From Haplodiscus bocki (taxonomy: Eukaryota), in contig OZ296654.1 of the NCBI GenBank assembly GCA_965655095.1, positions 31,372,001 to 31,436,000 on the forward strand: a DNA stretch of 64,000 bases, written 5' to 3'. Positions within the stretch are counted from its first letter, which is position 1, and every line of letters begins with the position of its first letter. This document shows, piece after piece, positions 1-64,000 of this stretch. Below the pieces are notes generated by a model, which saw only the letters and a program-made list of their open reading frames with translations, was not told the origin of the DNA and made no database searches. The position numbers and the translations under genes were made by a program.

Positions 1-898
1 ATTGACTGTAGTTTGATATCAACGCGACAAAAAGGCTGATATCTATTTTGTAGCAAATTTTGGTCACAGTCGACATTTTTTATGCTTAGCTTTAGTTTGG
101 TAAACCATTAACCAACCGAGAACGGTCGAATTGAGCCGCTCATATGCTTCAAAATATTCAAAGGCGGGCCTTCTGATGTTTCGAAAACTTGGTTTTTTGG
201 AATTTTTTTACGCTCGTGGAAAATTTTTGCGAAAAAAAACAAAGATGGGAGTTATCACAAAAGCTTTGAAAATTCCGGTATTTGCTTCTTGAAAAACTGG
301 ACTGCTCACTGGGCTTTTACGAAAGTTTTTGACTGAGTTTTCTCACAAAGTTGCAAAAAAAATTAGAAAGTTTCGGGGTTCAGTTTGCATTCTGAAAAAA
401 TTGGGCCAATTTTGGTTCATTTCGATTTCACAAAACACACCACAGCTATAATAAAGCTAATTGAATCTATGCTGAAATATGTTCTTTTAGCAAGTACCGA
501 ATTACAGTCCATATTGTTGCGCATAAATTCTATTTGTCTCGAAACTGCAAAATACTTTTGCCAGAATGGAACTCTATGACTTCAATGGCAAAAGGAACGC
601 TAGCTAAGATTTGTCATAGCTTTGCAAAATAGAATTGCTACGTTAAATGTTGGTAACTGAAAAATTAGAGTATTTTCCAGCGTTCGGTCTGTGATTCACT
701 CGGTTCGGTTAACAGCCGGGAACAGTCCCTATCTGCTTTGATCTGATTTTTTTTCAAATTAATCAACTTTGTCACGAAACTGTTCGAATTAGAAAAATTC
801 CAATTTATTTTATCATAATGGAAGTTTTCTAATTTGGTATAATATATACCGTCGGTGAATCTGAATAAAAACTACAAGTGATTGTTTTTGTGTTTCAG

Positions 899-1213
899 GA
901 AACAGTGGCAAACAACTACTTCGGACATTTGCTGGTGTGTGAGACTATTTTTCCTCTTTTGGCCCCATCAGGCTGTGTTATCAATGTTGCCAGTGGTGCT
1001 GGAAGATTGGGACAGGTGTCCAGCGAATTGCAGACGACCTTCTCAGGGGCTGCTAATATTGACACCATAACTGACGCTATGCAATTGTTTGTGAAGACAG
1101 CCCAAACAGACGAGCACACCAAACATGGCTTTTCCAATTCAGCCTATGGAATGTCGAAGCTGGGAATGATTTCTTCCGGAGTCGTTCACGCTAAAGAACT
1201 GGCTGCAAAAAAT
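899..1213 (+). CDS. Internal exon of a carbonyl reductase (CBR1-like classical SDR); upstream exons lie outside the window
   Basis: Acceptor tgtttcAG|899 and donor 1213|GTaagc, 315 nt, phase 0-0. Translation ETVANNYFG...VINVASGAG...SAYGMSKLG aligns by eye to CBR1 TNFFG...VVNVSS...SAYGVTKIG (catalytic Ser and YxxxK retained). Confidence 0.9.
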
Positions 1214-1729
1214 GTAAGCATTCATCCTTTAGGGTTGACATGTCATTTCCTCTTCAATGCCCAATTGTCAAAATTGAATTATACATTTGTATTGTAAAAA
1301 GAGATATGCCAATGTCATTTAAACGGCGTTCAGGAATTAGGTTTGCAAATTTTGCCAATTGCACGAAAAGCTCTGGGAAACATTCTTTCGAACAGTGCGT
1401 AATGTCATCGATTATTTTGTTTCTGATAGGTTGAAAATAGTAATATGAAGTAACTGTGATGCCATAAGCTGTCAGTTAATTGGGGGTTGAATATATTGCA
1501 ATGGCATTACGATTGGGGCGAAAGATATCCCAGATATTGGGGTATGTAGTTTTACTTCTGGTTACTGCAGCTAGGAAGGCAACAGTTGAGTTTTTCTTTT
1601 TTACATATTCTGTCTGAAAGGAAAATGTGTATTGGAAACCGGCTACGATATTTTTTATCCTGTCCAAAACTTGCATTTTGTGACTATCAGAGAGTCCAGT
1701 CATCTAGTGTAAAAGGTCAAAAATGGTCT

Positions 1730-4125
1730 TTTTTGTCTAGTACTTGTCCAGTTTTGTGTTGTTTACTGTACAGACTTCCTAATCATTGGACAGCAAAATG
1801 GCGTAACCTGGAAAGACTTGACTCTCGTATCATATTTTTCAGGAGACTGGCACGTACTTGCTCATTTTCACTTGGTTACTGAGGGAACTTCTCAAACATT
1901 GGGCAGCAAAATGGCTCAACCTGGAAAGACATGGTTGACATGTCAACTTCTCGAATAAGACTACATGACTTTTTTGATTTTTTCGGACAAACTTTTAACT
2001 GAGAGCTGGTGTAGCATTTCTAAAAGTGTTAATCACATCTCCGATCATGGTTTTAAATGTATTTCATGGTTTTGCTGTCCTTGTTGGACAGTAGGTGGTG
2101 TTGGAGGAGGTTGGAAATTTTTTGTTTTTCTTTTTTTTTGGTACAAAAAGACTTTTCAGAATCGGTTCATGTTTCTCGAGGTGAAGTTTATAAGAGCACA
2201 CCCAGGAGCACCCAGAGAGGACGGATTCGAAACATGTAAGGAAATGAATTCAATATGCGAATGCCAAATGTTTTCTAAGTGGGGAATGAATTGCGCACAC
2301 GATGATTTTACACAAGAAACTGAGTGCTGGGAAGAAAGGGGAGTTGAGTTTGCAATGATGCATAGCTTTCAAGCAATGTTGAATACTCAATTGGTGGGGT
2401 GTGAACAAAATTCTGGTAGTTGCGACAAAAGAATTTTGAAAAATTTTGCTTCACAAAAGTAACACGGGATGATGTATGTTTCAGGAACAGTTTTCGAAAA
2501 CACGGACACAAGAATGCAAAAAGTAAATATTTTTCGTGGCAAAGACTCTTGCTGAAATGGGATTTTATCTTTTTCTGAGGTTTGAATGCTTTTAAAAGTA
2601 CTGTTGTTGACACGGTTTATTTCGTATGAGGGACCGCTAAACGTTAGAAATATTATCAGCGGCGCGAAAGTTTGAACGATAATCAAAAAAGACGAAAAAA
2701 ACTTCGAAAACATCAGTCTTGAATGAGCTTCGTCGTAGGATGGCGGTGGACCGATCGGTCTTGGGATTTGATTCGTTAACACGTACAACGGCAGATGCGA
2801 ATGAGGGTGAGAAAGCGGCATTTACAAAACTTCACGAAAACACAAACAAACTAAAAAAAATCAGAAAAAGAAACTTCGTTTTATCTAATTACTCAAGTAA
2901 TTGTCCTATTACTTGGGGAAATGAAGGGAACCGGGTCAGGTTCGCCAACACTCGCATAAATGCGGAATAATTCCCAAAAACTCGCCGAAGCGGTAGAGAC
3001 ACAGCAGAAGCTGGAAAACTTGGCACAGACTATGTCCGGAGAGAGAAATCTTTTTGGCGTCACTGGAAAACCAAGAACAGACAGAAAGAAGGCTCTACAA
3101 GGGAAAATGGCTCTGAGCCGGACAAATTTTTGGGAAACTTTGTGAATTTTACAGTTTTAGGGAAAGATTTTCAAAAGAGATATCCCACTCCTGTCACTAT
3201 TTCAACAATCGCTTATTTTCGTTGTCTAATTTAGTTTTTGATAGCTCTCGGAATGCGAGAGGAGATTTTTAGGAAATTTGAAGTTGTTAATGTCTTTAGT
3301 TTTGCAAATAAATGGCTTGAATTATTTCAAGTTGTGGTTAAACAGAGATTTCATGTACAAGACAATTTTATCAGACAAGATAAAGAAAAACTGCTCGACT
3401 TAGATTTCAGTGGTTGAGGGTTGAATGATTTGCTGAAATTTCACTTTTTCGATATAACTTTCTGTGCAGCTGCAAGTTACGAGTCAGGTAAAGAGCAAAT
3501 GTAAACAGTCGAAATAAAACAATATTAGCGGATAAAAAGTAATATTTAAAATGAAACAACAGTAGTTTTGAACAGAATTCTTATTTGCATTTTCAATATG
3601 CAGGTGGATTCAATAAATGTTACAGAGCTAAGAGCATAGATGTATGAGCGTATTTATGTTTTTAACTGTTTTAAAACAACACAAGAAAGAAATAACAGCT
3701 GTCTTTTCTCGTATATGTAGCTGAGTCTTTCTCTTTCTGAAAAGGCTGAAAAAATGTTAGTCATCGATTTCCCCCTCTCCGCTCCGTTATATTTGTAAAC
3801 AAAGTATCGTAGATGAACAACTTGTAAACTTGTTTTTTCGTCTTGTTGACTAATTTTGGCCATTTAGAGAACTAGAAATTTTTTGCATAAAACGTTTTTT
3901 TAGGGCACGGACTTTTGTCTCTTTTTTGGCGTTGTTTACTGTGCAAGTCCTGGTGAAACTGGGCGGCAGAACGGCGAATCAGAAAAAAAACATGATTGAC
4001 AGATCAACTTTTCGACTATCAGACACTAACAGGTTTTTGCCTCATTTCCACTTTTCGTACATCCTTTTGATAGACATCTGGTGTAGTGTTTCTAGAAGTG
4101 TCAATCATGTATCCGATCAAAGTTA
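1730..4125 (+). repeat. Diverged dispersed repeat copies inside the intron (~1730-2060 and ~3915-4125)
   Basis: ttgg(a/g)cagcaaaatggc..aacctggaaagac at ~1787 and ~1899, with a related copy at ~3959. ctggtgtagcatttctaaaagtgttaatcacatctccgatca (~2006) matches ctggtgtagtgtttctagaagtgtcaatcatgtatccgatca (~4078). Confidence 0.55.
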
Positions 4126-4883
4126 AAGTGTCTCTCAGACTTTCAGTCTGTCAACTTCATCTTTGTTTTCAACTGACAAAGTCAGAATGTTTTGCGAAGT
4201 TCCGCTTCGACTCTATTATATTTCGCTCAATATTTCATATTTGGAATCACAATCATTCGTCAATGAATCTGGATTTACATCAAATTTGCCAGTTGCACGA
4301 TGAAGCAAAAGTTCAGGTGAAAAAAAATGACCCATCATTTTTTCGAAATTTCCCGTAGAATGCGTCTAACTTTGTGGTCATTCTAAAAAATTTTTGTTGC
4401 CAAAATTTAGGCTTTTTTGCGAAATAAAAAGTGAAAGAAATTGAGATTTTCAGCTGTTTGCACCTCTTTCAAGAAAGTTTTTTAGTCCGATTGCGGCATT
4501 TCAACGTTTCTTCTGTAATATTTGGAAGGCGGAAAATACCCCAGAGTTGGCCTGGCGTCTTGTAAATAAATTCTGTTGATCTCTAGTTTACTGCTTTTTG
4601 GGAGAGTGACAATGAAGCTTGTAATTTTGACACGATCAGTTCTAATGGTTCCCGCAATTCAAGTGCTATTTCGTACCTTTTTCAGAAAGTCCCGAAGTTG
4701 GGTTCAAAAAAACTTTCCCGCCGATGTCAAGTTTCCATTGGTGTCGTGTTATCGCGCTCAATTTTCTCGTCTCCTGTGGTAGGATTATCTGATAACAAAT
4801 GTGTCGGACACAGTTATTCCCGTGATCCACAATAAGTTGTATCCATTTCGTTTCAATGTCCATGGTCGATTCTGGGTGAAACT

Positions 4884-5212
4884 AACTTAGGTGTCAATGA
4901 TGTTGTTGATTTTAGATTGCGGTGATCAACATGTGCCCGGGTTGGTGCAAGAGTGACATGGCGGGGAACTTAGGTGTCAATGATGTTGATTTTAGATTGC
5001 GGTGATCAACATGTGCCCGGGTTGGTGCAAGAGTGACATGGCGGTGAACTTAGGTGTCAATGATGTTGTTGATTTTAGATTGCGGTGATCAACATGTGCC
5101 CGGGTTGGTGCAAGAGTGACATGGCGGGGAACTTAGGTGTCAATGATGTTGTTGATTTTAGATTGCGGTGATCAACATGTGCCCGGGTTGGTGCAAGAGT
5201 GACATGGCGGGG
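4884..5212 (+). repeat. Four tandem copies (80-83 bp) of intron 3' end plus first 51 nt of the last exon
   Basis: Unit aacttaggtgtcaatgatgttg(ttg)attttAG-attgcggtgatcaacatgtgcccgggttggtgcaagagtgacatggcgg(g/t)g. Exon starts at 4916, 4996, 5079 and 5162. Confidence 0.97.
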
Positions 5213-5341
5213 TGGGAGAGACCCCCCAGGACGGCTGCTCAGGGCGCAGACACTGTCTACTGGCTCGAAACTCTCGATCACGACAAACAAATGCAAGTCA
5301 GTGGAAAATTCTTCAGAGACAGAAAAGAAGTTCCTTGGTGA
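5162..5341 (+). CDS. Terminal exon of the carbonyl reductase (not in the ORF track)
   Basis: After gattttAG|5162, phase 0: IAVINMCPGWCKSDMAGWERPPRTAAQGADTVYWLETLDHDKQMQVSGKFFRDRKEVPW*, TGA at 5339-5341. Matches the CBR1 C-terminus pattern NACCPGWVRTDMAG...EGAETPVYL...GQF...W. Confidence 0.9.
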   Translation: MAVINMCPGWCKSDMAGWERPPRTAAQGADTVYWLETLDHDKQMQVSGKFFRDRKEVPW

Positions 5342-6644
5342 AGTTACCAACTTAAGCTGTCTCATGTGTCAGCCTTTGAAAATATAACCTGGAATTGCAG
5401 AATGTGTATAGCAAAATTATTTTTTGTTTTATTGCTAAATACTTGGAGCTAAATTTTTAAAAATTAAACATTATGACCATGCAATTGAGTCATAATGGCT
5501 ATTAACTTGCAATAATTTTCTGTTACTCTTGTCAAAACTATTTTATTACAGTTGCTGAAATCAGTGTTGAGTAACAATGTACTGTCAAAAGTTAATTTTA
5601 CAGAAAGTTATGCTTTAATTGATTTGCTAAGGGATTACTGCGCTCTCTTGTCCATTCAGCCATTTTAACCAAAGATATGCCAATATTGAAATTGACGCTT
5701 TGAAGATGTGCGCAATATATTGGCTTGAACTTAACCAAATCAGGACTAATTTTCTCAAGTCTTTCTTTCCAGAGGTTGCTTTTGTGTGCGATTTGGGCCT
5801 TCTTAAGCCTTTAAGAAATTGTCTCAGGCGTTGGTCCGCTAGGAAAGACTTTTGAATTAGTTGAAAAGATGCTTCTGAAAGATCAAAGAAAATGATTGAC
5901 TGAGAGTTAGTATCGTTTACTGGGTTATTATTAATACAAACAGTAAAACGGAAGTTTAATACCAATAAAGATCCCAAGAAAATTGAATTAAATCAGTGGA
6001 TAAATAATGGGCGATGACTCGTGAACTCATGTTTAGATCCTATGACTTATGCTGGCGGTTTCCGCTGGAGCACAAGAGAAGTTTCATGAATCTAAATAGC
6101 CTCTATTTATAGTAAAGTCAACCAAAAGGCGACAGTTTACTCGGCGGTAAACTTTGAGTTAGATTTGTCTGCAAATATTTCTAAGGCAAGTTTAGACAGC
6201 GTTCGCTGATCTTTCTCAAATTGAGTTTTTATGAAGCATGCACTGACAAGTTTCATTTTCAAAGTCAATTCTATTGAAATTCTCAAGACTTTATTGAAAA
6301 CAAAAGAAGGCTTTAGTCTCAACTAATCAATTTATGGATCTTTTCTGTTAATTTTTAGCAGCCGAAAATTTTTCGCCAGCGAGTTTTTGGCGAAAACACT
6401 TGGAAACCGAGGTTTTTTCAGAGGGTAAATTGTAGTTTATCGCCATTCTCTGGCCTAATATCACATGTATGGCATCCCAATGCTGACTAAGCAATGTAAC
6501 ATGAAGCGTTAGTTGCATTCAGTTTCTAACCGACTTTTCGGTGCTTTTCCACAAAATTTGGGCCGAAAATTTTCGGAAAAAATTTCGAAGTTTCTGCATT
6601 TTCTAGCTCAAGAAATTCTAAGTTGTATTCCTCAACATCCGCAC

Positions 6645-9000
6645 TCAGTTTTTTCTGTTAGTCGGAGGAAAAATCTGCATTTGGCCCAGTAGTTGTTGTC
6701 TATAGCGTTCAATTTTGGCTTGTGGAAGTTCTGTCGTCAACAGATCGGCTGCCAGTTGAGCAGCTGGCGTGTACGCAAGTTGAACTGAGTTGTGATCGAC
6801 TTTCTCTTGTATGAAATGATTTTTTGTGTCGATGTGTTTCGATCGTTTGTACATCACAGGGTTTGTAGCTAGTTTGATGAAGCTCCGATTGTCTTCACCA
6901 ATAACCGTTGCCTGCATCTGGTGATAGCCCATTTCACAGAAGAGTGATCTCCAGAATGTTGCTCCTTCATCTGCCGCAGCCAAACACTGAAATTCTGGTT
7001 CACCCAAAAAATATCTGCTGCTTTTTGATTTGCAAGCTCGCCCCCCCCCCCACTGAATCCCATTTTGGAAAGAAAGCCAGTGGCTGATCTTTTGTCATCA
7101 TGATCTCTATTTTAACCTGCGTCATTATCAGTGAGATTACGATAGTCTCTTGGGTACACAAACTTGGTTGACTTTGTGGCTTCTAAAGAGCAGAAACAGG
7201 CTTGCCAGCCAACCAGTAGGCGTTAGCCGGCTTGTCCATGAAACGTGAGAGCATATGTACTATCCAAACTATGTCTGGCCTAGTTTGCTCTGCAATTTAT
7301 ACGAGAGATCCAACGACTTCTGTATAGTGTTTCTTCACCTAATTGCTCATTCTCAGTTGCGTTGACAAAGTAATGTTTATTCTCAGCTGGTGTTTTTTAT
7401 GGTTTAGTTTCCTGCTTGCTAAACTTTTCTATGACACTTTCAATACAAGTTCGCTGGTCAAGAGTCATGTTTTCGGAGCTTCGGTTAACTTGCACACCTT
7501 TGAATTACTCGGAGTTTTGCTCGGTTCTCCATTATAAACTCTAATTCTGAAAACTTCTTCAACTCATCTAGGTACTGTGAACTACTTCAAGCGATGAGTA
7601 GGTCATCACCCCAACTTAGGATGAAACGTTTTTTGTCAATTCGCATTTTCGCAGAAGACGTAGTAGTCAAATTTTAAACAGCACAAAGTTTTGGTCAATC
7701 GGGATTCTTATTAGTTTTTCGTACCAGTTTTTTTGCGGCTTGTTTCAAGCCGTACATTGGCTCGTCCAATCTACAGACAAACTTTTCGTCGGAGCTGTCA
7801 AGTTTTTCAAAACCTTTTGGTTGCCGAGTGTAACTTTCTTGATTTCGGGATGTGAGTGGGTTGACATCAAGTTCATCCGTCTACCTAAAACTTTTTTTTC
7901 GTTTTTAATGAAAAAATACGTCTGGAGGTTTCTGGCTTGCTCGATGGACTGAAGGTTTTGAAGTAGTCGATAATTTCACTTTGCTTGAATTTTTTGGCTA
8001 TAGAAAGGGCTAAATTTTCTACAGGTTTCAAGGCTTCCATCGGCTTTAGTTTTATCTTCAAAAACACACTTTCTTGTTAATATATTATGGTTTTTGGACA
8101 CTCCACTGGAGTCTATGTGTTAGCATCACTCAAAGTCTTGAGCTTTTATTGCATTGCTTGCCACCAGCCGTTGTTCTCAGAAGAATCTGTGTTTGCCTGT
8201 TTGTTTCAGGTTCTTTCGGAAAAAACGTTGATTTTTGGCTCTAATTTTGGTCATATCTTTGAGGCGGAATGCGTAATCTGTCTTCTCGCTTTAGTCCGTT
8301 TTGCATCCGGTCTTATTCAACCCAATTCTGTGTCGTTGTTAGAACGAAGTCTTATTTGCAGAAACTGTTTGGCCATATCTGCTTTGCATGGCACTTTTGC
8401 TTTTGTGTTTACGACTTGACATGTTTGCTGAACATCACTTGCGCGAAGCGTTCGCTCCTGTAGAACAGGAATTATTGAAGGCCTCGGTGGTCTTGGCTCA
8501 ACAGAACTCAAAGCAGGAATAGACGGAGCTTGTGCTTTTGGTTGAAAATATTACTTCTTGTGGTCTGAGCTTGACTAACAGGCTTAAATTGAACTTGTGG
8601 GTTAAACGTGATACTCGTGCCAGTTTCAGACTCAATACTTGATAAAAATTTCTCATCTGCCAGAACGTCAAGCTTCACCTCCATTTCAGGCGCTCCCTTT
8701 GAAAAATTTTGTGACAACAATTTTATTGTTGTCTGTTTCATGTTTATCGTGAAAGTTACCTCGAAGACTGCAGAACTTGAGTTTTTCGTCCTCAAAGAAA
8801 ACTTGATACAAGCAATTAATGAAAATAATGAAGCCTTTTTGCAGATATTTCTTCCATCTTTCCTTTCGAAACATGATTTTTTTTCAAAGTTATAGCACCG
8901 TTTACATAATCATTCCCTGCTGAACTTTAATATAGATTTCTTTCACACAAAATGTAAGTCACTTGCTAAGTAACTGTCTGTAGCTTTTTGGAAGCCTATT
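6645..9000 (-). mobile_element. Degenerate Ty1/copia LTR retrotransposon pol (integrase C-term, RT, RNase H)
   Basis: RNase H VIGEDNRSFIKLATNPVMYKRSKHIDTK...AADLLT (6645-7007). RT pieces QTRPDIV (~7270), MYGLKQAAK (~7735-7760), IDYFKTFSP (~7950), WWQAMQ (~8155). Many stops and frameshifts; no LTRs recognised. Confidence 0.9.
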
Positions 9001-9049
9001 CTCATGGAGAGTACGAGAGAGATGTTGGCACAAAAACCACCCTGAGAGT

Positions 9050-11800
9050 TAGTACTTACAGTGTGAGCTTCACCAATCAACGTCCATGAAGTTGTTTCTG
9101 CAGACAGTGCCACCCAAAATTGCTCGTTGAAGTTTTAGTTTCCGCCGGAAGGAATGGCAATATCAACGAAAGCAATTCACAACGTTTCTCGAAAGTTGCC
9201 CCGCATCATTTATTACTTCGAGGGCCAATCTTGAAACGAGGCCTATTTTGAGAGAATCTGGAAAGACGCTACAGGCACGCCTTGAAAAAGATTAACCAAG
9301 AAATTTTGAGTGTTTGAGAAGATATCGCTCATCTGAAAATGAAATGGACATCAATGAGAAAGCTTTTTGTATGAACGTGAGTACGGTTTCACGCCCAATG
9401 ATTATCCCAGCTCTTCATAAAAAGTTCAAGCGTTCTGACCAATACAAACAGATCGATTGAGATCACAATTGAATTAATCCATTGGGTATTTTTGCAGGAA
9501 ATTGAGTATGAAAATCGGAAGGAAAATTAAAGCTAAGGGCACATATTGAGCCTTTCAGTCTCACAATTCCGATGCAAATTACAAAATCTAACTTCTTTGT
9601 GCAGAATAAATTTTCCTAATAAAAAACTCGAGTCAAGTTTTGATGGAAGAAATGAAGATCATAGTTATGAAAACTAAAATTTAATGAAAACAAGTATCAT
9701 AACTTCTGCGTTGTTGAAGTTTTCGACCAGTCGGGTTTTCAGTGCAGCAAAGAAGAATAGTGTGTCTTAGTAGTAACTTGATTGAAGAAAACCAGCCGGC
9801 AGTAATTAAGAAAATTGAAGTTGAAAGTTACAGATAGCTAAAAATGACAAAATTTGTTAGTCTTGGCCAAGAAAATTTAAGAATCACAGTATGAAACCTC
9901 GAAACGAATTGTCCTCCTACTTTTTGCACTGGAAAGTTTTTCAATGCGAGTTTGGTGGGAAAAATTGACAAAGTAGAAAATAAAGTCAGTTTAAAAATCA
10001 AGAAAAACTGATAAATACTAAAACCGAAATTTGATCGTCTCCGAGAATTCCGCTGGAACGACAGAAATTCAAAATAATGGTGCTAAACACCCTGCTTCAA
10101 GATGAGAACTGACGATTAGGGTTTTGATAAAAGAAATCAAGTCAAATTCTAGTTAAATCGAAAACTGTCCGGAAGAAAAAGGTACCAATTAACATCTTAG
10201 TGTTTTTGCTCTATAAGAGCTCTGATGCAATGAAGAAAATCCGAGTTTTTAGAGTTGAGCAATCTTAAAAAAAGTTGCAATCTCTCCGTCACGATATTGA
10301 AAGTAGTGTTTAAGTTGGTAGTTATTGAGAATGTTGAGTTCCAAATTTGTTAACAGTCAAAACTAAAGGGAATTTCTGCCTTGTTCAGCCTATCAGGTTC
10401 CCAATGCAAGAATAAATACCAAGCACTTCATGAGTGCGTGCTATTAACCAAATAGAAAGCTGTTGGTTGGGGCCTTGAAGGAGCTAATAGAACCAGCAGT
10501 CTTTTGGAATGATGAGTTTAGAAATCGAGAGTGAAGTATTCGCTGATAAAGTAATGCAATTCGTGAACAACACACGGGTGCCCATGGATAGTGTGCCTAT
10601 AAACGGAAATGGTGATCCCAAGCAACGAACAGCATCATCGTGAACCTGAGTCTAGCTCGCCCTACATTCTGACAAACTTCCACTCTTACTTTTGAAACAT
10701 CTGGAGCGGAGGAGAGATCGGTACGGCACTGAAGTCCTGGAAATTTTGAATCAACTGACAGTTGGTCCAGGCAACGCAAAACGTCTTGCTTCGATCCTTG
10801 AAAAACCAAGGAACTGTATTTTTGTTAAAAGTTGGGCAGAAGCGTCATTTTTCAGCTTAAGTACCAAAATAGTGCCTACAAAAGTAGTTGAGAGAGAATT
10901 TGTTGAAATGGACGACGATTTGAGAAGGCAGTAACAAAACACTTATGAAGAGGTTTGAAGCGATGAGATCAGTGAGCAGGACATGCACAGATGGAGAACC
11001 ACTGTTGAGACCAAAGTCTGCAGTTTGCTTGACAAACACTGCCTCAAACCAAAACGCCTGTTGCTTTTCAAGGGTGCTTGAATGCGTTTGACGAGAAATT
11101 TTGAATAAACGCATGTCCAGCAGGCGATTGCTCTTCGTAAATCAATTCTGTCCGCTTTTATTGGACTGAAAGGAAATTATCTCCTCTATCACCAACACAC
11201 TTGATTTTTTTCCTGGAGTTTTATTGCCCGGAAGGTACAATTTAACAAATACTTCGATGAAAGCACCATTCACGAAAGCATCGGAGAAGACGTTTTCAAG
11301 TTGATTACAATGGTGATTGATACCTGTAGAAACTACAGACTGTGGGATGAGAATCAACTGCTAGTGCTGTCGGGCCCAATCAAACACCTGAAAGACGTTT
11401 TTTTTGTCTACCAAAAGCGATACAATGAGAACTATTCGGACTACAGCTCAAGGGAAAGGATAATGAGACATAATTTCATCCAGTCCTGTTTCAAACGAGC
11501 TCATTTTAACACAGCAGTTTCCTTTCTTTTTCAAAAATCATGAGATTCCAGAAGGTAATCACAGAACAATTTCCGTCTTCCATAGCATAAAAGTCGGTAA
11601 ACTCTTTGTTTCGAAAGCCAAAAATGTCAAAAATATGTTACGAAAACAAAAGAGTGGAATGGCAATGATTGATAGTTCTGAAGCTAAAACTAGGGTATTG
11701 ATTATGTGCTTGTACGGTTTAACCCAAACTTTTCACGAAGCAGAGGTTGATCTCATAGCGCTACCCTGGATGTCACACTTCGAATTTGGGCTAGTCGGGA
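9050..11800 (+). pseudogene. Decayed Pif1/RecD-like (SF1B) helicase with possible C-terminal GIY-YIG domain; Helitron-like element fragment
   Basis: Colinear motifs across frameshifts: Walker A-like SGRKxGT (~10168), motif II VFWNDEF (10511), VMQFVNNTRVPMDSVPINGNGDPKQ (motif III, 10611-10625), LLLFKGA*MRLTRN (11058-11099), TIHESIG (11265), LWDENQLLVLSG (~11340-11375). Followed by EIPEGNHRTISVFHSIKVGKLFVSKAKNVKNMLRKQKSG (~11540-11660). Confidence 0.7.
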
Positions 11801-14137
11801 TTGATAGAAGCATCTGAGCAGGGAAAGGTTTTGGCATCTACGTTTTCATCAACTGCAGAGGCTCCCACTCTAGCGTACTTTTATCGCGAATCCAAAAGAA
11901 ACAATTATCACCAGAAGAACAACAACTTTGAGATAGTTGTAGTAGGTTTATTGTGGTGACTTTTTTAAAACTTGGCTTCTTTCAGTTCAAAAAATTAGTG
12001 AATGCGATCAAAACGAAATTTCCGCTTGAAATCATTTTCTCTTGTCATTTCCTTTTAAACAATTGTGATATTTAAGCAAACTATGACGGGAACAATTCCA
12101 AATCAGTATCCATTCAAACATGGTAAAGGCAAAGCTAACAATGAAATTTCGCATAGCGCATGTCCGTCGTAATATTAACGGAGCCTCAATTTCTTTTCGT
12201 TCCAACAAATGAAAGGCACTTGTAGGCATTACAATGGATTATCAAAAATTACCCTTTTTCAGATATCTCGAACAAGGAATGAGTTACATTGCACCTTCAC
12301 TTGAAATGTACGCTGCTCGAACTTATGAAGACAGCCAAGACAACTTCCCGGATCAAAAAATGGAAATCTGCATGAGCGCACAATGATGTGAAACAAATGA
12401 AACAAAGATTTTCTGATATTTCTTAGGGCTACGTCAATTAAACATGAGGGCGTTGATCTGAAGTTCTCGAAAAGGAATTTCACCGGCGGCAAACGAAGTG
12501 CCGTGACAACTTCTTACTACCGATTTCTTTTGTTTGGCGACCCTGAGAGTAATGACGTCGTTCTTTCTTTCACAACGTCCAAAAGTCAATCTAGCACCGC
12601 TCTTCAATTCTTTCCTTAAATAACTCCTGAAAAGCCCGTTCATAGTCTCTGCTCCAGTTTTACTTTCTATTCCGCGATTATAAGCCACAATCTCTTCTTA
12701 CAGACTGATCATTGCCTAATTACGGGAAATAAAAAGATGTTGCCTTTGAAAATAATTCCTGGAAACACCACTTCAGTAGAAGAATACTCCTTCTTCAGGT
12801 AAATTCACATCGTTGGCTGTTGCATGCAAGAATTGACTAAACGTGAAAATACACGTCTTCAGAATCAAGAGTTCATCAATTGAACTTGGGCAATGCTTGA
12901 TTGTTCACGATGTTTGCTCTGGCCAGCTATATGACGGCAGTACTACGGATGATAGTAAATGTCGATGTAATGTTGCACCTCAGAAGAGGCGCATGCCATG
13001 AGGTTTCTGTTGACGTGCGACGAATTCCAAAAGAAACAGCTGGAACAGATCCTATTAAGGGGTCCAACTATTTCGTGTATAAATCAAACCTCTACCACGC
13101 ATTGTGCCGACTAGTTTCTTTTTCGCCGAGGATGATAACATGTTTCTTAGAAATGGGCAACAGCACTCCTGGACTTGCATACATCTATGGAAAAAATAAG
13201 AACTGAAGGAACAGCAGCAGACTCAATGGTAATTTCGGAAATCCATTGTCTTACTTGCAACATGGGACACCTAATTGACGTTGGTGATTAGAGAACAACT
13301 CTGTAATCCATAGTCAAAAACTGAGGACTAACCGTTTAGATTATGATTGCCCTTTTGAGCACCTGGATGCTATCAAGCCAAAACTTCTCTTTTGCTGCAA
13401 TTTTGTTTTCAACTTTTTCAATTGGCCATGAGCACTCGGCGGCTCTAGTTCAAAATTGCAGCTAATCCAAAAAAAAAACAAAAACCCGTCCAGTCTTTCA
13501 TCATTTTCCGTGATATGATCCAGTATCTAATCATGATGTACAACTGCAGAAAAGAATCTTGCTATTTATTCAGCTCCGTTCGAGAAATGCTTCCGCTAGC
13601 TCTAGATGACTAGAGCGCTTCAATTATATGTTTATGAACTTGTAAAATTCTTTCAACAACTTGTACTTTACACCAGCTAAATTCGAGCTTCACACAAAAT
13701 TTGGGCTGGATTTCGAACCACTTGCGAGACAGAAGAATCATTTTGCAGCTAAAACTTAGGGTGTCTTGGGGTGTGATAGTTACGATAAGTCAAATGAAAA
13801 GGGGAGAAAACTCGATTTTTAATGAAGATGGCATGAGATGGAAAAAACGACCTCACTTTTCTGATTGTTTGAAATTCTATGCCTTCTCCTTTATCAATAC
13901 GAGACGGAATTATCCTGATACATCGCGAATTTCCAAAAAAACTTGACTAAAGACTCAAAAAAATTTTAGTGACTATCCCATCGGAAGTCAAACCTTTTGC
14001 AGTAAAACTATAAAAAAGACCATCACTGCTGCGCTATAGTGCCTTTATCTAACACAAAATTGAGTTGTTCTCGGAATGGTTCGACTCAGGCGAATCAATC
14101 GTCTTCGAAGAAATCAAGCTGAACTCGGTTGAATAGA

Positions 14138-14800
14138 CAAACAAGACGGCCGGCTAGCACCGGCATATTTTTCGCCCAACTACAAATATTTTGATCAACT
14201 TTTGCAAACGGTTAAAAAGAACTGTTTTGATATTAGTTTTCAAAGCGTTTTTACAAACATCAATTCGACCACTGATTTCTGTACTTTGTGCAAAGGGGTA
14301 TCACGATTGTCCGTTGAAAGATTTTTGTCTCACAGTTCCGAAAAATTTCGTCGAGGAACCCTTCTGTGTTTCAGAAAATTTCTGGTACCGAAAAGTGTTT
14401 GGGATAAGAGAGGGGGGTTTCACGTTTTTCCGTCGAAAATTTTGTCTCACTGCCGAAAAGTTTCGTAGGGCAACCCTTTAGTGTCACTAATTTCGGGTAT
14501 CGAAAAATTTTATGCTTCAGAGGGTTATGTCACTATTTTCTGCCGAAATTTTTTGTCTCACAGTGCCGAAATTTTCCGTAGGGGAACCCCTTAGTATTTC
14601 ACTAATTTCGGGTGTCGAAAAATGTTAAGGATAAATTGTAGAAATTTTTGGCAGGGCAGTGACTCGAACCCCGAACCTACTGCTTGAGAACCTTGTTGTC
14701 CTACGCCTACCACTGTCATTTATTTTTGAATAAAAAGAGTTGGCAATTTTGGTCAGATGAAAAAAAAAAGAAAAACGACCCTACTGAATGAATAATTTTT
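14138..14800 (-). mobile_element. Non-autonomous Helentron/DINE-like element with internal 110-133 bp tandem repeats
   Basis: Begins aaacaagacgGCCGGctagcaCCGGC (terminal GC hairpin) exactly where copy 3 diverges (gaatagacaaa|, ~28003). The same terminus recurs at ~24731 and ~47199. The tgtctcac unit anchor occurs 3x here. Confidence 0.55.
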
Positions 14801-15100
14801 AGTCAACTGGTATGCCTGAACGAGCTATACAAGAAATGAAGAATCACCTTAACTCGTGAAGGGAAAAATTTGTTCAGGCGCTATTCCGGCACACTTGCAC
14901 CTTAATAGCGTGCCTTAATAGCGTGCCTTAATAGCAACGTGTAAAAGTGATCGGCAAGAATGATTTCACGTTGACTAAAACAGTTACTATATTGTTTGTT
15001 CATGAACGCGGAAATTCTGTTCACGCTTCTCGCGGCTACGCCGCTCGAAGCGTGCCAGAATTTCCTCGTTCATGAACAAACAATATAGTAACTATTACTT
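14797..15100 (+). mobile_element. ~300 bp insertion with sub-terminal inverted repeats and long terminal hairpin
   Basis: Absent from copy 2 (empty site aataatttttcttgt at ~25646). IR ttttagtcaac (14797) / gttgactaaaa (14970), 13-mer cttaatagcgtgc x~2.7 (14901), and hairpin 14982-15093. Confidence 0.85.
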
Positions 15101-16949
15101 CTTGTATATTACATACTGCGAAAAATAAAACGGTATCGTTCAAATCGAAAATTAGACAACTGCCAAAATGTCAGGTGAGCCGAAAGGATCCCATTAAATC
15201 TTTTCGAGCAAGAAAGCGCTCTTATCCATGTCATTAGTTGGTGACGGAGTCCGAAATCAGAAGAGGATTTGGTTCGTGATCCACTGATCAAGTATTTTGC
15301 CGCTCTACAAATCAAGCCCGCTATGCGATCTGAAACAGGTGACTTAAAATATCACAATCTCGAAAGTCTATCATTCCTAGGAGAGATAGGCGCTGCAAGA
15401 GTGGCGAGAAGTTACCTCCCTGAAACACACGAACAAGTATCGCATGATAGAATAGTGCCTCTTGTAGGATCAAGTAACGCATCGCAAATTCGTTCGAAGT
15501 CTCGAGAAATGCTGGTGCCATCTCTCCAAGAAGAAAGTTCGGAGAATACACCAGAAAAAAACGCTTGTAGTGAAAGCATGCACCTAGGACCATCTGAAAG
15601 CAACTTGAAAAACCTATCAAGCTTGGATAACAATATTGCAGTAGGAGGACTGCCAGAAATTGATCAAGTCACGAATGCGCAAGAAGGACATCCGAGAAGA
15701 ATGCGTCACGATTAAAATCAACTTGAGCTTGCAAAAAGAATTCCACAATTGTCTTCAATCCATTCATTAGTAATGAACTTCATTACTGTTTATACCAATC
15801 GAAGGATCAAATCCGCACTATGAGAACAGAGGACCGAAGCCAAAGGGCTGTGGTGTTAAATCACGTTAAGCATTTTGTTGCTAGCTGTTTTCTGTTGCTA
15901 TAGGGGAAAATCTTGATTTTCTATTGTGAGTCGAAGGCCCCCCTTTGTGATTTCAGGGAAAACGACAGTGTGATTGAGTAAAATGTTGGAAGTTTATTCA
16001 TCCGAGAAAGTGACAGATTTCTTTATATGTTTTCAAAAGTTTAAGGATTGTTCTTTCAATCCCGGAAACAAGACAAACTTGAGCAGTGTTTTTTCGTTTC
16101 AAGTCAGCAACTGAAAGAAGAGTGAAGATTTTTTCTCGGGAGAAAACGCGAAACTTTTTTTCCATCTAAACCCTTTGCTTGCAAAAAACCTCTGTGGTTT
16201 TTTGAAGAATTTAGTTTCCCTAGGTATAATTGAAAATAAAAGCACAAAGGCGTAGCTTTTGTTTTCTATTGGAAAATAGGCCGTGCCAGCTCACTTGCAC
16301 CAATTGAGTTCCGCTAAAGGTCCAAAAAATGACATTTTCGAAGAATTTATAAGGAAAATTTTCCTTTTTTTAACAAAACAACAAAGCTCTCAAGTGGGAT
16401 TATTACTTATGCAAACTTGCTTCAAACATGCTCAAAATTTTTTTGTGAAGTGTAGCGGTAGTCGGTCAAAATAAAGACTTCAATATCAGGGTATTCCTGA
16501 AGCCAAAAACTATTGAAAAACACTGTACTCAATTGTGAGTGTTTTCAGCTTATCAGCATTCCAATCAGAAGAACATTGAAACCCGGAAAAAGAAAATGCT
16601 GGCAATGAGAAAACTCGTTTCAAGTTGTTTCTGAAAATAGTTTTGCAGTATTTTCGTGTTTAAATGTTAGTTTTTTTGCAGTTGAAAAGTTATTCCTGGA
16701 GAGTTTGGCGTTTTTGAGGTTTTTTTAAATTTATGAAACTCAAGTTAGGCTATTCAATATTGCCCAAAGGTTCAAATTTGAAAAGTTTTGGCCTAAAAGA
16801 ACCAAAAACAATTTGAAAAAAAAATAGGACTTCTTGGTTTTTCCAAACAAAATTACTTTATAGTAGAAAAAAACACCAAACACGACTAAAAAGTTGGGAT
16901 CTTCTGAGCGTTAAACTTGGACCATCGTCACTTGATGACCATCTATTGT

Positions 16950-19900
16950 AATCAACCACTACAATGAAGAAGTCAGGTAGTACGTCACTTGAGTTGATGC
17001 AGTGGACGCAGCTTGAATTGGCAGACGATACCAGAAAAAAATCTGCAGAATGATATCATGTTTTCTCCTTCCGCAATATGTTACGACGAAGAATAGGAAA
17101 TGCTCAGTGTATGATTTTCTATGATTTATCTGATAAACCTAAACCAGCCAGTAGTTCATATGGAAATTCGCATTGTTCCTTGTTGCAATACCCGCTTTGT
17201 GGGACGGAGAGAAAGGTGAAAAGCAGTTAAGTCAGAAGGAGTCAGGGGCGCATGAATACCAGTTGTTCCGAGTTCGCTTAGTTGTCGGAGAGTCACTGGT
17301 CTTTGCGTTGAACAGCATCGTGCTGGTTTTGGTCAGCATCTAGAGGATCGCTAAGTTTTGTTCAGTTGGCTTCCGAGCAGTTCCTCGTGTTTTGGCTTGT
17401 TGGCAGCTTCATACAGATTGTTTGTCATTTTCTTGAGAAGATTACTGAGTCATATTTTCATGAACAGTCACTTCGGCTGCCAGCTCGGGTTGACGGTATT
17501 TGGGAGTTTAATAAGCGGTCGTCTTTGCATATTTTCTGTGGTCAGTTCATTTTTCAAAATTTATCATTGAACCTGTTCTTGCTGTTCTCAATATGGTCGT
17601 CGTGTTTTTCTTTTTCTCAGTTAGTGGAAAGGGGCCGTAATAAGAAGGGTTCATCAAACTGCTAGTCTGCCGGTGGCTGTTTGTTCAGCATTTTGGAGTT
17701 GTATTCGGGGTTTGACCTGCGCTTCGGGATTTCACATCGCTGCCTATTGCTTGCTTCGTTCGTATACTTGACGTTCCTTTCTTAGAATAATTTGGATTAG
17801 CAATTGCGTATAAATTAATTTTTCGCAAGATAGGGCTGGTAGATTTGATGATGTAATGATGTTATTAGCAATGGCTGGTCTTGGAAATGTTTGCATCTAT
17901 GTTTTGAGTGTCTCACCGTAGCTCGAAGTTTTTTGTGCGGGCTGATATGTTCACAAATGGAACGTAGAAAACAAAAATGCTTAGAGAAATGGTACGAATG
18001 CTCGTTTCACGGTCAAATGACCGTTCCGGCAAAGGTCCAACCAAGTGCTGTTCTTCAGCTACAAGGGTGAGTGTGTGATCTGAGAACCCACTCAAGAAAA
18101 TGAGTGATTTAGGTACAAGCAGTTCCTACTAGTGAACATTAGTGAACCAATTTTCTCTTGAGTCATCAGTAAACTTGGTGTGGCTAACTCTGTAGAAAGT
18201 CAGTTTCTGAGTGTCATGAGATATATGTCGAGTTGAGGTGAGGAATAGACACATTGGAAGTTGAACACAGTGGTGTCATTGGCGTTGGTACAATTATGAA
18301 GTGAATCTGGGCCAATGGCATTTCGTGAGATACGTTCACTTTTTGAAAGTCTATTGTCGCTTTTCAGCAGGGATAACCGAGTGATGAAGGTGTCAAGTAC
18401 ATAGAAGCTGATACAATCAAGAAAAATAAGTTCCAAAATGTTTTCAATTATGTTGTCGTGGAAAAGGAAAACAAAAAGCGTTTGTGGAAAGGCAATAATT
18501 TTTTTCATTGCACTAGATTGTGGCGTTAGATGTGATGGCAAATCTGTTTGCATTTCTCCCGCAATCTTTGTGGAGTAATTTGTGAAACATTCCGACGCTC
18601 TCATTCTAGAAACATTTTTGCTTAATTGAAAATTGAATGTTCATGTGCAACAAATGGATGCAATTGACACATAAACTTGTTCTTTTTGAAGACTTCAACT
18701 CTTTGGCTCTGTAGGAACTTTGCAATAGAATGCGGTGGCAGGTAGACTGGTATTGGTTGGGCAATCCTTTTGCCTTTCCTTTCCGTACCCGTACAGTTGA
18801 TCGTTGTGGTCCGCAGTGGTTCCTGGTGTGAAAGAGACTAAGTTGGTCTACAAATGAAGACCACTTCCTTCGACGAGCAAGTCGAAAATGAAAGTGACTG
18901 TCATTATGAAAAAACTGTGGTACTGTATGGAAGTTGTTCTAATACCAGTACTTTTATCACGAGCCATCACTATAAATGTCAGAAGTTTGCTGCTTTGAGG
19001 TCGTTTTGCGGTGTATGTTCAATAAAGTCTGCTTCAGAATATGATTGTGAGGAAGTTTGGTTTTTGCAAGGGGTGCAGCTCTTGATGATTCTAGGTCGGC
19101 GATGTCATCAATATTAGTGAATCCTGAACTAGTTGCTGATGAGACTAGAATATGTGGTTGTTGCGATATGATTCCATTTCATGACTCCATCAGTTGATGT
19201 AGGCGGTTAGGAAGTGCGATTGTGACCCAGAACGAAATTAGATCTCTGAAAGGATTACGATGTAGAATGCAGAGTGACACAAATAGCCATGGAACAACTC
19301 TTTGGCTGGGCCGTTTTCAGAATTTTGAACCTAAGTGATGCTGGGTGTTCGAGTGATTGAAATGTTGTTGAGCGCTGAAGCACTGGATTTTTTCATCAAG
19401 TCATGGTATGTTAATTGCATGTCGCTTGACAGACAATCCCGTATCTTTCCGTTGCAAACATGAACAGGAGAATCGTGGAGGTATCTGTGGGTATCATAGC
19501 ATCTGGTTGATGTTATTTGTCGGTGCAACTTGTCTTGACATTGCTGCCGGCCGCGGTTGTGTGAAATCGGTTGGCCCTTTTGTGAAGTGACGAGCTACTG
19601 CTGTTAGGAGTGTTGTTTTTGTTGTTGCAATTGCTGTTACGTTCATCTCGTCATCGGAGGTTGGGCTCGAATGATGACCATAAGATGATTTTTTTTGAAG
19701 TAATGAGGTGCGTTCCGGCTTGGAGTTCAAACGAGTTTGAATAACCCAGCACAAGCACAATCAAAAATTTTGGTGAGTTGCGAAGGGACGCGTCCATATT
19801 TTGACGGATCCGCCAAGTTTCATTGAGCTGTGCAGTAATTGCTTGAAGTTGAGCAACAATGGTATGAAGGAATGATTCATCTCGTTTAGTTTCCAGCCTG

Positions 19901-20034
19901 AAGTCAAAATAGTTGTAAGTGGTCCAGAACATGATTTCGTGCAGCCGAAAACGATTTTTGACCATTTCAGAGTTCTGGCTCGCCAATTTTAGTTCCTCTA
20001 TTTTTGCTAGAATACAGAGTTACCTTACGTAACA
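16950..20034 (-). mobile_element. Heavily deleted Ty3/Gypsy LTR retrotransposon
   Basis: Minus strand TGTTACG.. short LTR remnant then PBS TGGCGAGCCAG. RNase H-like (G)SKILKTAQPK (~19300-19330), integrase-like region 17900-18800, C-terminal PKRRSNPEYN (~17700-17728). RT appears deleted. Confidence 0.6.
19975..19985 (-). promoter_or_regulatory. Primer-binding site, tRNA-Arg type
   Basis: Minus strand TGGCGAGCCAG is complementary to the tRNA-Arg 3' end (...CTGGCTCGCCA) and lies at the start of a gag-like ORF (19651..19986). Confidence 0.6.
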
Positions 20035-20049
20035 TAAGAAACCACTATG

Positions 20050-21750
20050 GAACCGTAGCTACCGCGAAAAAACTTTCAATTTGCGGAAGAATTTTTGAAA
20101 TTGTTATTGTTCATTGGATCCAAAATAGTCTAAGGTGGGATTTCGAGGGCAATGTTGAGGTGATTTAAACCGTACAAACTGAATGAAGTCGGAAAATTGA
20201 ACTAAAACCAACGCAAAGTTAAAGAAATGGATGCCAGAAAAAATCGACAAAGTCATTTTGACGGCTGCATAACTTGAACCAGCAGAATACTTTAGTGATC
20301 GGGACGAAAAAAAGAAACATCAGGGGCGCTACTGTATTCAGTCAAAAAGAGAAGTGGGCACTAAAGTCGATACCGAACTTCTTGAAAAAAGCTCAATTTC
20401 AAAAAAGTCGAGGGAATCAGAGTAAACGGACAGGCTACGCCGCGGTAATTTTTTCAAATATTTCAATCGGACTTCATCGATGGTTTTGCTCTACTTGGAA
20501 GATATGAGGTCGATAATCAAACCAACTCTACAATAACCCACGTGAATTTTGATGCAAACCCTCCCGGCTAGAATATGGACAATGGGCCATGCTTCTCAGT
20601 GGAGCTACTGGAAGACCTGAATAGTGTTAAAATAATAAATGAAAATGGTAATTAGCAAGTGAGCAGTACCTTGAAACTTTGAATGTGATCTCAAAAAGCT
20701 CTAATTCAACATCTATTGTTTGAGTACAGAAATTTTTGATTGAAATCGCTTTCAGAAAAAGAGCAAAAGCATCCTCTTTTAGTGGTTTAGATTTTCATTA
20801 GCAGGTGGTTTTTTGAGGCCCTTGTGTTATCAAGTTTTGATCTCGGTCAATTTTTGTTCTCTCCTCAAGACATGATCACTGAAGGTAGTATTAAAACCTA
20901 ATAGATACCTGAAGGCAAAAATCGAGTAACCCGTGAGTCGCAGATGCAACATCATTGCCGCAGAATCCATTCGGGTAAGCCTTCAAAGTTGGAGTGAGGT
21001 TGAAGTTAAAGACATCCTCCACCCTGCGGTGTTACACAAACAAAACACAAACAAAATCTGCGGTGTTACAGAGGTTAATTCATAAGAACCAGCGTAACTG
21101 GAAGTTGCATCTGAGTTTAAACAACTTGGGGAACTAAATCGACAAACATCATTTTCATCCACCGTCTCATTTTCATCCAAGTCTACAGTTCATCTTGTCT
21201 CAACGGAACATCGCTCCGTGCTATTCTTTCAACCAGTCACTCTAGCCAGGATTCAACAATCGTGGCGTGGTCTGGAACAAAACAAGTAGTCAGTGCAATA
21301 CAGACAGCAATTGATTTGGTGTTGACAAGTGATTGGCCCCATAGACCGTCTGCTGGAATAAAAAACCAGGAATGTAGAGTTGTAAAAGTTTGATCCCAAA
21401 AAAGATGTTTCTAAATTCAACGCTTCTTGAGAAAATTCAAAAAAATGAATGCGTTTGTTAGCACTTTTTCCGACTGTGCATTGCCAAAGTGCAATGCAGC
21501 ACGATTCCATGGCTAACATTTGGTAATTTTAAACCGAGAGAGCAATTGCATCGCCAGTTACTCCTCCCAACGAAGAAACCACCGGAGGCCCACTGCGCAT
21601 ATCTTCGGTAACTCTACAAGTAACAAGGGAGGCTTTCAATTCATCCATTGAAGGAAGCCCATACTTCCCACAGCAATCTTGATAATTTTTTTCCAAACTT
21701 CTGAAGCTTGCTCTACTGAAAGAGATGAAAGTCGATTAACGGATTTCCAA
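20050..21750 (-). pseudogene. Possible Kyakuja-Dileera-Zisupton (KDZ) transposase relic
   Basis: Minus strand CCGKYG...GDAIALG, then GLPVAPLR...VCIK...(D)E-SPIEIFEKI...VYSD...AFFKKFGID. Motif order resembles KDZ CxK..G..ESP..F..YD..REP.FFK..F.vD, but frameshifts are required. Confidence 0.3.
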
Positions 21751-22149
21751 TAACACAAATGTTTTGCTGCGAAACTGCGCGAAAGGAGTCATGTGAATCA
21801 TTCATCTCTCAAAACAGTTTCGTTAATAAGAGGAAACATGCTTTGAAATCAATTGTCCTACAAGATAACAGGGGTTGTTTTGATGCCTTTTTTGAAGACC
21901 TTCAGCCTTTCCGAACGTTTAACGCCTCTATAATGAGCTTCATCACCTTCACAAAGATATGTTTAGCCAAAAAAAGGTGTGGAGAGTCTAGATAAAGCTG
22001 ATGATAATCATAGTTTAATAACATTTGCCTTTGATTGAGGGGACGATGTCGACATGGTGACATGGTTGTCCTCTAAAAAGATAAGGAGTTTGAGATCCGT
22101 GTTTTTAAAAATATGCTGTCTTCAAAGACTGTTAATTGAAATTCCAACT

Positions 22150-23657
22150 ATAGTCATGGGGACAGTACAAAAATAGGTACTGAGAACAACTCTAGCCTAA
22201 AATTTATTATGTCGAGAAAAATGGAATTCGACTGGATTCTTGTTGACGATTTTAACATTGATCCCTTGAAGCAATCAAAACAAAGAAAAGATCTATTTCG
22301 TATGACGGAAAGGTTCCACGTTCACATATGCAATACGTTCAAGCACACTTGATTTTTTCGTGTCCCCAGACTTTTAGAGATCAATTCTACTCAAAATTAC
22401 ACGTAGCGGCTGCTAAGAATTTGGAAAAAAATAATGAGAACACTTTGTCAGTTTCACCTAATTGATTGGCCACATCGATGTCAGAACATTTCGGTCTCGA
22501 GTTCGTAAACTTCTAACCAAAAACTCCAATCAATTTAGCTACTTCTACATTTTCCACAATTTCATTGGCAGACTCGACTGTAACTCAATGGATTTCGAAC
22601 GTGGCTTCAGTTCTCATGCTAAATCTATCGTCCAGTCCGCTAACAAAAATGGGCTACTGGGACACGTGCGTTCGAAACAAAATCTTGGCAGCCAGCCCAA
22701 ATAAAGAATTATCAGTGAAAGACGTCAACTGTACTTGGTCTGGCGCAGAAATCCAAATGATGTGATCATGTGAAATAGGTTCATATAGCGAAAAAAGTCT
22801 AGCAAATGTTATTAGTCAAAAATTCAACAAAGTTGAGTTCGACCAGAGTTTTGTAGATACCAGCGTCTTGCGTAACCACACATTCGCTGAACAGCTTGTC
22901 AGCCAATTTCTACACGTGAAAAAAGTTTTGACTATTTCGATAGTGATAATGCTGAGATCGGTCTTTGTTGTTTTGCTGCATCCCTTAGACTGCAATTTTT
23001 TCCCGCAATTAGTCATAGACATTCAATTTCTCCGTGTCAGCCAAATGAAACGGAAGTTAACGACATTGCCTTAAAACTGAAAAGCATTACACCTTGAGAT
23101 GCTTAAAATACCCGTGAAAAAATAAGGCTGGGCGTCGATCAAATAATTCAACCTTTTAATCTTCCGATCAACCGCTCAATGCTGTTTCGTTTTTCCTTAA
23201 CGCACTTGAGTTGAATAATGTGACTCCTATCTGTAAAAACGCTGATCAGGAGGATTTGTCAATTCATAGACTGACACCTTCAGTACCAATTTTGTTTCAA
23301 TTCTTCGAGGACAGTTCAAACGAATGGTTTGTTAGGTATGTTGAGAAATTCAATCCCCTCAAACGAAAAAAAAATTGGCTTCAGAAGCAAGCGTAAAGCT
23401 ATCGATACTGTGGTTTCATTTTTGAACAGATTAGGCGATCTGTGGTTAACAACAAAGCTCGTGTTGAATTTTTCCTGACCTGACAAAAGTTTTCTCACGC
23501 TTGATAACTTTATCACATTTCAAAATTGGATCAAGTGCTCACCAAGGTCTAGTTCTATCAAAATTGAGATCCTATTTGTCGAAAAGAAAACAATATCTTC
23601 GTTTTGAGAAACCTGCTCATCTTCCGAGGAGAATAAATGTATAATGCCACAGGGTCC
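22150..23657 (+). mobile_element. Non-LTR retrotransposon (CR1/L2-like) ORF2 fragment, APE end to RT PQG motif
   Basis: VDDFNIDPLK (~22242), LNNVTPICKNADQEDLSIHRLTPSVPILFQFFE (23211), then MPQG at ~23644-23655, where the sequence switches into the segmental repeat. Confidence 0.8.
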
Positions 23658-26600
23658 AACTATTTCGTGTATAAATCAAACCTCTACCACGCATTGTGCC
23701 GACTAAATTCTTTTTCGCCATGGATGATAACATGTTTCTTTGAAATGGGCCACAGCACTCCTGGACTTGCATACATCTATGAAAAAAATGAGAACTGAAG
23801 GAACAGCAGCAGACTCAATGGTAATTTTGGAAATCCATTGTCTTACTTGCAACATGGGACACCTAATTGACGTTGGTGATCAGAGAACAACTCTGTAATC
23901 CATAGTCAAAGACTTAGGACTAACCGTTTAGATTATGATTGCCCTTTTGAGCACCTGGATGCTATCAAGCCAAAGCTTCTCTTTTGCTGCAATTTTGTTT
24001 TCAACTTTTTAAATTGGCCATAAGCACTCGGCGGCTCTAGTTCAAAATCGCAACTAATCCAAAAAAAAAACAAAAACCCGTCCAGTCTTTCATCATTTTC
24101 CGTGATATGATCCAGTATCTAATCATGATGTACAACTGCAGAAAAGAATCTTGCTATTTATTCAGCTCCGTTCGAGAAATGCTTCCGCTAGCTCTAGATG
24201 ACTAGAGCGCTTCAATTATTTGTTTATGAACTTGTAAAATTCTTTCAATAACTTGTACTTTACACCAGCTAAATTCGAGCTTCACACAAAATTTGGGCTG
24301 GATTTCGAACCACTTGCGAGACAGAAGAATCATTTTGCAGCTAAAACTTAGGGTGTCTTGGGGTGTGATAGTTACGATAAGTCAAATGAAAAGGGGAGAA
24401 AACTCGATTTTTAATGAAGATGGCATGAGATGGAAAAAACGACCTCACTTTTCTGATTGTTTGAAATTCTATGCCTTCTCTTTTATCAATACGAGACGGA
24501 ATTATCCTGATACATCGCGAATTTCCAAAAAAAACTTGACTAAAGACTCAAAAAAATTTTAGTGACTATCCCATCGGAAGTCAAACCTTTTGCAGTAAAA
24601 CTATAAAAAAGACCATCACTGCTGCGCTATAGTGCCTTTATCTAACACAAAATTGAGTTGTTCTCGGAATGGTTCGACTCAGGCGAATCAATCGTCTTCG
24701 AAGAAATCAAGCTGAACTCGGTTGAATAGACAAACAAGACGGCCGGCTAGCACCGGCATATTTTTCGCCCAACTACAAATATTTTGATCAACTTTTGCAA
24801 ACGGTTAAAAAGAACTGTTTTGATATTAGTTTTCAAAGCGTTTTTACAAACATCAATTCGACCACTGATTTCTGTACTTTGTGCAAAGGGGTATCACGAT
24901 TGTCCGTTGAAAGATTTTTGTCTCACAGTTCCGAAAAATTTCGTCGAGGAACCCTTCTGTGTTTCAGAAAATTTCTGGTACCGAAAAGTGTTTGGGATAA
25001 GAGAGGGGGGTTTCAGGTTTTTCCGTCGAAATTGTTTTGTCTCACAATGCCGAAAACTTTCGTAGGGTAACCCTTCTGTGATGTTTCAGAAAATTTCCGG
25101 TAGCGAAAAAATTTATGGATAGGAGGGGGGGGGGGAAGTATCAAAAGTTTCAGTCGAAAATTTTTTGTCTCACAGTACCGAAAAACTTCGTAGGGGAACC
25201 CTTTTGTGCTTCACAAAATTTCTAGTATTGAAAAAAATTATGGATAGGAGAGCGGGGGAGGAGGAAGGGAGTATCACAATTTTCCGTCGAAAATTTTTTG
25301 TCTCACTGCCGAAAAGTTTCGTAGGGCAACCCTTTAGTGTCACTAATTTCGGGTATCGAAAAATTTTATGCTTCAGAGGGTTATGTCACTATTTTCTGCC
25401 GAAATTTTTTGTCTCACAGTGCCGAAATTTTCCGTAGGGGAACCCCTTAGTATTTCACTAATTTCGGGTGTCGAAAAATGTTAAGGATAAATTGTAGAAA
25501 TTTTTGGCAGGGCAGTGACTCGAACCCCGAACCTACTGCTTGAGAACCTTGTTGTCCTACGCCTACCACTGTCATTTATTTTTGAATAAAAAGAGTTGGC
25601 AATTTTGGTCAGATGAAAAAAAAAGAAAAACGACCCTACTGAATGAATAATTTTTCTTGTATATTACATACTGCGAAAAATAAAAAAACGGTATTGTTCA
25701 AATCGAAAATTAGACAACTGCCAAAATGTCAGGTGAGCCGAAAGGATCCCATTAAATCTTTTCGAGCAAGAACGCTCTTATCCATGTCATTAGTTGGTGA
25801 CGGAGTCCGAAATCAGAAGAGGATTTGGTTCGTGATCCACTGATCAAGTATTTTGCCGCTCTACAAATCAAGCCCGCTATGCGATCTGAAACAGGTGACT
25901 TAAAATATCACAATCTCGAAAGTCTATCATTCCTAGGAGAGATAGGCGCTGCAAGAGTGGCGAGAAGTTACCTCCCTGAAACACACGAACAAGTATCGCA
26001 TGATAGAATAGTGCCTCTTGTAGGATCAAGTAACGCATCGCAAATTCGTTCGAAGTCTCGAGAAATGCTGGTGCCATCTCTCCAAGAAGAAAGTTCGGAG
26101 AATACACCAGAAAAAAACGCTTGTAGTGAAAGCATGCACCTAGGACCATCTGAAAGCAACTTGAAAAACCTATCAAGCTTGGATAACAATATTGCAGTAG
26201 GAGGACTGCCAGAAATTGATCAAGTCACGAATGCGCAAGAAGGACATCCGAGAAGAATGCGTCACGATTAAAATCAACTTGAGCTTGCAAAGAGAATTCC
26301 ACAATTGCCTTCAATCCATTTCCCCGGCGGCAAACGAAGTGCCGTGACAACTTCTTACTACCGATTTCTTTTGTTTGGCGACCCTGAGAGTAATGACGTC
26401 GTTCTTTCTTTCACAACGTCCAAAAGTCAACCTAGCACCGCTCTTCAATTCTTTCCTTAAATAACTCCTGAAAAGCCCGTTCATAGTCTCTGCTCCAGTT
26501 TTACTTGCTATTCCGCGATTATAAGCCACAATCTCTTCTTACAGACTGATCATTGCCTAATTACGGGAAATAAAAAGATGTTGCCTTTGAAAATAATTCC

Positions 26601-28000
26601 TGGAAACACCACTTCAGTAGAAGAAAACTCCTTCTTCAGGTAAATTCACATCGTTGGCTGTTGCAGGCAAGAATTGACTAAACGTGAAAATACACGTCTT
26701 CAGAATCAAGAGTTCATCAATTGAACTTGGGCAATGCTTGATTGTTCACGATGTTTGCTCTGGCCAGCTATATGACGGCAGTACTACGGATGATAGTAAA
26801 TGTCGATGTAATGTTGCACCTCAGAAGAGGAGCATGCCATGAGGTTTCTGTTGACGTGCGACGAATTCCAAAAAGAAACAGCTGGAACAGATCCTATTAA
26901 GGGGTCCAACTATTTCGTGTATAAATCAAACCTCTACCACGCATTGTGCCGACTAAATTCTTTTTCGCCATGGATGATAACATGTTTCTTTGAAATGGGC
27001 CACAGCACTCCTGGACTTGCATACATCTATGAAAAAAATGAGAACTGAAGGAACAGCAGCAGACTCAATGGTAATTTTGGAAATCCATTGTCTTACTTGC
27101 AACATGGGACACCCCAATTGACGTTGGTGATTAGAGAACAACTCTGTAATCCATAGTCAAAGACTTAGGACTAACCGTTTAGATTATGATTGCCCTTTTG
27201 ATCACCTGGATGCTATCAAGCCAAAGCTATTTTTGCTGCAACTGTGTTTTCAACTTTTTCAATTGGCCATGAGCACTCGGCGGCTCTAGTTCAAAATCGC
27301 AACTAATCCAAAAGAAAACAAAAACCCGTCGAGTCCTTCTTCATTTTCCGTGATATGATTCAAGATTTAATCATGAGGTACAACTGCAGAAAAGAATTTT
27401 GTTATTTATTCAGCTCCGTTCGAGAAATACTTCCGCTAGCTCTAGATGACTACAGCGCTTCAATTTATATGTTTATGAACTTGTAAAGTACTTTCAACAA
27501 ATTGCACTTTATACACCAGATAAATTCGAGCTTAACAGAAATTGGGCTGGATTTCGAATCACTTGCGAGACAGAAAAATCACTTTACAGCTAAAACTTAG
27601 GGTGTCTTGGGGTGTGATAGTAACGACAAGTCAAATGAAAAGGGGAGAATACTCGAATTTTGATGAAGATGGCATGCGATGCAAAAAACGACCTCACTTT
27701 TCTGATTGTTTGAAATTCTATGCCTTCTCTTTTATCAATACGAGACGGAATTATCCTGATACATCGCGAATTTCCAAAAAAAAAACTTGACTAAAGACTC
27801 AAAAAAATTTTAGTGACTATCCCATCAGAAGTCAAACCCTTTGGGGTAAAACTATGAAACATACCATCACTGATACGCTATAGTACCTTTACTTAGTACA
27901 AAATTGAGTTTTTCTAGGAATGGTTCGACTCAAAAGAATCAATTGTCTTCGAAAAAATCGAGCTGATTTAACACGCGATTGCCAACTCGGTTGAATAGAC
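23651..28000. repeat. Segmental repeat copies 2 (23651-26320) and 3 (26318-28000), joined head-to-tail
   Basis: Direct sequence match to 12477-15764. Junction tcaatccATTtccccggcgg joins the unit end (15764) to the unit start (12477). Confidence 0.97.
24885..25495. repeat. Minisatellite array, 5 units of ~111-133 bp, in copy 2 of the element
   Basis: tgtctcac...gaaaa.tttcgtaggg.aaccc anchors at ~24919, 25038, 25166, 25299 and 25410. Confidence 0.9.
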
Positions 28001-29623
28001 AAATAAAAGGTGAAAAATTCCACAATACATCTACACAAAGATCAAATGTACTAATTTGCAGATGCTTTGCAATTTGTATTGTCGGTTACTCCATGGACGG
28101 AGGCATTCGCAACAAAAAAATTCGATACGATAACCTTTACCAAACGCCGGAATCGAATCGATTATTCTCGATCGGAAGTATTGGCTTTTTATTTAAAGGT
28201 AAAAAAGACGTTCCACTTCCTCCTAGATTCGTTGATATCCTAATAATCGAAAAATGGACGCACTCAGACGAATAGTCCGCCAGAAAATTAATTTCAGCAA
28301 ACACAACTGAAAACAACCTAGTTATTTATCCAATTTTTCTGTCGGTCAAAAATGAAACAGTAAATCGATGCGACTCTACAGGACCACCAGGTCGCATGAT
28401 TTTGAATTATCGCTGATTGAACGCAATCCAGTTTAGGGCCACGCAAAAAATCACCAGTCAAGAACGATACAACACAAAACGTCTTTTTCTAACTGCTTTT
28501 CAAAAAGTACTGTCGGAAACCCAAAAAACAACTTTTTTCTACGGAAATCTAGGTAAACTTGATTTTCCACTAGAATGACGAATTGCAACTACAGGTCTCT
28601 TGGTGTTTTTTAACAAACAACGCAAAGGAAAGTTTCATTAAAGTTTCAAAAAAACGGACGTTTTCCAAAGTAACACTTCGACCAAAACCAACACTACTAT
28701 ATTGCGGATGATTCAGTTCATGTTTTGAACCTGCCGTGAATGTGCTCAGTCACGACTCTGTTTTTTCAAATACACTTTTTTTTCCGAAAAATTTGAAAAC
28801 AATTTAGGTGAGTTTTGTTTTTCAACCGTTTAATTGGTCACTCCCTGAACAAAATTTCATTTTAAAAAGCGAGCATGTTAGGAAAAACCCACGTAAAACA
28901 TTATTTACAACAATGCGAGGGAGCAGAACAAAACTTTTTAGTGCCGCGTAACCAATGACTATAAAAATATCTTTCCATCCATTGCCGAAATTTAAGGGGT
29001 AGAGGAAATTGAACAAAAAGAACTGAATCACTTGCTGCGCCTGACTGGGAAGTGTAATACAGAAGGAAATGGCAATCTGCAGCAAGAGAAAAATTTTTGT
29101 GCTCCAAAAATAACATCAAAACTAATGGAAAGAACTGAAGTCTTCGTGTTCCAATTAAATGGGAGACACCGAAACAAATGTGTTTTTGTCATCTAAGTCT
29201 GATCCTGTCCATTTCATCCAGAAAGGACGCTATGATCCTAGACAGATGTGAAGGTTTCGAAGAGAGCACTTTTGACGGAAATCCCAAGTCCTAACTACTT
29301 TGATTTTCACGTGAAACTCTCACATGTGGACAATAAAAACACTCAAACAGCAGTCAGTCTCTGGAACCTTGCAGTTCTTGAGTGAACCGAAGAGTCAATT
29401 TAATGCTAAATACGGGAGATTGAGCGACACTAATCTTAGGAAAACATTTTTGTTGGGAGATGCAAGTGAAAACTTCGCTACAATTTTAACCACAAGTATA
29501 ACAATTTCCCTGCAAAAACCTTGGAGAAGATCATATCTGGTACTCTGAGCAGGCTCTGGACTGCTTGTTTTGGAACAACTCTTTGGCTGGGCCGTTTTCA
29601 GAATTTTGAACCTAAGTGATGCT

Positions 29624-29823
29624 NNNNNNNNNNNNNNNNNNNNNNNNNNNNNNNNNNNNNNNNNNNNNNNNNNNNNNNNNNNNNNNNNNNNNNNNNNNNN
29701 NNNNNNNNNNNNNNNNNNNNNNNNNNNNNNNNNNNNNNNNNNNNNNNNNNNNNNNNNNNNNNNNNNNNNNNNNNNNNNNNNNNNNNNNNNNNNNNNNNNN
29801 NNNNNNNNNNNNNNNNNNNNNNN
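29624..29823. other. Assembly gap (200 N)
   Basis: Run of N. Confidence 1.
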
Positions 29824-32800
29824 CCTATTGGCTACATGACGACATGCTCGGTCACTCGACGTGCTCACGTGACCAAACGAGAAACAAATACACAGCGCTA
29901 AGCCCTAAATTTCAGTTGCTCGCTCCCGCTCACTTGCGGGCGGAACTCGCTCACTTTTAACTTCGAACTTCTCTTCATTTTTCTCTTATTTTACCAATTC
30001 CTCTCTTTTTTGGAGCGAGCGAAATTCTTCCAAGACGTTTTCAATTTATGTTTTTACCAAACTCCTTTTGCATACCATCAAATTTTTCCGAAGACGTTTT
30101 GAAATTTTAGCTGTGGCAATTTTCAATTGCATCTGATCGAAATTAATCTCAGACATTTTCAAACTACTTGTTTGCCAAATGTCAATTGAATCTCATCGAA
30201 ACTATTCTAAGACATTTTCAAAATATGTAAATGCCAGAATTCTCCTCTCTTTGGTTAGCAAGTCCATAGTCTTGCCACTGGAGTCTGAACAGTGTCCACT
30301 AACGCTAGCTTCGGTATTAGCGTGTGTGGATTTCGTGAATGAGCTTCGGTTCTGAAGCAAGAGTGAATGTTAACCTGCACAACCCTCACAAAGTTCCTCG
30401 AAGGAGGTTTAATTCGCGTTATATAGACAAAGTCTCACCTCATCTGGTGCTGTGGTAACTTAGAAACCTGTGGAAGTTCCTAGTTACGGCTTGAACACGC
30501 AAAAACCGTCTCTTTTGCAATTATTTTCAGACTCCTTACCCATTCTCATTCTTAAACACCATTCCCCACTAACCGATTAGCCAATCCAGCGCTATCCGAC
30601 GGACCTTCATCCTGCAGTCAAAACCTACAAGTATCCTCAGCCGGCTTCGGTATTCGTAAGTTGTGTTTTTGCTCTGATCTAATAGAGGTATTATCACTAG
30701 TCATTCTCCTCTGAGAAATCGTTCTCGATAAACCGCAAAAGGATGCCGCGCCCGAGTTGAAAAGGAAGTAAGAGAAAACCACAAGGTTGCCGCTTACAGC
30801 AAGCTTTATCTGAGCAATAGATAAAACCTAACTAATTCAACTCATCCAAGAAATCAGGAAGATTTATTCACGGTTGTAAAGACGGAGATCTAAGACTTTT
30901 CGCCCAGTTGCTAAACTGAGGCAGGTTAATCGGGTTTCAAACGAACGCCTAAGAGAAATATTTAACCCTAAAAGTCAAACGCACGTTATTTCCTCGTCAA
31001 CTGTTCATGCTTGACAAAAAGAGGACCTAAGAAGCTTGACTGGGTCGACTGCTTTTATGGCATACTACCAGAGTCTGAGATGAAATTGAATTAAATAAGT
31101 CAAGTAAACTAAAAAAAACAAAACGTAAAACCGAAGCTAGGAAAAACGAATGTAATCATTCGCCCTACCCAGAAAACCAATAAAACATTTCTTCAACTTA
31201 GTCCGTAACTTTGGTACACATTTCCGCTTTCTTTGGTAAGATTTGCAAATTGATATCAATAACTTTTTTCAATTATGTATTCAATATTAAAAATTGAACT
31301 AAATTAATCCCTGTGAGTTTCATTTCTAAACTGTGAAGTATTATGATAGTGTTTTACGCAATTTCAAAATTTGATTTTATGGCAAAGCAAACACTAAAAC
31401 AGAATACATATGTGATGTGGGCTACTTCCGCAACACCTACGAAGTAGACTCAGGGGCCTATTCTATTGCCAAGAATCCCCCGGACTCCGCAAGTCCCTTC
31501 AGGTAGACTCGAAATGCCGAAGAAAGGCAACTATTGAATCGATCTGCCGACTGTCTTTTGATAACTGGTCATTTTGCAAAAGCCTGTTTTTAGAGATTTC
31601 AAATGCTTTATCATCATTGTGGTGTATCGGAGAATTCGCTGTTGCTGATTCTTCCCATACATAATCAAGAGAGAAGCACGGAAGTTTGATGTAGTCTCTG
31701 GTTCTTCAAAGGAGAAACCAAGACCGCTCGTCAGAAAGTTGGTTACAGTAGCCTACTCTTCCAGAGCCTCCACGTCCACACGGTAAAAAACCCCCAAGAA
31801 GTTATCGGACCCATCAACGCGAGCTACCGGGAAAAGAGCCGGCTCGAGCTCTGGCAAATCGGGATCAAGAGGAATTGCCATCCCGATCCTCATTTGATTT
31901 GGGCCCTGCTCTTGTACCGGAGGAGATTGTGGTGAAGTTCTGTTTGCCATTTTGTAAATCGTTACGAGAATTAAAAATGATTTTTAAGTTCGAAGTTATT
32001 ATAAAAGTTGCTACTTGATATAAATATTTTGGATTGCATACATTTCGCCCCTAAAAATCTCACCTTTCCGAATTTTTTTTTATCTTATGCACATTCACAT
32101 TTATAGGATTAGCTGCCGTTTCAGTATATTCACCAAATAAATCACCTCCTATTTTGTACTTCCTCTTCGTTCACCAAGTCCTTGCTAGTAGAACTAACGC
32201 AACTTTGTCCGCGCGGATTAAAAAGGCGAAGTTACAAAACTTATAACAGTGTGCGTTTTTGAGACTTTCTTACACGATAACGCAGACGTATGGCTGCAAA
32301 CGCCGCTTTGCAATAATAGCAAAGGCGAACAAAAGTAAATATAATTGGTAAGTAGTTTACCTACAACCACTGTACTTGCGACAAACTGGTGCAACCAGTG
32401 AGGTTCCTTGAAGGGAGTAACAATTTTTTGGTGCAATTCCGTGGAGCTATTTTTATATGGACCCCTTCTTTGACTCTTTTGCTACAGTGAGTCACATTCT
32501 CGCAAACAATTTGCTTTTCTTTTTGTTTCTACTGTTCTCTTCAAATGACCGTTTTTTTGGATTGACAATTCCTTCCCTGTTGAAATCCAACCTCCGAGAC
32601 CGAAACAGGAGATCACCTGGTGATACTTTGGACTGCTGAAACTTCCTTTAGGATGAGATGCGAAATTTTTGTAACACTTTTTTTGATCGTTGCAGTCGTA
32701 ACCTTTTTCTTCATACCTTCTTACCTTTCAGCAGTTATCCAACTACACAACATTGCCTTCAACCAGATTTCCGATATTTCAAAGTTTAGTTTCCTGGTTA

Positions 32801-35800
32801 ATGTCATCGTTGTGCTCTTTCATCTTTTTTCTCCTCCAGCAACTGGGTTTTCTTTCGGTGTTATTTGTCTTGATATCCTACAGGTCTTATACTAAAGTCG
32901 AATCCGAAGCACCTAGCCGCTACTCTTCTGGGTTATTCTTCCTTACCTGGTCAAAAGTTGGAACAGATATTGTCTTGCCAAAAAGGTTCTCATTGTGTTA
33001 TACATCCTCCAAAACTTACCTATTTTACTCAAATGCTTCGTATTTCGGCGGATACCCTAACATCCACTCTTTTGTATGTAATTTCGGCCCAATGAGAGAA
33101 GACCTGGTTCTGAATTTATATTTCCTACTGCTCGCTACCTTGGTACTACTTCTGGGACGAAGTTATTTGCTAGCTATAATAAGAGTGGTACAATTCTTGA
33201 GACAATCTACTGACTATAATTAGATGCCACAAAAATTGGAAAAAACTCCACCGGATTGGAACAACTTAGAAGACAAAAGGCAACGTACTCCAGTAAATTG
33301 CCAATAGACCATAGCTTCTAAAGACGAAAATCTGTCCGTGATCATCACTTGTTTGTAGTGCACTTCCAACTACGACTTCTGGATCCGAGTAACAATATAT
33401 CTAGAGGGAAACCCACAGATCTAGAAACAAGTAAACATATGGGAATATAGCCCTCTGCTTGAATCACTATCTGATGCACTTCCCAAATACTACGATTTTC
33501 CAGAGCCTCATCTACATTATTATCAACTTCATTTTTTTGTGGAAAAGATTGACTATTTCGACTCAAAGTATTCCTAGGTTACCAAAATGGCTGGAACTCA
33601 TCTCGCTCACCCTGACTTAGCCTTAGATAGGTTCTCTGGCACGGGTCCCGACCAAGATGCTGATTCATTTATACAACAGATCGAACGAAAAGTCATTTTC
33701 GCACTTGGACCTGACGCAGAGTGGTTACGAGAGTAACATCGAAGCGGCTACCCCTTGGATTGACATTATGACAGGGTTTATTGCATAATTTTCAGAAGGC
33801 CGGAATAAATTCGGCTGGAGGTGGAACACTATATTCGAACAGAGGGCGAGGAAATTCCAAACTTTCTCCGCCGAATCAAAAGAACTGTGGATAAAAGTTC
33901 GCCCGATGATATGACCGGAACTGCAGGATCAGAAAAAATGCCGAATGAGAAGCCCAAGCCAGGCCAAGAAGTCAACCGTATATGTACTATAGCCTAGGAG
34001 GACTCAGACTAAAATATCTTCAACGGAAAGCTCAAGACTATCCAAAGGAGCGTCCGAACCCTACTTGGAACGATATCTGTACACAAATAATGCGAAAAGA
34101 TTTGATTTTAGAAGTCTCATCCACTTTTCTATCCCATGAAGAACAAAACAAAGCAGAATTGGCGACACTTGGACAGGAGATGAAAATTTATCGATCAGAG
34201 TAGAAAAAACATCACATCAATGCCCTAGCAGTAACCGCCCGAACTTTGCATCCCGATCAATAGGGAAGACAAAAACCTGCCCGTGCCCGGTTCCGTAATT
34301 ACTGCCGTAAGATTGGAAATACACTAAAATGATGTCGCAAATAGATGCAATGCTGAGGAAGTACGAAAAGTACAACTTCACAAGTCTTCTAAAAAGAAGA
34401 CTGCTCCCATACCGCACTATTCCACAAGCAACTTCAACCGAAGACCACAAAATATTCACTCAATGAACCATTTTCCTGATCGGGAAGATAAAAGAAGGCC
34501 AACGAACGAACGTGTATCCAACGACGAACCAAATCGGCAGTTGAGGCCGAAAATTTCGCTCCTCCTGAACCAAAGTTTTTTCCAAGGAACATTGGCTTGA
34601 TTTTCAAATTGGCAGTTTTCACATCAATCGATGAGTCTGACGATGAAGCGTTTGACCCAGTGCCTATGGGCTACTAAGGCCTCCAAAGTCTTTTTGTTTA
34701 TCGTAAATCTTTTTTAAACTTTTTTTTCAACTATAGGTCAGTACATTTTCCTCTGTGCTTACACTTACTCCTCCCTCTCTTCGTCGCGTTTGAACCAACG
34801 TCAAAGGACCTTGATTGAAAAACCTGTCAGCAACTCTAACTTCTCAGTTTACTTGGGTTCTCGGACGTGAACAGACAGATCTTCGAACATTATGCCCTGG
34901 CCATATCAAAAGCCAAACAGGTTTAACTTTTCGCTGCGAAGAGAAACTAAACATACTTCAACAGCAGCACATATTCATGGAAAAATTTTCGAAATCTTCT
35001 ATCCAGATTTCAAAATACTGACAGAATAGTCAAGATCAGAATTATTGAGAATCTACTCACTGTATTACTTATGACCAAAACAGTCCGAACAACAGAGTTT
35101 GCGAACCTCTTTGTGACCTTAAAAATCTCCAGAATACTGGACAAACGGGAAAACCAAAGCTTGGACGATCTACTGGTACAAACGGACACTAATTTTGGGT
35201 TTTTCACGAAGTGTCATTGATCAACAGTCCACCCGTTATCACTTTAACTATGTGGGAATATTTCGTACATCACTTCTACCACCCTGAAACAACTGAATAA
35301 TTACAAAAACTGCGGAGTGACAAACTTCTTAATAACCTTACATGCATCCACTAAATCATTTCTTCTACAATAACGTATTCTACTTCTATCCGAATAACAA
35401 CTAAGGGGCCCAAACCTCGTTGACCAGTTAACTCTTTGCTAGCAGACGCAATGGAATCTGGCTTGACGAAGCTTTCAGGACTACAAACACCCTTGACAGA
35501 CAGCCTGGAAGTAGGCTGAGGGACTTTAAAAAACTTGATAAAATTCACGGAAGAATCTAAATTGAAGTGGCAGGTTTCGACGATCGGTCTCATTCCGGCG
35601 ACTTTTATGAAACTCTCGGCGTCATTTTACAGTAGTGGAACTGCTTTTAAAAAGTTTTTACTCCCACTTTGTGCTCGTGCTCTCAAGGCGCCAGTTTGAT
35701 ATTACGGCAGTTTTCAATATCTACTCCTCTGACAGAACAGAGAGATTTTTTCCATTTGTGAATCTGGTGGCGACGTCAGCTATTTTTTTTCTCCTGTTTA

Positions 35801-36600
35801 CTTAGTTCGAGATATAGATTACTTTCCTCGGAACTTACATTTCACATTTTCTTTGAAAATAGATGATTTTTTCTTCTCGGCCGCTGCAACCGAAATTGAA
35901 TTGAAATCCATTATGCCAGATCAACCCGACTTCATGGCAGAGATCAACGAAGTGCGTTTTTGCAGCGACGACATTCTTTTTATGTTTCCTGATTAAGATG
36001 CAGATACACGAAATTTCATTCCCTCTAGCTCTGCTTCCTCCACAATCCCAGAAGTAATATTTTTGACCTCCAAATTCTCCTACGACGTATCTTCCTAACC
36101 TGGCTTCAACTGACGAACAAAATAACCCTGATTGTACCTCACCAGTGAAGCTAGTGATAATCACCTCGCAGTTAAAGTTCCACCAACCGCAGGAGTACAA
36201 TTCGTCGGAGAAAACAGTAATGAGGATCAACACGAGCCTCCACCCGCCTATTCCTTCCCAACCGATGGTAGTCCTTTTCTATCCCGTCCTAATCAGTTGA
36301 AGCAACGCGCTGAAACCGTTGATTCAGTCCATAGCTACCAACATAGCGAAGAGTATTCTGCCTCCGAACCGACAATAATTATCCGACCTCGAATCAATGG
36401 CCGACTTCGCTACTGTTCAGAACCAGAATTCTACTCATGGGATCGTATCTTTTGGGACAACCAACTAAAAAGACTGACTATTCGGAATACCTCCTTGCCT
36501 TTCCAGCGGTTAGTTGTCCCATAACAAGCTGTCACCTCTTCTCCCTCATTGAAAACTCACACGAAGTAGCTTTTTAAACTTTGATGCATTTCTTCTTCTT
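29824..36600 (+). mobile_element. Degenerate Ty3/Gypsy-type element: LTR, PBS, long leader, gag, mostly deleted pol, env-like 3' region
   Basis: ...cacctCA-tc-TGGTGCTGTG (30445, near tRNA-His PBS). gag from ATG 33587, MAGTHLAHPDLALDRFSGTGPDQDADSFIQQIERK, and 33982-34203 YLQRKAQDYPKERPNPTWND. 3' region with PPPAY tail (36132-36524); the env call is inference. Confidence 0.6.
30025..30240. repeat. Diverged ~59 bp tandem repeat (~3.6 units) in the putative LTR
   Basis: agac(g/a)tttt(c/g)aa anchors at ~30033, 30092, 30151 and 30209. Confidence 0.8.
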
Positions 36601-36869
36601 CTTTCCCTAGAACGGCCCCATTCATTTTTCCTTTCCTTTCAATGTGGTGAATTATCGCGTTAGAGAGAACGCTCAATCCTCAGAAAAGTACAAGATAATG
36701 CGGCTGTGTCTGTTCGCTCCAAACCGAAGAAGGCGAAATAGTTGTAAAATTTGTGGCTGGCCCTCTTCAGTGATATTAAAGATGAGGACCCCTCATACAG
36801 TGCTAGCACTGAATCCTGACTGTTGTAAAACTGGGACGTTTAAAAGTGAAAACTTGCCAGAAACCTAAT

Positions 36870-39800
36870 GCTTTTTGTATTTTTTTTTCTTTATTGTAGG
36901 TAGTTAGTACTAGAGAGACAAACAAAACAGAAGTGTAAAAGTTTTCAAGGTCATAGAGAAATAACATTGAAAAAACGATAGTGAGAGAGAAAATGGAAAA
37001 AAAACCCAGAAAACAAAACCCAAAAAAGAAGACGCACTCGATTTTTTCCTTTCTGGATGAAAAAGTGCATTTAGTTATTATGAAATCTCGTGAGTTTCTT
37101 TTTCCGGAGATTTTTGTAGGTTTGTGAGTTTCTCAGGTTGTAGCGCTTTTGGTACTTGGCGTTATGTAGTAGCGTGAAGTGGGTAGGGAGGTCGGTTTTG
37201 TATTTTTACGGGTGCTATTCAAGGGTTAAAGGGGTTGTTTTTAGACATAAACTATTCTCTTTGCGTCGTGTGAGCCTTACTATGAAGATGACCTGACCTT
37301 GTTGGTTAGGGTGTTTTGCTGAAAGGTTGAAAAGTTCGCTTTTTGGGTAGGCAGCGGGTATATCACTACCGTCTGAAAGTTAGTACCGATTGAATGCCAC
37401 TATGTCTTCGTGTGTGAACACATATGACAAAAGCGTTCGCCTTGCACGATTCGCCGTCCGAAATGTGCTGGTAGGATATCCGGTGATCTAACTTTGTGAG
37501 AGCAGGTTTTCGTTTTTGAGGGGAGTGAATGGTGTCTGTGCGTCTTTGTGCGCTGTTGTTTCTTTGTTCGTAAGTTTTATGTTACTGTAATCGTTGGGGT
37601 GTTATTGGACAAGTTTTGCGTTAACCGGAAGTGAAGTTTGAAGTTTTCAAATAGGACTACATTATGCTATTTCGAATTGTTAGTGTGTGAATAATGCTGT
37701 CCCGATATGTTGGAATGACATATAGTGCTATAACGGCGTAGTCGTTTTGAGTAGAGGGGCCTTCTTGCTCATCAAGTTTGGAAAAATTAGTGGTAGTTCC
37801 GTTTCCAAAACGTGTAGTGATAAGCGTGGTCGGATTTTTGTGTGTCAACAATGGTATGTACCGGAATAAAGCAGGAAGAGAATTTGAAATGTCCAGCTGC
37901 TAGTTGGGTGGAACGAGTGAAAAAAAGGTATAGTGTATCCAAGATAAAACCAGAAAGCGATGACGTTTTGTGTTAGAACGTCATAATTGCATTCCCTCCC
38001 AATAACATTTGCACTGATGATGCTGAGTCTCCGGGAGATCTGTTCGCTGGGAAACAAACTGAACTCCGAAAGCTCATCATCATTATGGTCAATGAGTGTG
38101 CCGTCAATCTAGTAGCGAGGTTCTCCCGGATATTTAACTTTTTAATAGGTGCCGAGCTAATGCTGGTGTTTTGCTAACTCCAAACATTAGGAAATCCTGG
38201 TACGTTGTTGTTCTTGATCCTGTTGGTTGTGTGAAATCTGGTGATTGTCCGCCTCAATGAGATTTTGGGACGGAATTTTGTTGTTCAAGAAGTCCACATC
38301 ATTGGTTGAATCTGGGTCTGGGTAGAGTTCTGCATCGTTAACAGTGATGTCTTCTAACGGTTGTTTTGGTACGAAAGGCGGGAAGTGCATTCTGTGGACA
38401 CATTGTGTTTCATGTGTTCCGATTTGTCTGATGATGTAATTCGAGTGTGTTAACACTTTCTTGACACGGAAAGGTCCATTCCAGTGGAATGTTTTGAATT
38501 GTGCTTTGTCAGAATGGTTGCTGTAATTCGAGTTTGCCAGAAATACGTATTCTCTTGCTTTCAGTGATGAAGCTTAAGTTTTCTTGTCATAGTATTCTTT
38601 GTATCTGAAGAATGCTCTGAAGCTGTTTTCTACATTGGCTTGGTTTTTTCGGTTGATTTGGTTGACTAGTGTTTTGATGTCCGTTGTGCCACTTGGTGTC
38701 TGTATTGGATGTCCAGACCTGTGGTTGAGGGAGTTATACGGGACGCGTCCGAGAAAAATTTTTGATGATTAGCATTTTAGTGTTTGATGGTATGTTGTGT
38801 TATAGGCCATCCCTGCTAAATTGACATATCGGTCCCAATGTGGTGAATCACTGGCCATGTTGATTTTAAGCATTTGCTTGAGTTTCTGGTGGGACTTTGG
38901 TTCATGGCAATCGTTTGGGTGTGTTTCAGTGTGGCGTGTGTATTTTTGCCGCCTGCAGTTCCCATTAGCGCTGTGAGTGTTTTTGATGTAACGGTGGGGC
39001 CTTCATCAGTAAAGTTTTGTTGTGGTACAAAAGCGTGTTGTGTAAAAATGGTTGAAATGGTTGGTAATGCATTTACTATGGAGGTTGCGTTAGGTCTGCG
39101 AGTTGGTATGGCAAACAGGTAGCGTGAGAACGCGTCGGACGCAGTGACGAGGTGCATGTAACTGTTCGAGCTGGGTAGTTCGCCGACCAAAACTACTTCA
39201 AGGACGCCTTCTGGTCCGTTGCTCGGGTGGTAGATTGTTCGAGTGGTGGTCGCCGGTTCTTGTCGTGACACGGTTTTGTTCGACTTCACATCTGGCAATG
39301 GCCGAGAAAGTGCTGTACTATCTCGGCCAAAAAGGGTGAGTAATGTCGTGCGCGTAGTTCATGCAACATGTTGAACGAGCCAGGGTGTCCCTGCATGGGA
39401 TTGTTATGCAGTGTCTTGATTATGTCATCCATTGTGTCAGCCGGGACAACGTTTTGTTTGTGACTTTCGTGTCCTACGTTGTTGTGAAAACCTTCGGTAC
39501 AATACGACGTTGAACACTTCAAGACTTCGTTTGTTCTTATGCAATTTCTGGAAGAACCCACTGGTAAAATTAACGTGAAGTGGTTGGAGTTCAGATCCAT
39601 GTAGAAAACGCATCACACTTTGTATGTCTATGTTTGCTCGTACAGCTAGCGTAATATGTCACTCCACCGGGGGTTCAACCTGAAGCAGTTCCAATTGGCG
39701 CGATCGTAGCCTGGGTATGAACCTGCCGTAATGCTGTGTTTGGTTCTTCGAGCTACTGGCCAGGAAGTCCATGCGAATTTGTTTCCACGGTAGTTCGAAG

Positions 39801-42800
39801 TCCTTTGCTGTTTCGTGTAGCTTCATGGATAGCATGTTCATGACATCGTTAAGTTGCGCTTAGCAGTGAGGTAGCATTGGTTTTTGTGGCTGTGCACGAT
39901 GGTCATGTTCTTCCTCCTTATCGTCTATGTGGTACACTGGAATGTCATCAGTTAATTTCAATAGAATGCTATGTTGATGTTCAATATCTAAACGCAACAA
40001 ACAGTCAGCCGCGGGAGTTTCAGTTCCCTAGACATGAGTTGAAGTAAAATTGAACTGAAGAATCTGGTCGTAAAAGCTCCAGAGTTTTGGAGGTATCTGC
40101 TTTGCTTGAAAAAAATCGAATTTATGCCATATAAACAATCATGTTTATTGTAGGCTTCCTCACTCCACACAATGTGTGCCCAAACTTGTCGAAGGTTAAC
40201 TGCATGGCTGAAAATTCCTTAACATGATTGGTTAACGACATTTGACTGACTGTAAATCGACGTGAGTCGAATGCGAGAGGTGCAAAAAACGTATGGGTTC
40301 TGTCAGCCGTGTCCGTGTTATCTTCTGTCAGTAGGACACAGCCGGTGTGTCTTCACTTCCATCGCACATGCTGACGAGTTGCTTTTTGGGGTAATGGTAG
40401 TCGTAGTGTCATCCTGGCTGTTTTCGCCAAATTTTCAATAATTTCAAAAAAATCCTGAAATGAGTCGGTCATTATAAATTCGAAGTCTTTTGTAGTAACC
40501 TACACAGTGGTATCAGTTCTTCAGTCAAAATCGAGAGATAAAATCTGTAAAAGTTTACAAAACCTATGTGTCGTTAGAGGGAGTTTGCCGACGTGGAAAG
40601 TTTGAAATTTTTCAGAAAGTCATCAGTTTTTCTTCAATCGGTCCGATTCCTTGGCTACTAAGCGTCGTACATAAAAATTCAATTTTTTCTTGAGCAAATA
40701 AATGAGCTTTTGTCCAAAAGCAGTTTAGCAGTTTCAATCCTGCCTTGTTGATGCACTGAAAAACAAGTTCGATGTTCTCTCTCAGCTCATCTATCGTGTG
40801 GGCTGCGACGTCAAGGTCTTCAACGTATTGGGAGCATCTATTTCCTTTCACGACAAGGTCAAGGTATTCTCGAACAAAACTGGTGATTGCTGAAAATCAA
40901 CGACTAAGTCCCTGTGCCAAATGCTGGTAGGCATATGTTCGGGAACCAAAGTTAGAAGATAGTAATTGGATGGACTGTGTATCAGTTATCTGCAAGCAGT
41001 GGTAAGACTGAGAGCAATCGAACTTACAAAAAATTTCTTGCTATCCATGTGTTGGGCTGCCTCATAGATTCTAGTAACGTCGTGGTATTGTCCGTTCCAG
41101 TTATGTTTAATCAATTGGTTAATGCGCCTGAGACTTACTAAGATTTCTAATATACAATGTATACCATTGGGTTTTCCTGCGAGTAGTACTTGCTGAAAAG
41201 TAAAGTGGTTATTACATCATGCTCCTGCATCAGTGCAAGCTCGACTAGTATCCCATCTTTCATTACTGTTGGTGTTGGCAGGCTCTGTGAGTGAATTGGG
41301 TTGTCCTGTTTGGGCTTAACTTAATCTTAAATCCAGTGTTTTTATGTTTGTCTAGACGATGACGTGCAAAAATTTGAGAATTTTTGTTTAAAATTTGTTT
41401 GATCCGTTGTTTCGCGATGTAATTGAGCTGCGAGTGTCCTAGTTGAATCGTGAGAGGAAGATTTGCCGTTGTTCGTCTGATATAGTTGGATCCAGTTTCT
41501 CCTGTGCCCTGGAATTGACTATCTTGTCATAGACTTGTCTTTCCATTGGGTTGAGGGTGTCAGGATCAGTGCACGCCTCTGGTGTTGGATACCATCTTTT
41601 GTCTTCCTTGTAGGTGAGCTCTTTGAACAATTGGTCGAACACTTGAGGTGCTTCTTTCGGGAATGGGCTTACTATACTGAGTGGTTCCAATGGCATGGGC
41701 GTGATGTTTTTGGCTGGTTTCGGCGTCGAGATGGCAAAGTTTATCAGAACTGCATCTAGGTTGATTGTGTGGGTATGGTCTCTTGGGTTGGTAATTTGGG
41801 TTGGTCTTGCTGTTTTCCAGTTCCCCTATTGAGCACGTTACAAGAAAGTTTGCTTCCCGGGTGGCTGATGGGGTGGCTTCCACGGTACCCTGTGACGTGC
41901 TCATGTCCTCGTTCTCGCAAATCAGAACCAAGATTTGTTAGAACGGGAGCACCACCAAATTCTGAGCGGCTCAAAATTCGCGCATCTTGCACTTGTCTTT
42001 TCCAATTGAGTGTTTCATTTGCAGTGACACGTCCGGGAAGAGTACAAGATGTTTACTAAAATGGACTGTCACGGAACTGTTTTAGAACAAAGTCATGCCA
42101 ATCAAGATGCTCCGTAACATTGGTGAAAACATAAAAATATTTCCGAATTTTCCTCCGGTTTTTCTAAGTTCCAGTTTAACTTGTTTTCTGGCCGACAATT
42201 TCGCCATTGGCGATTTGGATTTTGAACGTGGGTGAAGGCAATTCATGTAATAATGCGTTAGGTTGTGCGCTCAGCCTTTTTTGGATTTCGTTTTCTGAAA
42301 ATGCGCTTTTGGCTGCTCCTGTGTCAAAAAGATCAACATTTTCGTTGTTTTAAAACTGTAATGGCAAATAAAATATACGGACATTTTTGTTTAATTTCGA
42401 TACTGTTGTCAGTAGTCCTATTTCGTTTTCTTTTCAGCTTTTCGTGTTGTTTTCTGGATTACTGAGGTTTTTCGTTCAGTCGTTGTTGTTTCGTCACTTT
42501 GGTTATCACTTGAATTTGATTGATTGTGGCTTGACTCAATTTCTGCTCACACTGTCGCGGGTACGCTGGTGCGTTCTTCGGTAGAGGGTGTCGGTTGGTT
42601 CCCTTCCGGATTGATTGCCGTTGCGCGTGAAATGATATGTAATGTTTGACGCTTGAGTCGTGATAAAAGTCTTTTTTGATGAAAACTTTTCGCTAGGAGG
42701 ATGCTGAAGTCCTTCCGATGTTCCAAGTCGAGAGCCTGAGTTTGCTAATTTAAAGAGTTTTTTCCAACAAGAAGTTTTAGATATGACATAATTTCCACAA

Positions 42801-44450
42801 TTGACAATTTTCTGAGTATCGAGACGAGGCTTAGTCTGTTCAAACAATCAACTTGGATTGATTCATTAGCTGAGAAAATCTCTTCTTGTAGCGCTTTGTG
42901 TAGTGCGTTGGCCGGGTAGTGTCGTTGTCGATTTCTTTTGATTTCCTTAACGAATCCACGGTTTTATTCTGTGTTTTTCATATGCAGTGTTACTTTTTCA
43001 CATGGAATGTTATTGTATTGGGAGACTGTAGACTTTCTACATCAGCAGTCTCGTGTAGAGTGCCTAGTGTATCCGCAATTGCTGCATACCGACTTTTTGT
43101 TATACTTTGATCTCCCGGTTTGAGCGTCTTGTTGTTCTTGCTGAGGTTGTGCCCAACCTCATGTTTCTTTGTTTGGCACTCCGCCAGTTTTCTTCTCTTT
43201 TTATTACAGTGGAAAATGGAAATTTGGAGGGCTCCCGTCGTTGGATTTTGTAGCTTTTTGTTATTTTCTGTTTGACTTGTCTGTGCCGGAAGACACTTGA
43301 TTGAAGGGGTGTTTTTGGTAGTTCGGTATAAACTGCTGATGTTAAAATCAACATCAGATGAAATCCATGAATTTAACTGTTGGAGTGTCAAATATTCCCG
43401 CGGTACTAAGCTCCTGTTGGAAATGGATTGGCAATTTCCCAACAGATATGCTGAGACGTAATCGCTGGGCTACGACTGAAAGCTTGCGTGCCAATGTGTT
43501 AGAGGTATTTGAGGAAATCGTTGAAAGTTTTTGCTTGAGGGTCATACATGAGTTGATCTCCGTTGTACCGTGAAACTTCTTTGAAGTCTTCTTGCGGATA
43601 TTTTTTTTCCAGAATTTTCTCAGGACGTCTTGTAGTGTCGTTTCCAGGTTGATGTGTAATGTTTGTCAAATTTCAATGGCCTTTTCTCTGAGAAAGCTGA
43701 GGGAGAAGTGTAGCTTCTTCTCTTCCGTCGGTTTGTTCTGGAATGGTCGGTTGTGAATTAAGAGTTATTGCTACAAATCGTTGTACTTCTCTTGGTGCCC
43801 TTTGAAAATTGGCACCTGGGTATGCAGGAGTTTCATCTTGGTCAGTGTCATGTGCAGTTGCCCTGGCAGATCAGTGATTCCGGCCCTTACCTGGTTCATT
43901 TGGTCATCTGAATCATCATCTGAGGCGTCCTTTCTGTCCATGCCATGTAGTCATCGGTATGGAAAGTCGGCAAAAGATGATCTGCTGTGGTATCGTTGTT
44001 GGGTTGGTCGAAAGGGTTTATGGCGTTTTGCCAATCCGAGCGTGGTTGTTTAATGGCTCTTGCCACAATTTCGGAATTCTAACCAGACGATCATGATCTT
44101 TAGGACGCCGCGTTCTCTTCAGTTGATCGGTTGGAACTCTTTTCGCTAAGTTACTTTACCATGTGGATCAACGTTTCTAGTTGCATGGCGAGTCGGGCAA
44201 CTGTCGCGTTGCTTCTGTCTACTTCGCTCGACGATAACTTCCGCTCTAGTAATTGGGACTGCAGGCTATCCTCAGGATCACTTGCTGACTCTGCGAAACG
44301 TGTGCATCACCAACCTCAACAAACTGTTGCGGTTGGTCTAATGTGTGGTAAATAATTATATTTTGTCCGTTCGTTTTGGTTATGGGCGAGTATGATCTTG
44401 TTCCTTTTCCTAATTCGGGTGTAGATGTTTCAGCTCAATCAGTTGGTGTT
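36870..44450 (-). mobile_element. Near full-length degenerate Ty3/Gypsy retrotransposon (gag-PR-RT-RH-IN)
   Basis: Integrase core GPEGVLEVVLVGELPSSNSYMHLVTASDAFSRYLFAIP..TDEG (38816-39298), His/Cys zinc finger LHNNPMQGHPG (39286-39600), RT QYVEDL..KAGLKL (40612-40851), IN tail YIIRQIGTHETQCVHRM (38187-38456). Domain order RT-RH-IN. Confidence 0.9.
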
Positions 44451-45045
44451 TCCGCCTGCATCCATTTCCAATATTCATATTCATACCGAGTTCATATCGT
44501 GTGGGAGGGAATTAACAATACAAAATGGCACTCACATCGGTTCATATATGTTGCTACATTAAATATTTATCCCTTTTGTTGTACTATGTAGAATAGGGGC
44601 TCCATAAAAGGACATTAGCTCTTTGCATATTGACTTTTTTGCAGGTGTATTTCCTCATGGGAGCATGACACATGGCCTAGCGACAAAAAAGAACAGAGAC
44701 CCACTGACACTGATTGCTTCTGATACACTGATACAACGCAATTTAGAACTGAAAAATCGGACGTGATTCTTTTTGACGCTGTGAGAAATTGGTTTCGTAG
44801 CAGCGCTGTGCAGAAATTTTAAGGAAATGTACAGCTTTGAACTGACTTGGAGCCAATTTCAACTCCAGTAAATTGACTTTTTCCCTGTATAAACTTGAAA
44901 ATTAGAGAAATGTTTGGACATTTTTGCAAAAAGATCATTTTTTTCTTTTCAAGTAGTTTTTTTGAAACTGTTCAGTATGAGAATTCAAACAACGACTGTT
45001 CCGATTGGCAATAGGGATTCCTCTTCTGTAGAAACAAACTGGCAC

Positions 45046-46003
45046 TGTGATGAATGTGTGGTTGTCGGTCAGAAAGTGTTACTGAGACCGACAATTCACT
45101 TACGTCCTCTGGAATATTAGTTTGATTCTCATCATTCACATTGAACACTTGTAGAGTATCGTTCCTCTCGAATACGTTTTCAAAAGAAACGAAAATCCCT
45201 TCGTATTCCCCACGTTCTGTATTTGCCGTGACACTGGTCGCATCTCGACCAAAGGACGCATATATTAAGCCAACTGCTAATTCGATTTTAGTAGTAATAA
45301 GACTATCAATTGCGTTCTGAATCTTGTGTTTGACAGTGTCAACGACATTATCCATTTCCCTGTCAATCCTCTCATTAAAGCATCTCTCCAAGGTTTTCAC
45401 AGTTAACAAAATCTCATTGGTTTCTAAATTACTGCCGGGTTATCAACGGTAAACTCATGGTCACCGGTACTTTCATTGATTGCAGCATTTTCTTGCCTAT
45501 CGCTAACAGTTTTGCCAATAGAAATAATTTGGTCGAAATCATCTAATTGGCTGAGGAACGTCCTGTTTGACTGCTTATTTTTGCGCCTGGAAACCATGTT
45601 TGCTTTAAAAGAGGACTTGCACTTAAAATATCAACAATAAGTCAAACAAACTATGAATCTCTAAGGCAGAGTATTAGAACAAAATGACAGTTTTAAATTA
45701 AAGGTTTTCAATTTGGATGAAAAAATTGAACAGTTTTCTAAACAAAAAAATCAGAGGGTGTTCAATTCGATAGTTTTACACAACATTTTCGTAGAAGCGT
45801 TAGATTTCTCTCTCATTGCAGCTTCAGGTCAGGTTCGGTCTTCGGTACCTCCTCTTGAACTCATGTTCGTCTGCCAATCGGAAAGGTTAATTTCCTGACG
45901 TCATAACTATAACTCTAACAAAGTTGAAACTTCAAAAGACTTATTCCACGTATGACATTACGTCATTGTCCTATCATTATAAAAATTGAAACTTGGTAAA
46001 ACA
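45046..46003 (-). mobile_element. Solo-LTR-like unit (~0.96 kb) containing a decayed ORF
   Basis: Minus strand TGTTTTACC...CATTCATCACA termini. ORF from ATG 45597 (MVSRRKNKQSNRTFLSQLDDFDQ...IDREMDNVVDTV...DRQPHIHH) reaches the terminal CA. No clear TSD. Confidence 0.5.
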
Positions 46004-47198
46004 TGACAGAGGGGAGACGCCGAACAATCATGACCAGCAAATCATAAATGAAAAAAAAACGAATGGAAATTGAAGATTACTAAAAACTTGGTTGCATGTT
46101 TGATCCAGAACATATAGGTCTCGGGTCAAGGGATTAAATACTCCCTATGGGTTGTGAAGGAATTGTAGGGGTTTTGTGGTCATGCATGATTATTAAGTTC
46201 TGAGGCTTCTTTATGTGATAATGTAATAAATATGACAGAAAGGTTATCAATAAAGTCCATGCACTTTTTTGGTTTAATATTAAAGTTTAGTGGTCAAAAG
46301 ATGGTCACCATGACCGTCATTTGACAAAAAAGTACTTTCGCTGGAGTTTCATTCGTGGCAAGCACTGAACAACTTGGGGTTGCTTAATAAATAGTTGTAT
46401 GCGTATATATTACATAGCGGCATCGTTTTACTAAACGTGGTCAAACTTAAGTAGCTCTGACTTTAATTTGCCGTAGTTCGCCTTTCCTTCAAGAGCGACC
46501 ACACGCTTTGAGCAAAGTGGCCAAAAGTACGTCTTCGTGATCAACTTTTGACCACTCTCCAGCAGTGTTGTTATTTGGTCAGTATTTTGACAGGCATAAT
46601 TGTTTTGACCAATCAGGGTTGAAAATGATACGGCTCGTCAGTTGAGCATTGTAAACATCTGTTTATACTAGTGTGTGTTTAATGTTAGCTTCTTCGTTAA
46701 CAGTATGGATTTTGAACCTCGACGTATAAATATACGTACGATTATTTATGTTTATGTCTAAAGGTAAAAAAATTTTTTCTTTTGTTAAATAAGTGAAGAA
46801 TTTTACCCAAAATTCTACTCAATCAACTTTTCATTAGTTTTGATTTTCAAATGGGAGCAACAGATTCCCTTGTACGTCCGAGTTTTGACTGTCGAAGTTG
46901 ACTGTGTATGTTAGGCCGTCACAGGCGGCAGCCTGCGACAGGCACCAATGGAGAACCGTCCATCAAGGGAGTTACGGCACTGAAGCATACGGCAATTTGA
47001 GACGCGGTATCTTGAACCGTAACTTGTATCAGGAACAAATTTCCTGATTTTTCTTTTAAAGTCTAATTCTAGTTTTCTATTATTAATATTTTACAAACGG
47101 ATGATGATAAGGACATTGAAGTTTCAATTTCTAATTGCAATTAGTACACGAAGGATAATTTATTGTTTTATAATTCTGGTAGAATTTGAATTTTTGAC

Positions 47199-47600
47199 GA
47201 AACAAGACGGCTGGCTAGCACCGGTAAACTTTTGGCCCACCAATTTTGTTAGGGGTGCTTTTCAAAAAGATGAACGCAATTTTTTTTAAAAAAGCTTTTT
47301 CATCGTCAAATTTTGTAATTTATACAAAATCCAATTTTTTTTTGATTTTTTGCAGCAAAAATTCACATTTAAAGTGGAAGAGATGTTTTTAAGAAATAAA
47401 ATCATTTGATATCCATTCTACAGCAAACTTGCCACCTTAACCAATGTTGAAAAAAAATCAAAGTTTTTTTTAAAAAAAAAACAACTTTTTTTCAAGGAGA
47501 AACCGAAAAACAGTTTTGGCAGGGTTGTCAAAGCTACATTCTACGTGTCCGGAGGAGCTTTTTGGGGAATGTTTTTCGAAAAAATTGTAATTATCTAATT
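47199..47600 (-). mobile_element. Related copy of the hairpin-terminated non-autonomous family
   Basis: aaacaagacggctggctagcaccgg matches the 14138 and 24731 termini (1 mismatch). The far boundary is uncertain. Confidence 0.5.
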
Positions 47601-48689
47601 GTTTTCAGACTTAATTATTTTTGGACTTTTTGTCCCGGGCACAGTGTTTTTTTTTCGAGGCATCATATTGGACACATCTAGCGGCATTTGCTCTAACTCT
47701 TTGTTGTTTTTGAACCAAATACTTCATAGCTCTGCAGATGTTTCCTTTTGCGCTAAGCGTAAACCACTACGAAGGTTTTTCAAAGATCCAGCATATTATT
47801 CAAAATGTTTTATTCTCGGATGATGGTCTCTAGATCGCCAGCTGACACTCATCACTTCAATCCTCACCGGTTCATAGCAATCTTAACACTATAATAGCTG
47901 CCATGGAGGAAAACACACATTCATTACCTCTTGACATACTTGAAGTATTGGCCCCATCTCCTGTAAGATGATACATAAAAGTACAAATTATTTTATTCTG
48001 AGCTGATTTGGCTCACTTTTGTCATTGGAATTTTCTGCTAAAGTTGAAATACGGAATCCCAGAAGCTAGACCATCGTATGAATACTTCTGGATGCGACCG
48101 GGAATGCAATTCTGTGAACATTTTTGTTTGTCTTCACACTCAGAACGTCCAAAAACTGACTCACAAAATTAACATCTCAGCTTTCTGTAAGCTGTCATCT
48201 CTGTTATTGATAATTCAATTCTTATAACTCACAAAATGTGAACAATTAAAAACACTTTCTCATGAATGTGCACCACTTTTCAACGAGAATATGATACAGC
48301 GGTGAGGTTCAGTTAGTAGTACTGTTGATAACATTTAATGATGCTGTTAGTTAATGTGAAAACATGATTGAAAGTTTCTACAAAAAGTAGAAAAATCCAT
48401 TGCTGCACAATCTTTTCAATAATTCTAGGTTTACTTCTGTCTATTTCTTTAATCAAATCTCTCCGAAACATTTTTCTTTTGGCACAGTTTTAGATTTGTG
48501 TTCACAACAAACGATTTTTTGAAGGACAGGAGTTTTACGAGGTGGAACTGAACCGACTCGTCGACAGCGCGCCGGTAGTATTGTTACGGACAATACAACT
48601 TGAAGTTTCCTTTGAGACCAGAATTCAAAGTCATCTTTTCTATCACTTTTTTCTCGGAAGGCAACCACTCACGGCAGCTCGTTTAGAAT

Positions 48690-48830
48690 CCTCCATGATA
48701 ATAGATATGTCATGGATGCAGTTGCTCAAAGATGGATATTCATGGATGGGTCCAGGCTGTCAGCTGAATCATGGATATTCATGCATGGCGACTTCCATTG
48801 ACCATGGATATCGATTCATTAGACATGTCA
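48690..48830. repeat. Loose catggat(attc) motif repeat
   Basis: catggat/gatggatattcatgga recurs about six times. Confidence 0.5.
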
Positions 48831-49216
48831 AAGAAATCATTCGAATTTGAAAAGATTCTTGGAGAATGTAAGTTTTTTCCAACCACGAATCGACAATGAG
48901 ATCCGTGTTTTGCAGCGTTGTAACGCTAGTAGTCAAAGTATTCATGATACCGTAGTCAACAAGATCTTGTCTTGTTGAAAATGCTCATTGACACACAACG
49001 AACGATCCTTGAGTTTTAAGATTTGCATTTATGACATCACCAACATTAAGTAGCTTGAGAACGCAACTTAGAAAAAAATGGCCAATTTCTTGAGCAAACT
49101 TCATAAAAATCATTTGTGGACCACGGTTATTATGCCATATCTGTGAATGATTTGAGGTTTTTCGGTAGATTTTTTTCAACATCACAACTCTGGATGATCA
49201 TTCTAGAGTTTCCATT

Positions 49217-52200
49217 AGTAGAGGGTAAATTGACTACAGGGACAGCGAACCTAAAAAAGATTAACTTTTACTAAACATAACTCCATAAATTAACTCATAT
49301 TACCACAAAAACCCAAAACTCTCAAAAAAACCCCCTCCCGTACATCCTCAAGCTAAAAACGTCAAACTCCCCCATAGCCGTACTTCTAACATAATACCAC
49401 TAGTGTCATGTATGTAGGTTAACGTATATGTAAAGGTACCTTGATTGTCTTGGCTGATGTATAAATTATTGTTTTCGAAAGAGCACCTGTGATTGTCTCA
49501 GGTATTAGTAATGTATAAATTATTGTATTTGTGATTGTAGTCTTTTGCTGACTTTTAGAGATTTCTCAGACATGAGTAAATCTCAGCATCGGTATTGCTC
49601 ATGAATATGAGAAGGAACTAAGACGAAAAAAAAATAAAAAAGATTGAAATTGAATAAATAATAGAAGCGAGACTAAAACCAGAGACGAAGATCAGAGAGC
49701 AAGACCAAGGTCTAAATCGAAGTGAGACGAAATGGTCTCGAATTGTGGTCTCAATCAAGATGCTCTCAGTTTTTCCTCGACATCTTTGCAATTATTTGTC
49801 CGACTGACAAGAATCAGAAACCGTTATGATCCACATTTGAAATTGAATTTTAAATTTTTGTTTCGAAAAGTTATCGACAACAGGGAAAATTATGGTGAAA
49901 TTTTTGAAAAGTTTGGGCCACTATGGATGGTTCACACCCTCATAGGTCAATACAAATCAATGAAATCAATGAAAGTCGCGAGGCGACCCTTTTTGTGTAG
50001 GGGCCCGAAAAACCTAGATTTGTTGTCTGTTTCGGGACTGGTAAAACTTATAACTCGCTCGTGTCGAAGTTACCGGGACTTTGCGAGTGTTTGCAAACTT
50101 TTTAAAGAGTGGTATAAAGAGTGGTACTTAAAATCAACAATATATCAGTTTTTGCCTCCACACATAACACACTTCTTCTTATCGACCAACTTTTTCGGTA
50201 ATTTTGTGAAAATATTTTCACCAACTTATGCCAACAAGTTCTCGTTTTGAAACAATTCGAAATTAAAGGTTGTTTGGACTCATCAAAATTTAAAGATTTG
50301 CTGATTAAATCATCGAGTCGATTAGTATTCTCACATTCAATAGATGTGTAAATTTTTTGGTTATCATACTCAACTTCGCAGTGACCCGTTTATATGGTAG
50401 AAAACTGACATCAAATCCCACAAAAATACCATTTCTTGGTTTTCAGAACATTTTCTTTTACAAACAGAAAACAATATTCACAGGTGCATTGATGTCCACA
50501 TTGTTGAAAGCAATAAAACTTTTCATTCTGAAAACAAACTACACATTTATTTCTCTGATTATCTCAACTGGTTTATTCAGTTACGGTGAGAATTCTTTTC
50601 CCTTTTCATTATCATCAAGAGAAAAAGGATCAAGAGAACCTCCATATTAGTTATTTCTCCAACAGATGGAGCGAAAAGAATTTCACCATCATATTCATCA
50701 TCCTCTGCACTATCATCAATTAAGTAAGTTTACAAAAAACCATCATAAAGTTCAAAAGATGTTTCCATTTCAAATACTTGTTTACGTATTTTTTCACTTT
50801 CTCTGCCGTTAAAAGCTATATAACTTTCACCATTCAAAAATATACGTTTTTGTCAACATATGCGTTAGGATAGGCTGCACGATTTCTTCCCTTAGTAGAA
50901 GTATTTTTGAGAAACTGATCCCCAGGGTTATCAAAAGTCTCTATTTTGTCTTCTAGAAAGATTTATTTAAATTTTTTGGTCTCCTCGGACCCCCAAGTCA
51001 AATACAGTAGTGTTTTTATCCCACAGAGAATGATCATGAGCTCCAGTGAACTCCATCGTCTCCTTAACGTAACCTTTACTAAACATGATTCTGTTACGAG
51101 TGAAGATTTTGATTTCACGACGTTTTTTATCTAGTTGAAAGTTGCGGATGTCTAAATTACCCCTGTGATAAATTAATGCAACATATTTTGGACGGTACTT
51201 ACATTGTTTTGAATAGTATTCCAATCAAAGCCAGGAAAATTGAGGTAAATAATATATACAAAAATGAAATATGAAACGAATCTATTCGAAAGCTATGATG
51301 AATCTCATGATATTTTGGTAAAGAAAAAAGTGCATATTTTAAAACATTTATAGTCTTGGTTTTTATTTTATCTTTATTTTCAACTTACTTACAATTTTCA
51401 CTTCATTTGTGATTTTCAGTTAGATACCTAAATGAAATATACTTCTTCTTTGCAACAAAGACCTAAAACAGGAAATCTTGACTTTACTTCAATATTTTGT
51501 CAGTACAAACTTGGTTTTTGTGTCTCGTTTCATGGAGATTGAATCTATCAATCCGAAATTAACACAAAACAAACAGCAAAAGAACTAAGTTAATCTAATT
51601 CTACAATAAAACTATACAGAACTAATAAAAATATGAAAAATCCATATAGGCTGATCAACTTGGGACCCCAGAGGACTCCAATGAACTCGAAGGTCCGTCA
51701 TCAAAGTAAAGTTCGGACTGAAAACGAAGCAAGAGCAACTAGTTCAAAACTAAATCTTGTGAGGAAAATATGTTATGGACGAATCAAATTTAGATGGAAT
51801 TAATAATATTAAACAATAGAATTAGCGATGCAACTGATCTCCCTAGAGAAAACTGTTAGAACTAATACAATACAAGAGTTGAAAAATATCAGTTCCAACT
51901 CGCAAGTAACACAAGCTAAAAGCAAGAGCAGCTAGCTTTCATGAGTCTGCGAAAGATATCCCCCTAATAAAAAGGCTTTTGGTATAACGGGTGATGATAT
52001 TGTGGAGCTATCTACAGTAAACGATACAATAAAACATAAATTAGGCTCCTTCAATGAGGGTGCGAAGCACCCCTTAGGCGGAAACAATAAAACTCTGTTA
52101 AAAGAGAGTGATGATGAAGAAAGGGCAGCCTTAATTCTGACAAAAATGAAAAAAAAAAACAACTCTTTGAAGAGGATGAATGAGCAACAATATAAGTTGT

Positions 52201-53016
52201 GGTAATATATGGAGAAGGTATATGGACATTTACCGTTTGTAGCAAAAATTTATAATTACCTTAAGGGGTTTTTTGGGACCTGAAGGGTGCTTCGCCCCTT
52301 TTGGACTAGGATATTCTAATTAAAAACGCAGTTAAAGCAAGTGTACAAATACTTTATGATAAATGGTTAATTGATAAAAAGATAATGCTAATGAAGTAGT
52401 GAGAAAGTATTCAGATCCTTCGTTCCCTGGTCAAGAAAAGCCGCTAGGGTTTCCGTAGCTTCTTAGGTTTCACTAAATGGATGACTTCTATGAAAGAGTT
52501 TGGACATAAATATGAAATAAAAAACAAAGCAACTAAAAACTAATATTCAAACAGGTTTTCTCTTCGAAATCGTTGAACGATCTACGGGTGCGAAGTTTCC
52601 TTTGCGTCTTTTCGAAGAGTTGGTCCACCTACAACCAACATGGGAATGGCAAATTTACGACTAGCAAAGGGAAGAAATTGGATTGTCCACAAAAGCCAAA
52701 TTTGTTTTGATTCATATGGAAGTCCCCTACAAGAGCAACTATCTAACTACAGCTAGAAAAGAGATGAATTCTGTTTATAATCGGAGTAAAAGATTCGAGG
52801 ATACTTGGGGATGACTCGAAACGAAAAAATCAAGACAAAGAATTTTACTATGCAGTCCATTGCTCATAAATTTTTCATTCGATCAAAATATTAGCAATCG
52901 ATTCTGAATCACTTGTTTTAATTATGTACTATCAAAGAGTAGCATACCGACCAGAAAACCCGAAAGGTCTCTTTGAGATTTCCTAACTTGACGGAATTAC
53001 TTCAGAACAATAAATG
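49217..53016. mobile_element. Rearranged Polinton/Maverick relic (pPolB pieces, HTH ORF, adenain-like protease)
   Basis: Protease GMANLRLAKGRNWIVHKSQICFDSYGSP (+, ~52643-52725). PolB-like NFKFLFRKVID and GLVKLI (+, 49845-50055). Minus-strand PolB N-terminal-like text 50130-51224. HTH-like INPKLTQNKQQKN/AKEL..STIK.YR (~51535-51650). AGTAG-like start and tgtataaattattg repeats near 49217-49530. Confidence 0.7.
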
Positions 53017-53017
53017 A

Positions 53018-53217
53018 NNNNNNNNNNNNNNNNNNNNNNNNNNNNNNNNNNNNNNNNNNNNNNNNNNNNNNNNNNNNNNNNNNNNNNNNNNNNNNNNNNN
53101 NNNNNNNNNNNNNNNNNNNNNNNNNNNNNNNNNNNNNNNNNNNNNNNNNNNNNNNNNNNNNNNNNNNNNNNNNNNNNNNNNNNNNNNNNNNNNNNNNNNN
53201 NNNNNNNNNNNNNNNNN
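53018..53217. other. Assembly gap (200 N)
   Basis: Run of N. Confidence 1.
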
Positions 53218-54587
53218 AGATTGCCAGAAAAGGAGACTCCGAGGAAAAACTTTTTTTGCAAATATAAATGTCTTTTTTGTAATCAATGTCGCGTTCAAGA
53301 AAGCTTGTGTCAAAAATCTTGAGAAATTTAGTTGAAGAGTTATACTTGAGTTGTAGTTTTATTTTGAAATGAGAAACGAGTTTTTCTAAAGTTAAGAATT
53401 GGCATGCCAGCATGAGGGAAATACTGAGTCATCCACATATCCCCAAAACGACGACTATGTGTTATATGTATGAAGCTAATTATAGTGATTAAGATCTTAA
53501 TGCAATTTCTGTAGCTAAATAACACCTAAAGGTATAAATGCAACGATGTCATATTACTTCCTTCTCCCCCGGGTATGAACGCGACTACGTATTATTTAAA
53601 ACGCTATGTAGTATGTAAAACCAAGTATCGCTGAGCATATTACAAATTAGCTGTTCCTCAACATCAACACCAATTGTGCAGAAATGACATGATAACACAG
53701 ACTAGACAGGTGCTAGATTCTGATTGAAGTTTCAAGGTCAAAATGCACATGAGGAGAACTAGAAGACACCGGTAAGCTTAGTCCGTGAATCTGCAATAAT
53801 TACAAGTGCCTTCTGTAATGCAGTAATTGGACTATATAGACTTGTATTGAGCTGAATATGCACCACATCGGAAAACATCCATTCCGATGTTTTCACTCCG
53901 AAATCCATTCTGTTATAAGCGAACACAGAGACTCTCAACTAGAGAGAGATATAGCAAAAGATAAAACAAAAGCAGAACGGATTTGGGAGAAAGTAGGGAT
54001 TCACATCCTTTTCCATCCGTCCAAGATAGAAAACGGTAGACATTGACTCCGCAACTGAACTGCCGAGAGAAACTGATGAACAGAGAACATGAGTATATCC
54101 TAGACGACACTCAACGGTTTCGGTCGGAGGATCAGCCTGCACTAGATCTCAGACGTTTACCGATATCTGGGAGTTTATTAGTAAAACACGTAAAACTAGA
54201 ATGTCCAGAATGCTTGAATAAATGTAATCAGACATTTTCCGATGTCTGTACAATGAAAAAACGGATGTATCAACTCTAGGACATATTCCGACTTCCCATA
54301 AAAACAATAGCCGCATACGGTGTGGACTAATACAGAACTAGCTTGCACATCAAGAACACAGACATTTTCTGATGTCTGAAAAAATTAGCAATATCGCAGA
54401 ACTAAAGCACGGACTTTTTCTGATATAATACAAAAAATGAACCCGGACACCCCCGAGTGAGTATTTGGACCCAAATACCGTTGATTGATATCTTATTTAG
54501 CCTTTTGTTCGACGATTCGGAGCTTTTTTTACTCCAAATTTACTTTATGCACATATAGTGCTGAATTTTGCATAGACCTCGTGCATT

Positions 54588-55431
54588 TGTCGCTGTAGCG
54601 GCGGATTTGCTCGTCACTTAGTAGTCACACTTATTAGTTAAATAGCATTTAGGCCAATGAGCTAATAAGAGCTCACCGTTAGTAAGAATGGCGTTTTACA
54701 CACGGTCACGTGACCGCGTAATTCCGAACGCGAACAGCAAATCTGCAGTAACCTCAGTAGCCAGAGAATCATCAGACTAACCACGTGGTAACTAGTGAAA
54801 CGAGAAATATTACGTATTACAAGCAGTGACTTAACAAACCTTGAGATGAACAATACTTACAACAATAAACTGTGACTATTTGAGGATTTTGCACGTGATA
54901 GAACTTGACCAGAAAATCTCTTGGCTTGTTAATACGCGTTCAATTCGATACAACGTTTTGCATCGTCAATTATTTTTGCTGTTGTAAACTCCAGAAAACC
55001 CTCTAAATTTGCAAAATTTATCGGCCCAAATCAAATATTAGCTTATGCCGATTGTATGAGTTTCTCCAACAAGTTTACGACGTTAAGAAGTGGAAACTCG
55101 TACAATTCAAGAACGCAACCAGAAATGTCAGCACACGAAGGAAAAGTAACAGAAAAAGTACAGACAGTCACAATTGAGGGAAACGAAGAGAATAGCATGA
55201 GTTTCTCACCAGATTTAGTCAATGAGAGGATGAAGGCGAGCCTTGAACCTGTACAAGCGCAAATCTCTCAATTTACTGAAATGATGGATCGCTTGATCCA
55301 GAATAACTGGGCAAAAGAATTTTCTAAGGCCAGTTCCCGAGTAACACGACACCAATATGAATCACCCTACAGTGGAGTACCGGGATCCCCTAAATTGGCA
55401 CCACTTACCACCGCAGAATACTTGCCCGACA
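54588..55431 (+). mobile_element. Solo-LTR-like unit (844 bp) containing an ORF start
   Basis: 5-bp inverted termini TGTCG...CGACA. ORF 55056 (TLRSGNSY...MKASLEPVQAQISQFTEMMDRLIQ) is open through the terminal CA. Flanks gcatt/acaat are at best a decayed TSD. Confidence 0.55.
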
Positions 55432-55899
55432 ACAATGGAAGTACAGACTTAGAAAAGCAAGGTTCAACGAGCCCAAGCAACGAGCCAAAGCAACGAGGAT
55501 GATTTTTCATTAGGCTTCTAAAAGCGTTATCAACTTTATGACCATTTAATGAAACTCGCTCTCATTGGACAGAAGATATACTTCATAACTGGCCTGGCAA
55601 AATCCAACGGGCAGCTTTTTGAAAAAAAATTTCATTTTTATCGTAAATCGATTGTGATATTGCAAACGCTGTCAACATCGACAGCCCGGTTTTTTGGCCT
55701 GCCACAAAATTATTGCTTCAGCAAAAGTCGAAGCCCAAACTGTGGTTATTCAATCTTCCTCTCATTGTTTTTAACAGACCATAAGGAATTGCTTTGAAAA
55801 TCTTTCATCTTTTATCGCTCTCTTTTAACTCGGAAAAAACTGAAAAAAAACGTGCGTATGGAAACCAGTATCTTTCGGGAAAAAATATTGAAGAAGCCG

Positions 55900-58800
55900 T
55901 GATCAAGTAGGGGAGTCAAAACAAAGCGTTCTTTCATTGAGAGCGTCATATAGCGCTCCTTATGTTAAACGAAAAAATATCTGAAAAAGTGGATAACATA
56001 TTCATAGATAGGTTCATTGTTTTGCAAATTCAACTTTTTATAGAACTCGGCATTCACTATTTATGAATAGGAAAAAAATGCAATAAAACCATTGAATGTT
56101 CCTCCAAAAAATTGCAACGATAATCCTTCCGCAACCGTAGGTGAACATGATGGCTCTCAAAATCCTGTCGTGGAACCATGCGGCAACCCCATATACAACC
56201 TCTGGTGCTACGTAAAAGGGCAAAAATGTTTTTCGTCCGAATGTTGGTTGTCGCTTACAGTGGCTACCCTGGCTTTTCTCGTTGACCGGTAAGGCACGCT
56301 TGAAAGTTTTATTGAAGGCAGGAATTCCCATATTTCCTTCAATTGCAAAAAAGATGGCTTGAATGGGCCACATTCTACAACTGGTATTCTTCGTTCCTAA
56401 TTTCATTTTTTCAGCAATTGATGGAATTCGTAAGCATTTTGATATCCTTTGGACAAAATTCTGGAATTGCAATGAAGTTGTAACGCGTGGAAGTACGTTT
56501 TGCAAGGACTGCTCTCAATGGGCCGCTTGTTTGGATATGGAAATGAGCTGCATCTTCAGTACAGGTTAGTGCAAGATCGAAGAAACCCAATCCCTGGCGG
56601 GAAATTTTTAGCTCTACATCGATGTCATAGGCAACTCTTTTTTTGAGGTTTCGTCAGAGGAGAAGAATTGCTAATCTCAGCAATTGACATGTGAATATAA
56701 TTTATTTTCCGGACTGCATGAATTGATAACAGTGAAAGGGTCTCCACAAGCATATTTCTAGGGTTTTTTTTATTAGGTTCCCTGCTGTACGTCAACGCAA
56801 GAGCTTCGTAAAATTCTGACATGGTAAGCTTGAGGCCGTATCGTATCAGAGGCAAGGCGGCCGGCCAGCTCTGTGCTCTTTCTTCTGAAGGTAGCCAGAC
56901 AGTTTATAGTTGACTTGCAACTACCTTGTTTTTTGGGGCGCCTTTTTTGTCTGCCAAATTACTGTGTTAGCTAAAAATCTGATGTACTTTTTTACATTGC
57001 TTTGTTTCGACAACAAAAACGTTTTCATCGTCTGATTGTGAAGTCATCACCGCCGACCAGTTCGTTGCTCCTATCATCTGGTGCGAGGATGTTCAAGCCA
57101 CTCTTGGTCAACAGCAGAGAGAAGAAGAATCGCTCCGCGGCGTTGAAAGGGCGTTGGCCGGTGACTTTTGGTATCAGTTTACGTTTAATCATCAATTCAG
57201 TGTTCTTGAGAGCTTTTATGAGGACGGTGTTTTGTATGAGAAAGAGGTCAGCTTATCTTGAAGGTCGCTGGTGAGTAGATGAGAAATATTTTGCAGGGTT
57301 GTTTTGCCTGGTACCCAGGTTCGTGAATCATTTGCGTTAACTTCGCTAATTTCTTCAACTAGAACGTTTCTGACAAGTTCGTTAATCCGGTGAAGGACCC
57401 TCGGACACCGTTTTTTTCAATTGTTTCGATATATACATCTCATCTCTTAATATTTCCTTGCCTGATCTGTGAAAACATTTTGGCCATCAAGTGGCATTTG
57501 TTGATGATATATCAGAAAAATGATCCCTGGTGTTGATAATTATGAATTCAACTCTGAACCAATTTAACACTCGCTACTACGCTTTTCTGGGCCATATGTC
57601 AATTGTGAGTCACATATGTCTTTTCAAGGAGAACCGTGACGGGAATTGATGCTTTGTAAGGTATACTTTGGTAAGGGGTCACCTGGAACCATTACCTTTT
57701 GTGTAAAACGATTTTCACCGTTGAAATTTAAAACTCCCGCCGCTCTGTGGGATCTTTGCGGAACTCTAGCTGTCACCGGACTTAGGTTTTTGTTATTCGG
57801 CGACTCTAATTTTCAGTTCAGGCTGTTGAAGGCATCTATCATTTCGATCATAAAGATCGCTTGGTTTTCCTTTCGACAAAACTTTTTTCACAGTTTTTGA
57901 ATGCATGTTCAAGACCAAAACTTTGACCCAGACGAAGCTTTCTGTTGTGATCTAAAATATTCAGGTCGTTGCTGATACATCTTAGATAACTCCTTCCGAT
58001 GAGGCGCCTCACTTGTTCATCTAGCTGAAATGGTCGTACAAATGGGCTTCTTAACAAAAACATTTCCTCCGTAGGCAGTGTAGGCGTTCCAATGCCATCA
58101 TGGAGGTTATCAGAAGCTAAACGGGTAAACAAATAATGGAAGTTCTTTCCGAAATTTGTCTACGACTGACCAAAAAGTGGAAACCATCGGCAGTAGTCGT
58201 TCGAAAACTCATAATGTTCTAAAAATCACCAAGAAACTGTTCCATCTTTTAAACAATAAGTCTAGCAAAGGTGGTGACTTGATGTTGAAGAGCTCCGACA
58301 AGGTTACTCGTGAAGTCCACGGGCTCAGGATGTTTTTCTTGGATTTTGTACACGGCTTTCTTTTTTTTCTTATACCCATGGAGTGAAAACACAGCCACTT
58401 TCTGTGTCTCGTCGAGTAATAGTGCGGTGATGGAAACACTACCAACGGTTACCTTCGGATCAAAGTTTTCACCATTTAGTAGCCAGTCAGTCACTTTATT
58501 TTTTGAGCCTTTTCTGGCAATGCCTAGACCTCTTTGGAGAAAGCTTCATATCTACCGTTCAGCCACTAATGCGATCGTTTATCTATAGTTTTATGGACTA
58601 AAGTCTTGTGAGTGCCCCCAAACTAAGAAAAAATCAAGTAGGGCACGAACACTGCTAACTTTCAGTCTTGAATGAGAAACACTTTCAAAAACAATTGTGT
58701 TTTCAGATCATTCTTCATAAATGAAAAAGAGAGTATCGCTGAAGAAGTTTTCTTATTCGTCTTACTCAGTATGACAATTTTTGGTCACCAATGGAGGACT

Positions 58801-59100
58801 ATCATATTACATAATTCGAAGAATTGAATGTTTTTCGATGGGAGACTGCTCCAGAGCTCTGCTGCTTGTACTCCATTTGCTTCCATACGATTTGCTGTCA
58901 ATGCGGTTCCTGGAGTTGCAGATACTATGGCTCGCTTAAATTTGAGGCAACTGCAGCCTATGCAGTCAGAACCAATATAATGATCCTTACTACACGAGAA
59001 CCTGCAGCATTGCACCATACACCCCCTCCTCGAAATTGAATATCAGCCTTGACCACCTCGTGTTTGATCTGACAATTTAGTGAGAGAACGCGAAAGCTTC
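55900..59100 (-). mobile_element. Degenerate BEL/Pao LTR retrotransposon
   Basis: gag knuckles CRFSCSKDHYIGSDCIGC (58785-59018); RT-like KSPPLLDLLFKRW (58209-58445); integrase AEISNSSPLT (56625-56855); C-terminal CRMWPIQAIFF..LPFYVAPEVVYG (56038-56505). Confidence 0.75.
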
Positions 59101-59399
59101 CAGGTCAGTCAAAAACTTTAATTTTCAACAATATACTCATACAATTTTACAGATGAAGTAATCAAGGTGAAAATAAAAGTCACCGGCAAAAAAAGGTTTT
59201 CCGAGGAACAGTAATGGGATTCAATATGATGGGACAGATCATTTTCAAGGTCACAATAGGAATTGGTACAAAAAAATTGAAAAATTAGGACAAGTTATTT
59301 GATTGATCGACTGTAATTCACTGTCCTCTAAAAAGACACAGAGCGGCCATAAACTAGTTGATTTGAGTTTCTAGTTTTCTTTCCAAACAATTCATAGTC

Positions 59400-62300
59400 T
59401 CTTATCTTTAAATGGTGACAAGTAGAGCATTCCAAACAAAAGCACCAGATGTTTTAAGAAGCGTGTGGCCAAAACTAGTAATATTCCAAGGGTATTTCAA
59501 GATGCAGAGAGTTGTCAAGCCAAACCCAAACAGAGTAACTCGATCAACCTTTTTTGTGTCAAAGTTTAAATAGGCAAAAAGCATGTGGCAGATTATGACA
59601 AATAAGAAAACAAGAGGGTACATATTTTTAGCTGATCCTTTTATTAGCTGTTAGCTGGTATAGCCTCTCTAATATTGGTAGTGCATCAGTGTTTCTATCA
59701 ACCAAGAAACGCAGAGGTCCATCTTGACTTTGAATTCGTTGTTATCTCAGTGAGACGTATTATGAAATCCGATTTAACAAAGCTCTTAAAAAGTCCAGAC
59801 AAATAAGGACAGTCGTCTTAACTAAACGTTTCAAAAAGTCACAGCTCAATTGAGGTCTGATCGAATATATTTTGATCAGATGATAATAACGACTGGCACA
59901 TCTAGTGTTTGACAGTCTGGAAACTGACAAAGTGCAATGAGGGAAGACTCCTTGGAGTTTTGTGGATTTCAAAATCAGTAAATGTTGGTCAAAGAAGATT
60001 AAAAAAACATGCATTCAGTATTGTTTTGTCGGATTTTGAAATGCTCTGCAAATTTGTTATTTCTGTCTTTTGTTTTATGGATATTGAAGAACCAGTGAGC
60101 GTTTCTGAAGACCACACTCAGCAGTTTGAAATGACTCCTTACGAAATTTACTGCACTTTTCAAAAAATAATGTTTTGCTTTCCTTATTGATGTGATATGG
60201 TGTTTCGAAAGAATGTAGTATATTCTATAAAAAGGCCTCAAAAAAATCAAAACTAGGTTGTGACTGTAGCACAGTTCTAAACCCAAAAAAGCAATATAAC
60301 GCATTTCCACAGGCGAGAGTTTGAAATAGGAGGTGAACTAGTTTCAGTTGAGTGAGAAGCTTTGTAGACCAATTGCAAGGGGTCATATATTTTGCACGGA
60401 CTTACGAATTCAATTAGTTGAAAGACAACAGTTGTTCCTCTGTCTCTGAGGAAAATTGTCATTTTGTAATTGGCCAGGTGTTCAAACTTTCATCATAGAG
60501 CAGAAAAAAAGACAACATTTTGTTTCAAATCCGACCTTAAATCAAATTCATACTAATCGACAAGCGGCCAAGCGGTGGGAGCACCATTATACATTCAATC
60601 GACATTTTCAATTAAAACTTTTGCTTTTATCGTGTGCAGCAAGGACAACATTGGTGAACTACGTTCCGAGAAAAAACCGGACTGCCAGTGATTTGGGTGG
60701 TTTTTTGTTTTTCCATGGATTTCCATCGATCAGCAGAAGCACTCAAAACCAACTTGGAACAAGCAATAAGATGCAATCGTTCCATTTATGGGTTCAGAGA
60801 GTTTTTATTCAAAATTGCGTTGCAATTGCGACCTCCCCTCCCCCAAACGTTAATGCTGAAGTTAATCAATGGCCTTTTCGTATTGTTATAACGTTGGAGC
60901 GACTCGTAGCATTTAAAACCTAAATTTTTACTTTTGGTATTAAAAGAGTTGCTGCGGCCTTATTTTCACAAAGTCTTCATCATGGTTCCCGAAGCGCACC
61001 CAATTGTCAATTGTGTCGCTAAAATCAAACGCGTTCGTGTTGATCGATTCTATGAACAATGGGAGTAGGTGATATTATTTCCTTTCGAATGAATAACTTT
61101 GATTGTTTGCAATTTTCATAGAAACACAATGATTTGAGCACTTCTAGAAGATGTCCGATAGTGTGCATTCCGCAGAATCAACGGAACTGTAATGACCGGC
61201 AAGTTTGCTTGTAGCATCATACGAAAATTTTACAAGGAACCATTGATCATAGCTCAATTGAAAGCCGTGATAAAAAACTTTGAAGAAAAGGCCGCTACAC
61301 TTTTTCCTGTGGGAGGCCCACATTGATTTTTTTTGTCAGAAATTACCTTTTTTGCTATTGTTTCATGCTTTTGCTTCCACCATTCAATCTGGAAGAGAGC
61401 CAAAGTTTCTATCTTTTTCCTAAACGCATAAACAAGTGTTTTAAAAAGTGACAAGTTGGAAAAGATCAAATGCACAAAAATGTATCTGGTTTTGTTTCAT
61501 ATTACTTGGTGAACATGCTTGTGTGACGACAAAGGTTGACATTTTAATGTAACAGGGTTGCCAAGTGTGCATTCTGCTCGATAAGGAATCAGGGAAGGTT
61601 TTCAGGTCCACAACCACACCTAGAAAAGCACAAAGGACACGATAAAACTGATGAAACGTGATTTCGTAACTATGAAACTTTAATTACGCTGTTGAAAAGA
61701 AAAAACATAAGCAAGAAGTTGATAACTTTCTGAAAAGTTCATTGACACCGTTTGCAAGAAATTTTGTAGACAAAATATCACATTTCCTAATTCTTGATAC
61801 CGATTCCAGCTTTTGCCACGATAAAATTGTTCCGTTAACGCTTCTTTGTCAAGTTTTTCAAAGGAGAATTGCACTCTGATATTGTTCATCCATGGATCAC
61901 GCTTGGTTGTGTTTGGGCGTTTTCTACTGCTCGCGAATAACTCACTTATTATGTGTCTTAATGTAATCAATATCAGCACCATACATTGTGACAAAGATTC
62001 TCAAACAAATTGCGTCTCTTTTCCATTTCATAAGTTATTAGATCAAAATTTATAAAAATCGGAATGAAAAGGCCAATTTTCAGTGGAGATGGGAAAACAC
62101 CTTTGCTGGTGAACGTAATCAAAACATCCAGGCGATTGTGTCAAGAGCATAGCCTCAAGACAAACAGTGGATAAACACTGTCTATTATGCAGGGCAGACA
62201 ACATATGGAAAAAATCTTACTCCAAATGAACTCAGAATCAATATTAGTAAATTTTTCTTTTACGCTTTGCTGTGTAGTTTCACAGGCACTCAAAATTTAA

Positions 62301-62900
62301 ACACTCAACTTTCTGATTTTGTCGAAATGATCACCCAGTTGCTGCTGGAAATTTGACAACGAAATCAGACAGAAGTGTGGTCGAGATTGATTGGAGGAGA
62401 AAGATCACCTTCCTCCGAAAGTTGTCAATTGCTTGTTTCTTTGACTGCGATGAGTTCGCAAACTTCAACTTTGGCTCCACAAAGCAAAATCGCTCGTGAT
62501 CAAGTGAACATTTTTCATGGTAGCTTGTTTGAACAGATAATACCAGGTGCGGCCTGGTTGGTTTCTGTATTGTCATGTTTTTTCCAACGTTTTCTTCCGG
62601 CAGTGCTGTATAGAAAAACAAACCGTTGTGTTGTGGGGTGAAAAAATATTCGTTGTCAGGTACAAGCTTATCATTTGTCTGTCAATTGAGTTGAGAAAAC
62701 CTTCAGACATCCTATCCTTAGTGGTATCAGCTGATATCAGCGGCCCGAAGACACACTCCCGCTCAAAAGAACAATTTTCCAACTCGACGCAGTGCCATCG
62801 TGGTCTGCACATTTTTTAAATGTCGCAAAATGGGATGCGTTTACGGGGAAAACTATCCCATAAGTGATCAGAACAAGAAAAAACAATTCCGTCAAAATCT
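59400..62900 (-). mobile_element. Highly degenerate LINE (ORF1, APE, RT remnants)
   Basis: ORF1-like VGK..QKPTRPHLVLSV (62331-62621); APE-end-like 61680-61994; RT remnants SNVITIRKG (~60890) and LG.L...LYDE (~60500-60580). Confidence 0.5.
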
Positions 62901-63160
62901 GTCAATCAATTGTTAAAATTCGAGCTCACAAATTCAAGCGTTTTGCCAATTGTTTCGGAAAAAGTACAAACTGCTTAATACCGTTTTTATTGAGAAAATC
63001 AAGCTCAGTAAATTGAAACACGTTTACTCTGAAGTGTGGATTCGAATCTCCGGGAGAGATAATACTCCTCACAGGTGAATCTTCCTAAATATCCAAAAGT
63101 TCATCAAGAGACTGTCAACATTGCCATCAGTTGGCCGAGAAAAATAGATTTGACCAGCAA

Positions 63161-64000
63161 ATGTTTACTGCTTGTTTTTATTGCAAAAAACGAGAAATGT
63201 TTTTGATTGCCTCACATGCGGCTGTCGAATGCACTTTACAAGGCAATGCACGTAACACAACGAGGACGCAATCGAAGGCGCCACGGCACTTGGGAAAAAG
63301 ACCCTCCTAGTTTGCAACGCATGCGTGGATGACAAACAACCCGATAAACTCATCAACGAATCAGAAACGAAAGGCGAGCAAAACCATCAACTACAGAAAA
63401 TTGAGAAAGAAATGGCCGGCCTACAAAGCTCTGTCTCTGTAATAAAAACCTTCATGACCCAAGGAAAGTTCGCAGGCCCGTCAGACCCCGAGATTACTCA
63501 AACTGCTACAAGGACAACCTCTGTCAAAGAAAACTTGGACGAAATTCGAATCAGAGGAATCCACGAATCCAAGAATTATTTTGCTCGCGGCCGGCAAGAG
63601 CACAACTTCAATGAAGTTCAAAAAGTCTTGGAAAACATCAGTGTTGAGGCAGCAATAAGCGATGTAACACTACTCGGCAAATACGATACAAACAAAACTA
63701 GGACAATTCTCCTCAAAGTGCCAAACCCATACCAAAGACGCATGATTCTCCTATCAGCCTGCAAACTGCAGTTTTTTGGGAGGCCCGTCTAATTGTGCCG
63801 CCAACTATCTAAAAAAAAGCAGAATGCGAGAACCTGGCTCTCATCAGGAGAAGCGAGTTGTTACAGCAAGTCGCAAACCCAAGAGGCTTAAGTGTACGCG
63901 ATGGTGTACTATATATTCGTCACCGCAACAAATGGACACTTGACGGAGAAAACGGTAACAATTCGGGCACTGGTACTACTTGATTCTCTATGGTCCTCAA
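63161..64000 (+). mobile_element. LINE (CR1-like) ORF1 with PHD finger and RRM-like domain; runs off the window
   Basis: CFYC / DCLTCGCRMHFTRQC / LVCNAC (63170-63325), then coiled coil and DEIRIRGIHES...ISDVTLLGKYDTNKTRTILLKV (63325-63792). Confidence 0.8.

What the first reader, a model, noticed from the sequence alone, without database searches (positions are those of the whole stretch)
4881..5341. Quadruplicated splice acceptor in a carbonyl reductase gene: three decoy exon starts precede the only productive one
Seen: the intron end plus the first 17 codons of the last exon occur four times (AG at 4914-15, 4994-95, 5077-78, 5160-61). Splicing to copy 1 gives IAVINMCPGWCKSDMAG-NLGVNDVDFRLR*. 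Copies 2 and 3 likewise stop at TGA in the next unit. Only copy 4 gives the full C-terminus. The best branch-point motif (ACTAAC, 4881-4886) was cut by the duplication and precedes only copy 1. Established: 3' splice-site choice usually favours the first suitable AG after the branch point. Inference: this is either a copy-number-tuned hypomorph producing a truncated isoform lacking the last ~42 aa, or splicing skips three acceptors. Each unit also holds AG|GT (ttAGGTgtc), the substrate in the tandem-duplication model of new splice sites and of recursive splicing.
Basis: partly seen in the sequence, partly recalled or inferred. Interest (0 to 1): 0.8.

Follow-up and report, generated by a model that had tools for sequence, protein, structure and literature searches.

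The report
Splice acceptor repeated four times
An 83-base stretch holding the end of an intron and the first 17 codons of the last exon of a carbonyl-reductase gene is repeated four times (three times in a sister copy of the gene), so the splicing machinery must pass up to three look-alike acceptors to make the full enzyme. This is a multi-copy version of a situation already known from the human CBS 844ins68 variant, and which acceptor is used here has not been seen.

Summary
An 83-bp unit (32 nt of intron end plus 51 nt of exon) stands four times at 4884-5212. All four AGs, the three decoy reading frames with their TGA stops, and the ACTAAC cut by the duplication are as described.

It is not an assembly slip:
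- A second assembly of the same locus gives four units at 100% identity.
- A 95%-identical inverted segmental copy 354 kb away carries the same array with three units.
- The units differ from one another by private mutations.
- The tandem paralogue and a related species have a single acceptor.

The gene is a four-exon CBR1-like short-chain dehydrogenase. Between the two array-bearing copies it is under purifying selection (omega 0.14; exons 1.1% diverged, introns 4.9%). One low-depth RNA-like contig from another sample joins exon 3 directly to the productive exon form.

My best reading (0.5) is a copy-number-variable minisatellite across an acceptor, tolerated because the last acceptor is used often enough. 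The rival (0.3) is that the first acceptor wins, because it alone keeps the conserved CTAAY branch motif, which would make the gene a hypomorph. The AG|GT recursive-splicing idea fails. No RNA from this genome was available, so acceptor choice is unresolved. I class it as a new member of a known kind, of moderate interest.

The parts
899..1213 (+). Exon 3 of the CBR1-like gene ('gene 2'): 105 codons, ETVANNYFG...KELAAKN, phase 0 at both ends. Donor AAT|GTAAGC follows 1213.
   Evidence: ORF and sequence. Matches human CBR1 1wma_A residues 109-212, E 5.7e-12. The four-exon CDS is 831 nt with no internal stop. Exons 1 and 2 lie upstream of the window at G000:C7:31369848-31370029 and 31370564-31370717.
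1214..5161 (+). Intron 3 as needed for the full-length protein (3948 nt). It ends at 4915 instead if the first acceptor is used. It is filled with very high-copy repeats at about 1620-2111 and 3916-4407.
   Evidence: (word depth above 30,000 in those bins).
4881..4886 (+). ACTAAC, the likely native branch site, with its branch A 30 nt before the first acceptor. The left edge of the duplication (4884) cuts through it.
   Evidence: A homologous CCTAAT sits at the same distance in the paralogue's intron 3 in both segmental copies and in an isolated fragment.
4884..4966 (+). Unit 1: intron end 4884-4915 (AG at 4914-15) plus decoy exon start 4916-4966. The frame runs to TGA at 5003-5005.
4967..5046 (+). 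Unit 2 (80 nt): one GTT missing from the U/G-rich tract, AG at 4994-95, and G>T at 5045 (Gly>Val, which breaks the GGGG run).
5047..5129 (+). Unit 3: AG at 5077-78, sequence equal to the consensus unit.
5130..5212 (+). Unit 4: AG at 5160-61. Its 51 exon bases (5162-5212) run on into unique coding sequence, so this is the only productive acceptor.
5162..5341 (+). Productive last exon CDS: 59 codons plus TGA, IAVINMCPGWCKSDMAGWERPP...KEVPW*.
   Evidence: It aligns to the extreme C-terminus of pig and human CBR1 (1n5d_A 225-276, E 3.3e-5; 1wma_A 225-274).

Best explanation
A young 83-bp minisatellite lies across the intron 3 / exon 4 boundary of an active CBR1-like short-chain dehydrogenase gene, and its copy number varies.

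Origin. A blunt tandem duplication, with no microhomology at its edges, copied 32 nt of intron end plus the first 51 exon bases. Unequal exchange or slippage then changed the copy number, to 4 units here and 3 in the inverted segmental copy.

Consequence. Each unit is a potential acceptor, but only the last one is in phase with the rest of the exon. I think the array is tolerated because the last (distal) acceptor is used often enough to give the normal 276-aa enzyme. The upstream units would then behave mostly as intron, with at most a minority of transcripts ending in a truncated 246-aa product.

What is shown: the anatomy, the copy-number difference, the ancestral single-acceptor state, and purifying selection on the gene. 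What is inferred: the use of the distal acceptor.

A possible aid to distal choice, untested and taken from vertebrate work: every decoy exon start is followed by GGGG..UAGG, and the productive one by GGGGUGGGAGAGA.
For: The array is real:
- TRF score 630.
- A second assembly record of the locus (ENA ERZ26859043, contig ctg79863) is 100% identical over 20,357 bp and has four units.
- The copy at C7:31.00 Mb has three units in both assemblies.
- The units carry private changes.

The single acceptor is ancestral. The tandem paralogue, in both segmental copies, and both genes of a related assembly have one acceptor.

The gene is alive:
- Both copies have intact 831-nt CDSs and canonical splice sites.
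- Copy A versus copy B shows 6 synonymous and 3 non-synonymous changes: dS 0.033, dN 0.0047, omega 0.14, binomial p 0.006.
- Exons are 1.1% diverged and introns 4.9% (Fisher p 2.5e-8).
- The array-free neighbour gene has omega 0.64.

RNA. One 82-nt contig of run X1 joins 1186-1213 directly to 5162-5215, three bases past the repeat. It overlaps a second contig (5189-5274, plus 3 unlaid letters) by 30 letters, which is k-1. No X1 contig lies on 4916-5161.

Precedent. In human CBS 844ins68, G runs between two identical duplicated 3' splice sites promote use of the distal one (PMC1802585, citing Romano et al. 2002).
Against: - No RNA from this genome's own species label was found.
- X1 is a different coded organism, its depth is 2, and whether it has the array is unknown. 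Its contig therefore shows the junction, not the skipping of decoys.
- Only unit 1 keeps the conserved CTAAY branch motif. 5'-to-3' AG scanning and proximity would also favour it.
- Selection on exons 1-3 would also be seen if a truncated protein were useful.
- The coding stretch after the array has 1 synonymous difference in 129 nt. This is not significantly below the local non-coding rate of about 2.6% (P about 0.15).
- G runs also follow the productive acceptor, so that cue does not clearly discriminate.
Confidence: 0.5

Rival explanations
1. The first acceptor wins. Splicing goes mainly to 4915|4916 because unit 1 alone has the native branch site and is met first. The mRNA then stops at 5003-5005, in the last exon, so it escapes nonsense-mediated decay. 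The product is a 246-aa protein without the last 42 residues of the SDR fold. Both array-bearing copies would be hypomorphs, or on their way to pseudogenes, buffered by the neighbouring paralogue.
For: - A CTAAC/CTAAT motif at about -30 is conserved between paralogues whose introns are otherwise diverged. It is lost in units 2-4.
- All four acceptors are otherwise identical from -30 to +51.
- RNA folding shows no structure that would hide the decoys (z 0.22).
- My own recollection, not checked here: scanning for the first AG after the branch point, and proximity effects with duplicated sites.
Against: - Omega is 0.14 with intact ORFs in both copies, lower than in the array-free neighbour at 0.64.
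- The array persisted while the copies diverged by 5%.
- The only spliced contig has the productive form, and none covers the decoy region.
- The CBS 844ins68 precedent goes the other way (PMC1802585).
- Other introns of these genes use degenerate branch motifs, and each unit keeps CUUAG at -26.
Confidence: 0.3
2. The array is a regulated or dosage-setting device. The units give a useful mixture of full-length and C-terminally truncated isoforms, and the number of decoys sets the ratio.
For: The two gene copies differ in unit number, 4 versus 3. Purifying selection on exons 1-3 is compatible with it.
Against: - There is no sign of selection on the decoy-specific peptide. The decoy units carry Gly>Val, Asp>Val and an indel, and the decoy tails differ in length.
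- The truncation removes the part that aligns to the CBR1 C-terminus.
- The relative and the paralogue have no such array.
- No isoform data exist.
Confidence: 0.1
3. Assembly artefact: the true locus has a single unit.
For: Tandem repeats can be miscounted. I could not see single long reads. In short-read run X4 no contig was laid on 4900-5063.
Against: - Two assembly records agree at 100%, with 4 units here and 3 in the sister copy.
- Private mutations mark the units.
- Run X3 has contigs in every bin of the array.
- A 329-bp array is short compared with long reads.
Confidence: 0.03

Closest known systems
Human CBS 844ins68 (a 68-bp tandem duplication of the intron 7 / exon 8 junction of cystathionine beta-synthase)
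   Same: A tandem duplication spans the intron end plus the exon start and creates identical 3' splice sites in tandem. Use of the upstream one would break the frame. G runs lie between the sites. As cited in PMC1802585 (Romano et al. 2002), the distal site is selected and G runs promote this.
   Different: CBS has two acceptors, this locus three or four. The CBS outcome was measured; here it is inferred. The animal and the gene differ. Whether G-run-dependent control exists in this lineage is unknown, and G runs also follow the productive site here.
Minisatellites whose first unit spans an exon-intron (donor) boundary: F7 IVS7 (37 bp x5-9), IFI6 (6-16), CBS IVS13, LMNB2, PDGF (PMC1557585)
   Same: The units repeat an exact splice site. 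Copy number is polymorphic. Usually only the authentic site, or it and its nearest neighbours, are used.
   Different: Those arrays repeat 5' splice sites, and the authentic site is the first one, so 5'-to-3' scanning picks it. Here 3' splice sites are repeated and the productive one is the last, so the same directionality would work against the gene.
Internal tandem repeats that change gene structure between paralogues in segmental duplications (PMC2812944)
   Same: The repeat number differs (4 versus 3) between two copies of a gene lying in a segmental duplication.
   Different: I read only the abstract of that paper. It concerns human primate-specific paralogues in general, not a repeat across an acceptor.
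Carbonyl reductase 1 (CBR1) / 20-beta-HSD, classical SDR family
   Same: Exon 3 and the last exon align to CBR1 residues 109-212 and 225-276. VTGSYKGIG, NNAAIA and SAYGMSK stand at the expected places.
   Different: NNAG is NNAA here. Enzyme activity is unknown.

Membership tests
CBR1-like classical short-chain dehydrogenase/reductase | N-terminal TGxxxGxG dinucleotide-binding motif | tested here: met
   VTGSYKGIG in exon 1. The exon-1 fragment hits adh_short positions 1-38, E 1.6e-4, which is below the cut-off for the fragment alone.
CBR1-like classical short-chain dehydrogenase/reductase | Catalytic Ser ... YxxxK | tested here: met
   INVASGAG and SAYGMSK in exon 3, aligned to CBR1 VVNVSS and SAYGVTK.
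CBR1-like classical short-chain dehydrogenase/reductase | Sequence similarity to solved CBR1 along its length, including the C-terminal segment | tested here: met
   1wma_A E 5.7e-12 (residues 109-212). 1n5d_A E 3.3e-5 (residues 225-276, to the last residue).
Duplicated 3' splice site of the CBS 844ins68 type | Tandem duplication spanning intron end plus exon start, giving identical acceptors | tested here: met
   The sequence is identical from -30 to +51, apart from the GTT deletion in unit 2.
Duplicated 3' splice site of the CBS 844ins68 type | The distal acceptor is used, so the mRNA is normal | tested here: inconclusive
   One depth-2 contig from another coded organism has the productive form. 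No RNA run of this organism was found.
Duplicated 3' splice site of the CBS 844ins68 type | G runs between the identical sites that drive distal choice | tested here: inconclusive
   GGG and GGGG are present in every interval, except that GGCGGTG ends unit 2. Their function cannot be tested here.
Boundary-spanning minisatellite (F7 IVS7 type) | The repeat unit includes an exact splice site, and copy number varies | tested here: met
   4 versus 3 units between the two segmental copies. Variation between individuals could not be read from the contigs.
Boundary-spanning minisatellite (F7 IVS7 type) | The repeated site is a 5' splice site, with the authentic one first | tested here: not met
   Here it is a 3' splice site, with the productive one last.
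Recursive splice site / AGGT duplication-made intron | AG|GT preceded by a usable branch point and pyrimidine tract, and a path that restores the reading frame | tested here: not met
   In unit 1 the AG at 4889-90 is 4 nt after the branch A. In units 2-4 it follows purine-rich exon sequence. Using GTGTCA as a donor leaves a 58-nt insert (58 mod 3 = 1) or needs 22-25-nt introns.

The most novel reading that the evidence does not exclude
A natural multi-copy acceptor minisatellite in which the spliceosome reliably passes two or three complete upstream acceptors, the first of which has the better and evolutionarily conserved branch site, and uses the last one. That would be distal 3' splice-site choice enforced by local sequence (GGGG..UAGG after each decoy) in a non-vertebrate animal, with unit number varying between gene copies. 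It would be a ready-made natural titration series for testing scanning versus competition models of 3' splice-site choice.
Probability: 0.35. Interest if true: 0.6.

Novelty: new member of a known kind. Interest (0 to 1): 0.38.

Why it matters
Identical splice sites in tandem are rare natural experiments on how the spliceosome chooses among equals. The well-studied arrays repeat donors, where taking the first site is harmless. The one well-known acceptor case (CBS 844ins68) has only two copies.

This locus offers three- and four-copy versions of the acceptor problem inside a gene that is still under selection. The best branch site stands in front of the wrong acceptor. If the last acceptor is used, the locus shows strong distal selection outside vertebrates. 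If the first is used, it shows a gene being disabled by a minisatellite while still looking intact to gene finders.

For annotation, it warns that automatic models may pick the wrong acceptor here.

Tried and rejected
- **RNA runs.** Both sequencing-run searches gave no run on record as RNA for this organism. X3-X6 are genomic short-read contigs, and X2 laid nothing.
- **Copy number from reads.** The single read-laying run listed only the longest pieces, so pieces inside the array were not shown. Copy number in individuals X3 and X4 could not be read.
- **Run X4.** The zero depth of X4 at 4900-5063 proves nothing. The tool warns of holes, and X4 has A-like contigs elsewhere.
- **Metagenome scans.** I scanned the metagenome collection for the exon 3 / exon 4 junction and for the unit-to-unit junction. 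Both were blank.
- **'Copy B is just the other haplotype of copy A.'** Rejected as a whole-contig haplotig. Homology is limited to a block of about 27 kb (45 kb in B), and the flanks of A have only transposon-level matches elsewhere. X4 variants equal the B letters at 25 of 26 sites, but X4 also has A-type contigs. The coverage labels of 34.57x and 61.75x on the two contigs remain unexplained.
- **RNA structure hiding the decoys.** Rejected: z 0.22.
- **Recursive splicing, micro-exons or AGGT intron creation.** Rejected; see the membership test.
- **The 5266 C>A difference in X3/X4.** This is the paralogue's last exon laid at 90% likeness, not an allele.
- **Full-length protein searches.** The exon-3 word search returned only genomic ORFs.

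Full report
**Observation**

Tandem Repeats Finder reports one array at 4884-5212: period 83, 4.0 copies, 96% matches, score 630.

Each unit is 32 nt of intron end (AACTTAGGTGTCAATGATGTTGTTGATTTTAG) followed by 51 nt of exon (ATT...GGG, coding IAVINMCPGWCKSDMAG). The acceptor AGs lie at 4914-15, 4994-95, 5077-78 and 5160-61.

Frames opened at units 1-3 run into the next unit and stop at a TGA after 29-30 codons. Only the frame opened at 5162 continues, for 59 codons in all, to W-stop at 5341.

ACTAAC is at 4881-4886. The repeat begins at 4884, so units 2-4 have GGGAAC or GTGAAC there instead. Unit 2 is 80 nt long: one GTT is lost and there is a G>T at 5045. There is no microhomology at either edge of the unit.

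**The gene**

Using the whole genome (G000; the window is C7:31372001-31436000) I fetched the upstream DNA and built a four-exon model:
- exon 1 at C7:31369848-31370029
- exon 2 at C7:31370564-31370717
- exon 3 at window 899-1213
- exon 4 at window 5162-5341

All splice sites are GT..AG. The CDS is 831 nt and the protein 276 aa.

The protein carries VTGSYKGIG, NNAAIA and SAYGMSK. Exon 3 aligns to human CBR1 (1wma_A residues 109-212, E 5.7e-12). The last exon aligns to the very C-terminus of pig and human CBR1 (1n5d_A residues 225-276, E 3.3e-5). The exon fragments alone give only sub-threshold adh_short hits.

Splicing to unit 1 would therefore give 217 + 29 = 246 aa and remove the segment that aligns to CBR1 residues 237-276. 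From general knowledge of the SDR fold (my inference), this part belongs to the core.

**Relatives of the locus**

- **Tandem paralogue.** About 3 kb upstream lies 'gene 1', with the same four exons. It is 70-71% identical in exons 2-3 but 93% identical in exon 4, and it has a single acceptor.
- **Segmental copy B.** The gene pair lies in an inverted segmental duplication. C7:31,366,584-31,393,801 matches C7:31,015,275-30,969,820 at 88-96% identity. Copy B of gene 2 carries the same array with the same unit junction, but with three units. Its middle unit has an A>T (Asp>Val). Its last, productive unit has two changes in the intron part, one of which lengthens the U run.
- **Related species.** A related assembly (ENA ERZ25071366) has a tandem CBR pair, 58-60% identical in exon 3. 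Each gene has one last exon, and intron 3 of the gene aligned to gene 2 is about 360 nt.

The single acceptor is therefore ancestral. The array is specific to gene 2 of this lineage and arose before copies A and B diverged by about 5%.

**Artefact?**

Contigs of another assembly record (ENA ERZ26859043) are 100% identical to the window region over 20,357 bp, with four units. They are also 100% identical to copy B over 18,000 bp, with three units. The contig names point to a different assembler, and the data are probably from the same sample. That makes this a check on the assembly, not on the individual.

The private mutations in single units also argue against assembler stutter. Short-read contigs of run X3 cover every bin of the array. 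The table did not list the pieces inside the array, so I could not count units in reads. I put the artefact reading at about 3%.

**Splice signals**

All four acceptors are identical from -30 to +51, apart from the GTT loss in unit 2. The differences lie further out.

Upstream, only unit 1 has CTAAC at -30. The paralogue, in both segmental copies, and an isolated fragment have CCTAAT at the same distance, in an intron that is otherwise hardly alignable.

Units 2-4 still have weaker candidates: CUUAG at -26, AUGAU at -16 and GUGAC at -42. Other introns of these genes use degenerate branch motifs, so the later acceptors are not obviously dead.

Downstream, each decoy exon start is followed by GGGG AACU UAGG U, and the productive one by GGGG UGGGAGAGA. 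UAGG and GGGG are known vertebrate silencer motifs (title of PMC1079783). Whether they act here is unknown.

The whole region has no unusual RNA structure (z 0.22).

The AG|GT in each unit is not a credible recursive site or new-intron seed, for two reasons. First, the AG lacks a pyrimidine tract, and in unit 1 it sits 4 nt after the branch A. Second, GTGTCA used as a donor leaves a 58-nt frameshifting insert or needs 22-25-nt introns.

**Selection**

Gene 2 in copy A versus copy B has 9 differences in 831 nt, of which 6 are synonymous and 3 non-synonymous. This gives dS 0.033, dN 0.0047 and omega 0.14 (binomial p 0.006). Introns differ at 4.9% (Fisher p 2.5e-8). Gene 1, which has no array, has omega 0.64 (4 synonymous, 9 non-synonymous changes).

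The array-bearing gene has therefore stayed under constraint while carrying the array, so it is not a decaying pseudogene. This does not by itself show that the last acceptor is used.

The 129 coding bases after the array show one synonymous difference. That is not significantly below the local non-coding rate of about 2.6%.

Neither copy shows gene-1 states in exon 4. Recent conversion from gene 1 therefore does not explain its integrity.

**RNA**

No run on record as RNA was found for this organism.

Run X1 is a different coded organism, guessed to be RNA. It gave two contigs only:
- an 82-nt contig that joins 1186-1213 (0 mismatches, with T at 1213 as in copy A) directly to 5162-5215 (3 mismatches);
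- an 89-nt contig on 5189-5274, with three unlaid letters at its 5186-5188 end.

The two contigs overlap by 27 laid plus 3 unlaid letters. That makes 30, which is k-1 for 31-letter words, so I read them as neighbours in the assembly graph. On that reading the first contig ends in the productive TGG, not the decoy AAC.

The three mismatches fit the synonymous gene-1-type codons at 5182, 5185 and 5188. This placement is an inference, because I could not see the letters.

No X1 contig lies on 4916-5161. This shows that the predicted junction is spliced in a close relative or another population. It does not show that decoys are skipped, since the array status of X1 is unknown and its depth is 2.

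**Reading**

- **Best explanation (0.5).** A copy-number-variable minisatellite lies across an acceptor and is tolerated because the distal acceptor is used sufficiently.
- **Main rival (0.3).** The first acceptor dominates, and the gene is a hypomorph producing a truncated protein.
- **Minor readings.** A useful isoform mixture tuned by copy number (0.1), and an assembly artefact (0.03).

**Known parallels**

The same geometry with two copies is the human CBS 844ins68 allele. There, the distal of two identical 3' splice sites is selected and G runs between them promote this (PMC1802585, citing Romano et al. 2002).

Minisatellites that repeat donor sites are described for F7, IFI6, CBS IVS13, LMNB2 and PDGF (PMC1557585). 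In those, the authentic site is the first one, so 5'-to-3' scanning is harmless. Here the productive site is the last one.

I therefore file this as a new member of a known kind. It has more copies than the CBS case, and the copy number differs between two gene copies.

**Limits**

- I did not identify the organism. Other notes of this scan call the genome an acoel worm (s1-364306, s1-359294), which I did not test. One run labelled coral metagenome holds 12% of the sampled words.
- The difference in coverage labels between the two contigs (34.57x versus 61.75x) is unexplained.

Noticed in passing
L012:2735-2941 (G000:C7:31302735-31302941): An isolated 207-bp fragment holds the end of a gene-1-type intron 3 (with CCTAAT) plus the first 51-52 bases of the last exon. 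It breaks off at the same point (after GGCGGGG) as the right edge of the 83-bp unit and runs into (TTG)n. Two independent rearrangements share one breakpoint, so this may be a fragile G-run.
   Followed up: partly
L010:6382-6503 (G000:C7:31366382-31366503): A 122-bp piece of the last exon (bases 40-161, 97.5% identical to gene 2) lies about 260 bp upstream of gene 1's start codon (L010:6766), at the edge of the segmental duplication. It may be a relic of a further gene copy.
   Followed up: no
G000:C7:31366766-31369587 (gene 1) versus window gene 2: Exon 4 (93%) and exon 1 (84%) of the two tandem paralogues are far more alike than exons 2-3 (70-71%; overall dS about 1.1). This suggests past gene conversion at the gene ends. 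Between segmental copies, gene 1 has omega 0.64 and gene 2 has 0.14.
   Followed up: partly
window 1620-2111 and 3916-4407: Intron 3 holds very high-copy repeats. Word depth is above 27,000-33,000 in genomic contigs, against 20-45 for unique sequence. There are many contig joints between the two blocks (for example 1679 to 3924), which suggests two copies or ends of one abundant small element.
   Followed up: no
ENA ERZ26859043 contigs ctg79863 (copy A) and ctg87737 (copy B): The coverage labels in the contig names are 34.57x for the contig with the window's copy and 61.75x for the contig with the sister copy. Copy A may be present on one haplotype only. In run X3, A-type and B-type contigs have similar depth (about 20 versus 15-22).
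   Followed up: partly
window 29624-29823 and 53018-53217: Two 200-N assembly gaps lie inside the window. I left them as they are.
   Followed up: no
window 4901-4935 (and each unit): The U/G-rich tract before each acceptor (ATGTTGTTGAT) can pair with exon bases +10 to +19 (ATCAACATGT), which puts the AG in a loop. The pairing is absent in the paralogue, and the region as a whole folds no better than shuffled sequence.
   Followed up: partly
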